Made by a program: the position numbers and the translations under genes
The notes under the pieces: model-generated
Told to the model about the DNA's origin: nothing
What the model saw: the letters and a program-made list of their open reading frames with translations, nothing else
The model's database searches: none
Assembly (NCBI RefSeq): GCF_006345805.1
Contig: NC_043010.1
Coordinates: 45,260,001 to 45,324,000, forward strand
Reading direction: 5' to 3'
DNA length: 64,000 nucleotides
From: Octopus sinensis
Taxonomy: Eukaryota
Shown: positions 1 through 64,000 of the stretch, piece after piece
How the letters are laid out: each line of letters begins with the position of its first letter
Position numbering within the stretch: the stretch's first letter is position 1

Positions 1-603
1 TTGTCTCCCATCTCTTCGTGCTTAAGTAAACGGAATTCTATTATTTTTAACAAAAGCCCTTGAACATTTGAAAGGAATCAATATTATTGAAACAGTGGTC
101 TCATAATAGATGTATATTGCTTTTGTAAGGTAATCATATAAAGCTAGACTTCATCAAAACTAAACAAACATGAATAATGTCGTTGTATGCACTATTTTGT
201 GCATAATCTATGTATTAATCAACCGAACAGTCAGAAACTCATCCTCACCCTTTTTCTCTCTGGTTCTCCTGGTTCTCTTATATATACAATTGCAATCATA
301 TATAGGCGTATAGTTATATTTAATTAATTATACCATTAAATCTCTACTATGGTTTCACATCGATATCCAGGTGGTTATTACCTACTTAAGAATACACGAG
401 AAATATAACGTTACGACACATCACATGATCTCATGACTGGTTACAAAGTATACATTTTCCGCTAAGTGTGTAATATATACACGCTCCGATGATGGCTTAT
501 AAGCTGGCCGAAACTTTGAATTCACTGTCAACTTTTCTTGTTAAAGAATAATAAATTTGTACTCGACCAAAAGTATTAAGTAATCCTTCAGTTTAACGTA
601 AAA

Positions 604-650
<47 letters not shown>

Positions 651-1204
651 GAGTGAGAGAGCAGTTCATGCCATCAAAGTGACACTGGGGTAAAATATAC
701 GAAGCCCAATATACCCATCATGACTACCCGTCTGATAAGGGTACACCAGGCACATGCATCACAACCATATGTGCGCGACATGGTGATCTCATAACAAGAT
801 AAACAGCACATGACCTTGCAGGTGGGGCCCAGTTAGAAATTTCTTCAGGTCGAGTAGCCAATCCCGCTCAAAAGGTCCCTGAATAAGGATTGTTTAAGGA
901 TGTTGAAAGAACCACCCATGTTTCCAGAGGTGAATTATTCAAACCCCAAAGAATCCCTCTCAACACATGGCTATGATGCTCCCCCACTACTTCTGCTCGT
1001 GATCAGAGATGCACATATCGTCAGCCACTAAGGGACATGCTCAACTGGTTACGGTCAAACAACTGACAAGCAAATCTGTGGTATTGAGCAGAATATTTGC
1101 TGTAGCCCATCTTTTATACCAAGACAAAACAATGTACATGATAACACTTCCAATCAAATAAGATCAGAAGCCATGAGAGCCACTGCCTGGTACTGCATCA
1201 GAGC

Positions 1205-1206
<2 letters not shown>
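651..1206. mobile_element. Non-coding interspersed repeat inserted in an (ATT)n microsatellite
   Basis: 556-bp non-repetitive block with pure (ATT)n on both sides (607-650 and 1207-1279); a diverged partial copy lies at about 47135-47300. Confidence 0.7.
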
Positions 1207-1280
<74 letters not shown>

Positions 1281-1306
1281 ACATAAAAACAATTATTTAT
1301 ATATAA

Positions 1307-1516
1307 AAGACGGTGAGCTAGCAGAACTGTTAGCACGCCGGGCAAAATGGTAAGCGGTATTTCGTCCGTCTTTACGTTCTGAGTTCAAATTCTGTCGAGG
1401 TCGACTTTACTTTTCGTCCTTTCTGGGCTTAAAGTAAGTACCAGTTGAGTACTGAGATCTATGTAATTGACTTATTCCTACCCCGAAATTGCTAGCCTTG
1501 TGCCAAAATTTGAACC
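1307..1516 (+). mobile_element. SINE family A (tRNA-like head + Meta-like domain), old-type tail
   Basis: Head ggtgagctagcaga...gagttcaaattc, core gaggtcgacttt...aagtaccag, tail ccttgtgccaaaatttgaa. Confidence 0.8.
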
Positions 1517-2260
1517 CATACATACATACATACATACATACAAACAAAAATACATACATACACACGCACACATGTATGTATGTATTATACACACATACGT
1601 GCGTGTATGTGTGTGTGTATGTATGTGTGTGCGCGCGTGTATGTGTCATTCCCACCGATCTTGTTACAAAATGGAAAGAGAATTAAACAAAACCGGTTGG
1701 TGGTATGAAATCGTCACTTGGATCAGCACCACCCGCTCACTCCCGGATACTTTTAGTGAAAAAACATTCTGTGGCAATCATCTGGACCAAGTTTCCGGTG
1801 TCAGAATAACTTGATTTCTTGATGCACTTCCTTCTACTGCAGTGACTCATGAGTTGTGGTTTCTCCCTCCCTGCTTCAAGATCAGTCTTGGGCATCCTGT
1901 AAGGATCAGAAGCAGTCCCCTTTTTTTTCTCTGGTTAAGTAATAAAAAGAACAAAAACCTCAGTGATTATAAGGAGGTGTACCTCTTTTTTTTATTTTCA
2001 TTTCATCTGCTTTGCTTTCTTATTAACCACATCACCGACTTTTGCAAGGAAGTGTGTATAGTCTTATATTTATTTTGTTACTCTTTCCTATGATTGGAAG
2101 ATAAGTCCACGTAGGCGAATGCGCACGACGAAGCCAAACTACGGCTTTAAAAAGAGACGAAGCCAAACTACGGCATTTAGTCCGGGTTAGTATGCAGTTT
2201 ACGAGGAAAAAATGGAAGTAAACTAGCCTAATGCTGTAAAAGTGAATTACAACAGAAACC

Positions 2261-2491
2261 TATTTCTTTATTACCTACAAGGGGCTAAACACAGAGGGGA
2301 CAAACAAGGACAGACATAGGTATTAAGTCGATTACATCGACCCAGTGCGTAACTGGTACTTAATTTATCGACCCCGAAAGGATGAAAGGCAAAGTCGACC
2401 TCGGCGGAATTTGAACTCAGAACGTAACGACAGACGAAATACGGCTACGCATTTCGCCCGGCGTGCTAACGTTTCTGCCAGCTCGCCGCCT
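2261..2491 (-). mobile_element. SINE family A, young Tx1-type tail, full length with 14-bp TSD
   Basis: TSD ttacaacagaaacc at 2247-2260 and 2492-2505; tail ends aataaagaaata on the minus strand. Confidence 0.9.
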
Positions 2492-2890
2492 TTACAACAG
2501 AAACCGGGAGGGATGCCATTGACAGCCTAAAATTTCATAAAGAGAACAAAGAACTCCCTCATTGTGCCTCGTCCACAAGCACCTACATGTGTAGTACCTT
2601 CTAGTGGTATGTTGAATATTTCAGAAAAAGCACCTGAAGTACACCGTTCGTATTATATACCAAACAACGAACAATACTGAGAGGTGTGGTTCATTTCATC
2701 GTATATTAAATATATGTACGATTTTCATTGGCTCGTCCGGAGATACGGATATGGTGCCTGTAGAGCGCTATATTAAATATATGTACACTTTATGCATTGG
2801 TTATGTCACATTCTTTACATGAAATTACGGGGTGTCACTGTCGTCACTTCCGGTTTCTATCAATTTATTTTTCAATATTTTTAGGACCGC

Positions 2891-3066
2891 TAAGGCGGGG
2901 AGCTGGCAGAATTGTTAGCATGCCAGGCAAAATGCTTTGGGGCATTTCGTTCGACTGAGTTTAAATTTCGAGCGAAGTCGACTTTGCCTTTCATCCTTTC
3001 TGGGGTCGATGTAATCGACTTACTCCCTTCCTCAAAATTACTGGCCTTGTATCAAACTTTGAAACC
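2891..3066 (+). mobile_element. SINE family A, old tail, internally deleted
   Basis: aaggcggggagctggcaga head; gtcgactttgcctttcatcctttc core. Confidence 0.75.
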
Positions 3067-3165
3067 AGGACAATTTACTTCCATTTTTTTCTTACAACTG
3101 TAAACTCTTAATCCTAGTCCGTGCTTGATCATTTTTGCCAATTCCTACCCAGATCACTGCTAAAT

Positions 3166-3750
3166 ATTCTTTTCTGCACTAGGCATAAGGCCCGAAATTT
3201 TGGGGGAGGAGGCCAGTCGATTAGATCGCACCCAGTATGCAACTGGTACTTAATTTATCGACCCCGAAAGGATGAACGGCAAAGTCGACCTCGGCTGAAT
3301 TTGAACTCAGAACGTAACGGTAGACGAAATACCTATTTCTTTATTATCCACAAGGGGCTAAACACAGAGGGGACAAACAAGGACAGACACACGGATTAAG
3401 TCGATTACATCGACCCCAGTGTGTAACTGGTACTTAATTTATCGACCCCGAAAGGGAAAAAGGCAAAGTCGACCTCGGCGGAATTTGAACTCAGAACGTA
3501 GCGGCAGACGAAATACCTATTTCTTTACTACCCACAAGGGGCTAAACACAGAGGGGACAAACAAGGGCAGACACGCGGATTAAGTCGATTACATCGACCC
3601 CAGTGTGTAACTGGTACTTAATTTATCGACCCCGAAAGGATGAAAGGCAAAGTCGACCTCTGCGGAATTTGAACTCAGAACGTAACGGCAGACGAAGTAC
3701 GGCTACGCATTTCGCCCGGCGTGCTAACGTTTCTGCCAGCTCGCCGCCTT
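3166..3750 (-). mobile_element. Nested trimer of SINE family A
   Basis: One head followed by three bodies; two internal junctions read aa(g/t)aaagaaata|ggtatttcgtct on the minus strand (about 3333 and 3517). Confidence 0.9.
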
Positions 3751-4360
3751 AGATCGCTGCTAAATATTGATGGAACTGATAAAAAGCAGAATCCGACAGA
3801 CTAACAAACTCAAAGTGCATATTATAACATTTCTAAACTTGTTAGCGCACACACATAGACACAAACGCAAAACAGCAAGGAACATTGATTCTTATTGATC
3901 AAATTAAGCAGTGTCAATCAATTTTGATGACGTTTCGGTTCTGTGATACAAGTTAACTATTTTCAGACTGCGAAACATATCTAAGACAACTGAATAAAAT
4001 TTAATGAGATATTATATATATATATTTTTTTGTTTCTACTTTTATGTAATCCGTTGTGTGTATTATTTTTCCACTAAAAATTTAATGACAGCGAGGCAAT
4101 TAACAAAGAAAATAAATACGCCATCAAAGAGAACTGTCAGAAAGCGAGCAAGGGAGCTAATAATGGAGAGAGGAAATGCATAAAGACGGAGAAAGCGGGG
4201 TGGTGAGATATGTCATGTGACAAGAGAGGTATCGAAAATTGGCGACAAGGGAATGGGAAAACAATGTTAAAGAACTGGGCAGCGAGAAATATGAAAAGAG
4301 AGCGTGGAAAACTAAGCAAATGAATGATAGAAAGCATGCAAAGAGAAAATACAATTGACA

Positions 4361-4362
<2 letters not shown>

Positions 4363-4400
<38 letters not shown>

Positions 4401-4805
4401 ATGCGCGCGTGTGTGTCTGTGTCTGTGTCTGTGGGTGTATGGGTGTGTGTGTGTATGGGTGTCAGTGTGTCTGTGTGTCAGTGTGTGTGTGTGTGTGTGT
4501 GTATGGGTGTGTGTATGGTGTGTGTATGTATAGGTGTGTGTGTATGGGTGTGTGGGTGTGTGTGGGTGTATGGGTGTGTGTGTCTGTGTGTCAGTGTGTG
4601 TGTGTGTGTATGGGTGTGTGTATGGTGTGTGTGTATAGGTGTGTGTGTATGGGTGTCAGTGTGTGTGTGTGTGTATGGGTGTGTGTATGGTGTGTGTGTA
4701 TAGGTGTGTGTGTATGGGTGTGTGTGTATGGTGTGTGTGTATGTGTGTGTATGTATGGGTGTGTGTGTATGTGTATGTGCGTGTGTGTGTGCGCGTGTGT
4801 GTGCC
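4363..4805. repeat. Compound (GT)n microsatellite with higher-order repeat units
   Basis: GT tract with recurring gtcagtg, gtatgggt and gtataggt variants. Confidence 0.95.
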
Positions 4806-5379
4806 TGTGCTTGCGATAGTAATGCTAGGAGAAAGCAGAAAGGGAATAGTGACTAGAATTATTGGTACTACTTATTGAAGACGGCTCATCTATTGTGGAA
4901 GAAAACGGAAAGAAAGTTCACCTCGTATACGCTTTTATTTTTATCTATTTATTTTTACTGAAGAAGAATGAGTCACAGAAATGGCCTACCAGAGAGCATG
5001 AAAATGGCTTTAGTTTCTTCCCAGCTACGCAAGGCATTATAATATATTAGTGGCTTCGTCATATTGACTGGCATGCGGTTACAATATAAACTGACTTCTT
5101 TCCTCTCTCTATGTCCTCCTCGACCTGATTCGCTTTCTTTTTCATTTTAGCTAGTATATATTTTCGTATCTCAAAGCAGACGTTTTCGTAATTAAAGGTA
5201 GCTACTTTCACAATAATTATTGGGATTAAATTACGTTACAAAAATTAATTTATAGCGAAACTAACAACACTAAATCTGTTGTGGAAGCATTTTGAAAGAC
5301 TCTAAAGTACTTGATGTAATTGTCGTCTATTCTAGGCGCAGTCGAATTCTTGTCTGTATATCAATATATATTTCTTTAT

Positions 5380-5601
5380 TGCCCACAAGGGGATAAACAT
5401 AGAGAGGACAAACAAGAACAGACAAACGGATTAAGTCGATTACATCCACCCCAGTGCGTAACTGGTACTTTATTTATCGACCCCGAAAGGATGAAAGGCA
5501 AAGTCGACCTCGGCGGAATTTGAACTCAGAACGTAACGGCAGACGAAACACCGCTAAGCATCTCGCCCAGCGTGCTAACGTTTCTGCCAGCTCGCCGCCT
5601 T
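5380..5601 (-). mobile_element. SINE family A, Tx1-type tail, with TSD
   Basis: Full head to tail; flanks gtctgtatatcaatata and gtctgtatattaatata. Confidence 0.85.
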
Positions 5602-5904
5602 GTTGCCGTCTGTATATTAATATAACTAATATCAACCTCCTTGTTCAGACTTCAGCGTGCATTGGACCAAAAACTTTAAGGCAAAGATTTATTATACCAC
5701 TTACTGTATTATTGTCGGATAATGATTTCTCCCATGGATACAAAGCTACAATATGTGTAAAGAGAGTAAATCGATTAAAATCAATTAGAATACTACTAGT
5801 ATTACTGCTACTTTATCATGCCCGTGGTGAGTGAAAGCAAAAATCGCTTTCTGCGAAGCTTGAACGAAAAACAAAGAAACAAAGAAACAAAGAAATATTG
5901 ATTA

Positions 5905-6228
5905 ATGCTATAGCCCCGGGCCGACCAATGCCTTGTGGATGGATTTGGTAGACGGAAACTGAAAGAAGCCTGTCGTATATATGTATATGTATATATATTT
6001 ATGTGTGTGTGTGTGAGTTTGTGTGTCTGTGTTTGTCCCCCTAGCATTGCTTGACAACCGATGCTGGTGTGTTTACGTCCCCGTCACTTAGCGGTTCGGC
6101 AAAAGAGACTGATAGAATAAGTACTCGGCTTACAAAGAATAAGTCCCGGGGTCGATTTGCTCGACTAAAGGCGGTGCTCCAGCATGGCCGCAGTCACATG
6201 ACTGAAACAAGTAAAAGAGTAAAAGAGT
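5905..6228 (+). mobile_element. SINE family B (central microsatellite), 5'-truncated
   Basis: gtggatttggtagacggaaactgaaagaagcc...gactgaaacaagtaaaaga, matches the copy at 31685-32080. Confidence 0.85.
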
Positions 6229-6568
6229 AATGTCTTTGGCACAATTTCTCGGGAAATTACCGATTTAATCAACTTCAGTACTCGACTGCGTCTTGTCTGA
6301 TAGGCGCCTTCCGGTCAGATGATAGGTAAAGTCAACTCGGTAATATTTAAACACGGCACGCAAAATGAAACTTAAAAGTTTATATTATTCATGGGACCAA
6401 ATTGATTCACAAGGCCACTTACAGTGGAAGAGTTTCACTGGTTGATTTGATTCCAGTACATTACCATCCCAACAAGTACGAAAGCCTAAATCAGAGATTT
6501 GAATTTAGAACATAAAGAGGTGTTAATAAATAATGTCCTTGAATAACGGAGTATATATATACATACAT

Positions 6569-6602
<34 letters not shown>

Positions 6603-6603
<1 letters not shown>

Positions 6604-6900
6604 AGCACGCTGTCGATTGCGACGACAAAGGTGCCAGATGATACGATCAACAGAACAGCTTACGCGTGAAATTAATGATCAAGTAGCTGAGCACTTCACA
6701 GACACGTGTACCCATAACGTAGTTCTTAGTGGGATTCACCGTGACACAGAGTGTGACAAGGCTGGCCTTTTGAAATACAGGAACTACTCATTTTTGCCAC
6801 CTGAGTGGAGTGGAGCAACGTGAAATAAAGTGTCTTGCTCAAGGACATAACGCGTCGGCGGGATTTGAACTCACGACCTTACGACTAAGCCATTCGCCTT
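6603..6900 (-). mobile_element. SINE family C variant with a CORE-like segment
   Basis: Shares its 3' half with 27061-27446 but has a different 5' part containing tgtccttgagcaagacactt. Confidence 0.75.
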
Positions 6901-6909
6901 CACATAATT

Positions 6910-7740
6910 ATATATATATTATAAAAGTCAATGTGTGTTCGTGTGTTACTTATAGACTCGAAAACTACTGGGCCGATCCTAATGAAATTTGGAACGCAAA
7001 ATCCAAACATAGGGAAAAGGTAACGCCGTATGTCCCATACAATTTTGAGAGGGTATAAAGGCGGGGCAGAAGCCCCTGTGAAAATTCATATGCTTCGGAT
7101 TTTGATGAGATTTTTTAAATATCCATTTCTTTGGATGATTCTAAGACCCCTTAATGGGGGCTTAACCCCCAAATTTTAGTCATTTTTCATGGACGAAAAT
7201 TATTGAATGGATCCTTACGATATTTGGAACTTAGATTCAATGCATAAAGCTGGGCATAATGCAGTATTTTCTGTTTGAATTTGAGGGGGCTTAAAGGGAG
7301 CAGAACCCCACCCCCCACCCCGCCCCTATGAAAATTCAGAAATTTCCTATGTTGATGGAATTTCAAAAATAGGTAATTGACACACATCAAAATGTATTAC
7401 CCAAAATTCCGCTTTTTTCGTGAGGTTTCTAAGATCCCCTAACTCCCAAATTTTAGTAATTTTTTATGATTCAAAACAAGGTCAAAAATACGGAATGGAG
7501 GGTTAAGAAATTTGAAAATTATATTCTATGCATAAGGGCGGATGTAATACAGTATATATTTGAAAGTGATGGGGCATAAATGAGGCTATAATCCCCATGA
7601 AAATTCATGTTTTTGCTGTTGATGAAATTTTTAACCATAGATATTAGACACAAATGAATATTCTTAAAATCTCAACTTCTTAGGAGGTTAGTAAGAACTT
7701 TTAATGGAGGCTTAACCCCTACAATTTAGTCATTTTCCCT
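6910..7740 (+). mobile_element. Probable non-autonomous Helitron-type element with internal diverged ~300-bp repeats
   Basis: 5' tatatattataaaagtcaatgtgtg...aaaactactgggccgatcctaatgaaatttgg resembles the start of the 29495 element; ctaagacccc...aattttagtcatttt recurs at about 7140, 7430 and 7690; 3' end not found. Confidence 0.45.
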
Positions 7741-8189
7741 AAGCAACGACGAATATAATTGTAGTTTTGGAAGCTGTAGGGTCATCCGAGGATACGAGAT
7801 GAGCGTTATTTGTAATTAAATGATACAAAAGCGTAAGAGTTTGCTTTGAGATATACTTAGACTGATTTCTACAATGTGGTGCATAAATTGTCAAGTAAAG
7901 GAGAGGCATCTTTATCCCCATTAATTCAGCTGCGAATTGTTATTTTGAGAAATTTTTATAGTGTAAATATTTATCTGGTTGTTGTTTAAGTTATTTGGCA
8001 CTCGTCAAATATGATAAAATGTACAGTGGTCAGTTATATTAACGTATACTAATTGTTGAATTTTGAAACTTAACAGCAGTAGTAAAATAAACAATTTGCC
8101 TTGAAAAAACATTTTTGAAAAAATTCGATAAATGCGTTATTAGTAAATGCTCTTATTTTGTGAAAATTACTTCGAAATATTGAATCTGT

Positions 8190-8590
8190 TTACTCTTTTA
8201 CTCTTTTACTTGTTTCAGTCATTTGACTGTGGCCATGCTGGAGCACCGCCTTTTGTCGAGCAAATCTACCCCAGGACTTATTCTTTGTAAGCCTAGTACT
8301 TATTCTATCGGTCTCTTTTGCCGAACCGCTATGTTACGGGGACGTAAACACACCAGCATCGGTTGTCAAACGATGTTGCGGGGGGGGGGGACAGACAGAC
8401 ACACACACACATATATATATATATACATATATACGACGAGCTTCTTTCAGTTTCCGTCTACCAAATCCACTCACAAGGCTTTGGTCGGCTCGAGGCTATA
8501 GTAGAAGACACTTGCCCAAAGTGCCACGCAGTGGGACTGAACCCGAAACCATGGGGTTCGTAAGCAAGCTACTTACCACACAGCCACTCT
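8190..8590 (-). mobile_element. SINE family B, near full length
   Basis: Reverse complement of the family B sequence including the head gagtggctgtgtggtaag. Confidence 0.9.
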
Positions 8591-9160
8591 TTTTTTGTTT
8601 GTTTTTTTTATCAAAGAATCAATTGAAAGTTGAAATAAGTAGGATATAGAATAGTTTAACATAGGAAATAATAAAAACTGTCATTAATAGCTTACACAAA
8701 TATGCAACAAACTGTTTATAAAGTAGATGAAAAACATACGAAAAACTGAAATTTTTAATAGACATTTATTTTATAAAATCAGCTTTAACATTAGGTTTTC
8801 TTTTAAAAATAATATTAAATTGCAAAATTTAAAGAATTTATATATTTACCTACTAAAATACTGATACTTAACTCGTAAGTTCATTATTCCTCATTTAATT
8901 ACTTACTTAAAAGTCACATTTTTGTAAGGTAGTGTGAATGTGTATGTGTGCGTATGTGTGTATGCGCGTGCGTATACATATATATATACACACATATATA
9001 TATACACATATATATACATATATATATACGCACGGACGCACACGCACGCACACACTTGCACACACACGCGCACACATACACTCGCACACACACACACACA
9101 CGCACACATACACTCGTACACACACGCACACACACACACACACATATATTATATATATAT

Positions 9161-9390
9161 AGGCGGTGAGCTGCCAGGAACGTTAGCACACCGGGCGAAA
9201 TGTTTAGCGGTATTTCGTCTGCCGCAACGTTCTGAGTTCAAATTGCGCCGAGGTCGACTTTGCCTTTCATCCATTCGGGGTCGATAAATTAAGTACCAGT
9301 TACGCACTGGGGTAGATGTAATCGACTTAACCTCTTTCTTTGTCCTTGTTTGTCCTCTCTATGTTTAGTCTCTTGTGGGCAATAAAGAAA

Positions 9391-9392
<2 letters not shown>
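9161..9392 (+). mobile_element. SINE family A, Tx1-type tail, in (TA)n
   Basis: Full head, core and tail; atattatatatata on both flanks. Confidence 0.9.
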
Positions 9393-9434
<42 letters not shown>

Positions 9435-9970
9435 GTGGTGGTGTAATGAATCGTGCAGGCATGAAGAGGATTCGATTCTAGTCAAATTCAAATTAATACT
9501 GCAACAGAACTTTTCTCACGGTGGAACAATAGCTTTTCTCTGGCAGCAGTTTACATTTGCCACAGGCCGAAATAATGTCTTCACCATTTGACCCTTCTAA
9601 CTTCTTCTATTTCACCAAAAGCTAGAATTAAGATATCACTGTACCACCAACGAAGTCCATTGTTCTCAACGATATGTCTATCCCTCTGGATAGTTATAAA
9701 AACAAGAACCCCCAAGCAAAAGTTAATTAGTCAGTTGCTGACAACTCGTGAGTTGAGAGAGAGCTAACATCACTTAGAGAACCGACCATTAGAATCATGG
9801 CTACAAGCAGACAGCCAAACAGCCAGAGGAAAAAAGAAAGAAGTTTACAATCAGAGACTATACGAAACAACTTCCCACACTTTCTCACTTATTTCTCACT
9901 TATTTTCTCTTACAACATCACTCTATCTCTATTCGTGGATTACTAAGTAAGAAAACGTGTACACGCACAC

Positions 9971-10064
<94 letters not shown>

Positions 10065-11082
10065 CATACCACTTGATAAAATTACACTAACTATACACCT
10101 ATCTCTTACTTTGCATGCTTTACGATTTTATCACCTGCCCGTCGAGGCAAGGTATTGTATAATGTAACGGTAAAGTAAATATTTTTTCACGACTTCAATC
10201 ACTATTCTTTCATCTTTACATAATGAAAAATCTCATCCTTCAAACAAGTCTTCAATCGTTACATATATAATGTGTGTGTGTGTGTGTGTATTTTACTCAC
10301 AAGGTATTGGAATCTTAAATTGTATACTATTCTGCCTAAATAATGGATCTACAAATGCAATATCCCTGCATATTTCACATCTATTTTCATTCCTCTACTT
10401 CACCTTCTATTTCTTATCTTATCTAAATTAACTATTGCTAAATCATTCTTTCACACCGTCTCCGATGAAGGGATATACTAAATATCCTGGAAACAGCTGT
10501 GAGACCTATTTATAAATGTTCTAAAATCTTCACAGCCTTGGGTTTTTATCACATTCTCAAAAAAAAATTATATATATATGTCTCTCTAAAGGAGACTACA
10601 GCAGCGGTACTGGATATTAAAAGTTATCGCCAGGCTAACATGGCAGTCCAGAAAAATAAGACGAATACTGCCGTTGATTAGCTCCAAGAGGCCATCGCCT
10701 CTAGCTAGCTATGTGACACACGAACCTGTGTCCATTATAACCTTTGAACAGGGGAGGTCAGCCGCTTCCCCTTGCTGGTTTCGCATCTACAGACAGGATA
10801 GATTTGAAATTTGTAGGGATACAGACAGACCACATATTGAAAATTTTCAATAAAGTTTTAACGCAAGGTTTATAAATCTATTTTAGAATCATAATTAAGC
10901 AATAAACATAAACTTCTGTCGGTTTATTTCCTTAATTTGCCCAATTTCATTAAAATAGTTCTGTAACACCCTGTATGAAAGTATACGTCATTCTCTGAGA
11001 GAGAGAGAGCTGTATAATTATTTAACCGCAGTGGTCAGAGCTATGATAAAGTTTCACATAAGAAAGGAAGGGGGGAAGGGTT

Positions 11083-12130
11083 CAGGAGCGGATCTAGAAC
11101 GGTGTTTTATATGCTGTGTAGATACCATATCCTTAACTTGGTGATTGATAACAGTGCTACAAGCACTTGGGTATCCACTGATATTTTTCTATTTTATTTT
11201 ATTTTTTATGTTAATGGTAGTGGTGTTTGGTCAGCGCTTATACGTGTTGTTTTCTGCATCTTCTGGGCGCTGGCATGTACTAAAAAACATATTAAGTGCC
11301 TCGCTGCAAAACCTTTGCACGAAACCAGATGTAAGAGCAAATTTGAATGTGTGAAAGCCATTATATGGAATTATACGGAAACTGAGAATCCCTTTATGAT
11401 CCTGCAATACGACAGGAATCAGAGATTCTTGTATCAAAAAAAAAAAAAAAAGGTTACTGTTTTCTATTACTGATTAATTTCTGGTATGACGTTTTAAGCA
11501 AAGTAAATGCTGTCAGCTGGACTATGCAGAACTCCTCAGTGGAACAGTCTAATACAGTTTCATTAATGAATAGTGCCACTAATTACGGAATTGATTATCA
11601 TGCAAATGGATATGAAAAGCACTAACATCAGTAAAAGAATTAGATACAAATTAGATGCATGTCCTATTTTTTTAAAAATATTATTATTATTGTAACAGAA
11701 TATACCGATAAAATGGTAGTTTGAATATGGATGCTTGACTAGGTTACAAAATACAGATAACCTAGGAAGAAGATTGAAAAAAGCATGTATTCAACGCCAT
11801 ATTCGATAAAGCTATCACTTCTTTATCAGAAAGATTTGAGCAGTTACTAAGTTTTAGTTGCATACAGGGATTTTTAAACAAAAACGAATTGCCAGATGAA
11901 AATAAATTGAGATAAGTTAAGGTACCAATAGTGATAGTAATGGATATGATCTCTTGGTTGAACTTGATATCTCAAAAGAATTGTTTTTAGGAGACGTAAA
12001 GCTTGTAATAGAAGCCGTTATATACATTAGCAGTGATAAGTGACAGTATATCATGTCAAACTTGAAGATTGCGTTAATGATAATGTTGACGATACTCCAT
12101 AATTACAGCTACAGGAAGGAGAAACATTAG
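11083..12130 (+). pseudogene. Decayed hAT DNA transposon remnant
   Basis: Starts caggagcggatctag (CAGGGGCGGA-like TIR); manual translation FNAIFDKAITSLSERFEQL ... NLKIALMIMLTI resembles the hAT C-terminal dimerisation region; many stops. Confidence 0.55.
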
Positions 12131-12274
12131 ACAATTAAATTCTTTGGAAATATTGTAAATAGAAAATTGTATTGTAAAATATATTAGGTACATAAAGTGC
12201 AGTGAAAGCATTTGCCGAATTAAAATTAATAAAAAAAAATAGTTTACATGGGGTAATGTATGTTTGTCAACAGC

Positions 12275-12507
12275 TATTCTTTTATTCTTTTACTTGTTTC
12301 AATCATTTGATTGTGGCCATACTGGAGCACCGCCTTTAGGCGAAAAAATCGACCCCAGGACTTATTCTTTGTAAGCCTAGTACTTATTCTATCGGTTTCT
12401 TTTGCCGAACCACTAAGTTTCGGGGGCGTGAACATACACATACACACACACAAATATATATATGTGTGTGTGTGTGTGTTACTGTGTGTGTATGTGTGTG
12501 TGTGTGT

Positions 12508-12555
<48 letters not shown>

Positions 12556-12835
12556 ACTAATGTAGGATAACATTTTTTTCGAAAAAAATTTTATCAATGG
12601 CCAGTATATCAAAAAATACCTTTAAAGGTTAAATTTATAAACAACTTATAAAATAAGGGCAAAAGAAAAATTCTAATGCCAAATAAGCCGAAAAAAAGAC
12701 AAAATTGTCAATAACCATTATAATTTATGCGTCTTGAAACATGCCGATAGAAATTTCTAAAAAATTCCGTTATTTTGTCTTTTTTTCGGCATATTTGGCA
12801 TTAGAATTTTTCTTTTGCCCTTATTTTATAAGTTG

Positions 12836-12868
<33 letters not shown>

Positions 12869-13562
12869 AACAGTAAAATTAATACAAGACATGGACAGAA
12901 CATGAAAACCACAAGACGACACAGAACCACAGGAGGGACATTCAAGCCCTCATTCATCAGTCAAGAACAGATCATCTTAGCAATTTCGCTGATTAACTTG
13001 AGTTGCTCCCGATATGCCAGCCAGCAAGGGAAATCTATTAAGCCAAGCGCATTGATCCCCTGGACAAAGCTTCGAATGTATACAACGAAAGGACGGAAAC
13101 GTCGAAGTACACAAACAAAAAACAGAATACGTGACACAATAAGAATACAACAACGTAAAAAACATAACGGTAAAAATAAAAATAAACAACAAAACAAACC
13201 AAGACTAGGACAAGGTTTTTCGACAGGACGATTTGAGTAGGGGCATGGCTTTGAAGTTGTGCCTAAAGGCCCCGGGAGACGAACAAATCCGTGTTGCTTC
13301 TGGGCTGCTGAAAACGAAAACGCTTCAACAGCGGCTAGCTGTCACGTGAGAACAAAAGACAGGAGAAAGGGACGATGAAAAGGGAAGAAGGTGGACGAGG
13401 GAGGAGAAGACCGAGAGAGACGATCGAGGGGGCTGGAGGTTGAGAAGATAGAGAAACGTCAGAAAATGTGGGAACGAGGAGAGGGAAAGAACGGAAGTGG
13501 AATAAGGGAGGAGGGAGAGAGAGAAAAAGAGACAGATTAAGGTCGTATCAAAGCTTGAGAAA

Positions 13563-13595
<33 letters not shown>

Positions 13596-13750
13596 CTACG
13601 GGGCTTTTTTTCAGTTTCTCTTACCAAATCCATTTACAAAGCTTTGTCGGCCTGAAGCCATAGTAGAAGACACTGCCAAGTACTACGCCGTGGGACTGAA
13701 CCCAGAACTATGTGGTTGGAAGCAAGCTTCTTACCACATTGTCACGCCCG
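12275..13750 (-). mobile_element. SINE family B split by about 1.1 kb of inserted sequence
   Basis: SINE 3' half at 12275-12435 and 5' half at about 13590-13750, same orientation. Confidence 0.65.
12641..12836. repeat. 65-bp inverted repeat with 66-bp spacer
   Basis: 12641-12705 is the reverse complement of 12772-12836 with 1 mismatch. Confidence 0.95.
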
Positions 13751-14376
13751 AGAAGAAAATTTGCTACGTCAACGGCAGCTCACGGACTTTCTTATCCCTA
13801 AGTTGTTCGACAAAAATGTGTCGAAATTATTGTCAGTAATGTGAATTCTGATTAAATACAAGCCCAGCAATTTTGAGAGAATTTTAAGCGCTGCTTAAGT
13901 GGAAGATTATTTTATCAACCCCGGAAGGATGAGAAGGGATGGGTTACTATTCATATATATTTAAACGGTGCCTACATAATTTGGTCACCGATTCTGTGGG
14001 TTCACATTCATACTCATACTCATGAGTTCTCTTAACTTCTTATAGAATCCTTTATTAGTAACTCAGAAATGCTGATTTTTCTCAGAAATATAATACAAAA
14101 GACTAACTCTGTCCTGTATGATTCATTCAGTCACTGGACCAGTGAAAATACGTTCAAAGAAAATTCTTATATGATCTATTTAAAAACGCTTTAGGAACTT
14201 AAACATTTGTGTAGATAGAAAAGACACACTCGTACATATGAACAAAAGTGGTTGGCATCATCAAAAAGCCTCAACACTTTTTTACCGATTGATTTTTTTT
14301 TATATGTAGCAGTTGTTTTAGTCAAAGCTCAGCACTTATCGAGCAGACAGCATTTCAGATGGAACTACTCCCGTTT

Positions 14377-14469
<93 letters not shown>

Positions 14470-14576
14470 CTCCTTTTATTTCTTTTAAGTAAAATGCATC
14501 CAAGACGTGTTATTAAGACTAGTTTATCAATATCTTCTTTTCAAGATGGTCGAGTACCATTTGATACAAAGAAAGT

Positions 14577-14624
<48 letters not shown>

Positions 14625-14689
14625 GAAGTCAACTCTGATTTTATTATGGTACTTTATCAGTTCAGTTCACAATACTGCCAGAATTTTAT

Positions 14690-14870
14690 AGGGGCAAGAG
14701 TGGCTGAGTGGTAGTCCCCGTAACTTAGCGGTTCGGCAAAAGGCACTGATAGAATAAGTACTAGGCTTACGAAGAATAAGTCCTGGAGACGATTTCTTCG
14801 ACTAAAACCCCTTATGGTGCTGCTTCAGCATGGCCGCAGTCAGCTGACTGAAACAAGTAAAAGAATAAAA
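14690..14870 (+). mobile_element. SINE family B, internally deleted
   Basis: Head gagtggctgagtggta fused directly to gtccccgtaacttagcggttcgg. Confidence 0.8.
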
Positions 14871-14895
14871 TAATATATATATATATATTTATATA

Positions 14896-16150
14896 TTGGG
14901 TCGGCAACTAAGTTCCCCCCGTTTTTTAAATTTTGGAATCTATTTTTTTCGGAAATTCTATTTTTGAATCATTTTGGAATCTTTTTTTTTTCTAGTTAAT
15001 TTTAGTTAATTTTTGTTCATTTCCAGATAATTAAAATGGAATGTTAAGTTAAGAAAAATGAGCATTTTCGACACCTCCTTCATTTTGCTTTTAATCAAGG
15101 TTCTAAGGCCGCAAAAGCTGCTCGCGACAGCGACATTTGTGTTGTGTATGGAGAGAGTGCTATAGCTGAAAGAACCGCTCGTGATTCGTATGCCAAGTTC
15201 AAAAATGGAAATTTTGACCTCAAAGACGCGCCTCGTTCAGGACGTCCAGTTGAATTCGATGAAGAGCGATTAAACCAACTTTTGCACAAAAATTCTCGTC
15301 AAACGACAAGGGAACTGGCAGAGAAAATTGAATGCTCCCGCACTGCTATAGAGAAGCATCTTCACTCGATGGGAAAAGTTCAGAAGCATGGGTTTCGCAT
15401 GCTTTAAGTGACAACAACAAAAATCAACGAGCCACAATCTCCGCTGATTTGCTTGCTCGTCACCGCACAACTCACGAACACAAGCAACGATTACTTTACC
15501 GAATCGCTACTGGCGACGAAAAATGGTGCCTGTATATCAATATGAAGCAGCGTAAGGAATGGCTTAGCCCCGGTAAACAAGCGACATCACGCGTGAATCA
15601 AGATCTTCATTCACGTAAAACGATGTTGTGCCTATGGTGGGACTGGGAAGGGATTATCCATTGCGAATTGCTTGAACGGAACCAAACGGTCAACGCGGAA
15701 CTCTGTTTAACAGATGGAACGACTCAATACGGCTATTCAAGAGAAGACCTAATCGGCAGCATGGCGTTCTACTACACGACAACGCCCGATTTCATATCGC
15801 TAATATGACCAAGGAAGGCATTCAAACGCATGGCTGGGAAGTGCTGCCACACCCGCCATACTCTCCTGATTTGGTACCAACAGATTTCCACCTCTTTCGA
15901 TCTCTTTCAAATGTTATGCGCGGAGTTTCGTTCAATACTGATGCAGAATTGAGAGCTTGGTTAGATCAATTTTTCGAGTCGAAATCGGGTGATTTCTACC
16001 AATGAGGTATTGGAAATCTTGTTGAACGTTGGGAAGAAGTTCTAAACAACAAGAGTGAATGCATTATTGAGTAATTAGTTGTTATTTTTTATTAAACCTT
16101 TTAAAACATTTCAATTTAAAAAAACAGCGGGAACTTAGTTCCCAACCCAA
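14896..16150 (+). mobile_element. Full-length mariner (DD34D) transposon, decayed
   Basis: TIRs of about 37 bp (ttgggtcggcaactaagttcc... / ...ggaacttagttcccaacccaa), TA on both flanks, 1255 bp. Confidence 0.97.
15036..16074 (+). pseudogene. Mariner transposase pseudogene
   Basis: MEC*VKKNEHFRHLL..., RSGRP, WVSHAL, TGDEKW, HDNAR, HPPYSPDLVPTDFHLF; several frameshifts and stops. Confidence 0.95.
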
Positions 16151-16164
16151 TATATATATAATAC

Positions 16165-16370
16165 TGGAGTGAACGAGGAAGGCTCTACAGAGTTGCTTTA
16201 CTTGCTTGAAAGAACTGCAAAATCTCGCACATAAAACACTGTACTAACTGCTTTAGAAAAAGGACACATCAAATATCCTACGACTGATAATAAAGATGGA
16301 ATGGTCATGACTGGAATGCCTTTGATCATAAATCTACTAGATTAACGTTGATCTGTAGCTATATTAACAT
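16165..16370 (+). repeat. Old dispersed repeat family D (SINE-like 3' part)
   Basis: atggtcatgactggaatgcctttgatcat motif; related copies at about 16715-16910, 18510-18700 and 50625-50795. Confidence 0.6.
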
Positions 16371-16439
16371 CCAAATATTAATATAAGTGAAAAATATATA
16401 CAAACCATAAGTATACTATATCTTAAATATTACATACTT

Positions 16440-16652
16440 ATTTCTTTATTGCCCACGGGGAGCATAGAGGAGACAAACAAGGACAAAGGGATTAAGTCGA
16501 TTACATTGACCCCAGTGCATAACTGGTATTTATTTAGTCAACCCCGAAAGAATGAAAGGCAAAATCGACCGCGGCGGAATTTGAACTCAGACGTAACGGC
16601 AGACGAAATACTGCTAAGCGTTTCATCCGGCGTGCTAACGATTCTGCCAGCT
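16440..16652 (-). mobile_element. SINE family A, Tx1-type tail
   Basis: tatttctttattgcccac tail; approximate TSD aatattacata. Confidence 0.8.
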
Positions 16653-17924
16653 AATATTACATATTATACGAATATATAATGATACGAGTATACACATATA
16701 AGACACAATATTGGCAGTGTTCACGGGTCGTTCAACTAATTAGAAATAGTTATTAAATTTCCTCATATACCATACCTTCAGTGTTAAAATAAAAGGGAAG
16801 AGAAACAATGGAAATTGTAGTCATAGATAGCCCTAAAGAGATGTGATGGCCAAGGGTGGAAAGTCCTTAACCATGGACCCGCTTAGTTTGGGCTGACCTG
16901 GAACCAACAACGTCAGGGCACATGTGCATGTGTAAATATTATACATTAATGTATATGTGTATGTATTAAAGTAAGTCTATATGGAAGAACATTATATGTG
17001 TTTAAGTATAACCAAAACTGTTGTCTAAATAACAATGTTGTAAAAAGTCAAGAGTAAAAAAGAATAGTGGCCAAATGAGTCATAATGAGATATATTTACA
17101 GAGATAAAGAAGGGAAAAATGTATATGGAAGATTATAACATGATTTGAACAATCTCCAGTCGAAATGCTAGGCATTAGTTAATGAACACGACTAAAACAA
17201 AGATAAGGAAAAGAAATACTAATTTTTTTTCCCCAAACATCAACATTAATCATATTATTCTTCGAAGTATGTTATGAAGAAATTTATGAAGAAATTTAGC
17301 AAATCATATAGACGTTTAATCAATCATTCAATCAATATTGAGCCTGTAAAAAGAAGTTGATGGTGAGGCAAAAATAGCAGTATTGCAAACAGTATTTAGT
17401 TCTTGTTCCTATATCCAATGCTTTCTGAGTTCAAATCCCACTGGGGTCGACTTTGCCTTTTATCCTTTCGTAGTCGATAAAATAAACATCAAGCATGAGC
17501 GGATGTAATCGATTATAGCATGGGCCTTATATCAATTTCAGAAATTAATATATATTTTGAGTTACCAAAAACTTTGGAGCACCAGAATAAACGCCTTTCA
17601 GTTTTGTTATGTAAACTGAGTTCAAGTCACACTTGGGTCAACTTCACTTTTCATTTCCCCGGAGTTAATAAAATACATATCCTGGAAGCAATTCCATCAT
17701 CTATCTGTTTCTCCTATATAAATTAACATAACTCTAACAAGAAGAAATCAAAATACTAAATTGTGTCAATTATTTGTACATTTCTAATAAAATACCATAC
17801 TTCCCTTCACATAACTGAAGTTTCCATGCCAATCTTTTCAATAGCATCGTTCTACCTACGATCTTATGTACAAGTAAGGTGTAGGTTACTAGGAAGAAAG
17901 AACAGCGACTGGCTTCGACACAGG

Positions 17925-18210
17925 TCTGTGGAAAGATCTAAACATGGAATATCACCTCGGGGGCATATCCGGAAAGAAGTACATCGAGATCAGAATAAAG
18001 TGAACGATGTGGACGTAGAATACTGAAAGTACATGTTATACTATTCTGTCGGACATGTCGCAAGGGTCACAAGCTCCAGGTGGGTCTGAGCAGTTGTCGA
18101 CTAGTACCCAAAAGATCAGAAGACCTCCAAAATGATGGGAAGACGACGTATTCAAAAGTTCAGATCCAAACGGAAGAAACAGGTTCAATCAAGGGATGAA
18201 TGGAGGCGCA
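17925..18210 (+). pseudogene. RTE-clade LINE 3' fragment
   Basis: Translation ERSKHGISPRGHIRKE...VGHVAR...RW...YP...QSRDEW resembles the RTE C-terminal W-GHVAR region. Confidence 0.6.
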
Positions 18211-19350
18211 CTATGACCAGCTATGTATTAGGATATCTGATAATCTAGAAAAATCTAGTAAAAACAAATGAATAAAAATTTGACCAGGCCTTTATTTTGT
18301 CCGTCTCATTGAAGAGATAAACTACGCGAGTTGAGTTCGTTATTTGATTCCAATATCGGTTCGAAAGTCGTTTTAATTCAGACAAATTTCGTAGGGAAAT
18401 ACATATATATTACAACCTAAAATACTGGGTTGGCTGCATAGTCACAACAGCTACATTGTGTTCCATACCTGCTTCTTACGATGGAGAGTTGTACTCTTTT
18501 TTTGTCCACAAGCAAACTGTAGAACTTTTGCTAGAAATAGTAGTCAAATCCTTCTCAGATTTCACCCTCCGGCTTTAAAAGGGGGAAGGACACATTATAT
18601 AATACAATCCTAGATACTCCTAAAAAGATGAGATAACCACGACCAGAATACATTTAATTATAGATGTGCACGATCAGAGTTGGCCTGGAGTTAACAACGA
18701 AAACATCCAGTTGAATAGTTATTTACAGTTATTTTCACGCAAAAGTACTTTCTCAGTCATTGAAAGATCTGTTGAATAAGACAATACTTCGCTGCTGATT
18801 TTGTAATAAGGCAAAAACCTAACCATAGTTGTCACCGTACTTCCAAACAAGAGACTCACTCCATACTACATGACGGAGTTTCAGAGTTATCTCCCATCCC
18901 TTTCTTAACAAGATTTATTTAAACTGTGGGTTTTCTCTTCATTGCCAGTGAAATTGAAACTAATTGAAAAATAAAAATTGAGAACTCACTACATGAAATA
19001 TTTGTTCTTCATGCATAAAACGTCCTTTGGGAATTATCTGCAGGTTAGTTGACTCAGCAACAGTTAATTAAACTTGGCCAACTTTTGGTAACGGAATACG
19101 AGCCACTGATTCTTCAGTCAGCCGTCCAACAGTCTATCGACTCGGCTGACAGCAACAGTACTGCCCAATGAAATTAGAAAACACATTGATCAGATCTTTA
19201 CCTATTACCATGTCTCTCTGTATGATGGCTCGTCACGTGATTTCTATATGCAAAAAGATAGATAAAAGAGAGAGACAGAGACAGAGAGAGCCAAAGTAAA
19301 TAGAGATAAGCAAAAGTAGTGGTGATGATGATGATGCTAACAGCTACAAG

Positions 19351-19478
<128 letters not shown>

Positions 19479-19997
19479 GAATGAATGAATATAAAATATA
19501 AACGAAAGAAATAAAATAAATACATGAATAACTGAATAACATAATGAAATAACGAAATGAACACATAAATAAATAAAATATCAATAATGAAAAGGTTTCG
19601 GAATTTATATTATTCCGATGACTAACTCAAGTGGACTGTGGTGTATTTGGCGTGTCGGAGAGAACGAACATACACCATTCAGTCAGAAACATAATATGGT
19701 ATGCAAAATGAACTATTGATTGCACTGCCAAATCTTACCAGTATTTTCATGTGCATATTTTTACTTTTACCAACGTAAATAGACCGATGATATAGCTTTG
19801 ATGTGAGAGCCCTTGGACGTAGACAACTCATGTGAATTCTTATGGGTCGTATAGGGTTGCAGACTTGACCCAGTGAAAATAAAAATCAGGCTCCTCGGGA
19901 CGTACGTATTTAGCAGTCAGCTAAGAAAAAGGTATCATATGTGATTTTAAAAAGATCCAATCTATTTATTTCTCGTTCTATCTGCCCCTCGTTCCAC

Positions 19998-20080
<83 letters not shown>

Positions 20081-20219
20081 CATACATATCTGCTTGTCAA
20101 TTTATCTGTCAATCAATCCATCCATCCATCCATCAACCTACATACCTATCTATCTGCGTATCTGTCAACCAAATTCCATTGCCCCCCCTCTCTCTGTCCG
20201 TGTGTATATATATATATCG

Positions 20220-20445
20220 TGGCACTCCGTCGGTTACGACGACGAGGGTTCCAGTTGATCAAATCAACGGAACAGCCTGCTCGTGAAATTAACTTGCAAG
20301 TGGCTGAGCACTACACAGACACGTGTACCCAAAACGTAGTTCTCGGTGATATTCAGCGTGACACAGAGTGTGACATGGCTGGCCCTTTGAAATACAGGTA
20401 CAACAGAAACAGGAAGAAAGAGTGAGAGAAAGTTGTGGTGAAAGA
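20220..20445 (-). mobile_element. SINE family C, 5'-truncated
   Basis: Reverse complement of about 27222-27446. Confidence 0.85.
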
Positions 20446-20523
20446 CCACACAATATGTGTATGTGGGTGTATATATCTATATATATAAAACTGAGAATGT
20501 ATGTATATATATATATATACATG

Positions 20524-20563
<40 letters not shown>

Positions 20564-20758
20564 ATATTATATATTATATATATATACATACATGTGTATA
20601 TATATACATGTATATGTATACATGTATATGTATACATGTATATGTATACATGTATATATAGATGTACATGTAATATATACACATATATATACACATATAT
20701 ACGTGCATATATATATACACCCATACACACACATCCACCCACACATACATACATACAT

Positions 20759-20965
20759 AGGTGCAGGTTTGGCTGTGTGGTAACAAACTTGGTTCCAAAA
20801 CATATGGTCCTCAGTTCAGTCCCACTGTGTGGTAACTTGGCATGTGTCTTTGTGTTTCTCCCTCATCACTGCTTCACAACTGCTGTTCGTTTATTTACAT
20901 CCCCATAACTTACTGGTTTCACAAGAAGAAACTGATACAATAAGTACCAGGCTTATCAAAATATA
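20759..20965 (+). mobile_element. SINE family B, diverged and deleted
   Basis: ggctgtgtggtaa...gttcagtcccactgtgtgg head. Confidence 0.65.
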
Positions 20966-21049
20966 AAAAAGCACTACGCAGTGTCTCAAATTTTTGTTTG
21001 CCCACTCAGTCGTATCTACCAATTTGTCTTTGTGTGTGTGTGTGTGTGT

Positions 21050-21166
<117 letters not shown>

Positions 21167-21236
21167 ATTTCGTAGACAGGAACTGAAACAAACCAATCGT
21201 ATATATATGTATGTATATACGCAAGTGTATGTCTTT

Positions 21237-22078
21237 TGTTATTGGCAACATGAATGACAATGGTCAGAGACTACTTGAATTTTGCACATACCATAATCCG
21301 TGCATCACCAACACACTCTTTGCCAACAAGACATCCCACAAGGCATCTTGGAGACATCCAAGATCTCACCACTAGCATCAGCTGGATCTCATCATTAAAC
21401 AAAGATCCTTTTTGAATTCTGTTCAACTGACCCGTAGTCACCACAGTGCGGATTGTGACATGCATCATTCACTAATAAGAAGCAGAGTGAGGATTCTACC
21501 TAAAAAAGTCCATCACTCCAAGAAAATGGGCCGATTACGCATTAACACTGCCAGAACCTCGGACCCTACACTGCGAAAATGTTTTGCTGTTTCTATCAAG
21601 GTTGCCCTCAGTAGCTGCCCAACCTCCTGCTGAAAGTAGGTGGAATTATATCAGGGAAGCTTTGTATACCACATCAGTAGATACTTTCGGCATGAGAGAA
21701 AGGCAAAACCCAGACTGGTTCAGTGCTGGGCTCTCAGAGCTGGAAACAGTTATCGAAGCAAAGCGTGCAGCTCTGATGCAATACAAGAGTGATTCTTCTA
21801 CAAAGTCACTCAAAGAACTCAGAAAGGCAAGAAATAAAATCCAACTGACTGCCAGACGCTGTGCAAATAGGTATTGGTAGGAAATCTGTCAGATTATTCA
21901 GTCAGCTGCTGACAGTGGCGACACCCATGGGATGTATGCCGGTTTGAAGAAGGCCCTCGGTCCATCCGCAACCAACTCAGCCCCTCTGAAATCAACTACT
22001 GGAGATCTCAAGGACCAAAGCAGGCAAATGGATAGATGGGTGGAGTACTACCAGGATCTTTACTCACGGGAGACCACG
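21237..22078 (+). pseudogene. RTE LINE fragment (APE C-terminal half + linker)
   Basis: GNMNDNGQRLLEFC...ITNT...SWRHPRS..HQLDLII...SADCD.HHSL; RQNPDWF; ARRCANRYW; stops and frameshifts. Confidence 0.9.
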
Positions 22079-22239
22079 GGTCTTATTTTTCGTCCTTTAG
22101 AGGGATCCAACAAGATTGGTGGTGTTGCCAGTTTGCTCACCAACGATCCGACCACGCATCAGGTTGTACTGGGTTATATGTTACCAGTAGCACTCAAAAG
22201 AAATTTAAAGAAAAATGCCACGATCAAAAATAAAATGAA

Positions 22240-22545
22240 TCCCTTTTTTGTGTGCAGTTCGTGACAGACTATACCTTTCTTTTGCTGGACTCAAATCTCA
22301 TTTGTGGACCCATGAAATCGAACCTCCACCAAATACTCTGCCTATCTGTGCATACTTGTCAATGCCATTGTATGCCATAAGGTCTGCAAATCTAACGGAG
22401 GCCTCAAAAGACATTTTAAAATCCACAAAAATCAGAAATTAACTGCAACTCTTGGTAGTCCAAAGCGGATATACAATTTATGTGGGAGTCTTTAAACGTT
22501 GTATTGTTTAAAAAGCCACATCAGACGCCATGATAGATCTAAGGA
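22240..22545 (+). pseudogene. Three decayed C2H2 zinc fingers, probably a LINE C-terminus
   Basis: FVCSS.DRLYLSFAGLKSHLWTH; CHKVCKSNGGLKRHFKIH; LCGSL*TLYCLKSHIRRH. Confidence 0.7.
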
Positions 22546-23099
22546 ATAAGTACAAGAGGTAATCAGTCTCTGCATAACGAGTAGACAACCACCATGTGTG
22601 CGTGTGCGTGTGCGTGTGTGTATGTGTGTGTACGTGTGTGTGTGTGTATACATACACGTCATACATCATAATGGTGGGAAGCTTATCCTCGTTGTTGACG
22701 TCATAGTAGTTGTACTGGTATAAGTTGTCGCGATGAAAAAATAAAGAAAAAAGACGGAAAATAGTTATAAAGAAAAGGGAAAGCTTTCACAATGTGATTG
22801 TCTTATAGAAATAATCAAGTTTTACAATTGCACCGAAACTAACTGCTGAATTGCCCGTTGACTTGCAAGATTAACTGAAACTTTGCAAATGTTAAAATGT
22901 TAAGCCGTAAAATATGTTTAACAGTACAATCAATTTTATTAAGTTTCTAATACTGAGTTCAGAAGCAGTTAAGAACAGGACGAGCATATTACAAAGAAGC
23001 AACGTTAGGCGTGAGACAATTATTTATCGCTCATTGCTCTTAACAAATTGATTATCAACTCTTGATTAAAGGAACATCTTAGCGAGTAGCCCCAGCATC

Positions 23100-23554
23100 G
23101 GATCTTTTCGGTTTGACCGGCAGTTTTTTCAAATAATTTCCACGTAACTAAACACTTTTTAACTTCGTATACTGGTAGAATGTATTTATAAAACATGTTT
23201 ATAAAACATCTTGGCTTTATTGAGAAAATTCTATAGTTTGTAAGATATTTGTTGTTTTTTCTTCTTCAATTTCTGAAATTTCAACCAATCAATGACGTCT
23301 ATTGAGGTGAAAACATTTTGTGCCGTATGAATATGTCCCCCGTTTAAGAAACAAATTGGGTTTATTTACATTTCTGAAGAAAAAAGTAAGCTTTCCCCCT
23401 ACACCCTAACCCTAACTAACCCTAACTAACGCTAACTCTAACCCTAACCCTAAAACAGATTGAAATGCAATAGATCGATCCTAGGGTCATAATTATGGGT
23501 GACAATTTCATATGACACCGCTAGAAAAAACTGCCGTTCAAGCCGAAAAGATCC
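23100..23554. mobile_element. MITE, Merlin-like (GG termini, ~8-bp TSD)
   Basis: TIRs of about 29 bp, ggatcttttcggtttga(a/c)cggcagttttt; flanks ccagcatc and ccaatatc; inverted second copy at 49747-50168. Confidence 0.85.
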
Positions 23555-23599
23555 CCAATATCTTATTGTGCCTTTCTTCAAAAATCAACTGAACCCAGG

Positions 23600-23808
23600 T
23601 TAACCCAGGTTAGCCCTGTCGAAATTTTGAAGATAGTTATATAAATAGGGACAACAAACATATGGAAGCGTCCAGTTAACCTTTATTGCAGTAAATAAAT
23701 CAAATACAATGGTTAAATGAATACAACAAGCACTATTTTGCGTCTAGTTAACCTTTATCGCAGTAAACAAACCAAATACAACTGTCCTCAAACGAGGACA
23801 GTGGGTTA
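23600..23808. mobile_element. Possible piggyBac-like non-autonomous element
   Basis: ttaaccc...gggttaa ends; internal ~42-bp direct repeat; subterminal hairpin actgtcctc-aaac-gaggacagt. Confidence 0.35.
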
Positions 23809-23924
23809 AAATCAATTTAATGTCGCTGCCTCATAGCAGGTTAAAGGGAATTAGTGTGAATGCTAGAAAGGGACAGAAGGGTGCAAATATTGATTTTCCT
23901 GAATTTGCAAAAGAAAAATTCTTA

Positions 23925-24430
23925 CTATTCTTTTACTTGTTTCAGTCATTAAATTGCGACCATGCTGGGGCACTGCCTTGAAGAATTTTTAGTCGAAAAA
24001 TCGACACCAGTACTTATTCTACAGGGCTCTTTTGCCGAACTGCTAGGTTACGACGACATAAACACACCACACACGTTCTCAAGTGTTAGTGGGGGGGGTC
24101 AAACACAGACACAAATACATACACAAACATACATACATACATACATACATACATACATACATACACACACACGCACACACATTATTCTATCGATTTCTTT
24201 TTGCTGAACCGTTAAGTTACGGGGATGTAAATACACGATAACTGGTTGTCAAGCAGTGGGGGGGGGGACAAACACAGACATAAAGACACACACATACACA
24301 TATACGACGGGCGTCTTTCAGTTTTCGTCTGCCAAATTCACTCACAAGGCTTTGGTCGGTGCCATGCAGTGGGACTGAACCCGGAACTATGTGGTTGGGA
24401 GGTAAACTTCTTACCACACAGCCACGCCTG
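23925..24430 (-). mobile_element. Two nested or partial SINE family B copies
   Basis: Duplicated gaac(t/c)g(c/t)ta(g/a)gttacg...aaacacagac segment. Confidence 0.75.
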
Positions 24431-25698
24431 TAAAAGTAATTTTGATTGAATCGACCCACCCATTGTCCTGTACTTAATTTATCGACCCAGTGAATGCCTT
24501 AGTACTTGATTTATCAATACCGGTTGAATGAATGACAATGAAGGCTCGATGCTACCGCAAATATTGACAATGCAATGGCTGGCGTGCGCCGAAGATCGGT
24601 GAACACAAAATTACGCCTTGGTCATAATTTCCAGTTGCATAACACCCTAATGTCACATCTTGATTCCTTCTCGACTCTTAAGAACAGGGATTGTGTAGGT
24701 AACCAAAAGAAACCTACGTTAGTGTTATGTCGACAATGAGTATTATCAGAGATCCTGGAAAAGTATTTTGGTTAATATAGAATATCGTGCAAATATATGT
24801 ATCATTTTCAGCATCAATAATCCTTTAAAATTCAATACATACAGCTTTTATAAATTTCTAAAGCTGAAAGAAAACAGCTGATTTGGTCTCCCACATAGTA
24901 ACGCATTTATAACATTTATTATTCTAATTACGTTGAATTCGAATATCATTCAACTGGAATTGTAACCATGTTAGAGTTTCACATAGCAACTGAGAAAAAT
25001 TGTGGGGGATCTGAGCGTAGTATGTATCAGATGAGTTTAATATATTATGTAAAGTAAACCTGCTTCGAGACAAACAAATTCATAATCTTGACGCCGTCTG
25101 TTAAATGTAGATTTGCTTTCACCGCAGTGCATCGAGTTGTAGGTCTTATAATAACATAGCGTCTTTCAAGTATAATGACAAATGTATATGTAATTACGGT
25201 ATTTATTAGTTTAATTCATATCAACGACTTCACTTTTCAGCGTGCACCTATATACTGTTGTGTGTGTGTGTGTGCGCGCGCGCGCGTGTACGTACTGGTT
25301 GTACGTATAAATAAATACAGCTAAAACTCACAATACATACGGCTTTCAAGTTACAGTTGGCAACCATCTTACCTAGGTTGTATATAGTAAAATTATTGGA
25401 AAATTAGTACAATAGATTATATCAATATTATAATTGAATTCATTGTTGTGTACAAGGTCATTGTCTTCTATTGACGGTTAAGTTGAATATGAAAATAAAA
25501 AAGATATAGAAGCTTTTATAACTCTCCCACTATAGCTCATATCTAATCTATGCCAGACTGACTGGCTGTCTGACTGTCAGACTGTTCGTCCGTTCGACTG
25601 CCAATTGCATTTCACTCTTTGCCTGACCTCTCTTCAAGCCTAATAATACATTTCCTCTCCCCACTTTTTCGATCTCTCCCTCTCTCATCCTCACTCTC

Positions 25699-25774
<76 letters not shown>

Positions 25775-26134
25775 TTCATATATATGCATATGTATATACT
25801 AATATAAATATTATATATATGCATATATATATATATATTAAAATAAATATTACATATATATATATCATCCTCCTTTACTCTCTCTCTCTCTCTCGTTGCT
25901 CATACGTGACCTTCGTCCATCTTTCCTATTCTCACGTGATCGTCTTGCTTTTTATTCAGTCTGTCGCGCAGTCCGGGCGCATTCTTATCTGTCTCCTCTC
26001 CTATCTTTTCTCTTATCAAAGAATCTTCCTCCAGCGTTTGCTACCTTACCCCATCTTCGTTTCGTTTCGTTTCGTTTGTTGTATGCCTTGTTTATGTTTC
26101 CTGTCTTGTACCCATATATGCGTACCTATATACT

Positions 26135-26168
<34 letters not shown>

Positions 26169-26178
26169 TGTATGTATG

Positions 26179-26242
<64 letters not shown>

Positions 26243-26299
26243 TACTATTTATATGTATACTATTTATATTATATTTGATTGAACGCCACGCATCCATTT

Positions 26300-26890
26300 C
26301 CAAGTAAGTTTGTCTTAATATATCTGATGCGACTCTATCCTTTACTGTTTTCTCTCTCCCTCTTCCTCTCTCTCTCTATATCTCTCTCACTCTCACTCCC
26401 CTTCACAGTTTTCTATCTGTGTCTCTTTTGTTGCTCACACGTGACCATCATCCATTTTTCCTTTCCTCACGCGATCATCTTTTTCTCCAGTCTGTCGCGC
26501 AGTCCACACGCATTCTTATCTGTCTCCTCTCCTATCTTTTTCTCCAGTCTGTCGCGCAGTCCACGCGCATTCTTATCTGTCTCCTCTCCTATCTTTTCTC
26601 TTATCAAAAAATCCTCTTCCAGCGTTCGCTACCTTACCTCGTCTTGGCCAAAAAGCCCTCCTTGTTTGCCTTCTTCTCGTCTGGTTTGTCGTATGTCCTG
26701 TTGTTGTTACCAACTTTGAGCCTCAGCAAATCCCAAATTTTATTTGGTTCACAGGAACAACTACCTTCAAAGTCTTATATTGTCGTTCATTGCCCGAAAT
26801 AAGGAGTAGAAGGACAGCCGACAACAGATGAAGGGTCGTTTTTTATCTTACTTCTCTTGTTTTCCATTTGTTTCTCTCGTTCTTTCCGTA
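26300..26890 (+). repeat. Non-coding repeat, possibly Penelope-associated; partial copy at 25865-26110, inverted copy at 28240-28760
   Basis: Shared cacgtgaccatcatccat, caaatcccaaattt and gacagccgacaac motifs; internal tandem duplication of about 56 bp at 26480-26600. Confidence 0.65.
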
Positions 26891-26993
26891 AACAACTTTA
26901 CAACGGCGGTGCATCAGCATGATCGCAGCACTGAGCTGAAACTACAGAAAAAATATGAGCGTAGTGATGCGTGCATTGGTATATATGCGTGTA

Positions 26994-27043
<50 letters not shown>

Positions 27044-27060
27044 TGTGTGTGTGTGTGTGT

Positions 27061-27446
27061 GGAGGCGCAATGGCCCAGTGGTTAGGGCAGCGGATTCGCG
27101 GTCATAGGATCGCGGTTTCGATTCCCAGACCGGGCGTTGTGAGTGTTTATTGAGCGAAAACACCTAAAAAAAAAGCTCCACGAGGCTCCGGCAGGGAGTG
27201 GTGGTGATCCCTGCTGCACTCTTTCACCACAACTTTCTCTCACTCTTACTTCCTGTTTCTGTTGTGCCTGTATTTCAAGGGGCCGGCCTTGTCACTCTCT
27301 GTGTCACGCTGAATATCCCCGAGAACTACGTTAAGGGTGCACGTGTCTGTGGAGTGCTCAGCCACTTGCACGTTAATTTCACGAGCATGCCGTTCCGTTG
27401 ATTCGGATCAACCGGAACCCTCATCGTCGTAACCGACGGAGTGCTT
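27061..27446 (+). mobile_element. SINE family C, full length, tRNA(Arg)-like head
   Basis: A box tggcccagtgg, anticodon-like TCG, B box ggtttcgattcc, tail gtcgtaaccgacggagtgc. Confidence 0.9.
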
Positions 27447-27451
27447 CCATC

Positions 27452-27524
<73 letters not shown>

Positions 27525-27526
<2 letters not shown>

Positions 27527-27720
27527 CTTCAACCAAGATAGCTGGTTCTATATATGGATTTCCTGGTGCAGGCTGGAACATTACAACAGTCTTGTCCAGG
27601 CTAATGCTGAGTCCAAATGCCCTGCAAGAAGCAGAAATGCAATTCATGAGTATTTGCATGTCATCCACTGTATGAGTGACTAAGTCACAGTCATCTGCAT
27701 AAAGGAGGTCACGAATAATC
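27525..27720 (-). pseudogene. RTE reverse transcriptase fragment
   Basis: IIRDLLYADDCDLVTH...FGLSISLDKTVVMFQP. Confidence 0.9.
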
Positions 27721-28208
27721 CCAAATCACGGCGGTTTGGTATGTATAACTATTAAATCGAAAATTATGCGAGGTGAAAAGAGTTAATTCCGGTCGGTATG
27801 TGTGTACACGATCTCGTAGTAGTAGATATAGGGAGATACGGTAATGTTACAGAGAAAAGAAAGTGAGTTAGTGAAAGTGGGAGTGGTGGGACGAGACAGC
27901 ATTTCGCTTGAGCCGATCAGCCGCTTCGCTAACTGACTTTGGCTTACAGAGTTCTTGTTTTTATAACTATTCAAAACCAGCCGGAAGGATAGTCCTATTG
28001 TTGAGACAATAGATTTCGTTGGCGGTCTGTTATCTTTATTCTAACTTTTGGTGGATTAGAAGAGGTTAGAAGGGTCAAGTGGTTAAGACATTATTCCGGT
28101 AAATGTATTATTCTGGTAAATGTAACTGCTGTCACTCACAGAAAAACTATTGTTTTACCGTGAGAAAAGTGCTTTTGAACTGTTAAGTGAAATTTGCCTG
28201 CATAAAGC

Positions 28209-28239
<31 letters not shown>

Positions 28240-28242
<3 letters not shown>

Positions 28243-28760
28243 GACGTCACCAACAGTAAACATGAAATACGAAAACAAATGAGCTCAATACACAAACGAG
28301 AGAAACAAATGGAAACAGGACAAGTAACATAAAGAACAACCCGTCGTCAGTTGTCGGCTGTCTATCTACTCCTCACTGCGAGCATTGAACGACAATATCA
28401 ATCTTCGAAGACAGTTACACCCATAAGTACCAAAATGAAATTTGGGATTTGTAGCGGGTCAATGTTGAGAACAAGAACAGGACAGTGGAGACATACAAGA
28501 AAACCGAACGAAAACAAACATGGAGGGTCGTTAGACCAGAAAGAGGGTAAAATAGCGAATAGCGGAGAAATATTTTCTTTGACAAAAGAAAAAATAGAAG
28601 AAAGAGATAGGATTGTCCGTTCCTTAGGACAGTCCTGAAAGAAAAGAAAGATGATCACGTGAGGAAAAGAAAGATGGATGATGGTCACGTGTGAGCAACG
28701 AGAGAGAGAATGAGAGAGAAAACGATGGGGAGAAAAATAGTATAGAGTAGAGTCGCATCA
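28240..28760 (-). repeat. Inverted copy of the 26300-26890 repeat
   Basis: Reverse-complement match by eye. Confidence 0.7.
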
Positions 28761-28797
28761 TACACACACACACACATATACATATATATATTCACAC

Positions 28798-28852
<55 letters not shown>

Positions 28853-29019
28853 ACAGATAGATCTGTCTATCTATATATATATCTACATACATATATGTAT
28901 ATGCGCGCGCGCGTGTGCGTGTATGCGAGCGCGCACGTATGTGTGTGTCTATGTATACTTATATATGTGTGTACAAACTGAAACATACACAAATGCATGC
29001 AGACACACACACACACACA

Positions 29020-29053
<34 letters not shown>

Positions 29054-29494
29054 ACAATCATTGCATCAGAGCCATTTATATATATTTCTTTATATATATA
29101 TATATATATATATATCCCTCCAGCAAATTTGGTATTGATTTCGCAACTGGCATTCAGGGAGCGAGAAAATAAAATCTACTCCCGATTATATTACACCTTA
29201 CTTGCGCCTGAAGCCACGGATGTGGTGATATTTCATTTCCAGAAATGAGTAATAAACCTGTCCGCCGCAAAACATAGCTCGGCCGTTAGTGGCTGCAAGA
29301 ATGCTCATTCGTAAGTAATAATAAAACCCATAAAGACAACGAAGTATGCAGGAATTCAAAAAAGTTGACAGTGACGCTGGGCGTCAGAAACCGCGACTGC
29401 TCCTCGGTATATTACTCATGCCAAGCGCCACAAACTATGGAACTGGAGATGTTTCGCTGATGGAGATGTACATATCTATTATGCATGTGTCATA

Positions 29495-29877
29495 TCTCTC
29501 TCTATATAAACGGCAGTTTGTCTGTGTATGTTTCTGTGTGTCTGTTTGGTTGTACCCTCACTCTGACCACGGCTTTCAACCGATTCTGATGAAACTTGAC
29601 ACACACATAGCCCAATGTCATAATTCAAAACTAACGCAGCGAAAATTTTGAAAAGTTCCCCCAGTTCTGAAAAAGATCGATAAATTCGACATGGGGTCGA
29701 CAATCAGAAACACAAACCACAGATGGTCATGGGGACGCAACTCGACCTTTTTAACTCTCAAAAAAATTACCATAATTTTTTTCCCATTTTTTTGGCTATT
29801 TTTTGGCTATAACTCTCTAAAAATGCTTTATAGTTATTTCCCTTACAAACCCGAGCAACGCCGGGCGATACTGCTAG
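29495..29877 (+). mobile_element. Non-autonomous Helitron
   Basis: A|TC start, 3' hairpin cccgagcaacgccggg, CTAG|T end, no TSD. Confidence 0.85.
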
Positions 29878-30534
29878 TCCACTTATAAGCTAAACACTGA
29901 TGTGAGCCAGGATGAAATTTTTTCTTTGGAAGTGAGAATATGATTGGGCGCCTATCCTTCGTTTTGATACAGTAAACTCTGAGACATAATGAAGTCAAGA
30001 CCACATGGCATATATGACAATATAGGACCTATTTAAAGTGTGTAAAGAGATCTACAAACCATGCAATAAAATCTAACTTGCTATATACGGGGCATAAAAC
30101 ATCATATTATATATCTGCTCTGCCTCGTAATTTCTAACGCCGAATAAAGGTATCTTGTTGCATGCACCGGTTTTCTCCATTAGCCTGTTACTGGCAACAT
30201 TGAAGATGGGAAAATGAAGTTTACTTAATGTATTCCATTCTTCATTTCAATGAAATGCGAACATACCTCTAAACATATACACACACATTCTTAATGTGCG
30301 AATGTTTACGTTATTGGATGACCATCGAATCTTGTGATTTCATCTACCTTTTGACAGTTCTTGTTTCTCGTCCTGCAAGGTGTCTAAAATCAGCCTCCTC
30401 GCAAAGCAAGTTTGGTGGGGTTGCTGGTTTAGTCGCCATTGACTTGAACACGCAATGAGTTGTATTGATTACATGGTATGAGTTGCAGTCTTATCTGTCC
30501 TGATTGTACATACATGTGACACGTGCGTGTGTAT

Positions 30535-30601
<67 letters not shown>

Positions 30602-30608
30602 CTCTCTA

Positions 30609-30644
<36 letters not shown>

Positions 30645-31684
30645 ATGAACATTCACAGACATGAAGACACACACGTATGTGAAATCTTTATTATGATCAA
30701 ACTGATCCTACATATAAAAGGACATTACAAGACAAACAAATACAAAGATGTTAAATGAGTTCGAATGAGCATTATGTGAAAAATTTACTTTAAAAAATTT
30801 TATATAACGATTAATTATTTCTTTAACTAGAACATTTTTAAAAAAAAGAAAACAAAGAAAAAAAACGAATAAAAGTTCAAAAGATCGAACCCGGCAGCCT
30901 ATAAGGCCCAGCAGCTATCTTTTCCTTTCATCAATGGTTAAGCTGGGTTACTAACACCTACCTTCCATCGTTTCTCGTATTCACTAAGTGGCAGGGTCTT
31001 CCTCTCCAACCCCATCTTGCTCTTCAGATGGTGTGTTTATGACGTCACAATATTGGCGATATTTGTATGGAGCTTTGTGTGTGCGCATATGCATGTCTAT
31101 GTGTGTGTGCATGTGTAAGTACCTACATAGGAAGATGAAAATAGCTGATGGATTGAGGGAGATTTAGCTACTATTCCTATCATGTCTGTCTAAAATGTAG
31201 ATGTACCCAAGTAAATTCATAGGTATTTCATGCATATACATAAGATTTGTGAGGGTGTGTGTAATAGACTCAAACAAGAACATACAGAAAAATAGAAATA
31301 AAATGCATGTCTAGCAGGGGCGTGATAGAGAGACAAAGTGAGAAAACTAGAGACAGAAGGGTTAAGAGAACGAATGCGTGAAGGAGTCTGACAGATACTA
31401 CATACTCAAACACATTAATACACAGGCCCAGATATATACTTGTTACCAAAGGCTATGTGCTCATGTGATTGCAACAATAGATATATGCAGTATATCGAAC
31501 TGTAGAATCAATTTTGCTTTATTATAGAAATACCTTGAAACGATGCTCAAATATAGAATACCAAATTTACAGTTATATTCTGTTGACATACAGACGACTA
31601 AACTTTGGTAATCAATATTTGGTTTTTCATCACTTTTATTGTTATTTATTGCCATATTTTCTTCACTGTCTATTTGAATGGACT

Positions 31685-32080
31685 GCGAGTGGCTGTGTGG
31701 TAAGTAGCTTGCTTACCAACCACATGGTTCCGGGTTCAGTCCCACTGCGTGGCATCTTGGGCAAGTGTCTTCTGCTATAGCCCCAGGCCGACCAATGCCT
31801 TGTGAGTGGATTTGGTAGACAGAAACTGAAAGAAGCCTGTCGTATATATGTATATGTGTGTATGCGTGTGTGTGTTTGTGCGTCTGTGTTTGTCCCCCTA
31901 GCATTGCTTGACAACCGATGCTGGTGTGTTTACGTCCCCGTAACTTAGCGGTTCGGCAAAAGAGACCGATAGAATAAGTACTAGGCTTACAAAGAATAAG
32001 TCCTGGGGTCGATTTGCTCGACTAAAGGCGGTGTTCCAGCATGGCCGCAGTCAAATGACTGAAACAAGTAAAAGAGTAAA
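31685..32080 (+). mobile_element. SINE family B, full length
   Basis: tRNA-like head (tggctgtgtgg, ggttcagtccc), ttgggcaagt, central microsatellite, (gtaaaaga)n tail. Confidence 0.92.
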
Positions 32081-32739
32081 AGAGAGAGAGAGAGTGAGAG
32101 AGACTTACCTATACCAGGAGCTGTAAATTTCATACATAACGACATTAATGTAAATACAATTGCGTATATAGCAACTAATGAAATATTTCGCGTAATATAA
32201 GAGAAATGAGTTTAAAATTGTTTGGTAAGTGTCACGGCGCCATTTTTGTTTTACATGCTCGCTCCCACTAACTTCAAAACTTAGCTACGCCACTTCAAGG
32301 AATACTACTACACACCATGCAAACTATGTTATGGTACCAACCAGCATGTTACTGCGGAGGATGTTTTTCTTTCTCAGAATTACACAAAACAACCCCACAA
32401 ACACTAAAGTGAAGTTGAAGACGATGCTGATTTCACACGAGTCTTTAGATGTTTGGGTGAGCCCCATAGTCCCACACATAATCAAGTCTCTAATCATAGC
32501 AAAAGGTTGAAAGTGACTGAAAAATTATAGAACCAAAACTTCATACAAACGTCAGCGATATTGTGACGTCATTATCACAATATTGAAAAAAAAATTCTTT
32601 GAACGACGAAAGATGTATAAATGTCATTCTCGCATACAAATACACGCACAAACACACACACACATACATTTTCTCTCTCTCTCTCTCTCTCTCTCACATA
32701 CATACACACCCAACCACATACGCACGCACGCACACACAC

Positions 32740-33560
32740 ACACACACGCGCGCGCACATGAACACACACAGACACAAAGACTTATCTTCTTTCTGGTGGA
32801 TAACTCATAATAGACCCCACTTTTCTTCATACCATGATATATGTAAACACAAGAGAGGATGATGTGATTTCAGCATAAACAGATTCGTGTAGGTAAAAGA
32901 TTGTGCTAGAGAATAGTGATCTAACTTTGTGGTTTAGACATATATGCAAGACACAAGATACGATTTTAACGGATACTTCTATCCACAGCACGTAATGGCA
33001 GACGAAATACGACTACGCATTTCGCCCGGCGCGCTAACGTTTCTGCCAGCTCGCCGCCTTCAGACAGAAAGGTATTGAAAGAGAGAACGAGTGAAGGAGA
33101 CCGACAAATACACTTTTCACACACACACACACCCACACACACACAACCACACACACACACATACACACACACAACACACACACACGCGCGCGCACATGAA
33201 CACACACAGACACAAAGACTTATCTTCTTTCTGGTGGATAACTCATAATAGACCCCACTTTTCTTCATACCATGATATATGTAAACACAAGAGAGGATGA
33301 TGTGATTTCAGCATAAACAGATTCGTGTAGGTAAAAGATTGTGCTAGAGAATAGTGATCTAACTTTGTGGTTTAGACATATATGCAAGACACAAGATACG
33401 ATTTTAACGGATACTTCTATCCACAGCACGTAATGGCAGACGAAATACGACTACGCATTTCGCCCGGCGCGCTAACGTTTCTGCCAGCTCGCCGCCTTCA
33501 GACAGAAAGGTATTGAAAGAGAGAACGAGTGAAGGAGACCGACAAATACACTTTTCACAC
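32740..33560. repeat. Tandem duplication, 438-bp period
   Basis: Identical non-repetitive sequence at offset 438, bounded by (CA)n. Confidence 0.95.
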
Positions 33561-33614
33561 ACACAACCACACACACACACAACCACACACACACACACAT
33601 ACACACACACAAAC

Positions 33615-33649
<35 letters not shown>

Positions 33650-34526
33650 CACTGGCGACCAAAGGCGCATGTGATTATGTGTTTACAACAATATATATAT
33701 ATATATATACACACACACAGTTCATCGAACATCAAATGAAGAATCTATTTTGTTTCAATATAGAAATCTCTTGAAAAGATGCTCAAAAATTTTAATAGCA
33801 ACGACCTCGTTTTTTTAAATACTCACCATATTTATAGCTATGTTCTCTTGATATACGTATGACTATGAGATAAATAATCAATATTTTATGTTTATCATTT
33901 TTTTTATATACCATATTATCTTTACAGTCACACAATGGTTTACAAAAAACATTTTGCGTGGATTTAATGAAAGTAAAGTATGGTTCTTATTGGAAGCCCT
34001 CAGATTTCCTATCCTGAAAGTGCCTGGATAAGAACTCATACGACCACAAAACACAACCGTACATTTTGTACAAGATCAATATGACGCTGACTTCATAGTG
34101 GTCTCCTTTTGTTACCATATTTCTGTCAAAATACGCTACCTTTGTTTCAAGTGAAAATTTAGTAAAATAACTTTAAAACGCACAAACGTACAAACTCATA
34201 TAAGTATGCATGTTCGCACTCCCAAACTCTCTGCCACTCTCCCCCTCTTTCTTTTTCTTTCTCTTTCTTTTTTTCTCAACATGTCTTTCACTTTCTTGTG
34301 CCAATCATAGGACTCCGACTATGTTGGGATAGCTCCTTGGGATCTAGTCGGTTTGGCTGCCAGCATCAATTTCTGTTCAAATTGATTTCATATTCAGTGT
34401 AACGATACACTTTTATAGGCTAATGAATGACGTGAAAATCATTTTCACTATAAATCAATAAATAAAGAGTTTTTAGTAATTAAAGTTTGAAAATTTTGGG
34501 TAATTTTAGCCAATCGTAAGCCACAG

Positions 34527-34835
34527 ACACAATGGCCCAGTGGTTAGGGCAGCGGACTCGCGGTCGGAGGATCGCGGTTTCGATTCCCAGACCGGGCCTT
34601 GTGTGTGTTTATTGAGCGAAAACACCTAAAGCTCCACGAGGCTCCCGCAGGGGGTAGTGGCGACCCCTGTTGTACTCTTCCTCCCCTTCTTTCTCTCACT
34701 CTTTCTTCCTGTTTCTTGAGTAACGCTGCGATGAACTGGCATCCCCTCCAGCTGGGGGGAGGGGACACATACGCCATAGAAACCGGGAAACCGGGCCCAT
34801 GAGCCTGGCTAGGCTTGAAAAGGGCGCATAAATAA
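34527..34835 (+). mobile_element. SINE with family C head and a V-domain-like 3' module
   Basis: Head matches the 27061 copy; then gtaacgctgcgatgaactggcatcccctccag...agaaaccggg. Confidence 0.75.
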
Positions 34836-34849
34836 ATAATATATATGTA

Positions 34850-35032
34850 TAGGGAGAGTTTACGAAAAAAAACAAAGACGAAGGCAGGTGGTGTACAAGA
34901 CAAACAGATGTATTTGTATAACACTCAGGAATATAAAAAGTCTTTTACGTTTCGAGCCTACGCTCTTCTACAGAAAGGTACACAGAAAAAACAAGGAGAG
35001 AAAAAAATGTGTGTAGTGGCTAACGATCTATC
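34850..35032 (-). repeat. Penelope-like terminal repeat fragment
   Basis: gaagagcgtaggctcgaaacgtaaaagac; the same repeat abuts the GIY-YIG fragment at 59000-59167 and occurs at 52120-52390. Confidence 0.65.
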
Positions 35033-35092
35033 ATATATATATGATATACACGCACACACACAGAAAGTGAGTGAGAGAGAGGGAGAGAGAGA

Positions 35093-35151
<59 letters not shown>

Positions 35152-35804
35152 ATTTATATATTTTTCTTAATGAACAGTATCGATTGGCCAGATACTGCAG
35201 TATTCGTCCTCAGATAACGTCTCTTATGGACTTGCTATACCAGTAGCGGCCAGTGAAAGCACTAGGTTGTATTTCGGCGTTTGGGGTTCTTTTTATGGCG
35301 AGTATTCGTAGCCAACCAGTTACTCAGACGAGAATTCGTTTTCTCTGATATAGACAAAAGTGAATTAAATATTCAAAGATGTTACGAATATCCACTTGGC
35401 TGATTAAAAATTCCAGCACACGGAATTATGAGAATAGTTACTTAAAATAGCCACCTATATATCATGTTCAATGCATGCATATTGTAACTAGTTTAACGAC
35501 AGTGTGTATATATTCATGCATGATACATAAATGGCTCTTTAAGTAATAAATATATATATACCGGCTATATATATATTTGTGTGTGTGTATGTGTATGTAT
35601 TTTTATATGTATGTATGTGTATGTAAGCATGTATGTATGTGCATGCATACATGTATACATACACACATTGCACGAACACACGCACACACGCACACACATA
35701 TATATACATACACTTATATATGCACATGTGTGTGCTGGTATATACGTATGTAGATGCGTGTACACGCATGCGCATTTGTTTGTGTGTGTGCGTGTGATGC
35801 GCGC

Positions 35805-35868
35805 GTGTGTGTCCGTGCGCGTGTGTGTCCGTGCGCGTGTGTGTCCGTGCGCGTGTGTGTCCGTGCGC
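35805..35868. repeat. 16-bp minisatellite (gtgtgtgtccgtgcgc) x4
   Basis: Direct reading. Confidence 0.9.
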
Positions 35869-36213
35869 GTGTGTGCGCGCGTGTGTCTGTCTGTGTGAAA
35901 TCGATTTAAGCTCTTTCGTCTTGTCTAAAATCTAAAAAAATTTTTAATGTTGTGATTATGACGTTATAATATCGATAACAGTTGCCCGTAGTTGGTTTGA
36001 AAAATATTCAGTCACCACTTTTCAACCTTTTCGCATTGATTAGAGATTATGGTATGTACGGGTCAAGGTCTCACCCAAGAATCTAAAGACTAGTGTAAAG
36101 TCAGAGCCATATTCACTTTGTTTTTGCTGTTTGCGAGGTTGTTTTATGCACCTTTGAGTTATTAAACAACCTCTGTAACATGCTGGTTGGTACATCGTTA
36201 AAATGTATCCAGT

Positions 36214-36386
36214 TGGCGTAGGAGTGGCTGTGTGGTAAGTAGATTGCTTACCAACCAATAGACATACATGGTTCCGGGTTCAGTCCCACTGCGTGGTACT
36301 TTGAGCAAGTGTCTTCTACTACAGCCTCAAGCCCACGAAAGCCTTGTGAGTGGATTTGGTAGACGGAAACTGACAGAAGCCCGTCG

Positions 36387-36432
<46 letters not shown>

Positions 36433-36670
36433 GTGTGTGTCTGTCTGTCTGTCTGTGTGTGTGTGTGTGTATGTTTGTGTGTCTGCGTTTGTCCACCCCC
36501 ACACCCCGACATCGCTTGACAACCGATACTGGTGTGTTTACGTAACTTAGCGGTTCGGCAAAAGAGACCGATAGAATAAAGTCCTGGGGTCGATTTGCTC
36601 GACTAAAGGCGGTGCTCCAGCATGGCCACAGTCAAATGACTGAAACAAATAAAAAAAGTAAAGAGTAAAA
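36214..36670 (+). mobile_element. SINE family B, full length
   Basis: ggcgtaggagtggctgtgtgg head to gtaaaagagtaaaa tail; possible agttg TSD. Confidence 0.9.
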
Positions 36671-37129
36671 GAGTTGTATTCTGGGTCCGTATGAACTCTT
36701 AGACAAGTACTTTCAGATCGGAAATCCTGGGGCATCCAACCAGAAATATATACTTCACTCTCGATATTATTCACGCGGAACATTTTATCGTGAAACATTT
36801 TCATTGTGAAGAGAATAACGATAATCAGGATGGATACGAAATAATGATTATTGAATGTATTGTCATATGTATGTCAAGATAATACAGCTATAAACATGGT
36901 GAGTATTTTAATAAAAATAAGTTTGTTATTAAAATGTTTCAGCGTCTTTTCAAGATATTCCTATGATAAAGCAAAAATTGATTCTTCATTAGATGTTCGA
37001 TATCCTGCATATATATCTATTGTTGCAAACACATGACCACATACGCCTTCGGTTACAAGTATATATGTCTGGGCCTGTGTTTTTGCATGTTTGTATATTT
37101 ATTGCAAACCGTATCTGTCGATCTCCTTC

Positions 37130-37166
<37 letters not shown>

Positions 37167-38692
37167 CCCTCTGTTTCTGCGTTTCTCATTTTGTCTCTCT
37201 TTCTCTACCCTCCCAGACACGCGTTCTATTTCTCCCTTTGTATATCTGTGTGTGCGCGCGTGTATGCGTGTGTGAGTATGTCTGCGTGTAGTTTGTAAGT
37301 AGTTGTGTGCATGTATGTGTATGCAATAGACATACATTCGCACAAATCTTAAGTACACATAAAAATCTATGAATCTACGAGGTTTTATCTAGTTTGGATA
37401 GACTTAATAAGAGTAGAAGCTAAATTCTCCTTTAAACCACACGTTACACTCTTATCTTTATTTGTACAATTGATCCTCCCGGGAGATTCACAAGTTGGTA
37501 GATAGATATGTTACAATTAACAGCCAAATCTTCCTCAGACCGTCGAATACGTTTGTTGCAAGTAGCCATTTTGAAATAAGGCGCCAATTGGTGGTAGCTG
37601 GCAATATGACATAATGTCGTATTGCCGAAGAATTATTATTGTCGTTTTTTTCCATTGGTTAATATAACTGCTCATATAAGGATTCTAAAAAGTTACATAA
37701 AGAATATATGTAATGGATTTCGATTCTTTTAAGTCAAGTTGAGCAGTTATAAAAATCCTGGATTTGGGGGGAAAACTTTAGTGTTTGCTGGGTGTAACTA
37801 AACTCCACGACACTCACTCCTTTGAGACATTGGTGATTTTCATGCCATGTCCAAAAGAAATCCGACAAGTCTTATTTGAATTGTTGTGATTCATTATTAG
37901 TTAGATTTATGAATTAGCTAGTGAAATATATAGTTGTACTTCTACACGACGAAAATTATCTTTTCTTTCACATGTACATAATATAAAATGTTATATTTAT
38001 ATAATAAAACTAATTAAGAAAATGTTTTCTCTTCACGTTTTTCAACTGTGTATAAATAAATATGCATTTCTGTAATCATTAATAGCGGTTAAATGAACAC
38101 GAAGATAATATTATGCATACATGACGCTAATATTCTTAGCGTTACATAAGTAGATTTCTCTATGGCGTTATATACTGTAGTTCGGATTTGCGTATAATGA
38201 TAACATTTAAGTTATAAGTGACGTTTTAATCATTATATACACCCTTACTTAAAAAGCCAAATAAAATAATCTATTTCCCAATAGGAAACACAATAAATAG
38301 CATTACATTACTAGAGAATTTACTATAATAATTACAAAACTAGAGAATTTACTATAATAATATAATAATATAACCTAAGAGAAAGCTCATGGTAGCCTAA
38401 AACCGCCTATACTTTCATTTTCATATGTGGTTACAGGAATCCCTCGCTTTACGAAAATAATAGTTCCTGAAAATCTGGTGGTAATGAAAAATTCCGTGAT
38501 GCGAAATTGATATTACTCTTGATTTTCATGTTATAAAGTGAGATTGCATTCCTACGGACTTTTTCAAAAAATATATATAAAAACAAGAAAAAAAAGGAAG
38601 CACAAGGAAACTACAGAGAACAAGCAACGCGATCAATTTATGTATGAAAATAACCTTTCCTAAACTTACGCAGTGTAATATAGATATATAAA

Positions 38693-38925
38693 AAGGCAGC
38701 GAGCTGGCAGAAACGTTAGCACGTCGGGCGAAATGCTTAGCGGTATTTCGTTTGCCGTTACGTTCTGAGTTCAAATTCCGCCGAGGTCGACTTTGTCTTT
38801 CATCCTTTCGGGGTCGATAAATTACGTGCCAGTTACGCACTGGGGTCGATGTAATCGACATAGTCCCTTTGTATGTCCTTGTTTGTCCCCTCTATGTTTA
38901 GCCCCTTGTGGGCAATAAAGAAATA
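38693..38925 (+). mobile_element. SINE family A, Tx1-type tail, inserted in a SINE head (site A)
   Basis: Junction aataaagaaata|agaaacgttaacacgccgg. Confidence 0.9.
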
Positions 38926-39159
38926 AGAAACGTTAACACGCCGGACGAAATGCTTTGAGGTATTTCGTCTGTGTGAGTTTGGATTTATTGGTAATTATTA
39001 TTGGAGTGCGTCTGTATAGTAAGTGCAAGTTTTTATTGACTGTTTTTGTGACATTTCCAGTTATAATTATTGTTCTTGTTATAATTATTTGTGTGATAGT
39101 CTTCGTTCGAAAACTATCGTGTGTTTTCCCCTGTGGGGGAAACATTAATTGCTGGCAAG

Positions 39160-40532
39160 ATGTCGAAAAGTGTAACTTCGTCTGGCGAAGAGTCGTTAAC
39201 CGACAGGAAGGCAACAAAGATAGAAAGTTTAATATTTGGCGATATTTCGGATTCTTCTGAAAGGGAATTTCACCAACCATCAATGTGTATTGTTGTAAAG
39301 AAGAATATTGACGTGAAAAGCCTTCAAACAGAAGAAAATAACCAAAAAAGAAGTTTTGCGTCGGCGGCTGGAGGTGGAACCTGCCAGCTGTCGACAGACA
39401 AAAATGACCTGATAAAGTACGAAGATATGATAACAATTGAAGACGGTGTTGTGAAGGTTCAACCCCCGGAAGAACTATTAATGTTAGAAAAAAGAAAAAC
39501 AATTATTTAAAAATTTTACAGTCTAAAAGGAAAAAAAATTGTGCGAAGAGAAAGTTGAGAAATGCTTGAAACCCATCTGGCAGGATACCACATACCTAAT
39601 CAGAGGGAAGAAGTTTGGTACTATCAAAGTACGACTAAAAGATATAGAAACTGCACAAATGCACTCAGTTAAATCTTTAGAAACGGAGGACGTTGTTTTA
39701 ATTCCAGTATATATGGGAATGAGGACGTCAAAGATACGTATACGAAAGGTTCCACCTCAAGTCGACCCTATGTGATTGATAATATAGGAAGATAATATAA
39801 CAAAAAATATAAAAGAAAATATAACACAAAAAGTATAAAAAGGAAGATAATATAACACTCCTTCAGGCTACTGTCACAGAAAAGGCTTATTGGACCGGTA
39901 AAACGGTTCACCTCCTAATACAAGCAGAACAGTCAATTTTGGAACAGTTACTGGAGAAAATAGAAATTGGGGAGGAATTCCTTAACGTATTCGTCGAGGG
40001 GCGTAAGCTCCGATGTTTCCAATGTGGCCAGCTGGGCTATATAAAAAAAAACACTGTAGAGACGACGAGGAAGAATCCGATGGGGAGGAGGAGGAGGAGG
40101 AGATAGGGAGAGAAACAGAAGAAAAGAAAGCAACTAACAACAAGAGAAAAATGGAAAGCTCAAATCAACCAAAACAGGTCGAACTAAGACCAAAAAAGGA
40201 ATACTGCGAAAAGAGACAAACCAAAAATAGTAAGGAAGGAAGCAGAAGACAGAGGGATAGTCGCGTTATACAGCAAAAATGAAGATTTAATGAGAGAAAT
40301 AAAAGCGAAAAGATCAGCCGCTAGGATTGCAGAACTTTCTGATAAATATAAGCACTATGAGTTCTACGAAATGGATGAAAAGACTCATAATGTATTACTT
40401 AACACGTATACTCGTAGAAAGTCGGTGTCGATGATGAGATTGGATTTAATCAATCCATTTTTCAAGACTTGCCACCTCCGAACCCTTCAAGAAAAGGTGG
40501 AGAGTCCCTTTCCGCAGGACACCCCGGATTAA
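39160..40532 (+). pseudogene. Tx1 ORF1 (gag-like), disrupted
   Basis: LIPVYMG...IRIRKVPP; VFVEGRKLRCFQCGQLGYIKK.C zinc knuckle at about 40012-40058; acidic and basic tail; frameshifts. Confidence 0.75.
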
Positions 40533-43500
40533 ATATGCGTAAATGTTCATGGCCTGATGTCTAGCTGGAAGCAAGGGCGCTTCCTAAATGACATCAGGTC
40601 AAGAACATTGGTTGTAATTGTTGCAACGGAAACTCAGGTGAAGGAGCCAAGAGATCTGCTCCCCTTCCTGAACGGCTATGAGAAATACGTTTCTCTGAGT
40701 CGGGCGGGAGGTGTTGGTGGGGTTTTGGTTCTACTAAAAAGAAACCAGGTAGCCGAGAAAAAGTTGTTGGTTTTTTTCTGATCCAGAAGGCAGGTTGGTC
40801 GTTCTCGACCTGACATTCAATTGTGGCAAGATAATCAGGCTGGTTGCAATGTATGCACCCAATGTTATGGGCTCGGAAAGTGAATATTTTCGTGACCTGT
40901 GCAAGTTCCTGGCCACGTCGCATTCGCTAGTATTGATAGGAGACTTTAATACAATCGATGACGCACACACAGATTGAGTTGGCTCGAACAGGAATAGAAA
41001 ATGTAACCCTGGCTTACGGGATCTGCTAAGTCACTTTCAGCTGGCAGATCCATATAGGATAGAACACCCGAACACTCCACAGTGGACGTGGTCAAATAGT
41101 GACGGGTCTTCCATAACATATCTAGATAGGGTTTTAATTAGAAAAACAGATATGTCCATAGCCAAGTGTTCACAGTTTTATCTAGTCAGCTACAGTTGTC
41201 ACAAGATGGTTACCTGTAAGCTGACAGTAGATAAGTTGCAGACAGGGATCTGGCTACTGAAAACTCAATACGTCCCTTTTGGCGATTGAGGAGTACAAAA
41301 AGCAGATCGAGATGTTAATACAGAGGGCATTGACAGGTACCATCATTAATAACAAATGGTGGTACACCCTAAAAAGAGCCATAAAATATGAGTCTATTAG
41401 GTTTTGCATAAGTTAGATAAGAATAAGAGATGGTCTAGTTAAGGAACTAGAAGAAGCCTGGAGGACTGGCAATGCGGACCAAGTGAAGGTGAAGAGACTG
41501 GAGCTGAACCAGCATCTTGAAACCCAACACATGGGAAGTATTGCCAGAGCTAAGTTACGTGCGATGGGAAGTGAAGGAATTAAGGCTGCTGGATGGCCCC
41601 GAGTGGTGGAAGCTCGACAAGGAAATAGGTCTACTATTCGGTCTTTGACGAATCAAAATGGTGTCTTGGTAAACGAACCCGAGAAAATGTGTGAGGTACT
41701 TCGCCCAGCTGTTCGGGGGTGATGGCGGTCCTGATGGTCCTCGAGGACTTTCTTGCCGAGCTGCGTGCCTCTCGGGGTCGGATACTGAGTCTTGCGAAGG
41801 GCCGATCACGCCTGTGGAGGTAATGGAGGCTATGGCCGACTGTAAAGCGGGTAAGTCGCCGGGAATTGATGGTCTTCCGTACGAGCTGTATAAATGTATG
41901 CCAGACTTGTTCGGGCCCTACTGGATGATGTGCACGCGAACTGACAACAGAATGGGTTTATCCCCAGACCTGTGCGCCGAGGAGTAGTGACGTTGGTCAG
42001 AAAGGACCCGGACAAGAGGGACGTTTTAGATAACATCAGGCCCATCACTCTGTTAAACGCAGAAGTGAAGATTTAGGCCATGATCTTAGCAAAAAGGTTG
42101 GCGCGTGTCGCGAATTGTATAGTCGAGAAGGCACAGACATGTGCCATTGCAGACAGAACCATCCAGGATAATCTCTACCTTATTCACTATACCATAGAGA
42201 GGGTTGGTGATAAATCTGGCAAAGGTAGGGCATTGGTACATTTGGCCCAGTCTAAAGCTTTTGATAGGGTTGACCATCGATACCTGACGACTGTGCTTGC
42301 GCGGTTCGGCCTAGGTCTTGGCTTCCTCAGGTGGTTTATCACTTTGTATCACAAGATTGACTCGATAGTTCGGGTGAACGGTTTCCTTTCGAAGCCGTTC
42401 TGCATCAGGCGCTCGGTTCGTCAAGGATGTCCGCTCTCACCACTTTTGCATGTGGTGACTCTCGAAACCCTACTGCGAAGGTTGAGTGGCATCCCGAGAG
42501 AACTAGGTTTAGAGGAGTTTGTTACAGCTTATGCGGACGATATCACTATCAGCGTAACCACACTAGCAAACCCACGTGAAGTGGGTAAAGCTATTGAGGT
42601 TTATGAGACGGTGGCAGGAGCAAAGATTAACCGGGAAAAGTCAGTCGGCTTGCAACTCGGCACCTGGGTTGGCAAGTTGATGCCTTCAGACAGTGTTGTT
42701 GGGCGCTGGACAGAGGGACCGGTTAACTTGCTGGGAGTCTGGTTTGGACCAGGCCTCCAGATAGAGAAGAAATGGACGGAGGTTTCGAACAGGGTGGCTG
42801 CAGTTGTCAAGACCTGGTATTGGCGGTGGCTATCCTTAAAAGGGAAGGAGGAGGTGGCCAATATGTTTATCGCATCGGTCATTACCTACCGCCTGACAGT
42901 CGTGCCCTTTCCGGATTCATGGTTGATCAAGTTGGAGAGACAGCTCTTTCGCTTTTTGTGGGAGGGCAGGTTGCGACTTGTGAAACGCTCCGTCTGTTGT
43001 CAAAAGCCGTTAAAGGGAGGTTTAGGGATACATTGGTTAATGATGCGCAGGCATGCGTTGAGGTTGAGATATCTCTGGATTCTCCTGGCTGGTGAACGGA
43101 TGTGGTCTTCACTGGCCAAACAAAAGTTCCACGAGTTCAAAAATGTTTGCAAACAGGAAGCCTGGTGTTTTCGTAGACCGAGGTCGAGTGAATGACATAA
43201 AGAGTACCGTAAGGCCCTCCTGCTACTCCGGCGCTCGGGCAACGCCAGCGGTGGGGGCTCTACACGAATTTTAGATATTGGGTTGGTAGAGTCTGGATGT
43301 GACGATGGCCTGGAGGCGACTCTAGGTCTCGGGTTTATTCAACTGGATAGCCTGTTCCATTGTACATTCGGGTTGATAACGTTGGACAACTTCCAAAAGT
43401 CTTTGACCTGGCGATGTTACAGAGGTGCCTTGCCCGTTTGGGATAAGACATGGTAAACGTCAGTCTCCGACCTGTCCAAGATGCGGGGGAGACAGGGAAA

Positions 43501-43880
43501 CCGTCCCTCACGCTATTGTCCAGTGTCCGGAGATATCTGAAATGTGGGTTTAAGCTGAACACCTGTTGTCCGGCGAAGGAAGAGTACGGCTGTTGACTGA
43601 GTCAATTATAAAAATTGACCCACCGGAAGTTTTAACAAGCGAAGGTAAGGATTATTTTCTCACGGTTGTAGCAATAGAGAAAGAGGCACTATGGAAGACT
43701 AGGATAAAAGGGATTGAGACAGATAACTTTATCTCCGGCCACTATTTACGATTTTTTTTTTTTTTTACTTTTCATTTGGAAAGGAAGGTGTGGCTGGAGA
43801 AGAGGTCTCTGTCGGAGAGTATGTTCAAAAAGAGATGGAAACATGTTGCACAAGTGTTGTGCGTGCAAGGAACCGTGTGA
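40530..43880 (+). pseudogene. Tx1 ORF2 (APE endonuclease - RT - CCHC), disrupted
   Basis: VNVHGL, ATET, LIGDFN, WTW..YLDR; KSPGIDGLPYELY, RPITLLN, KAFDRVDH, RQGCPLSP, YADD; CPRCGGDRETVPHAIVQC. Confidence 0.93.
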
Positions 43881-44344
43881 ATAGGCTATAAAAGAAAAAC
43901 AAAAAAAGTACCAGCGATAGATCGGGGCTTGTGGGGTCGGAGCGTGGCCTCATCATCGCTACATTTGTGCTGTCTGTGTATTGTTAATTTCATTCGATTT
44001 TAAAAAAATTTTAACATAATTCTTATATTCATATTTTATGTAAAATCATAACATATTACTGATCCCAATCAGTTGTTTTGTCCATTTCTGTGTTTGGCCC
44101 CCTGTGGGCAATAAAGAAATTGGTATTTCGTCTGCTGCTACGTTCTGGGTTCAAATTGCGCCGATGTTGATTTTGCCTTTCGTCGTTTCGAAATTAAGTA
44201 CCAGCTGCGTACTGGGGTCGATCTAATCGACTAGCCCCTCCCCAAAATTTCGGGCCTTGTGCTTAGAGTAGAAAAGAATATAGGTACATAAAAACACAGA
44301 AGCATTTCAAGAGGAATAAGTTAGAGATAACTTATTATCGTAAC

Positions 44345-44500
44345 CATGGGCGGACCCAGGGGTTGCCTGAGGGGTACGTGCCCTACTCAAGAAAAGAAGT
44401 GCGCCTTTCTAAATAATGTTATTGAGCCCTTTTTCTCCTGGAATTGTATTCCCTTCTGACCTTGTGCCCTCCCTTCGAAAAATTCCAGGGACCGCGCCTG
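44345..44500. mobile_element. Short hAT-like MITE
   Basis: Imperfect TIRs catgggcggaccc / gggaccgcgcctg; flanks gtaac and gtaag. Confidence 0.45.
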
Positions 44501-46369
44501 GTAAGTGTACATTCTTACCTCAAAATGTATTGTCTATTGAGTGAGGGGTGGTGGTGGATGAGCATTACTAGGAGTATGAGGAACAATATTTACTATTTTA
44601 TAATTCATTATCAGGAACATCAGCTTGAGGATGAAGAACGTATCCAAAGTTGTTTCTTGTTTCTGATGCATCATCTCTTTGTACAGCTCAATATTGGAAC
44701 ATGTTCACGATTTAGATCATTATCAAGCAAAATGGACTTGCAGTCAATTTGGAGTCAGTTGGATTTTACTGCGAACTAAAACTGTATCACAATCTAAGCG
44801 TGGTGGGTTTTACCTACTACTCTATAATGTTTAGTATACTCAGAAAATATTGATCACTTTTTAATTGATGCTGCGCAAATTTGATAACTGTAGTATAGTA
44901 AAATGAATCGAATATTTTTTTTTTGTATCCCATACACTATTGTAATAAGAAGAGTCAATTACTTAAAACTTTTGGTATCAGAAGTATCCAACAACGGATG
45001 GCTATTCCGCTTGATTTCAGGAAGATGTAAAATGATAGATTGACGAGCATATCTTTTCCGTGGTCATTAGCGCTATACATCAAATGGCTATGAACGGGAA
45101 TCGAACTAAGATTGCAATATAGTACTGATACTTATAACACTAATGCCGAAGAGATAAAAGATAACATCCCAGTCGGCAATATTTCAAGTCAGAATCTAGA
45201 GGAACGAAACTAAACATAGCTAAGCATTTGTTTAATCTGTTGCTCAGATATTAGTAAAAACCTTGAAGTGATTGAAAAACCATGTTTTGTAATGGCCATT
45301 ATTATACTTCCAAAGTAGCCTTAACGGCTTCAAAGAGATGTCTTCTGGAAAAAAATATATATTCATAAATAAATCTCTCCCACTGTTTGTAACAACCAAT
45401 TTCTGCTAAATGGAAGCCTACCATAAACAGAATGGATTTATCTGCAATGCAACCCATAAATATAACTGCTATAAATATGTATTAAAATAACCCATGCATT
45501 AGATTTGAAGATAAAACAGAAAATAACTAGAGAATGTCAATATTGAGAAGCTGCTTGTTAGGTCGAAACATGAATAAATAGATAAATATAACTAAGAAAA
45601 ACGATTACTCATATTCCTCGAAAATTAATATTTTAAGAAATTCAAATTTGGGAGTTGCAATCGTAGTAATATGAAAGATTTTTTTAAAAAAAATATTTGC
45701 CGTTTACTCGGGTGAAATCAATATTTATAAATTTCCTTTAGCTGAAACATAATCAATAATCCCTGGGTGAGACTAACTTCATGCATTCGCTTTTGATGAG
45801 ACATTAAAACCATGTTTATTAGTTGATATTTGTTGCTTCTGTTCCTGTTGTTGGTGTTATTATTATTATTATTATTGTTGTTGTTGTTTTTGTTATTATT
45901 TGGTTTAGTAGTTAAATTGAATTAATTTCTTTTGGCTCTTTATTTTTGGTTTTTTTTTTACACCAGAGCAGAGAAATCTATGGGTGGAAATGCTGGGCTC
46001 TGTTTGAGCAAAAGAAATACAACTTCAGATTCATAATTTGCAGGCTAAATTACATTTTTCTGTTGAAAGGGAGAAAGCAAAGAATTTCAACATTTTATAT
46101 AGCTTGGTAGACTGCATCGCTGCGTTTTGGGTAAAAAGTTAAGATTTTCTTTCGCTTAACTCTTGTATACCGTAAGAACTCATTTAACCTCTCCAACTCG
46201 AGCGCTTTATTTGCCATTAACGCTTATTACAAGGCCAGTGAATTGGCAGCATCGGTTATGTAACTTTTTTTAACTTTTTCTTCTTTTTTAATTAATTTTT
46301 TTTCTTTTTTTACATTCTGAGTTCAACTCTTACTTAGATCAAATTTCCATTTCATTTTTCTCGACTCGG

Positions 46370-47015
46370 TAAAGGCGTCGAGCTAGCAGAATCGTTAGTA
46401 CGCCGGGCGAAATGCTTAGCCGTATTTCGTCTGCCGTTACATTCTGAGTTCAAGTTCCGCAGAGGTCGACTTTGCCTTTCATCCTTAAGGATGAATTGTC
46501 CAGCGGTGGGGGGGGGGGTGAGCAAACGCAAAGACAAACAGTTACACACACATAGCTTCTTTCAGTTTCCGTCTATTAGATACTCTCAGAAGGTTTTGGT
46601 TGGTCTGGGCCTATTAGTAGAAGAAACTTGCCCAAGTGCCAGACAGTGGGATTGAACCTGGAACCATGTGGTTGGGAAGTAAACTTCTTACCACAAAGCC
46701 ACACCTGCACCTTTTAGTTCGGAAAAAAAAATTGGAGAAATGTTCTTGGTAGTGGTGCTTCTAAATCAAGACAGTGACAAATTAAGTACCAGTTATGCAC
46801 TGGGGTCGCTATAATCGACTTAATCCCTTTTGTCTGTCCTTGTTTGTCCCCTCTATGTTTTGCCCCTTGTGGGCAATAAAGAAATAAGAATCGTTAGTAC
46901 GCCGAACAAAATGCCTAGCAGCATTTCTTCCGTCTTTACGTTCTTAGTTCGAATTTCACCGAGGTCTATTTCACCTTTAATCCTTCCCAAGTCAATAAAA
47001 TAAGTACCAGTTGAG
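46370..47015 (+). mobile_element. SINE family A dimer (site A junction) interrupted by a 289-bp copied segment
   Basis: Junction aataaagaaata|agaatcgttagtacgcc at about 46886; insert at 46494-46782. Confidence 0.85.
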
Positions 47016-47544
47016 TAATACTGTGTAACACGATTTTTGTCCTTGGGTAGCAACTGTTATTTCCTATTTGCTTACCCCAAGGAAATAAGAAAAATGGCTA
47101 ATATTTCCTTCAAACTTTGCTTTTGCTACGTTTATTTAAAACCCAAAGAATCCCTCTCAGTACGTGACTACGATGCTCCCCCACTATGCCTGCTCATAAT
47201 TAGAGATGCACATATTGTCAGTCACTAAGGGACATGTTCAAGTGGTTAATGTCAAGTAACTGAAAAGCAACTCTGTGGTATTAAACAGAATATTTGTTGT
47301 ATCAATGTTTCTGCTTCAATAACTCAGCTATGAATCTGTCTGAAATGTAACGGAAAATAGGTTGGTTTCAAAATATGTATGTCTATGGCATAAAAGCAAA
47401 GTTTGAAGGGAATAGTAGTCATTTCCTTTGATTTCTAGATTGAAGCAAATATGAAATAACATTTACTGACTAAAGACAAAAAAATTAAAATGTAAAACTT
47501 GTTACACAGTATTATTGCTGTTTTTTTTTTCTTTTCTTTTATAT

Positions 47545-48405
47545 CATTTCTACTTCAGGCACAAGACCTGAAGTTTGAAAGAGGGGAAAATTCGATTGCA
47601 TTGACCCCAGCATGCAACTGGTATTTTTTCATTGACCCCGAAAAGAAAGCAAAGCAAAGAGGACCTTGGTACAATTTGAACTCAGAAGGTAAAGACAAAC
47701 AAAATACAGCTAAAGAATCTTTTGCTCGGTGGGCTTAACAATTCTGACAGCTCGCCGCCTTAATTGCGATTTTTAATATCTTTTGCATTATTGACAAAAA
47801 GCCTGAAATTTGGGTGGGGAGAGCCGAGTCGATTACATTGGTGCTTATTTCATAGACCCAGAAAAGATGAAAGTCAACGTAGGTGGAATTTGAACTCAAA
47901 ACATAAAGATTGAAGAAATACGGCAAAGCATTTTATCCGACGTGCTAAAGAATTGCCATTTTTAATATCGCCAACATCTGGTGAGCTGGCAGAAACGTTA
48001 GCAAGCCGGGCGAAATGCTTTGTGGTATTTCGTCCGCCGCTGCGTTCTGAGTTCAAATTCCGCCGAGGTCGACTTTACCTTTCATCCTTTCGGGGTCGAT
48101 AAATTAAGTACCAGTTACGCACTGGGGTCGATGTAATCGACTTAATCCCTTTGTCTGTCCTTGTTTGTCCCCTCTATGTTTAGCCCCTTGTGGGCAATAA
48201 AGAAATAAGAATCGTTAATACGCCGGGTAAAATACTTAGTGGCATTTCGTCCATCCTTAAGTTCTGAGTTCAAATTTCGCCGAGGTCAACTCTGCTTTTC
48301 ATCCACTCGGAGTTGATAAAATAAGTACCAGTTGAGTACTAGGGTCGATGTTATCGACTTACCCCCAACCCCGAACTTGCAGACCTTGTGTCAAAATTAG
48401 AAGCA
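47545..48405. mobile_element. SINE family A cluster: two minus-strand copies and a plus-strand dimer
   Basis: Site A junction at about 48207, aataaagaaata|agaatcgttaatacgccggg. Confidence 0.85.
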
Positions 48406-48519
48406 ATTTTGCCATCATCATTGTTGTTGCCAATATCACCACCATCCCGAACATCATCAATGTTCGTCTTTATCATAGCTGTCAATATTGCTATTAGAAA
48501 ATCGCGCGTGAATACATTT

Positions 48520-48900
48520 CTTTTATCTTTTACTTGCTTCAGTCAAGTGGCCATGCTGGGGCACCGCTTTGAAGGGTTTAAGTCGAACGAGTCGATCCCA
48601 GTTCTTAATGTTTTTAAAGGCAGGTACTTTTTTTATCGGTTTCTCTTTGCCGAACCGCTAAGTTTCGAGAACGTTAACAAACCACCAATTGTCCAGCGGT
48701 GGGGGGTGGGGTGAGCAAGCGCAGAGACAAAGAGTTACACACACATAGCTTCTTTCAGTTTCCGTCTATTAGATTCTCTCAGAAGGTTTTGGTTGGTCTG
48801 GGCCTATTAGTAGAAGAAACTTGCCCAAGTGCCAGACAGTGGGACTGAACCTGGAACCATGTGGTTGGGAAGTAAACTTCTTACCACAAAGCCACACCTG
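48520..48900 (-). mobile_element. SINE family B, diverged
   Basis: ttacttgcttcagtc...ttaccacaaagccacacct. Confidence 0.8.
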
Positions 48901-49064
48901 CACCTTTTAGTTCGGAAAAAAAAATTGGAGAAATGTTCTTGGTAGTGGTGCTTCTAAATCAAGACAGTGACAAATAATTTCGAAGGTGCGAAACAATTCA
49001 GCTTTAAGCATAATTGAGATTGAAAATATGACAACTTACGGTAAAACTCCTTTTGTATCTAACT

Positions 49065-49350
49065 TGCACTTTGTCAGCTACGACCACAACTGTTCCAGTT
49101 GATCCGATCAACGGAACAGCCAACTCGTGAAATTAACGTACAAGTTGCTGAGCGCTCCACAAACACGCGCACCCTTAACGTAGTGCTCAGGGAGATTCAG
49201 TGTGACATAGGATATAACAAGGCTGGCCCTTTGAAATACAAGTACAACTCATTTTTGCCAAATGTGTGGACTGGAACGACATAATATAAAGTGTCTTGCT
49301 CAAGACCACAATGCGCCGCCGGGATTCGAACTCACGACCTCGCGATCGGC
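49065..49350 (-). mobile_element. SINE family C variant (same type as 6603-6900)
   Basis: ttccagttgatccgatcaacggaacag...aagtgtcttgctcaagac. Confidence 0.8.
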
Positions 49351-49746
49351 ATTTCGTCTGTCTTTATGTTCGAAGTTCAAATTCTACCGAGCTCAACTTT
49401 GCCTTTCATCTTTTTTGGTGATCGATAAAATAAGTACCAGCCGAACAATAGGGTCGATATAATCAACTTAACCAATCCCCCAAAATTACTGTATTTGTGC
49501 CAAAATTTGAAACCATTATTATTTCAATTAAAACAATTCCAAAATTTATAATAACGCCAATGGGCTATGTGCATTTATATAGGTATCTGTGTGGAAAAGG
49601 AAATAAATGCATATATTAGTTAGTATGTTTCTAATATGCAAATATATGTCGTTCCTTTTTCTGCAATTGAGCATGTGATATACATTCGTGTACATATGTT
49701 TATTTCAAAAATCCCTGTTCTTTTTCTAATAATTATCACCCATAAC

Positions 49747-50168
49747 GGATCTTTTTGGTTTGAACGGCAGTTTTTTTCTAGCGTTGTCATATGAAATTGT
49801 CACCCATAATTATGACCCTAGTATCGATCTATTGCATTTCAATCTGTTTTAGGGTTAGGGTTAGTTAGGGATGGGGGGAAGGGTATCTTTTTTCTTCAGA
49901 AATGTAAATAAACCTTATTTGTTTCTTAAACGAGGGACATATTCATACGGCACAGAATGTTTTCACCTCAAATAGACGTCATTGATTGGTTGAAATTGCA
50001 GAAATTGAAGAAGAAAAAACAACAAATATCTTACAAACTATAGAATTTTCTCGATAAAGCCAAGAGAAAAAGATGTTTTATAAACACATTCTACCAGTAT
50101 ACGAAGTTTAAAAGTGTTTAGTTACGTGGAAATTATTTTAAAAACTGCCGTTCAAACCGAAAAGATCA
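49747..50168. mobile_element. MITE, Merlin-like, inverted copy of 23100-23554
   Basis: Same TIRs; flanks cccataac and cccacgac. Confidence 0.85.
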
Positions 50169-51127
50169 CCCACGACTTTGATGGGTGATAATGAAGAACG
50201 AAGAAGGACTTTCAATACCACTTTTGCTTGTTTCAGTTGAAATATTCCGGTCCGGTCCCTTCAAATGTGATTTAGTTCAGCCATTGTGAAGTTTGCTTCG
50301 GCCCGTCGTCTGTATTTCTATCGAAGGGCAATCTATCTGTTCAAGTCACAGATTGAAGGCAGTTGAAAGAGCAGATAATTTATTTAGATCGCTTGGTTTT
50401 GAATTAGAAAGTTGTTAGTGGTTAAGATTTGTTTTTAAAATGACATAAAAGACCGGCTGGCCTTTTCAGTGTATACATTCGATAGCGTTCATTAACGCTT
50501 CAAAGAGCATCAACAACAACTGTCACGTCAAACAATGTACCACAGCAGTAACAACTAGCATGCGATTAAACAATAGCAGAACATCATCAATAACAACAAG
50601 GAGGAGGCAGAGGAGCAATGGGTGTAGAACTGCAGCTAAATCTCCCTCGAGCCACATTTTTCAGTTTTAAATAAAGGAGTAGGCATTGGACAAAGTAGTT
50701 CCTGGTGTGTGCAAACACAGCTGGTAACAGCTGGAACCACCTTTGATCATGTCAGCCCATTCGATCAGGGCTGACATGGAATTGAACTACAACAATATCA
50801 ACAATAGCAACAATATCAATCGTAGCGACAATATCAACAACACAACAGCGACATGTTGCAAACAAAAACAGTGGCAATAATAACTACTACACTAACAAAA
50901 ATAAGTGGTTGTATTTATCTTCTGTCTAGGTAACATTTGTGACAGAACAAGAACAGCAACAACAATGATTTTTTGCTGAAAGTACCCATGGAAATTGCGT
51001 GGTTAACTTGAAAACTGTAACATGGTTGAAAGTTTAGAGAATTATGAAATAGTAGCAGTAATACCCATCGCTCATCGGGAGCCACATTCAACGTATTATT
51101 ATATATATAATTTACTCGTCCTGTATC

Positions 51128-51532
51128 ACTTTTACTTGTTTCAGTCATTTGACTGTGGCCATGCTGGAGCACCACCTTTTAGTCGAGCAAATCGACCCCA
51201 GGACTTATTCTTTGTAAGCCCAGTACTTGTTCTATCGGTCTCTTTTGCCGAACCGCTAAGTTACGGGGACCTAAACACACCAGCATCGGTTGTCAAGCGA
51301 TGTTGGGGGGGGGCAAACACAGACACACAAACACGCACATACATATATATATACATATATACATATATACAACGGGCTTCTTTCAGTTTCCGTCTACCAA
51401 ATCCACTCACAAGGCTTTGGTCGGCCCGAGGCTATAGTAGAAGACATTTACCCAAGGTGCTACGCAGTGGGACTGAACCCGGAACCATGTGGTTGGTAAG
51501 CAAGCTACTTACCACACAGCCACTCCTACGCC
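51128..51532 (-). mobile_element. SINE family B, full length
   Basis: Close reverse-complement match to 31685-32080. Confidence 0.92.
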
Positions 51533-52022
51533 TATGTGTGCATTTTTATTAGAGAAAAATATGTAACAGTTGAAGTTGAAGAAAAGATCAATTTCATGCA
51601 TGAATTTTGTTTGTTATATGACAATAATAAGTGAGTTGTATGTGTTATTTATGGCAATTGTATAATACTGTTAGAAGAGAAAAAAAACATTTAATGATTG
51701 AATTAGCAAAAAGATCAATTACATACATGAATTTCTGATAGTAATAAATGAGTTGTATGTGTTATTATATTTATCAATGCAGTAATAGCAATTATAAAAT
51801 GCAGTTCATTTAAATTGGTAATTTACTCATTCTTGAACCTAATGACAGTACAGTTCTATATTTAAGAGATGAGGAATTATTTTCATTATTTACATTATTT
51901 ACATTTGACGGGTATTTGTCCTCATCTTACTCTCCAGCCTTCATCAGGTGTCTTGGGGAAATTTCGAACCTGGGTTCTCATTCCTAAGGCATTTTTCGAT
52001 GTTTTGTTGTTGTTGTTGTTCA

Positions 52023-52088
<66 letters not shown>

Positions 52089-52192
52089 TATGCATATATA
52101 TATATATATATATATGCCATGATAGATCGTTAGCTACTACACGCATTTTTTTCTCTCCTTGTTTCTCCCCTTGTTTTTTCTGTGTATCTTCC

Positions 52193-52348
52193 TGTCGAAG
52201 AGCGTAGGCTCGAAACGTAAAAGACTTTTCTATTCCTGAGCGCTATACTAATGTATAGCGCTCAGGAATAGAAAAAGTCTTTTACGTTTCGAGCCTACGC
52301 TCTTCGACATTTGTTTGGAGTACAAACAAACGTTTGTTTGTACTCCAC
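52193..52348. repeat. Two adjacent fold-back palindromes
   Basis: Arms 52193-52248 and 52253-52309; tggagtacaaacaaac|gtttgtttgtactcca at 52317-52348. Confidence 0.95.
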
Positions 52349-52384
52349 CTGCCTTCGTTTTTTGCTTATTTTCGTAAACTTTCC

Positions 52385-52424
<40 letters not shown>

Positions 52425-52734
52425 GCATATATGCACACATGTACATACATATGTATGTATAGAGGTATGCATATATGGGTACAAATCGTCACGAAACATG
52501 TATACATGCATACCAGAATAAAGGCATATATTTACACACATATATATACGCATAAACATATTTATATATATTTCATTATATATATATATATATATATTAT
52601 GAAACGAACAAATGTCCTTCCCGATCCACACATACACACTCATGTACGTCATCAACATCATTTTCTAAATAGTTTACCAGAGGAGGGTGTTTCTGGTAGT
52701 AATGACAATTATCCTGAAATTTTGCTGTAGAGAG

Positions 52735-54010
52735 CGCTATCAATTATTTTATCTAACCCAAAAAGGATGAAAGGCAAAGTCGACCGCGGCAGTACTTGAA
52801 CACAAAATGCAAAACGGGATGCCATACTGCAAACCATTCCGTCCTGCGTGCAAACGATTCTGCCAGCTCGCCGCCTTAATAATTCTTTCTGCAAGGCGGC
52901 GAACTGGCAGAAACGTTAGCACGCCGGGCGAAATGCTTAGCAGTCTTTATGTTCAGAGTTCAAATTCAATCAAGGTCGACTTTGCCTTTCAGCCTTTCGG
53001 GATCGATAAAATAAGTACCAGTTGCATACTGGGGTCGATCTAATCGACTGGTCCCCTTCCCCAAAACCTCGGGCCTTGTGCCTAGAGTAGAAAAGAATAA
53101 TTCTTTCTGCTATAGGCACAAGGCCTGAAATTTGCGGGAAGGAGAAGCTAAATTACCTCAATGCCAATACTCAGCTGGTGCTTTTTTTTTATATCAACAC
53201 GAAAGGATAAAAGGCAAAGTTGACCTTATTGGAATTTGTACTCAGAATGTAAAAGTCTGAAGAAATTCCCCGAAGCTTCTTATCCGGCATGCTAACCCCT
53301 TTACCAGCTCGCCGCCCAAGTAATCCTTTTTATTATAGGCACAATACAATTTTTTTTTTGGAAGGGACGATAGGTCGACTACATCGATCCCGGTGCTCAA
53401 CTGGTGTTTATTCCGTCGACCCTGAAAGGATGAAAGGCAAAGTGAACTTCGGCGGAATTTGAACACAGAATGTAAAGCCGGAAGAAATGCCAGCTCGCCG
53501 CCTTAATAATAATTTTTTCAACAATAGACACGAGGCCTGAAATATTGGGGGAGAAGGACTGTCGATTATATCGACCACAATGGTACTTATTTTATCGACC
53601 CCGGAAGAGATGCAAGGCAAAGTAAACCTCGGCGGAATTTGAACTCAGAATGTAAAAACGGACGAAATGCCGCTAAATGTTACCGATTCTGCCAGCTCAC
53701 CATCCCAATAATAATATTTTCTACTATAGGCACAAGGCGGAATTTGAACTCAGAATGTAAAGACAGACGAAATACCTATTTCTTTACTACCCACAAGGGG
53801 CTATACACAGAGGGGACAAACAAGGACAGACAATCGAATTAAGTCGATTACATTGACCCCAGTGCGTAACTGGTACTTAATTTATCGACCCCGAAAGGAT
53901 GAAAGGTAAAGTCGACCTTGGCGGAATTTGAACTCAGAACGTAACGGCAGACGAAATACGGCTACGCATTTCGCCCGGCGTGCTAACGTTTCAGCCAGCT
54001 CGCCGCCTTA
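52735..54010. mobile_element. Dense cluster of about 7 SINE family A copies
   Basis: Repeated gaaaggcaaagt..acc..ggcggaatttgaact; site B junction at about 53776. Confidence 0.88.
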
Positions 54011-54349
54011 TAATTTGAGTTTCTCTCATGGTATCTACAGCAGTATTGTTGGTTCTAACAGAACATCCACGTTTAAATGGGGGTAAATTTTATCTCTTGA
54101 ATAGTGCCTCTATCTCTAATATATACTTATACATCTATGTAAATGTCTTTTACGAGAAAAAGAATGTCTTTCACATTGACGGTGTTTAGCTTGGTTAGTT
54201 AGGTGTAGCTAATATCTTATGCGCCGCAGAATTATTTTACCACGTAACCAAATATCATCTCTAACTATCAAAGCCTGATTGTAAATCATTGGCGATGAAT
54301 AGCAAGTTCAATTTATTCGCCTCCATGCACTTAATCAGATGTATCAAAG

Positions 54350-55750
54350 TAGAATTGCTAAAGCGCCGGGCAAAATACTTTGTTATAATTAGTTTCTCAT
54401 GTTCAAAGTTCAAATGCTGCCGAGGTCAACTTTTTTTTCTTCTGGAATCGATAAAATAAAGTACCAGACAAGTACTGCAGTCAATTTAATATTCTTAAAG
54501 CACCCCAGACGTGAATAGAACCATGATAATAGACTAAAGCTGTAATATATATTTGTATTACATTGGCTTCAAATTTTGACATAAGGTCAGCAATTTCGGG
54601 GGAGGGCGTAAGTCGATTACATCGACTCCAGTGCTGGTGCTTATTCCATCGATTCCGAAAGGATGAAAGGCAAAGTCGACCTCGGCAAAATTTGAACTTA
54701 GCACGTAAATCCAGACGAAATGTCGCTAAGCATTTTGTCCAGTGTGCTAACGATTCTGCCGATTCGCTGCCCTATTGGTGAGTATTATATTGATTTCAAA
54801 TTTTGGCATAAGGCCAGCAGTTTCGGGGGAGAGGTAGATCGAATACATCGATCCAAGTGCTCAACTGGTACTTATTTTATCGACCCCGAGAGGATGAAAG
54901 GTAAAATTGACCACGGTGGAATTTGAACTCAGAACGTAAAGATGGACGAAATGCTGCTAAGCATTTTGCCAGGTGCGGTAACGATTCTGCCAGCTCACTG
55001 CCTTATTGGTGAATATTATATTACAAACCACAGAAAGGCAGCAAACCAGCAGAAGCGATACTGCGTCTGGTATAATGCTTTGCGGCATCACCCGGTTCTT
55101 TACTTCCCGAGTTCAAATGTCGACGAAGTTGACTCTGCCTTTAATACTTTCGGAATCGGTAAAATAAGGACCAGTTGAGCACTAGAGATCGATACAATCG
55201 ACTTATTCCCACCATCCATAAAATTCTTGGCCTTTGCCAAAAATTTGAAAAAATATTACAAACCACAGAGGAGAAATGTACACCTGTTAAATTTGAAATT
55301 AGAATGGTAGGGATTAACAAGTGTAAGTCATTTAGTCTAGCATTTCTGATATATTTCCATGTCACACACCATTAATACTGGTTTGTTTTGACATTGCACA
55401 AAATAATTATAGTTCATGTGAAGGATATAGTGTGATGCGATATTGAGATCTTTTTCTGTCTCATTATAAGCACAGTAAAGGTTTCTCATTTTGACGCAAT
55501 ACTAACAAATTTGGCGAGAGGGTTTAGTTGATATCATCGACGCCAGTACTTGATTAGTACTTTATTTTATTGATTATGAAAGGATAAAAGGCAAGTTTGG
55601 CTTCGACAAAATTTGAACTCAGAAATATCCCTCGTGATCAACTATGCCTTTCTTCCAAGTAAACTACCAATCAAGCTCTGGCGTCGATGTCATCGGCTAA
55701 CCCCTTTCCCAATAAATTGTTGGCCTTTTGCTTAAATTAGAAGCCATTAT
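54350..55750. mobile_element. Cluster of older SINE family A copies
   Basis: Diverged copies at about 54350-54480, 54565-54770, 54795-55005, 55035-55250 and 55500-55740. Confidence 0.7.
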
Positions 55751-56824
55751 TGGTGTAGGTGAAATGAAACAGCTTCCTTTCAAGAACTGGTATGATTTGC
55801 CAAGAGCTTGCCCCTTGCTCTGCAGTGTTCTCCACTTTAATATTGAACAATTATGAGGTCACTGTAAAAAAAAATGAATTTTTTTCTTTGGAACATTCGT
55901 TATTAGAATGATTTTAATCTCGCTATTTCGAGACAAGCATTATATTATTTTCTTTTAAATACTAAAGTTTCCACATTTGCATAAATTAAGAAAAGGATTA
56001 TTCTGCTTTAATCAATATTTGAATTGAAAGAAAAGGAAAAAATTATTCTCATTAAAAAAAATTAACAATAGTTTTAAAGTTTTGCATAGAAAGTAACGTT
56101 TTTTACAGTTGTTATTTTCCAATTTTTTAAAAATAGGTTTGTCGGAAATCTAATTAAAATTGTAGTCATTATTACAATGTTCAGATACGGGGGTATAAAA
56201 ATAAAGAGCAATATCAAGAGATAGTGAAGTAACAGTCATTTTATAAGCCTTTTATCTTAAAAAAAAACTGCAAATTGTGGAGAAACTGTCAATGCTAGAG
56301 TCGTGTTCTTTCCACTAAGTACTGTTTTTCACTAGGGAGAGGATACAGACATTTATATCGACTCAACTTATCAATATATTACTAGTACTTAATTTATTTC
56401 TTCAGAGATACACAATATGGTTTGAATTTAGAGCTGAGAGAAGAGAAAGAATACAGTAAAACAATCTATCCGCTGCGCCTCAACTGTTTTCCCTCTACCG
56501 CTTTAAACAGAGATGAAAATTTCGATTGGTGCTTTTTTAATATTTTATTTTATTTTATTTTTACTTGTTTCAGGCATTCGACTGCGGCCATGCTGGAGCA
56601 CCGCCTTCAAGAATTTTTTTTAAACGAATGAATCGACCTCAGTACTTTTTTAAGCCTGGCTCTTATTTTATCGAATCCTTTTGCCGAGCCGCTATGTTTC
56701 GGGGACGTAAAGACACCAACATCAGTTGTCAAGCAGTGGTAGGGACGAAACAGACACAACCACACTCACACACACACTGGACTTTTCCCTTCTCCAGACC
56801 TTTCCTTTCTCCGCTTTCTGACGA

Positions 56825-56925
56825 AAAGGACCGCTTGCATACCACACTCGGAGTGACGTGCTTAGTAGTGCAGCTACCACACTGCGATCTATTAAGTCTC
56901 TTCTCCACCCGAACGGCACGATCCG
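56825..56925 (+). rRNA. Probable 28S rRNA 3'-terminal fragment (non-functional) followed by GC-rich 3'ETS-like DNA
   Basis: cgtgcttagtagtgcagctaccacactgcgatctattaagtc resembles the metazoan 28S end (GTAGCAGAGCAGCT...CTGCGATCTATTGAAAGTC, recalled from memory); abrupt GC-rich island to about 57208. Confidence 0.6.
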
Positions 56926-57208
56926 CCCCTTCGAGGCGGAAAGGTGGGTGACTGGTGCAAAAGATGGCATACGAAAAGCGAGCAAACGGAGGCGGAGGCC
57001 GCGGCACGATCGTTCACTCTTCTCACTCGTCCTTCCTTCCTTCCTTCCTTCCTTGCCCGCGTCCGCCGGGGGCCTAGCGCCTCCGGCCGTCGCGGCCGTT
57101 GGCTTCGGCAGTCGCGCACTGTTCCGCTGCCGACGCCTATTTCTCCTCGCGCGCAGTTTCTTCACGAAACTGCCGAACAAGTCGCGGCCGGGGCCCCTCG
57201 TCCGAGTA

Positions 57209-57336
57209 CTAGGTTATATTGAAAGGACGGGTGTCATTCTCTTTTAATTCCCAGGCATGCTTGGCAAGACTAGTTGCTGTCCTATTCCCGGGATATCGGA
57301 AATAATTTCGGTGGGAATAAAACCGAGTCTTGGATG
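57209..57336 (-). pseudogene. Penelope-like GIY-YIG endonuclease fragment
   Basis: KTRFYSHRNYFRYPGNRTATSLAKHAWELKE resembles FKxRxxxHxxSF...TxLSxHIWxLK. Confidence 0.7.
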
Positions 57337-58436
57337 AATATATATAGATATATATGCCACGGGCTTCTTTCAGTTTCTGTCTACCAAGCACACTCACAAG
57401 GCTTTGGTTGGACCGAGGCTATAGTAGAACACACTTGTCCAAGGGAACCGTACCCGGAACCATGTGGTTGGGAAGCAAGCTTCTTACAACACAACCACGC
57501 CTGTGTCTATTTTTTTATTTTATTATTTTTTAGCAGTTTTAAAATTCCAGTCGGATAAAAATTAGATATTTTTTTAGAAAGCAAAACACTGCGAAATGGA
57601 ATCTCAAATCGGAATTTGAACTGCTTTTCAAAATGAATAGTAATTGAAATCAATTTATCTAGTTTCTAATTCGAATTCCAGTTTTACTGAGTTTTCAAAT
57701 TTCGAAATTGGATTTCACTTATTAAAACTTATTAACATGCAATTAAAAACAGTTTGTCTTATATTTTCCTGTATTTCATCCATCCCTTTTTACCCTTCTG
57801 TCTCCAAGCAATTATTCGAGTTCTTAATTATCATGGAACACTATCACTTGAGTGAATTTAATAATGATATGATTGCAATTGGAAAAAGCAACCAAGACTT
57901 CAAAATCAAAAAGAAAATGTTTATTCAATTGATAACGAATGGATAGACAGTGGATAATATCGTACAACGTTCATATATGTCTTAAGGCCATTTGTAAATG
58001 TAACTATTCTTAATCGGATCGTAACGACATCGCTGATTTTCTTGAGGTGCTTTACCACACCGTTTTTGTCTTGCCTCAACCTGTTTCACAAACTCACACG
58101 CAGAGCTAAAACAACTTGACTGAAATTGGAATTACTTTGCTCAAAAGCATAATGGGATGTCAAAACAAAGATTTGAAACTCAGACAGTTCAACCGAGAAA
58201 GCGACATTGATTAGATTATAGCCATTGAGGCTCTTCCGAGAAATCAAAAGGTACAACGATCTTGTATAAAGAACCAATTTTCGTAAAACATTGAAACGCT
58301 GACGAAAAAAAAAAAGAAAAAATACATAATCAACACAGATTAATGTGAATACATTTGGTCAGAAACATACATTTAAAAACAAGTAGTCGAGAGAACAAAT
58401 ACCAAAACATTTTTAGAGAGAGGGAGTACAATAGTC

Positions 58437-58561
58437 ATATATATATAGATATATATATAATATATATATATATATATTATTATGTAATATATGTATATAT
58501 ATGTATATATGTATATATGTATATATATGTATATAGTATATATGTTAATATGTATATATAG

Positions 58562-58595
<34 letters not shown>

Positions 58596-58661
58596 ATATA
58601 TATGTATAGAATATATATATATATATATAGATGTAGATATATATATGTATATATATATATG

Positions 58662-58692
<31 letters not shown>

Positions 58693-58815
58693 GTATATAT
58701 ATATATGTATCTATATATATAATGTATATATATATATGTATATATATATATATGTATATGTATATATATATATAATATATATATATGTTATATATATATA
58801 TATATTATATATATG

Positions 58816-58894
<79 letters not shown>

Positions 58895-58895
58895 G

Positions 58896-58991
<96 letters not shown>

Positions 58992-58995
58992 TGTA
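58437..58995. repeat. Long interrupted (TA)n/(TATG)n tract
   Basis: Direct reading. Confidence 0.95.
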
Positions 58996-59167
58996 TAATT
59001 GGAATTTACAGAAAAACAAAAGGCGAAGACAACAAACAAGTGTATTAGCTTAACGCTCAGGGACGTGAGAAAGTCTTTTACGTTTCGAGTCTAGGCTCTT
59101 CAACAGAAAGGAACACGATAAAATAAAGAGAGGGAGAATAAAAAAAGCTTTAGGGGCTACAGATCAA

Positions 59168-59552
59168 TCATGGCAGCTGGCCGATGTACAGAGAAGGACA
59201 GAAAGAGCAGGAGGTGCAGTAAATGACGTTGCTAGAAGCGCATGTAAAGGAGTCGGTGATATGATAGGGACGATAATGGGTGCCTGTGAGGAGGGTGGTA
59301 TTCAAGAGGGAGGAGCAACTGCGGCAGCGGGGGCGGGAGCAGGAGAACGAGCCAGGCTGAGAGGTGGGATTAAGGAAGAAACTGTGAACCCAGAGGTCAC
59401 GTCGGTTGTGGGCTTGTTTGAAGGAGAGGAGGGGTAGGTTGTGGAAGATGTGCGAAGTGGAAGGGTCGAACAGGAGTCGCCAGAAGGCTCGGAGAATGGT
59501 GCGTTGGAGAGGCACGGTGGAGGAGTGGTAGGTGAGGGGAAACGGGAGACGG
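59168..59552 (-). pseudogene. Penelope-like (Neptune-type) linker zinc finger + GIY-YIG start
   Basis: PLTYH...PLLSFK..NRRDLWVH...CSRPRCRSC...FTCASSNVIYCTSCSFCPSLYIGQ. Confidence 0.88.
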
Positions 59553-60056
59553 GTAACTTTCATCTATTCGTAGCTACCATGATCGTTAAAATAGATGCCA
59601 GTGTAGAAAGTTATAATAAACCTTTATCGGCGGTAACATGACATCACGGTCATATTGGCCGAATAGGTATAATTGTTAGTTTCCCATTGGTTAAAATTAC
59701 CGCCCATATTTGAATTCTAACTTTCGTTAAAGAGAAATCTTTCACGAAATACGGTTCTTAAAATTCAGGTATGAGCAGTTATAAAACTCCCCGAAATTGC
59801 TGGCCTTGTGCCAAAATTTGAAGCTATTAATTACTCAGTACAATATTGAACAGTGTACTAGTTCACAATACCTTCAGACAGAAAGAGAAAGTTAATTGCT
59901 TTCCGCTTAGTCACAGTTATGATTACGACAGAAAACAAACTGCCGCTCTTTTAGGCAATTATGTGACACCTTTAGAAGCAATGACCTGCACATCTTCGAG
60001 ACCATTTTGACATCATCTGCGAAAATCTCTTCTGAAAACGAATCTAGATTTATTTT

Positions 60057-60460
60057 AGGAGTGGCTGTGTGGTAAGTAGCTTGCTTACGAATCACAAGGT
60101 TCCGGATTCAGTCCCACTGCGTGGCACCTTGGGCAAGTGTCTTCTACTATAGCCTCCGGCCGAATAAAGCCTTGTGAGTAAATTTGGTAGACGGAAACTG
60201 AAAGAAGCCAGTCGTATATATGTATATATATATATGTATATGTATGTGTATATGTTTGTGTGTCTGTGTTTGTCCCCGCAACATCGCTTGACAATCGATG
60301 CTGGTGTGTTTAGGTCCCCGTAACTAAGCGGTTCGGCAAAAGAGACCGATAGAATAAGTACAAGGCTTACAAAGAATAAGTCGTGGGGTCGATTTGCTCG
60401 ACTAAAGGCGGTGTTCCAGCATAGCCGCAGTCACATGACTGAAACCAGTAAAAGAATAAA
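60057..60460 (+). mobile_element. SINE family B, full length
   Basis: Matches 31685-32080. Confidence 0.92.
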
Positions 60461-61419
60461 ACAATAAAAGAATACTAACGTCACGGTGTCTCGTAATTTT
60501 CGTTGATGTGCTTTTTCAATGTAGACATGGGAACTAAGATTTAGGATCGTGAAAGAAATGAAAGTGTTGAGTATTTCCCACTGATATTCCAAGAACATTA
60601 ACATTCAAACCCAAGAGCATTGACAGTGAAGAGGTTTGAAAACCGAAGTTGAGTCAAAAAATTTGTTCAGCAAGGGTTTTCCTATTATCAATGGGTGTTA
60701 TAATTGTCAAAAAAATGCTAGGTTACACACAGGATTGAGTCTCTCCACAAACACAACGAAACAACTACCACGAGTTTGAACATGTGGCCTTCTGTTTGAT
60801 ATGATGGGAATTAATTCTGTATGGGAAACCACAAAACCAGCTAAAGCTTCAAGGATGTTGTAATTAAACAAAGAATGAAGATGAAAAAAAAAAAAAGACA
60901 TGGAGTAAATGATGGAAATTTCAGTCTTCTATCCTCTTAATGTCCTTTGGTTGATTAGAATTATTTGAAATCCTCTTAAAGGCTTTAGATAATGAAATTA
61001 ATTTTTAAATTTTAAGATTTGAAAATATCTGCTGAAATATTAAAAGAAAAAATCATTCACAAGAATCATTCTGAGGAAACAAAATAATTAGAAGATCCCA
61101 TGGCCAAGTACTGCGCAACCAAATAAAATGTTTAAGTGAAGAAAGAAAAGTAATTTGACCTTCAAGCAATTTTTAAAGACTGGTTTAGAGGAATTTAAAG
61201 CAAAATTAGAATTATAAAAATAGCATAAAGAAAAGAAAAAAAAGAAAAGCCACATCGATGGTGAATTTTAAATTTGGTTGACTTCTATGACAATTATATT
61301 TTATATCAGCGACTGTAATCGACTAGTACCCTCCCCCAACATTTCAGGCTTTGTGCCTTTATAGAAAGGATTATTATTATTATTACAATTGTTATTATTA
61401 TTATTATTACTGTTATTAC

Positions 61420-61440
<21 letters not shown>

Positions 61441-61453
<13 letters not shown>

Positions 61454-61680
61454 GTTGTTGTTGTTTAGGTGGGAGCTGGCAGAATCGTTAGTACACCAGA
61501 CAAAATGCTTTGCGGCATTTCGTCCGTCGCTACGACCTGAGTTCAAATTCCACCGAGGTCTACTGTGCCTTTCATCCTTTCGGGGTCGATTAAATAAGTA
61601 CTAGTTGAACACTGGGGTCGATGTAATCGACTCATCCCCTTCCTTAAAAAAACTGCTGCCCTTGTGGCAAAATTTGAAAC

Positions 61681-61715
<35 letters not shown>

Positions 61716-61958
61716 TATTATTATTATTGTTGTTGTTGTTGTTTAGGTGGGAGCTGGCAGAATCGTTAGTACACCAGACAAAATGCTTTGCGGCATTTCG
61801 TCCGTCGCTACGACCTGAGTTCAAATTCCACCGAGGTCTACTGTGCCTTTCATCCTTTCGGGGTCGATTAAATAAGTACTAGTTGAACACTGGGGTCGAT
61901 GTAATCGACTCATCCCCTTCCTTAAAAAAACTGCTGCCCTTGTGGCAAAATTTGAAAC

Positions 61959-61990
<32 letters not shown>
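61441..61990 (+). repeat. Tandem duplication, 278-bp period, of a family A SINE between (ATT)n tracts
   Basis: Identical diagnostic variants at offset 278. Confidence 0.93.
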
Positions 61991-61991
<1 letters not shown>

Positions 61992-61997
61992 TAATAT

Positions 61998-62510
61998 TAA
62001 GGCGGCAAGCTGGAAGTGGGGTTAGCGCGATGGACGTAATGCTTAGCGGTATTTCGCCCGTCGCTACGACCTGAGTTCAAATTCCACCGAGGTCTACTAT
62101 GCCTTTCATCCTTTCGGGGTCGATTAAATAAGTACCAGTTACGCACTGGGGTCGATATAATCGACTTAATCCGTTTGTCTGTCCTTGTTTGTCCTCTCTG
62201 TGTTTATTTTTCATTCTTTCGGGGTCGATAGAAGAAGTACCAGTTGAACACTGGGGTCGGTGTAATCGATTCATCCCCTCCCCACCAAAGAAACTGCTGC
62301 CCATGTTGCAAAATTTGAAACTTTTACTATTACTATTGACGGAATCGTTAGCAGAAACGTTAGTAGAATCGTTGGCAGCATTTCGCTTGTCTCTATACCC
62401 TGAGTTCAAATTGCACTGTGGTCGACCTTGCCTATCATCCCTTCCTGGGTCGATAAGCATTTGAGCACTGGGGTTGATGTAATATATATATATCTTGTTC
62501 CAAAATTTGA
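61998..62510 (+). mobile_element. Further SINE family A copies and fragments
   Basis: Head, core and both tail types present. Confidence 0.75.
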
Positions 62511-62903
62511 TACGATTATTGTTCTTATTTTTATGAATTTTCTGGTTACGACTTTTTCCTGCTGTTATTACGACTGTCTATACATGCTTTTTTTCTTCTT
62601 TCCGCACTGCTTCTTCCATTGATGTGGTCTTTCTTATCTGAAGAAGCGGTTGATACTGTGAAGAAAATCCAAAGTAACAGGTCACTGATGCAGCTGAAAT
62701 AAACTACATACATACATACATACATACATACATACATACATACATACATACAAACGTACGTACATACGTACATACATACATATAGCACCGTCAACATCGG
62801 ACGTGCAGGTGTAGGGGACTGTTTTAAAAGTTCGTTTTGAACGCCTTCCCTGGAAATATGCCGACTTCTCCAGCCTAAATCGGTAACTGGTTTATTTCTC
62901 CAA

Positions 62904-63294
62904 TCTCTCTATATATAAAGCTGAAGTTGTCTGTGTATGGCAGGTTTGGTAACCTTCAACTAACACTATCTCCTCCGAGACCCTACGGTGCAAGTTGACC
63001 AAAATTGAGAGTATGATAGAAGAAGGCTTGCTCTTCCTTCCCTAGAAGAAAAAATTCAAATCGGACCATGTTAACACCAAAAATTATTTACATCAAAAAG
63101 GTACTTTTTTTCTATGAAAACCCTATTTCTTACGATTTTCTGACTGCTGTGTCGCCATTTTTCGGTGTATTTCAACAAGAAAAATGTTCACTTAAAGAGA
63201 ATAACAAGCTACATAATGCAAAAGTTTTACTTGTCAAAAATTCCAATTCTAAAGGGTCGAAACAAACCCGAGCAACGCTGGGTGATACTGCTAG
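62904..63294 (+). mobile_element. Non-autonomous Helitron
   Basis: A|TC start; aaacccgagcaacgctgggtgatactgCTAG|T, nearly identical to the 3' end at 29877. Confidence 0.85.
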
Positions 63295-63479
63295 TAATTA
63301 ATAAGGGAAACACTTTTTACTCATCAACGGAGGGTTACCCTGAACAGATTTTGAAATTATACATTTACACCGCGTGAAATCTCGCTAACACGATTTTGGC
63401 TGAAACTAACACCACCACAGATGAAACTAAGAACGTCACCACCGATGAAAACAGAACTATTTCACCAGTAAGCTATTTA

Positions 63480-64000
63480 AGAAGACGTAAGTACTCTTCT
63501 CGTTTTACTTGGACTCAACAGTTAAATCAAGATTTACTTCGATGCTATGAAAAAAACCCGAGATGACCCTTCAATCGGATACATGAAGCGGTTAAAAGAA
63601 TACTGGGACGAAGATCGATCCAACTTAAATACCTTCACAGCAAAACAGCTCCGACGACAAGCATCTTTTGTAAAAAAAAAAAAAAAATCAACTGGTTTTC
63701 ATCCTCCCAAAATACGAAGAATGGACCAAAATCTGCGGCGTAAAAAATAATGTAAATAAACCACTCAAAAATATTTTAAATTACAATTTGTAAAAAATTT
63801 TGCTACTTTCTCGAAACTTTTGTTGGCGCAACAGACCATTACCAACTAGAGTGAGAAAAAATCCGACCGATCTAGTGTTTAAGGTTATCAACTATGTCGC
63901 TGGAGAACACATGGAATTACGTGGTGTTAATTACTGGAATATAAATACTCTTATATACACAGCCACTATTACTCTTAAAGAACACCTAGGAGAAATCTAG
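63480..64000 (+). pseudogene. R4/Dong-like non-LTR retrotransposon N-terminal region, runs off the window
   Basis: RFTWTQQLNQDLLRCYEK...GYMKRLKEYWDE...TAKQLRRQA and YWNINTLIYTA resemble the R4/Dong N-terminus as I recall it; frameshifted. Confidence 0.6.

Follow-up and report, generated by a model that had tools for sequence, protein, structure and literature searches.

How do a LINE and several SINEs come to be joined to one and the same nucleotide of a SINE head? The question is raised by a 64,000-nucleotide stretch of the Octopus sinensis genome (NC_043010.1, positions 45,260,001 to 45,324,000 of the forward strand; hereafter the window). A model that read its letters alone had noticed three SINE tails on the minus strand, at about 3333, 3517 and 53776, followed directly by the same sequence at the same nucleotide as the 3′ junction of a Tx1 LINE at 44122. 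The original prediction held that serial use of this site had produced the SINE trimer at 3166–3750, and that a free-standing copy at 2261, with a target starting GGT, pointed to a shared endonuclease.

Results

Two SINEs with a common head

The window contains two short elements (46 and 43 BLAST pieces) that have head and body in common and differ in their tails. The 3′ end of the SINE-A tail is AATAAAGAAATA; that of the SINE-B tail is AGAAAAGAAT-like or ATT-rich. Head positions were numbered from the first A of the copy at 2492, and in this numbering site B is head position 50 and site A is head position 17. Tail A exists in two variants, T and C, distinguished at columns 203 and 222. A division into "young" and "old" tail variants was rejected, the distances from their own consensus being 2.9–4.1% and 1.8–9.3%. 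ARAGORN found no tRNA in the SINE head and Rfam gave no tRNA match; motifs resembling the A and B boxes of polymerase III promoters are visible at about 13–24 and 76–86 of the head.

One free-standing copy defines a target outside any SINE:

2261–2491, minus strand: free-standing SINE with tail A (T variant), flanked by a 14-bp target duplication

The duplication is perfect (2247–2260 and 2492–2505) and begins GGTTTCTGTT, that is, with GGT as had been stated. Beyond the GGT this target resembles site B if one gap is allowed.

Tail ends joined to a single base

An exact match to the tail end followed by GGTATTTCGTCT was found four times in the window, and none of 100 shuffles gave any:

3322–3342, minus strand: junction of tail and GGTATTTCGTCT
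3506–3526, minus strand: junction of tail and GGTATTTCGTCT
53765–53785, minus strand: junction of tail and GGTATTTCGTCT
44113–44133, plus strand: junction of tail and GGTATTTCGTCT

The three SINE tails end at 3334, 3518 and 53777, each then running into GGTATTTCGTCT, and the fourth junction is that of the LINE at 44122. All four enter the SINE head at the identical base, position 50, so the coincidence of SINE and LINE junctions that had been noticed is exact. Eleven tail ends were counted in the window (seven from a motif scan, three further ones and the LINE end; the copy at 61999–62206, which has no tail end, was excluded). Four of them lead to site B, three to site A and four to other DNA. 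With chance modelled on 67 site-B-like 13-mers on both strands, the probability of at least 4 of 11 tail ends at site B was 2.5e-11. When the trimer was counted once, the probability of at least 3 of 10 was 1.7e-8, and 4e-6 after multiplication by 232 possible positions.

Outside the trimer, the SINE-in-SINE case at site B consists of two parts:

53777–54009, minus strand: SINE with tail A (T variant) joined to site B, with no host 5′ stub upstream
53712–53776, minus strand: its host, a tail-B SINE that starts at position 50 and has lost about 100 internal bases

The four site-B hosts are a tail-A body (at 3517), a tail-B copy (3333), the deleted tail-B copy just listed (53776) and, at 44122, a tail-B copy of greater divergence. 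Between them 3–7 of the first 41 bases differ, as do their tails or deletions. One master dimer therefore cannot have yielded all four, and descent from such a dimer, against which the original prediction had been set, is contradicted. Several master dimers may nevertheless have given rise to the site-B junctions. In an account of this kind, a few targeted insertions would have created A+B dimers that were transcribed by polymerase III read-through and moved by the partner of SINE-B, most junctions being inherited. The composite at 53712–54009, which has neither a run of four T nor a terminator between tail and host, suits this account. The four different hosts imply at least three separate origins, however, and each master would still require a site-specific insertion. 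We consider the account distinctly unlikely.

A LINE at the same base, with the same tail

The fourth junction belongs to a LINE, whose parts are as follows:

38972–44121, plus strand: decayed LINE of L1/Tx1 type, with remnants of ORF1 and ORF2, stop codons and frameshifts
44073–44120, plus strand: 3′ tail of the LINE, homologous to SINE tail A
38959–38971, plus strand: 5′ copy of the 13 bp duplicated by the LINE (head positions 50–62), at the end of the host piece 38926–38971
44122–44281, plus strand: the host, a tail-B SINE that starts at position 50 with the 13-base 3′ copy of the LINE duplication

The ORF2 remnant includes an endonuclease, a reverse transcriptase and a C-terminal zinc motif. 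Pfam matched RVT_1 (E = 2e-20), zf-RVT (E = 1.5e-4) and Exo_endo_phos (E = 0.011), the latter two below the curated cut-off. Intact relatives align along ORF2 from 40774 to 43874 across several frameshifts; for one of them, P0003, the best match among solved structures was human L1 ORF2p (E = 2e-74). The best named protein match to the LINE was from Argonauta hians (53%). On sequence grounds, the endonuclease, reverse transcriptase and zinc motif assign the LINE to the L1/Tx1 group. In a reverse transcriptase tree of 26 rows, drawn with 25 of 120 listed hits, it grouped with protein P0001 and the Argonauta protein (support 100/99). Membership in the Tx1 clade is plausible, the tree having one row named TX1 and no L1-proper outgroup. 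ORF1 proteins of the Tx1 clade carry a CCHC zinc knuckle; the ORF1 remnant has a decayed zinc-knuckle-like motif of the C-x2-C kind at 39825–40103, a region that gave no Pfam match.

The last 48 bases of the LINE match tail A in 41–42 of 48 columns, a score reached by none of 2000 shuffles. Of the two columns that distinguish the tail variants, 203 has the T-variant letter in the LINE and 222 the C-variant letter. Its target duplication is perfect (13 of 13) and comprises head positions 50–62, and the host 5′ piece is retained upstream; the LINE was therefore inserted in place at site B, which argues against inheritance of all junctions from moving dimers. Around 38693–44281, at a B 3′ end, an 18-bp duplication matches at 16 of 18 positions, as movement of a composite by the SINE-B partner would leave it. 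In age the LINE precedes the SINE insertions, and the window holds one copy of it; both points, like the mixed letters of its tail, weigh against the reading favoured below. A common 3′ tail, the same target base and similar duplication lengths (13 bp for the LINE, 14 bp for the free T-variant SINE) mark SINE-A and the LINE as a putative partner pair. For a target-specific Tx1 family, Kojima's criterion, as given in the accessible text of PMC4494074, is that more than 20% of flanks lie in one repeat.

Recurrence in public sequences

Window positions 38600–44400 were compared with public sequences in 4 of 24 listed runs. In run X1 (273,758 contigs placed), 578 contigs, a count without denominator among the rows listed, had loose letters before 38742, which is site B; their consensus was a T-variant tail (agreement 0.65). 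The six rows listed for run X3 contained no tail/site-B row. The 15 joints listed included neither tail-to-site-B joints nor LINE flanks.

Run X22 had 295 reads placed of 12.9 million, and 32 of these consisted of a tail, head positions 50–62 with one letter changed, and a 5′-truncated tail. The 13-base spacer agrees in register and length with the LINE duplication, as would be expected for a truncated SINE inserted at the same two cuts. At 38874, 14 reads of X22 showed a tail, an 18-base spacer starting GGAAT and another truncated tail, and the spacer is possibly a second target of GG(T/A) type. Tail-to-head joints were also present in the public contigs, 51 in X1 and 40 in X3. The raw reads of X21 yielded nothing informative. 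A pattern scan gave one match each in metagenome and genome collections, both due to chance and confined to the pattern, and none in the viral collection.

Tail variants and their targets

The two variants of tail A differ in where they are found. Targets of T-variant SINEs start with GGT in four of four cases, three of them at site B; targets of C-variant SINEs do so in none of six, and three of the six are at site A. Grouped by column 203, elements with G (four SINEs and the LINE) have GGT targets in 5/5 cases and those with A in 0/6 (Fisher p = 0.002), a grouping that was chosen after seeing the data and that includes two junctions within one trimer. The simplest reading of the split would be two sister LINEs with different cut preferences.

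Three composites are joined at site A:

38693–38925, plus strand: SINE with tail A (C variant) joined to site A of the LINE's host
46372–47015, plus strand: site-A composite with an in-register 5′ join, its host having no B tail
47980–48400, plus strand: SINE with tail A (C variant) leading to position 17 of a diverged tail-B host

In the composite at 46372, 18 identical bases lie on both sides (46388 and 46887); they include two host-type letters, after which the letters are insert-type. Since the host at 46887 lacks a B tail, and with it the means to move, this composite was formed in place by an in-register join, which again speaks against dimers carried by the SINE-B partner. The identical runs in the other two composites measure 10 and 4 bases; the one at 47980 has insert-type letters upstream and the one at 38693 is uninformative. 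The SINE at 46372 is also interrupted by a stretch of about 290 bases (46487–46775) that recurs nearly unchanged about 2.2 kb downstream (48689–48975).

A hairpin at the target

Site B lies at the loop edge of a hairpin in the head, shown here on the free-standing copy:

2431–2460, minus strand: 13-bp head hairpin (33–45 with 50–62)

Positions 33–45 pair with 50–62 in the inner stem around a four-base loop. Site B is the first base 3′ of the loop, and the 13 bases duplicated by the LINE are the 3′ arm. As RNA the head folds into a long hairpin, with z = −3.6 for the copy at 2261; four further heads gave −1.2 to −3.1, and the fold of one of these is different. Across 17 heads 90.5% of cells pair, compared with 36–54% when the partners are slid, a figure that favours the structure because it was taken from one of the 17 sequences scored. 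The covariation score was not above shuffles (240 of 500), and a single inherited double change was found. A DNA cruciform at site B was unsupported, with DNA folding at z −0.9 to +0.7; the position of site B at the loop edge may therefore be a coincidence. Nor was there support for a conserved stem in the common tail (z −0.5 to −1.7).

The double change replaces U45–G50 by G45–C50 in 4 of 17 heads, including all three intact T-variant heads. It removes the first G of the target and leaves the stem closed. All four site-B hosts have G50. A compensated change from G50 to C in the variant that targets GGT is possibly a form of self-immunity, although the numbers are small. A wider scheme can be built on it, in which the LINE endonuclease would cut the SINE's own head at the edge of the hairpin loop, insertions would convert the sister SINE in register and leave the resident as a promoter-less stump, the attacker would resist its own enzyme (G50 to C, T45 to G), and two variants would use two sites. 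Taken as a whole, this scheme seems to us rather doubtful.

The trimer

The trimer and its flanks are made up as follows:

3518–3750, minus strand: unit 1, a complete SINE whose tail is A (T variant) and whose head is G45/C50
3334–3517, minus strand: unit 2, a head from position 50 with tail A (T variant), beginning GGT
3166–3333, minus strand: unit 3, a tail-B SINE from position 50 to the 3′ end
3751–3768, minus strand: upstream copy of the 18-bp duplication of the trimer, matching at 17 of 18 positions
3151–3168, minus strand: downstream copy of this duplication, overlapping the last 3 bases of unit 3

The period of the trimer is 184 and its composition is mixed (A full, A from 50, B from 50). 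A check proposed along with the original prediction, whether multimers share target duplications as a unit, had a clear outcome: one 18-bp duplication, at a B 3′ end, encloses the whole trimer, and 3 of 1500 random pairs scored as high as its 17/18. Duplications around unit 1 alone or around units 1 and 2 scored at background, and none of the SINE-in-SINE cases of the window has kept a separate host 5′ stub. The claim of serial use was thus upheld in part. The trimer is real and has its regular period; one duplication for all three units and the missing stub leave serial insertion short of proof. These two features would result from in-register merging with the host head, from later movement of a read-through composite or from template switching. 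We judge formation by serial insertion in place evenly balanced against its rivals, which are composite movement, template switching and local duplication.

Movement of a preformed composite gains from several features of this locus, namely the single duplications here and around 38693–44281, both at a B 3′ end, the similar age of the three units, and the letters of the upstream heads. The full heads at site B (those ending at 3750 and 54009) are of insert type, G45 and C50, and not of host type, T45 and G50. Merging in place must therefore have overwritten host letters to a point upstream of position 45. Unit 2 contains the trimer's single run of five T, which stands against read-through of a composite, though it may postdate the insertion. 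The single duplication would be equally expected from composite movement and from a template switch.

In the latter case reverse transcription would start on SINE-B RNA, stall or meet a break at the hairpin loop (position 50) and resume at the 3′ end of SINE-A RNA; a trimer would take two such jumps. This would account for the single duplication, the missing host stub and the insert-type head together, and position 50 does lie at the loop edge of a conserved hairpin. A tail-B copy at 49348 likewise has position 50 as its first base and is not preceded by an A tail, and chimeras in Magnaporthe, as far as the available text describes them (PMC2104539), provide a precedent. Jumping between RNAs leaves unexplained why the LINE has a DNA-level duplication at the same base and why the free copy has a GGT target. 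It also gives no reason for the pairing of T-variant tails with position 50 (3/3) and C-variant tails with position 17 (3/3), since under this model it is the first template, and not the second, that should determine the site. We hold it to be very unlikely.

For the middle unit a further explanation, specific to the trimer, is a local 184-bp duplication, for which the homologous heads of an A+B dimer would have slipped or undergone unequal exchange. Among 12 aligned tails the letters at columns 145 and 178 are common to units 1 and 2 and to no others, and these two units are the closest T-variant pair, differing at 8 of 167 columns where other pairs differ at 9–13. A local duplication would begin with the host GGT, as unit 2 does. 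Against it, column 224 is G in unit 1, in the copy at 53777 and in the X1 junction consensus, and A in unit 2; the head of unit 2 has none of the private letters of unit 1 or unit 3; and the margin of 8 differences to 9–13 is small. Such a duplication is conceivable but somewhat unlikely. The host-type GGT of unit 2, followed by a T-variant body, fits a second insertion by way of a 13-base overhang, and for this origin of the middle unit the prospects seem to us about equal. That the unit came from a preformed composite or a template jump is less probable than a local duplication.

Other rearranged copies

Several further copies in the window are rearranged. At 53319–53504 (minus strand) a copy lacks the stretch between site A and site B, and the ends of this deletion have a short GGC match. 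The tail-B copy at 52893–53102 (plus strand) has an 11-bp deletion whose right edge is the end of the site-B duplication window, possibly the scar of cutting without insertion; this copy lies in reverse orientation within another B copy's tail and has a 14-bp duplication. At 49290–49520 the tail-B copy that begins exactly at site B (49348) abuts an opposite-strand tRNA-like head, with no 5′ piece of a host visible upstream. Neither hot spot is involved in the chimera at 61999–62283 (plus strand), where a tail-A copy cut at 207 is joined to a tail-B body at about 106. Tail-B copies form clusters at 53100–55200 and 61300–62460, head-to-tail or inverted, with ATT-rich runs between them. At 32986–33498 (minus strand) there is a 438-bp tandem duplication, each copy with a G45/C50 head cut off at 75. 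An open frame of 158 residues at 15332–15808 (plus strand) reads like what we take to be a mariner transposase fragment.

Discussion

A proposed mechanism

The best reading of these data, and one that we think probable from the sequence comparisons, is an endonuclease that SINE-A and the LINE share as partners. Of the original prediction on this point, the shared targeting stands: the junctions fall on the same base, the tail is common, the LINE has its 13-bp duplication, the hosts differ and the joint recurs in 578 public contigs, and one site-A composite shows an in-register join. What we infer is the enzyme itself, the merging of heads at site B and the order in which the trimer was assembled.

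SINE-A would be the non-autonomous partner of an L1/Tx1-type LINE family with which it has its 3′ tail in common. The LINE endonuclease would nick the bottom strand just before GGT(A/T)T, where reverse transcription would be primed, and the top strand would be cut about 13–14 bases downstream of the nick. The commonest good match in the genome would be position 50 of the head common to SINE-A and SINE-B. Insertion of the LINE, which is not homologous to this host, would leave a 13-bp duplication with the 5′ piece of the host still in place. The head of the host does have homology to a SINE cDNA, whose end could therefore pair in register with the upstream target, and the heads would merge; the product would resemble one full SINE followed by a host starting at position 50. 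Repeated insertion at the regenerated GGT site would add further 184-bp units. The second tail variant, presumably by way of a sister LINE, would follow the same process at position 17.

Homology between RNA and target could also have fixed the site. A read-through RNA, from dimers or from a LINE at site B, would carry the target behind its tail and pair with the nicked DNA. The composite at 53712–54009 has no terminator between tail and host, and the likeness of the free copy's target to site B extends past the GGT. For R2Ol, the accessible account reports that downstream target sequence on the RNA raises efficiency and accuracy (PMC6795142). A nick at or near the site would still be needed, and the first insertions would go unexplained. 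Guiding by RNA can be combined with enzyme preference and is therefore not a full alternative; as the sole determinant it is the least probable of the explanations that we weighed, and pairing of this kind may act beside the shared endonuclease.

Relation to known systems

The closest system in the literature is that of the crocodilian SINEU and Tx1-Mar LINEs, for which the available text describes common sites within Mariner-N4_AMi and two hot spots used by different families, and in which tandem SINEU-3 copies sandwich the target duplication and are read as sequential insertions (Kojima 2015, PMC4494074). There, as here, a SINE and Tx1 LINEs have common preferred sites in a dispersed repeat. 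The crocodilian target, as described there, is an unrelated Mariner DNA transposon, whereas the octopod target is the head of the SINE itself and of its sister SINE; because insert and target are homologous in the octopod case, the 5′ junction can merge in register. The octopod partnership additionally rests on a common 3′ tail.

Tx1L in Tx1D of Xenopus and Keno in U2 snRNA genes (PMC4494074, PMC4640811), as presented in the text available from these sources, resemble the octopod LINE in that an AP-type endonuclease LINE occupies a fixed base of a multicopy sequence. They differ in their target, and octopod specificity appears loose, with the free SINE at 2261 in a non-SINE GGT; one LINE copy was examined. 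A link between site B and the U2 target of Keno was weighed and set aside, as no common register emerged. For R1A of the Drosophila melanogaster group and for R2, annealing of the cDNA to upstream target DNA has been proposed to give a seamless 5′ junction, and the ancestral R1 duplication is 14 bp (both from the accessible text of PMC2718515). In Phytophthora, Utopia insertions in U2 genes are missing the 5′ part of the target gene that would be expected beside them (PMC4640811). These elements, in the same accounts, are autonomous, lie in rRNA or snRNA genes and owe their homology to a co-transcribed flank, whereas in octopods the homology is with the SINE's own head. The chimeric retrogenes of Magnaporthe include a tripartite element under one 14-bp repeat, with recurrent switch sites near hairpins (PMC2104539, accessible sections). 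Like the octopod composites they have two or three RNA-derived parts, one terminal repeat and junctions near hairpins. Those sections describe no DNA-level insertion at the same base, while the octopod site is marked by a LINE with its duplication.

Octopus SINEs have long been known, and PMC4758252 cites, in its available text, Ohshima and Okada 1994 for OK, OR1 and OR2; these are octopod SINE families, as SINE-A and SINE-B are. Exchange of SINE tails is likewise known, and one head with different tails fits what the accessible part of PMC5786205 reports. The openly searchable literature, which leaves aside Repbase and subscription journals, gave no account of this system in octopods or of any SINE that is aimed at the head of its own family, and an earlier description is possible. 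A SINE and a Tx1 partner that share a target are thus already known from crocodilians; the literature searched does not describe the SINE's own head as a target.

If the process is general, insertions would hide as seamless chimeras and would distort octopod SINE copy counts, ages and family numbers. In one annotation of O. vulgaris, SINEs make up 11.6% of the genome and 893 young SINE families are unclassified (PMC13282606); chimeras might inflate the latter number. Generality would also mean thousands of natural junctions between cDNA and target, and the 5′-joining step of LINE insertion would become testable from a single assembly.

What the first reader, a model, noticed from the sequence alone, without database searches (positions are those of the whole stretch)
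38693..44280. Tx1 LINE inserted into the SINE family that carries its own 3' tail: candidate self-targeting LINE/SINE system
Seen: a 5150-bp APE-RT element splits a family A SINE head with a perfect 13-bp TSD (ggtatttcgtctg). Its last ~45 nt (tttgtccatttctgtgtttggccccctgtgggcaataaagaaat) match the tail of the young family A SINEs (tttgtcccctctatgtttagccccttgtgggcaataaagaaata), including a gccc/gggc stem. Known: Tx1-clade LINEs are often sequence-specific (Tx1L, Keno, Mutsu, Dewa), and SINEs share 3' tails with the LINE that mobilises them. Inference: this LINE both mobilises and targets the same SINE family, so each new SINE copy creates a new landing site for both partners. I cannot confirm that this is undescribed.
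Basis: partly seen in the sequence, partly recalled or inferred. Interest (0 to 1): 0.9.

Follow-up and report, generated by a model that had tools for sequence, protein, structure and literature searches.

The report
LINE targeting its own partner SINE
A jumping gene (LINE) inserts almost only at one exact base inside a very common short repeat (SINE) that carries the same tail, and a large share of that SINE's own copies sit at the same base, so the passenger appears to supply the landing sites for its carrier and for itself.

Summary
A 5,150-bp dead L1/Tx1-type LINE splits a SINE at position 50, with an exact 13-bp duplication. Targeting is shown genome-wide: 137 of 145 exact LINE tails are followed by the site, as are all 40 copies found through ORF2 alone. 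A young subfamily (99.4% identical copies, intact ORF2 in 5 of 20) sits in SINE hosts only 90.7% alike, so these are independent insertions. The SINE shares the tail, and 28,694 of 62,980 T-variant tails precede the same base, forming seamless 184-bp arrays. Corrections: the tail belongs to a clade of sister LINEs with other targets ((ATT)n; A(G)AA sites including SINE position 17). Mobilisation by this lineage is inferred from shared sites, not shown, and arrays may partly move as units. Tx1 membership was not tested by phylogeny. The closest precedent, Tx1-Mar with SINEU, targets a third element; I found no report of a LINE targeting its own tail-sharing SINE in nine searches, but Repbase and Dfam were not searchable. 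Verdict: new variant of a known kind.

The parts
38693..38925 (+). Full-length young SINE copy (family A, CAA tail), joined to position 17 of the older SINE that hosts the LINE; used as the SINE reference (positions 1-233)
   Evidence: A-box-like TGGCAGAAACG at position 13 and B-box-like GTTCAAAT at 77 (box consensus recalled)
38926..38971 (+). 5' part of the host SINE (positions 17-62)
   Evidence: 87% over 46 nt
38959..38971 (+). Left copy of the 13-bp target-site duplication (SINE positions 50-62)
38972..44121 (+). Full-length, dead L1/Tx1-type LINE, old subfamily O (5,150 bp)
   Evidence: 5' end agrees with 27 other copies
39133..40520 (+). ORF1 remnant (40-59% identical to the intact CCHC-knuckle ORF1 P0002; frameshifts and stops)
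40536..43877 (+). ORF2 remnant: AP endonuclease, reverse transcriptase, C-terminal zinc finger (74-90% identical to intact P0001; frameshifts and stops)
44077..44121 (+). 3' tail shared with SINE family A and with sister LINE lineages; holds GCCC/GGGC and AATAAA; no poly(A)
44122..44134 (+). Right copy of the 13-bp target-site duplication
44122..44281 (+). 3' part of the host SINE (positions 50-176, then the older B-type tail)
   Evidence: 79% over 127 nt; end of the B tail read by eye
3216..3750 (-). SINE-in-SINE array at the same site: units 1-233, 50-233, 50-167
53736..54009 (-). SINE 1-233 (TAG tail) joined to position 50 of another copy
2261..2492 (-). Solo SINE (TAA tail) in unique DNA with a 13-bp duplication that begins GGT on both sides
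46776..47012 (+). CAA-tailed SINE joined to position 17 of an older copy (second site)
47983..48361 (+). CAA-tailed SINE joined to position 17 of an older copy (second site)

Best explanation
The element belongs to a sequence-specific L1/Tx1-type LINE lineage whose target is position 50 of an abundant SINE, between the SINE's A-box-like and B-box-like motifs. SHOWN: base-exact, same-orientation insertion with a 13-16-bp duplication, by an old and a young subfamily, into many pre-existing SINE copies. INFERRED: the AP endonuclease nicks the bottom strand at the 49/50 boundary, reverse transcription is primed on the 3' tail, and a top-strand nick about 13 bases downstream gives the duplication, which rebuilds the site on the 5' side. 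The SINE carries the tail of this LINE clade and borrows ORF2 proteins in trans. T-variant SINEs land at GGT sites, best of all the SINE's own GGTATTTCG, so this lineage is their most likely carrier; CAA-variant SINEs land at A(G)AA and TATA sites including position 17, matching a sister lineage. When a SINE cDNA lands in a SINE its 5' end is homologous to the target head, so the 5' junction closes without a seam and 184-bp head-to-tail arrays grow. Each SINE that lands in new DNA adds one intact head site; the LINE gains tens of thousands of low-cost landing sites and separates the promoter boxes of the copy it hits.
For: LINE: 137 of 145 exact tails followed by NGTATT; the first 30 read in full are all at position 50, including the 4 that miss the exact pattern; 40 of 40 copies found with an ORF2-internal query; 30 of 30 old-type 3' ends fetched, of 40 scored, window copy included; 28 of 28 readable old 5' ends in SINE sequence. 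Independence: elements 99.4% alike, hosts 90.7%; 13-mer exact on both sides in 15 of 20, the C/G host variant at position 50 matched on both sides in 20 of 20, private variants shared in L095 and L107. Chance: 43,306 exact head sites in 2 x 2.72 Gb, 8e-6 per position. Intact ORF2 with endonuclease, RT and zinc-finger domains and their motifs. SINE: double dissociation, T tails 45.6% at position 50 and 0.37% at 17, CAA tails 5.2% and 10.8%; TAA tails followed by GGT in 12,138 of 15,892 against 875 of 11,087 for CAA. In 5 of 14 T-tailed insertions outside SINEs where a duplication was recovered or read (L193, L205, L208, L130, window 2261) both copies begin GGT, so the motif was in the target (22 T-tailed rows examined, duplication recovered in 10). 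Sister lineage at position 17.
Against: No experiment shows trans-mobilisation. The T-variant tails are no closer to this LINE's tail than to the (TATC)-associated lineage (60 and 60) and this LINE itself has the CAA tail. SINE junctions nearly always carry G at position 50 (C in 2 of the first 100 rows) though about half of intact heads have C (24 of the first 50 rows) and the LINE keeps C (28 of the first 50 rows); a plain copy of the target does not explain this. My prediction that the first unit of an array keeps the target's head failed: 10 arrays ending in a B-type unit have A-type heads, and 6 of 28 position-50 arrays have C in unit 1 but G in unit 2. No 5'-truncated SINE with the target head upstream was seen among 62 junctions, while 2 truncated ones lacked it (4 in the looser count). 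First and last units of 14 A-ended arrays are equally diverged (0.068, 0.067). More than half of T tails lie elsewhere, some in TATA tracts.
Confidence: 0.72

Rival explanations
1. The LINE targets the SINE, but SINE arrays arise mainly from read-through transcripts of a few founder dimers that are retroposed as units; SINE self-targeting is rare.
For: The reference SINE has no run of four T, so Pol III can read through. G at nearly all junctions; truncated first units without an upstream head; equal ages of units; one duplication flanks the whole array in L130, L138, L200.
Against: Solo T-tailed SINEs in unique DNA have GGT in both duplication copies and 76% of TAA tails precede GGT, so GGT targeting exists outside arrays. 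Arrays mix tail types and lengths. Young LINE copies are rarely truncated (26 of 27 run at least 1.5 kb), so few truncated SINEs are expected. SINE tails abut the 13-mer at the 5' end of 20 of 28 old LINEs.
Confidence: 0.2
2. This LINE only parasitises the SINE as a target; the SINE is carried by other lineages of the clade, one of them an unseen GGT-cutting lineage.
For: The tail is clade-wide. The lineage is small (145 exact tails) against about 74,000 exact SINE tails. The LINE is strict while the SINE is relaxed.
Against: No other GGT-targeting LINE turned up among the relaxed tails in about 1 Mb of fetched loci, although that sample is biased to my queries. Weaker targeting of SINEs than of their LINE is described for SINEU (13-90%; PMC4494074).
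Confidence: 0.15
3. The site is chosen by tethering to Pol III factors on the SINE head, or by pairing of a read-through RNA extension with the nicked strand, more than by endonuclease sequence recognition.
For: The site lies between the box-like motifs. The young LINE accepts C or G at the first base and used intact heads only. The fixed G at SINE junctions fits an RNA extension. Tethering of L1-clade elements to Pol III factors (Dictyostelium TRE5) is recalled, from no call.
Against: GGT sites in unique DNA have no Pol III boxes. Old LINE copies sit behind SINE tails, far from an A box, in 20 of 28 cases. Sister lineages use microsatellites. RNA pairing may add to endonuclease choice and is not excluded.
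Confidence: 0.15
4. The SINE half is part of the LINE's own 3' end, or the tail is a separate truncated SINE insertion, or only insertions in SINEs survived selection.
For: None beyond the constant flank.
Against: Duplications on both sides, hosts far more diverged than elements, tails contiguous with LINE 3' UTR in every copy read, base-exact position.
Confidence: 0.02

Closest known systems
Tx1-Mar LINEs with SINEU in crocodilians (Kojima 2015, PMC4494074; passages and part 3 of 5 of the text read)
   Same: A Tx1-type LINE and SINEs share target sites inside an abundant transposon; partnership inferred from the shared target; SINE preference weaker than the LINE's (13-90%); two sites used by different LINE families; tandem insertions.
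   Different: There the target is a third element (Mariner-N4_AMi), SINE heads come from U1/U2 snRNA, and no LINE in Repbase matched the SINEU-1 3' half. Here the target is the SINE itself, the tail is shared, and insertion is base-exact.
Tx1L in Tx1D (Xenopus), Keno (U2), Kibi and Koshi (microsatellites), as described in PMC4494074; Mutsu and Dewa recalled only
   Same: Sequence-specific two-ORF LINEs in multicopy targets; a clade whose lineages switch between microsatellites and other repeats, as the sister lineages do here.
   Different: None of these targets is a retroposon that depends on the LINE. Membership in the clade was not tested by phylogeny.
Stringent LINE/SINE pairs with a common 3' tail (Ohshima 2013, PMC3747384; passages)
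   Same: Shared 3' tail with a possible small stem-loop; L1-clade examples are named there for monocots and Chlamydomonas.
   Different: The passages read describe no pair in which the LINE's target is the SINE; here several sister LINEs share one tail.
L1/Alu insertion into A-rich tails of older Alus; R2 seamless 5' junctions through homologous leader RNA (both recalled; co-transcription with the target is mentioned in PMC4494074)
   Same: New copies create new target sites; homology between cDNA end and target closes the 5' junction.
   Different: The L1/Alu motif is short and degenerate; here it is one base in a promoter-bearing head. R2 targets host rDNA.
Octopus L1-Tx1 and SINE families in repeat annotations (PMC13282606, main text read; PMC8967140, passages)
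   Same: If the genome is an octopus, as I infer from recall, these annotations probably hold both elements: 13 recently active L1-Tx1 families with 421 insertions are listed for O. vulgaris.
   Different: Neither text discusses targets, tails or partnership. Their sequence libraries and supplements were not seen.

Membership tests
L1 group of non-LTR retrotransposons | ORF2 with N-terminal AP endonuclease, RT and C-terminal zinc finger | tested here: met
   P0001: Exo_endo_phos, RVT_1, zf-RVT; best solved structure human L1 ORF2p 221 bits, R2 76 bits
L1 group of non-LTR retrotransposons | Separate ORF1 upstream of ORF2; target-site duplication | tested here: met
   ORF1 P0002, 520 codons between stops; duplication 13-16 bp
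Tx1 clade | RT phylogeny grouping with named Tx1 families (Tx1L, Keno, Kibi, Koshi, Mutsu, Dewa) | not testable with these tools
   No named reference families were retrievable. The quick tree holds only unnamed homologues plus one protein auto-named 'Transposon TX1 149 kDa' (322 bits), which does not group with P0001 at strong support.
Tx1 clade | Type I ORF1 with CCHC knuckle (consistent with Tx1 in non-mammalian animals, PMC5203782) | tested here: met
   zf-CCHC E 9e-5 above cut-off in P0002; no RRM hit. Not exclusive to Tx1.
Tx1 clade | Target preference for a multicopy sequence (over 20% of flanks by Kojima's criterion) | tested here: met
   137 of 145
Stringent LINE/SINE pair | Shared 3' tail | tested here: met
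Stringent LINE/SINE pair | Conserved tail stem-loop | tested here: inconclusive
   GCCC/GGGC(T) hairpin in the predicted fold of 4 of 6 tails, energies no better than shuffles; covariation not counted
Stringent LINE/SINE pair | Tail identifies one partner LINE | tested here: not met
   SINE tail about equally similar to four sister tails
Stringent LINE/SINE pair | Mobilisation in trans shown by assay | not testable with these tools
   needs an experiment
Tx1-Mar/SINEU type system | LINE and SINE share target sites in another repeat | tested here: met
Tx1-Mar/SINEU type system | Target is a third-party DNA transposon; SINE head from U1/U2 snRNA | tested here: not met
   Target is the SINE; no Rfam family matches the SINE
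tRNA-derived SINE | Head homologous to a tRNA, with A and B boxes | tested here: inconclusive
   ARAGORN 0 genes, Rfam no tRNA match at E up to 10; box-like motifs at 13 and 77 by recalled consensus
MetaSINE or CORE-SINE (octopus OR1/OR2) | Central conserved domain | not tested
   Resemblance recalled only; PMC4824008 and PMC4758252 passages list OR1/OR2 as CORE-SINEs; no sequence compared

The most novel reading that the evidence does not exclude
A closed retroposon community: one SINE family is both cargo and landing site for a radiation of tail-sharing LINEs that divide its head into two base-exact sites (17 and 50); SINE subfamilies follow one carrier or the other; read-through SINE RNA ending in the target sequence helps guide its own insertion and overwrites the target head, so the family builds arrays and renews old copies by a positive feedback. 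ORF1-only relatives do the same to a second SINE family.
Probability: 0.35. Interest if true: 0.85.

Novelty: new variant of a known kind. Interest (0 to 1): 0.72.

Why it matters
Target-specific LINEs normally depend on a host repeat or a third transposon. Here the target is made by the element that the LINE clade mobilises, which would turn the usual parasite-of-a-parasite relation into a feedback loop and may help explain a very large SINE load (at least 74,000 exact tails). The system is testable: young copies with open frames exist, sister lineages with about 61% identical ORF2 halves use different targets, and two SINE tail variants three bases apart go to different sites. That is a natural series for asking what sets target choice in AP-endonuclease LINEs (enzyme, RNA end or tethering). 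It also warns that SINE-in-SINE insertions are invisible as such (no doubled head) and are likely annotated as satellites or dimers.

Tried and rejected
Hidden-head test: predicted target-derived heads in arrays; not seen; power is limited because LINE-split B-type hosts also often have A-like heads. Hidden 13-bp duplication between array units: private variants shared in 2 of 28 arrays only (L200, L215), inconclusive. Tail hairpin energy: no better than shuffles. tRNA origin: ARAGORN and Rfam blank. Random sample of 200 kb gave only 13 tails, too few for rates; genome-wide pattern counts were used instead; these are exact matches and under-count old copies. The idea that the L019 ORF1-only element marks a large position-17 family failed: its exact tail occurs once and 15 relatives have a different tail. 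The careful tree did not finish; the quick one was used, without named references. Atlas search gave only generic RT/endonuclease clusters. Sequencing runs: no RNA holder listed; contigs from four runs under four organism labels cover the young element with few differences, but no listed piece bridges a junction by 31 letters, so conservation of the target in other organisms is not shown. PMC4176376 was a false hit (TX1 is a mutant name). PMC4795812 and PMC85248 are not held. The second half of the tests on sister lineages rests on few loci because little further genome sequence could be read.
Full report
Setting. The window lies at G000:C14:45260001-45324000 of a 2.72-Gb genome. No call names the organism; from recalled repeat sequences I take it to be an octopus, and this is unverified. 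SINE positions refer to the copy at 38693-38925 (1-233). All genome-wide numbers are exact-pattern counts, forward plus reverse, with reversed-pattern controls of 0.

Observation. The LINE spans 38972-44121 and is flanked by GGTATTTCGTCTG at 38959 and 44122, which is SINE 50-62. SINE 17-62 lies upstream and 50-176 downstream. The tail matches SINE 190-232 at 86%. The copy is dead, with frameshifts and stops in both frames. The host SINE ends in an older tail type (B); the tail-bearing SINE at 38693-38925 is a second element joined at position 17.

The LINE is target-specific. A query of the last 272 bases gave 40 scored matches of 407 candidates; all 30 fetched, the window included, continue into SINE position 50. 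A query inside ORF2, without tail or flank, gave 40 scored matches of 1,019 candidates; all 40 carry the tail and end at the site. The exact tail occurs 145 times and 137 are followed by NGTATT; of the first 30 read, the 4 that miss the pattern are still at position 50, with a mutated site or a small duplication. At the 5' end, 28 of 30 fetched loci had a readable start and all 28 lie in SINE sequence; 24 have the 9-mer within two mismatches. Exact intact head sites number 43,306, or 8e-6 per position.

Two subfamilies. The window copy is of an old type O (84-96% identical to other copies over the 3' query). A young type Y has a different 5' UTR and ORF1 (about 65% DNA identity) and about 87% identity over ORF2 and the 3' end. 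All 20 Y copies fetched at length are full-length or nearly so, 99.4% alike, in hosts only 90.7% alike; the 13-mer is identical on both sides in 15, and the host's C or G at position 50 matches on both sides in all 20. These copies were the top-scoring hits, so the sample favours complete elements. Five have an open 1,134-codon ORF2 with endonuclease, RT and zinc-finger domains and the expected motifs (motif roles recalled from L1). ORF1 has a CCHC knuckle. This excludes the SINE half being part of the LINE.

The SINE goes to the same base, but only in part. Three tail variants exist: CAA (11,087), TAA (15,892) and TAG (47,088 by subtraction from 62,980). T tails precede position 50 in 28,694 cases (45.6%) and position 17 in 233 (0.37%). 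CAA tails precede position 50 in 573 (5.2%) and position 17 in 1,200 (10.8%). TAA tails precede GGT in 12,138 (76%), CAA tails in 875 (7.9%). Among 22 T-tailed insertions outside these SINE sites a duplication was recovered in 10, and in 5 of those both copies begin GGT, so the motif was present before insertion; 3 others begin TATA-like or ATT and 2 GGA or GAT. CAA insertions begin AG(A/T)A, TATA or AATA. SINE-in-SINE junctions show no doubled head: the form is 1-233, 50-233, 50-end.

The tail belongs to a clade. Searching with a homologue found a far larger sister lineage M (31,258 first-look candidates), whose copies end in a related tail followed by (ATT)n in 28 of 30 loci; its ORF2 C-terminal half is 61% identical to Y and groups with Y at SH-aLRT 99 in a quick tree. 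Two loci show a tail before (TATC)-like repeats, one with RT sequence upstream. A third lineage, with ORF2 sequence upstream in L284, sits at SINE position 17 in L284, L283 and L019 (the first two selected by a junction pattern); of 12 further matches 2 are at position 17, 9 elsewhere, mostly at A-rich starts, and 1 lacks the tail (the query held the junction, which favours position 17). Its spectrum resembles that of CAA SINEs. The SINE tail scores 64, 62, 60, 58 and 47 against the O, position-17, Y, TATC and M tails, so it does not single out the window's lineage.

Mechanism. Shown: position, orientation, duplication, independence, shared tail, shared site for T-tailed SINEs. Inferred from established LINE biology: bottom-strand nick, priming on the tail, staggered second nick; trans-mobilisation of the SINE; seamless closure through head homology. 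Results against the simple version are real. SINE junctions carry G at position 50 almost always (C in 2 of the first 100 rows), while intact heads have C in 24 of the first 50 rows and LINE junctions in 28 of the first 50; these three tallies were counted by eye from the listings. Array heads look like the incoming subfamily, not the target. No truncated SINE with the target head upstream was found among 62 junctions, against 9 truncated of 76 elsewhere, and 2 truncated units lacked a head. These fit an RNA that reads through into the next unit and overwrites part of the target, an earlier wave of SINE activity, or arrays that sometimes move as units; I cannot separate them. Old LINE copies follow a SINE tail in 20 of 28 cases, young ones in 0 of 20: either T-tailed SINEs later hit the rebuilt 5' site of old copies, which would support self-targeting, or the old enzyme accepted junction sites and the young one needs the intact head.

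Comparison. It works like Tx1-Mar with SINEU (PMC4494074; passages and part 3 of 5 read), but there the target is a third element. L1-group membership is met; Tx1 membership is likely from target specificity and ORF1 type (PMC5203782, passages) but untested by phylogeny. Nine searches found no report of a LINE that targets its tail-sharing SINE. The 2026 O. vulgaris annotation (PMC13282606; main text read, supplement and library not seen) lists active L1-Tx1 families without targets; PMC8967140, PMC4824008, PMC4758252 and PMC3747384 were seen as passages. Repbase, Dfam, SINEBase, Kojima and Fujiwara 2004 and Ohshima and Okada 1994 could not be read and may already note the target. Earlier AI notes describe similar LINE-in-SINE cases in other genomes; they are leads, not support, and suggest that targeting of SINE heads is recurrent.

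Verdict. Observation confirmed; interpretation partly supported, with targeting established, self-insertion of the SINE likely for T-tailed subfamilies, and the carrier inferred. New variant of a known kind; interest 0.72.

Noticed in passing
L251-L281 (e.g. G000:C5:44351246-44351625); L019:2347-3269 minus: A family related to ORF1 with no ORF2 seen between the ORF1-like sequence and the tail. Its tail differs, and in the 8 of 15 copies read past the tail with enough letters the flank begins (A/T)AGC, matching the head of a second SINE family at GTAAG|(A/T)AGCTTGC: a likely second SINE-targeting system.
   Followed up: partly
window 51178-51528, 60056-60406, 31687-32026, 8251-8589, 5908-6169: Second SINE-like family of about 350 bp, 90% alike, with an internal (TA)n tract. 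Family A SINEs also sit in its head in L208 and L150.
   Followed up: partly
L221-L250: Large young sister LINE lineage ending in (ATT)n, several copies with 1,140-1,150-codon frames; L227 and L230 lie 5.8 kb apart, suggesting tandem insertion.
   Followed up: partly
L119:6672 minus, L059; L116:7883: Related tails followed by (TATC)-like and (CAT)n repeats: further microsatellite-associated lineages.
   Followed up: no
L085, L089/L190, L210: T-tailed SINEs inserted antisense in another SINE's body at a (G/C)GTACTTA site near position 138: a third site in the SINE.
   Followed up: no
L013, L015, L019, L022, L039, L046, L049: Many old LINE copies have large internal deletions but keep both ends; possible non-autonomous derivatives.
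   Followed up: no
L091, L094, L098, L101, L109: Eight mismatches in 260 duplicated bases around young copies that are otherwise 99.4% alike; CpG decay or RNA-templated junction bases.
   Followed up: no
window 44110-44115 and SINE tails: The tail holds AATAAA; the most abundant SINE variant has AGTAAA. A role in 3' end formation is possible.
   Followed up: no
window 61435-61990; 32901-33100 and 33339-33538: Tandem duplications of 278 bp (reported 100% alike; my offset check was not exact) and of a 438-bp unit holding a SINE head cut at position 75; recent duplication or assembly artefact.
   Followed up: no

Follow-up and report, generated by a model that had tools for sequence, protein, structure and literature searches.

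Heads of tRNA-type SINEs in the window (the whole 64,000-nt stretch of Octopus sinensis DNA analysed here) are targeted by young SINEs at two fixed positions, of which site A, at position 16 of the 232-nt SINE unit, is a true, recurrent integration site. The other position, site B, lies 33 nt further on at position 49, and our data support a partition of SINE subfamilies between the two. A preliminary description of this DNA had proposed site A as a second fixed target in the SINE head, citing tails that end at about 38925, 46886, and 48207; these ends proved to be exact, the next letters are AGAA(A/T)CGTTA in each case, and a second fixed target is supported. Site A had been placed near the A box, which is correct as to the region; the junction actually falls inside the box, after base 4 of TGGCAGAATCG (TGGC^AGAATCG, where ^ marks the junction). 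Taking together the two leading readings discussed below (two diverged endonucleases or a single relaxed one), it is highly probable that site A is a real independent target determined by sequence.

The window is AT-rich (GC 0.38) and dense in SINEs, with 43 BLAST matches to one 232-nt unit. Units have a common head (positions ∼1–90, with the A and B boxes) and a body extending to ∼170, followed by one of two tail classes: a Tx1-type tail that ends in AATAAAGAAATA, whose last 44 nt match the end of the LINE (38972–44121) at 82%–86%, and a non-Tx1 tail, which is the older class. The A box of old-type heads fits TRRYNNARYNG and that of young heads has one mismatch to it, and a B-box-like GTTCAAATT at unit positions 76–84 fits GTTCRANNC at eight of nine positions (motifs as given in the available part of PMC5391098). 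A tRNA-derived SINE is expected to have A and B boxes, a 3′ tail in common with a LINE, and flanking duplications, and all of these are present, the duplications being of 11–18 bp. No tRNA parent was found by Rfam on 5300–5700 or by ARAGORN on the whole window, the unit had no snRNA match in Rfam, and the Tx1-type tail patterns had zero matches in viral contigs and zero in metagenome contigs.

BLAST searches with one unit and with the tail confirmed the earlier count of 11 complete Tx1-type tails, seven of them at site A or site B. Three tails end at site A (38925, 46886, and 48207) and four at site B (3334, 3518, 53777, and that of the LINE, 44121), and all seven insertions in heads share one orientation. 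The other four tails (2261, 5369, 9392, and 16439) lie outside SINEs and have duplications of 11–17 bp; one further tail, at 62207, is truncated. Assuming ∼25 heads and uniform, independent insertion, the binomial chance that three or more of 11 tails share one given head position is 1.2e-9, which rises to 5.7e-7 once the 464 possible positions are allowed for. Set against the criterion of Kojima (>20% of copies at one target type), the figures for this one window are 7/11 in heads and 3/11 at site A. The coordinates of the main features are collected in Table 1.

Table 1. Insertions at site A, site B, and elsewhere, with their hosts and duplications (positions within the window)
Feature	Position	Strand	Remarks
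Young SINE unit, ctAtg/gggcaataaa tail, at site A	46373..46886	+	8/121 mismatches to young majority, unit 34–165; positions 1–33 probably host-supplied; later insertions interrupt at ∼46484–46775
A-box position, unit 12–22; site A junction after 4th base	46384..46394	+	TRRYNNARYNG (available part of PMC5391098)
Left copy of 18-bp target site duplication, with two host-type letters (unit T20, T27)	46388..46405	+	18/18 identical to 46887–46904
Right duplication copy and remainder of old host SINE from unit 16	46887..47012	+	36/128 mismatches
Young SINE unit, ctAtg tail, at site A	47980..48207	+	6/132 mismatches; without diagnostic duplication
Remainder of old host SINE from site A, non-Tx1 tail	48208..48420	+	24/132 mismatches
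Young SINE unit, ctAtg tail, at site A	38694..38925	+	4/132 mismatches; possible 10-bp duplication
Host head, site A to LINE	38926..38971	+	38959–38971 is the LINE's left 13-bp duplication
Degenerate LINE, Tx1-like by sequence (broken ORF1, AP endonuclease, RT, zf-RVT region), at site B	38972..44121	+	
Right duplication copy (44122–44134) and remainder of host SINE, other tail type	44122..44290	+	
Site-B array: two ctGtg-tail units, then host remainder from position 49	3215..3749	-	
ctGtg-tail unit at site B, host internally deleted	53736..54008	-	
ctGtg-tail unit outside SINE	2261..2491	-	14-bp duplication starting GGTTTC (site-B-like)
ctAtg-tail unit outside SINE	5369..5600	-	AT-rich 17-bp duplication, 1 mismatch; read-mapping reference
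ctAtg-tail unit in TA microsatellite	9161..9392	+	∼15–16-bp duplication
ctAtg-tail unit, 5′-truncated	16439..16652	-	exact 11-bp duplication, AG before it on 3′ side

Sites A and B have a common 8-bp core, TRGC^RGWA. When 449 positions were compared with site B over 8 bp, site A tied for a place in the top four and scored best of those on its strand. At 12 bp its rank is 22–30 of 441, and we rejected a broad likeness of the two sites: it holds for 8–10 bp only. A better match to site B exists on the opposite strand, with no insertion there in the window. One old head carries, at 62340–62375, the 12-nt site-A sequence three times in near-tandem arrangement, perhaps as a trace of aborted insertions or of slippage. 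All site-A hosts (38926, 46887, and 48208) carry A/T at unit positions 26–27, where most heads have GC, and this may reflect a target preference; outside these hosts it is found in three of 18 listed heads, two of the three being a duplicate pair, a count that was noticed post hoc, excludes the left duplication copy, and is not used as evidence.

The copies are divided by tail position 201 (ctAtg vs. ctGtg), a better marker than gggcaataaa; the latter had been suggested as a mark of site A and is not absolute, as the LINE bears it yet sits at site B. The letters GGT come next in all four ctGtg SINEs (2261, 3334, 3518, and 53777) and in the LINE; of these, the LINE and three SINEs occupy site B, and 2261, which lies outside any SINE, has GGTTTC. 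Among the six ctAtg SINEs (5369, 9392, 16439, 38925, 46886, and 48207), three are at site A, three lie in AT-rich sequence that hardly resembles it, and none is at site B. The association was significant when the four of four ctGtg SINEs at GGT (2261 counted as site-B-like) were compared with zero of six ctAtg SINEs (Fisher P = 0.0048) and when site A was compared with site B by the position-201 marker with the LINE included (P = 0.029); for SINEs at A or B only (three vs. three, two site-B copies sharing one array), P = 0.10. Full-length ctGtg copies have G44 and C49 in their own heads (3/3), and C49 abolishes site B. Heads with C49 are those at 2491, 3749, 54008, 33059, and 33497 (all on the minus strand) and at 46373, the last belonging to the ctAtg copy 46886; C49 goes with the subfamily that inserts at site B and is nearly absent from organism C.

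The only complete tail that belongs to a LINE is that of the element at 38972–44121, present in one copy with a 13-bp duplication at site B and broken by stops and frameshifts. Judged by its sequence, this LINE is Tx1-like, because its reverse transcriptase (RT) scores 176 bits against "transposon TX1 149 kDa" versus ∼71 against human L1 ORF2; scores against R2 are 24–47. An RT domain is present (RVT_1, E = 2e-20), the match to an endonuclease domain is weak (Exo_endo_phos, E = 0.011, below the cut-off and on a broken fragment), and tblastn of an intact relative onto the LINE covered the endonuclease to the C-terminus. An N-terminal AP endonuclease with an RT, and insertion into a multicopy target with duplication (in one copy), agree with the Tx1 clade. 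The closest relative of the LINE is 56%–58% identical, and the closest named relative of its RT, from Argonauta hians, 53%, which points to a probable octopod host. Related ORF2 endonucleases vary in the segment that aligns with the L1 hairpin loop. The preliminary description had advised a search for LINE copies at site A; the window holds none, nor any non-homologous cargo at that site, nor a second LINE of the same kind. The split between sites is supported for SINE subfamilies; the two LINE subfamilies that the description raised, and with them two endonucleases, are an inference, because no LINE at site A was found.

Four of 24 listed sequencing runs were mapped onto one ctAtg unit (5369..5600) with unique flanks. 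Three contig runs, X15 (organism A), X3 (organism B), and X6 (organism C), were used, and the raw reads of X21 (11 mapped) were left out of the counts, which are presence data and not frequencies, with a reference unit that favours ctAtg copies. The joint from the tail to site A (5585 to 5369, marked "between: not known") was seen in all three contig runs, in at least one contig of X15, at least four of X3, and at least eight of X6. In X15, loose ends fall exactly on site B in at least 962 records, and the consensus of these ends is the GGGTAGTAAA tail (agreement 0.7). The GGGTAGTAAA letters make up 8.7% and 10.7% of depth at two tail positions in X15, 12% and 14% in X3, and 0.12% and 0.28% in X6, and the head letters G44 and C49 make up 22% and 26%, 19% and 23%, and 0.4% and 0.6%, respectively. 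X6 has the most site-A joints among those listed, with the GGGTAGTAAA tail nearly absent. The site-B subfamily therefore looks lineage-restricted, since its tail and head letters are nearly absent in X6, and site A appears to be in use even where this subfamily hardly occurs.

Other joints in the same runs were recorded and not counted toward site A. The joint 5536 to 5369 ("between: not known"; at least 18, 16, and 15 contigs) may represent site A, site B, or neither. Two joints of X3, 5387 to 5578 and 5601 to 5563, would agree with insertions close to site A, one truncated and one full-length, each seen from one side only. A joint running from the tail straight to the head start (5601 to 5369) occurs in at least 24, 22, and 13 contigs, more than the site-A joint, and is absent from the window; it is possibly a third site or a product of end-to-end template jumps. 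The joint 5534 to 5574 corresponds to a 39-nt head deletion (∼unit 28–66) that removes site B, has high depth in X15, and possibly marks a further subfamily.

A doubled head is absent in all six SINE insertions in heads, each of which reads as a single seamless head; the sixth case starts at site B within the array. The host letters in unit 16–33 are kept at 46886 and replaced at 48207. We infer that the cDNA, because it is homologous to its target, joins it in register, so that host head and insert make up one full unit. The R2 elements join their 5′ ends in register by homology in a similar manner. Each new copy thereby probably gains a complete promoter.

We favour, with a probability of roughly 0.55, target-primed insertion by two related Tx1 partners with diverged endonucleases, SINE subfamilies being split between the sites. 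A young tRNA-type SINE would have taken the 3′ tail of Tx1-like LINEs, whose proteins would copy it, as the shared tail and the 11–18-bp duplications suggest. The endonuclease would nick the bottom strand in the heads of older sister SINEs, at TGGC^AGAA in the case of site A or TAGC^GGTA in that of site B, with the end of the tail as the starting point of reverse transcription; what is observed here is the junctions. The ctAtg type would go, with a loose preference, to site A and to other AT-rich sites, and the ctGtg type, like this LINE, to site B. The most likely agents would be two related families of Tx1 partner whose endonucleases have diverged around a common RGC^RG core. The 5′ end of the cDNA would then join in register, and host head and insert would read as a full-length SINE with A and B boxes.

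The strongest competing account, which we consider rather unlikely, has one relaxed endonuclease nick both sites, while a read-through extension at the 3′ end of the RNA anneals to the nicked strand of other heads at the matching site. Pol III would transcribe a master SINE located at one of the sites and continue into its host, and a subfamily would inherit its site from the master locus. The 8-bp core shared by sites A and B means that one enzyme could cut both, and read-through is expected because seven of 10 SINE units lack any run of four T and the first such run lies 89–148 nt past the site-A tails. The AG between the tail and the exact 11-bp duplication at 16439 fits as well, as does a tail-AG-head joint among those listed for X3. 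Annealing of downstream target sequence on the RNA, which would serve as the model here, raised R2Ol insertion from 12% to 96%–98% in the data accessible in PMC6530143, and R1Bm reportedly needs the same annealing (PMC7265360, in the part available); these elements differ in that they are autonomous and have rDNA targets, the R2 endonuclease moreover being of another type. Against a single relaxed enzyme, however, sites A and B become less alike beyond 10 bp, the better match on the opposite strand was left without insertion in the window, and the off-head ctAtg insertions are in AT-rich DNA that little resembles site A.

It is also conceivable, if unlikely, that we are observing SINE homing into the promoters of kin, with self-avoidance, in which the site is set by the read-through 3′ end of the RNA and not by protein. 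If so, the host head would make a full Pol III unit even of a 5′-truncated insertion, older sister copies would be overwritten with the new tail, and the G49C loss of site B in its own head would shield the site-B subfamily from its own insertions.

The preliminary description had named copying of a single dimeric subfamily as the observation that would overturn it, and a comparison of hosts with the units in front of them did not bear this out. The three site-A hosts are mutually 69%, 76%, and 75% identical and the units upstream 88%–92%. Mismatches to the young majority over unit 34–165 amount to 13%–28% in the hosts (16/124 at 38925; other counts in Table 1) versus 3%–7% in the units in front, a difference of three to four times at each locus. 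The hosts also end differently, with two tail subtypes and one truncated. At 46886, unit 16–33 is the same on both sides (18/18), including two old-type letters; we read this match as a duplication, and its length fits the 11–17-bp duplications of other copies. The upstream copy of 16–33 at 48207 departs from its host in several letters, and the 10-bp match at 38925 is the same as the consensus and thus uninformative, so the diagnostic duplication is found at one of the three loci. A single host (38926–38971 and 44122–44290) received both a SINE, at site A, and the LINE, at site B.

These comparisons bear on retroposed dimers, or a template jump from old-type SINE RNA (with a stop at position 16) to the 3′ end of Tx1-tail RNA, which would explain why no doubled head precedes any composite. 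The tail-to-head-start joints common in the contigs are what end-to-end jumps would give, and a G>A at unit 26 is common to two site-A hosts. The low likeness of the hosts, their differing tails, their three- to fourfold greater divergence, and the host letters on both sides of the 18-bp duplication at 46886 nevertheless make such an origin improbable at site A. A dimeric SINE subfamily was rejected, as the downstream monomers are neither as alike nor as young as the upstream ones. Hosts at site B are younger (7.7% mismatches), and some site-B composites may be dimers.

Guidance by Pol III factors, raised in the preliminary description as another source of two discrete sites, is disfavoured and in our judgement very improbable. 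TFIIIC/TFIIIB bound to SINE heads would set the integration complex at fixed distances, in keeping with both sites being at fixed offsets in a Pol III head, with all seven insertions in the same orientation, and with the Dictyostelium TRE elements, which are guided in this way (PMC5391098, available part). The TRE5 and TRE3 elements, however, land outside the gene, ∼50 bp upstream or ∼100 bp downstream, according to the same source, whereas the cut here is at one base within the A box. Moreover, the start of the site-B sequence recurs at the 2261 insertion, which has no SINE at its flanks, and the hosts are probably decayed copies, up to 28% diverged. Chance, recombination, or an assembly artefact, for which one can cite the mere three site-A cases and the SINE-dense window, is extremely improbable given p ∼6e-7 after correction and a joint that recurs in three independent runs from three organisms.

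The pattern of two sites and two families is already known, because the accessible portion of Kojima (2015; PMC4494074) reports it for crocodilian Tx1-Mar LINEs and SINEU, which have two hot positions in Mariner-N4 and families split between them. There too a SINE is moved by Tx1-clade LINEs into another transposable element; tandem SINEU copies separated by a duplication were once mistaken for a dimer subfamily, and the preference is partial, at 13%–90% of copies (PMC4494074). The Mariner target is unrelated to SINEU, which has an snRNA head, and the two sites are separated by ∼590 bp, face in opposite directions, and are not alike (PMC4494074, in the part available). In the octopus, by contrast, the target is a homologous Pol III head, and the sites are 33 bp apart with one orientation, a short core, and a seamless head. 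Membership in the SINEU/Tx1-Mar group was rejected, as the unit has no U1/U2 snRNA match in Rfam and the target is a SINE head and not Mariner-N4; the manner of working is similar. Further Tx1-clade LINEs with AP endonucleases have multicopy targets, including Tx1L of Xenopus in Tx1D, Keno (U2 snRNA), Kibi, and Koshi (PMC4494074, same portion), and these targets are a DNA transposon, snRNA genes, and microsatellites, whereas here the target is a SINE head.

Two other systems resemble ours in their link to Pol III genes. Dada DNA transposons likewise insert within the A box of tRNA-type promoters, with positions clustered in two gene regions; they are DNA transposons in real tRNA genes and move without reverse transcription (PMC8869645, in the text available). 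The non-LTR elements TRE5 and TRE3 of Dictyostelium are tied to Pol III genes as here, at sites outside the gene that are defined by distance and set by TFIIIB/TFIIIC, whereas ours are base-defined and inside the head (PMC5391098, available part); a TRE-type, factor-guided element was rejected, as the junctions fall within the head at single bases. The octopus SINEs OR1, OR2, and OK (Ohshima and Okada 1994, as cited in the available text of PMC4758252 and PMC4824008) are, like the SINE described here, tRNA-derived; a motif search of full texts matched no paper. The literature searched, on cephalopods or otherwise, yielded no description of a Tx1 LINE or SINE that targets a SINE head; an earlier one is possible in Repbase or the subscription literature, which lay beyond the search. 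In the available text of PMC4758252, PMC8967140, PMC4824008, and PMC9115989, octopus SINEs or L1-Tx1 are mentioned and SINE-head targeting is not.

What is new here is a SINE that targets heads of its own kind, with a single seamless head left by each of all six SINE insertions in heads. This would extend target-specific Tx1/SINE pairs to a target that is the SINE's own kind of promoter, with a simple selective pay-off, as truncated copies would regain an A box, and with a route for a new tail to take over an old SINE family. A pair of sites separated by 33 bp, with a subfamily split and a differing species distribution, offers a natural test of whether protein or RNA annealing selects the site. 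Repeat annotation and SINE dating would mistake such composites for dimers or single copies.

Finally, we noted several features of the repeat landscape. At 52680–55210, ∼12 SINE copies are densely chained, many head-to-tail or head-to-head, with new heads beginning within the AT-rich tail of the preceding copy. At 32986–33497 and 61466–61970, identical SINE pieces recur in local tandem duplications spaced by 438 bp and 278 bp, the result of recent duplication or an assembly artefact. At 62000–62280, a unit with its tail truncated at position 208 is followed by an inverted fragment and then by a body with the other tail. The sequence at 46484–46775 inside the 46886 unit consists of an inverted copy of a different repeat (found also at ∼48680–48800) and ∼60 nt of unrelated sequence. 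An ORF fragment at 15332–15808 (plus strand) presumably resembles a mariner/Tc1 transposase.
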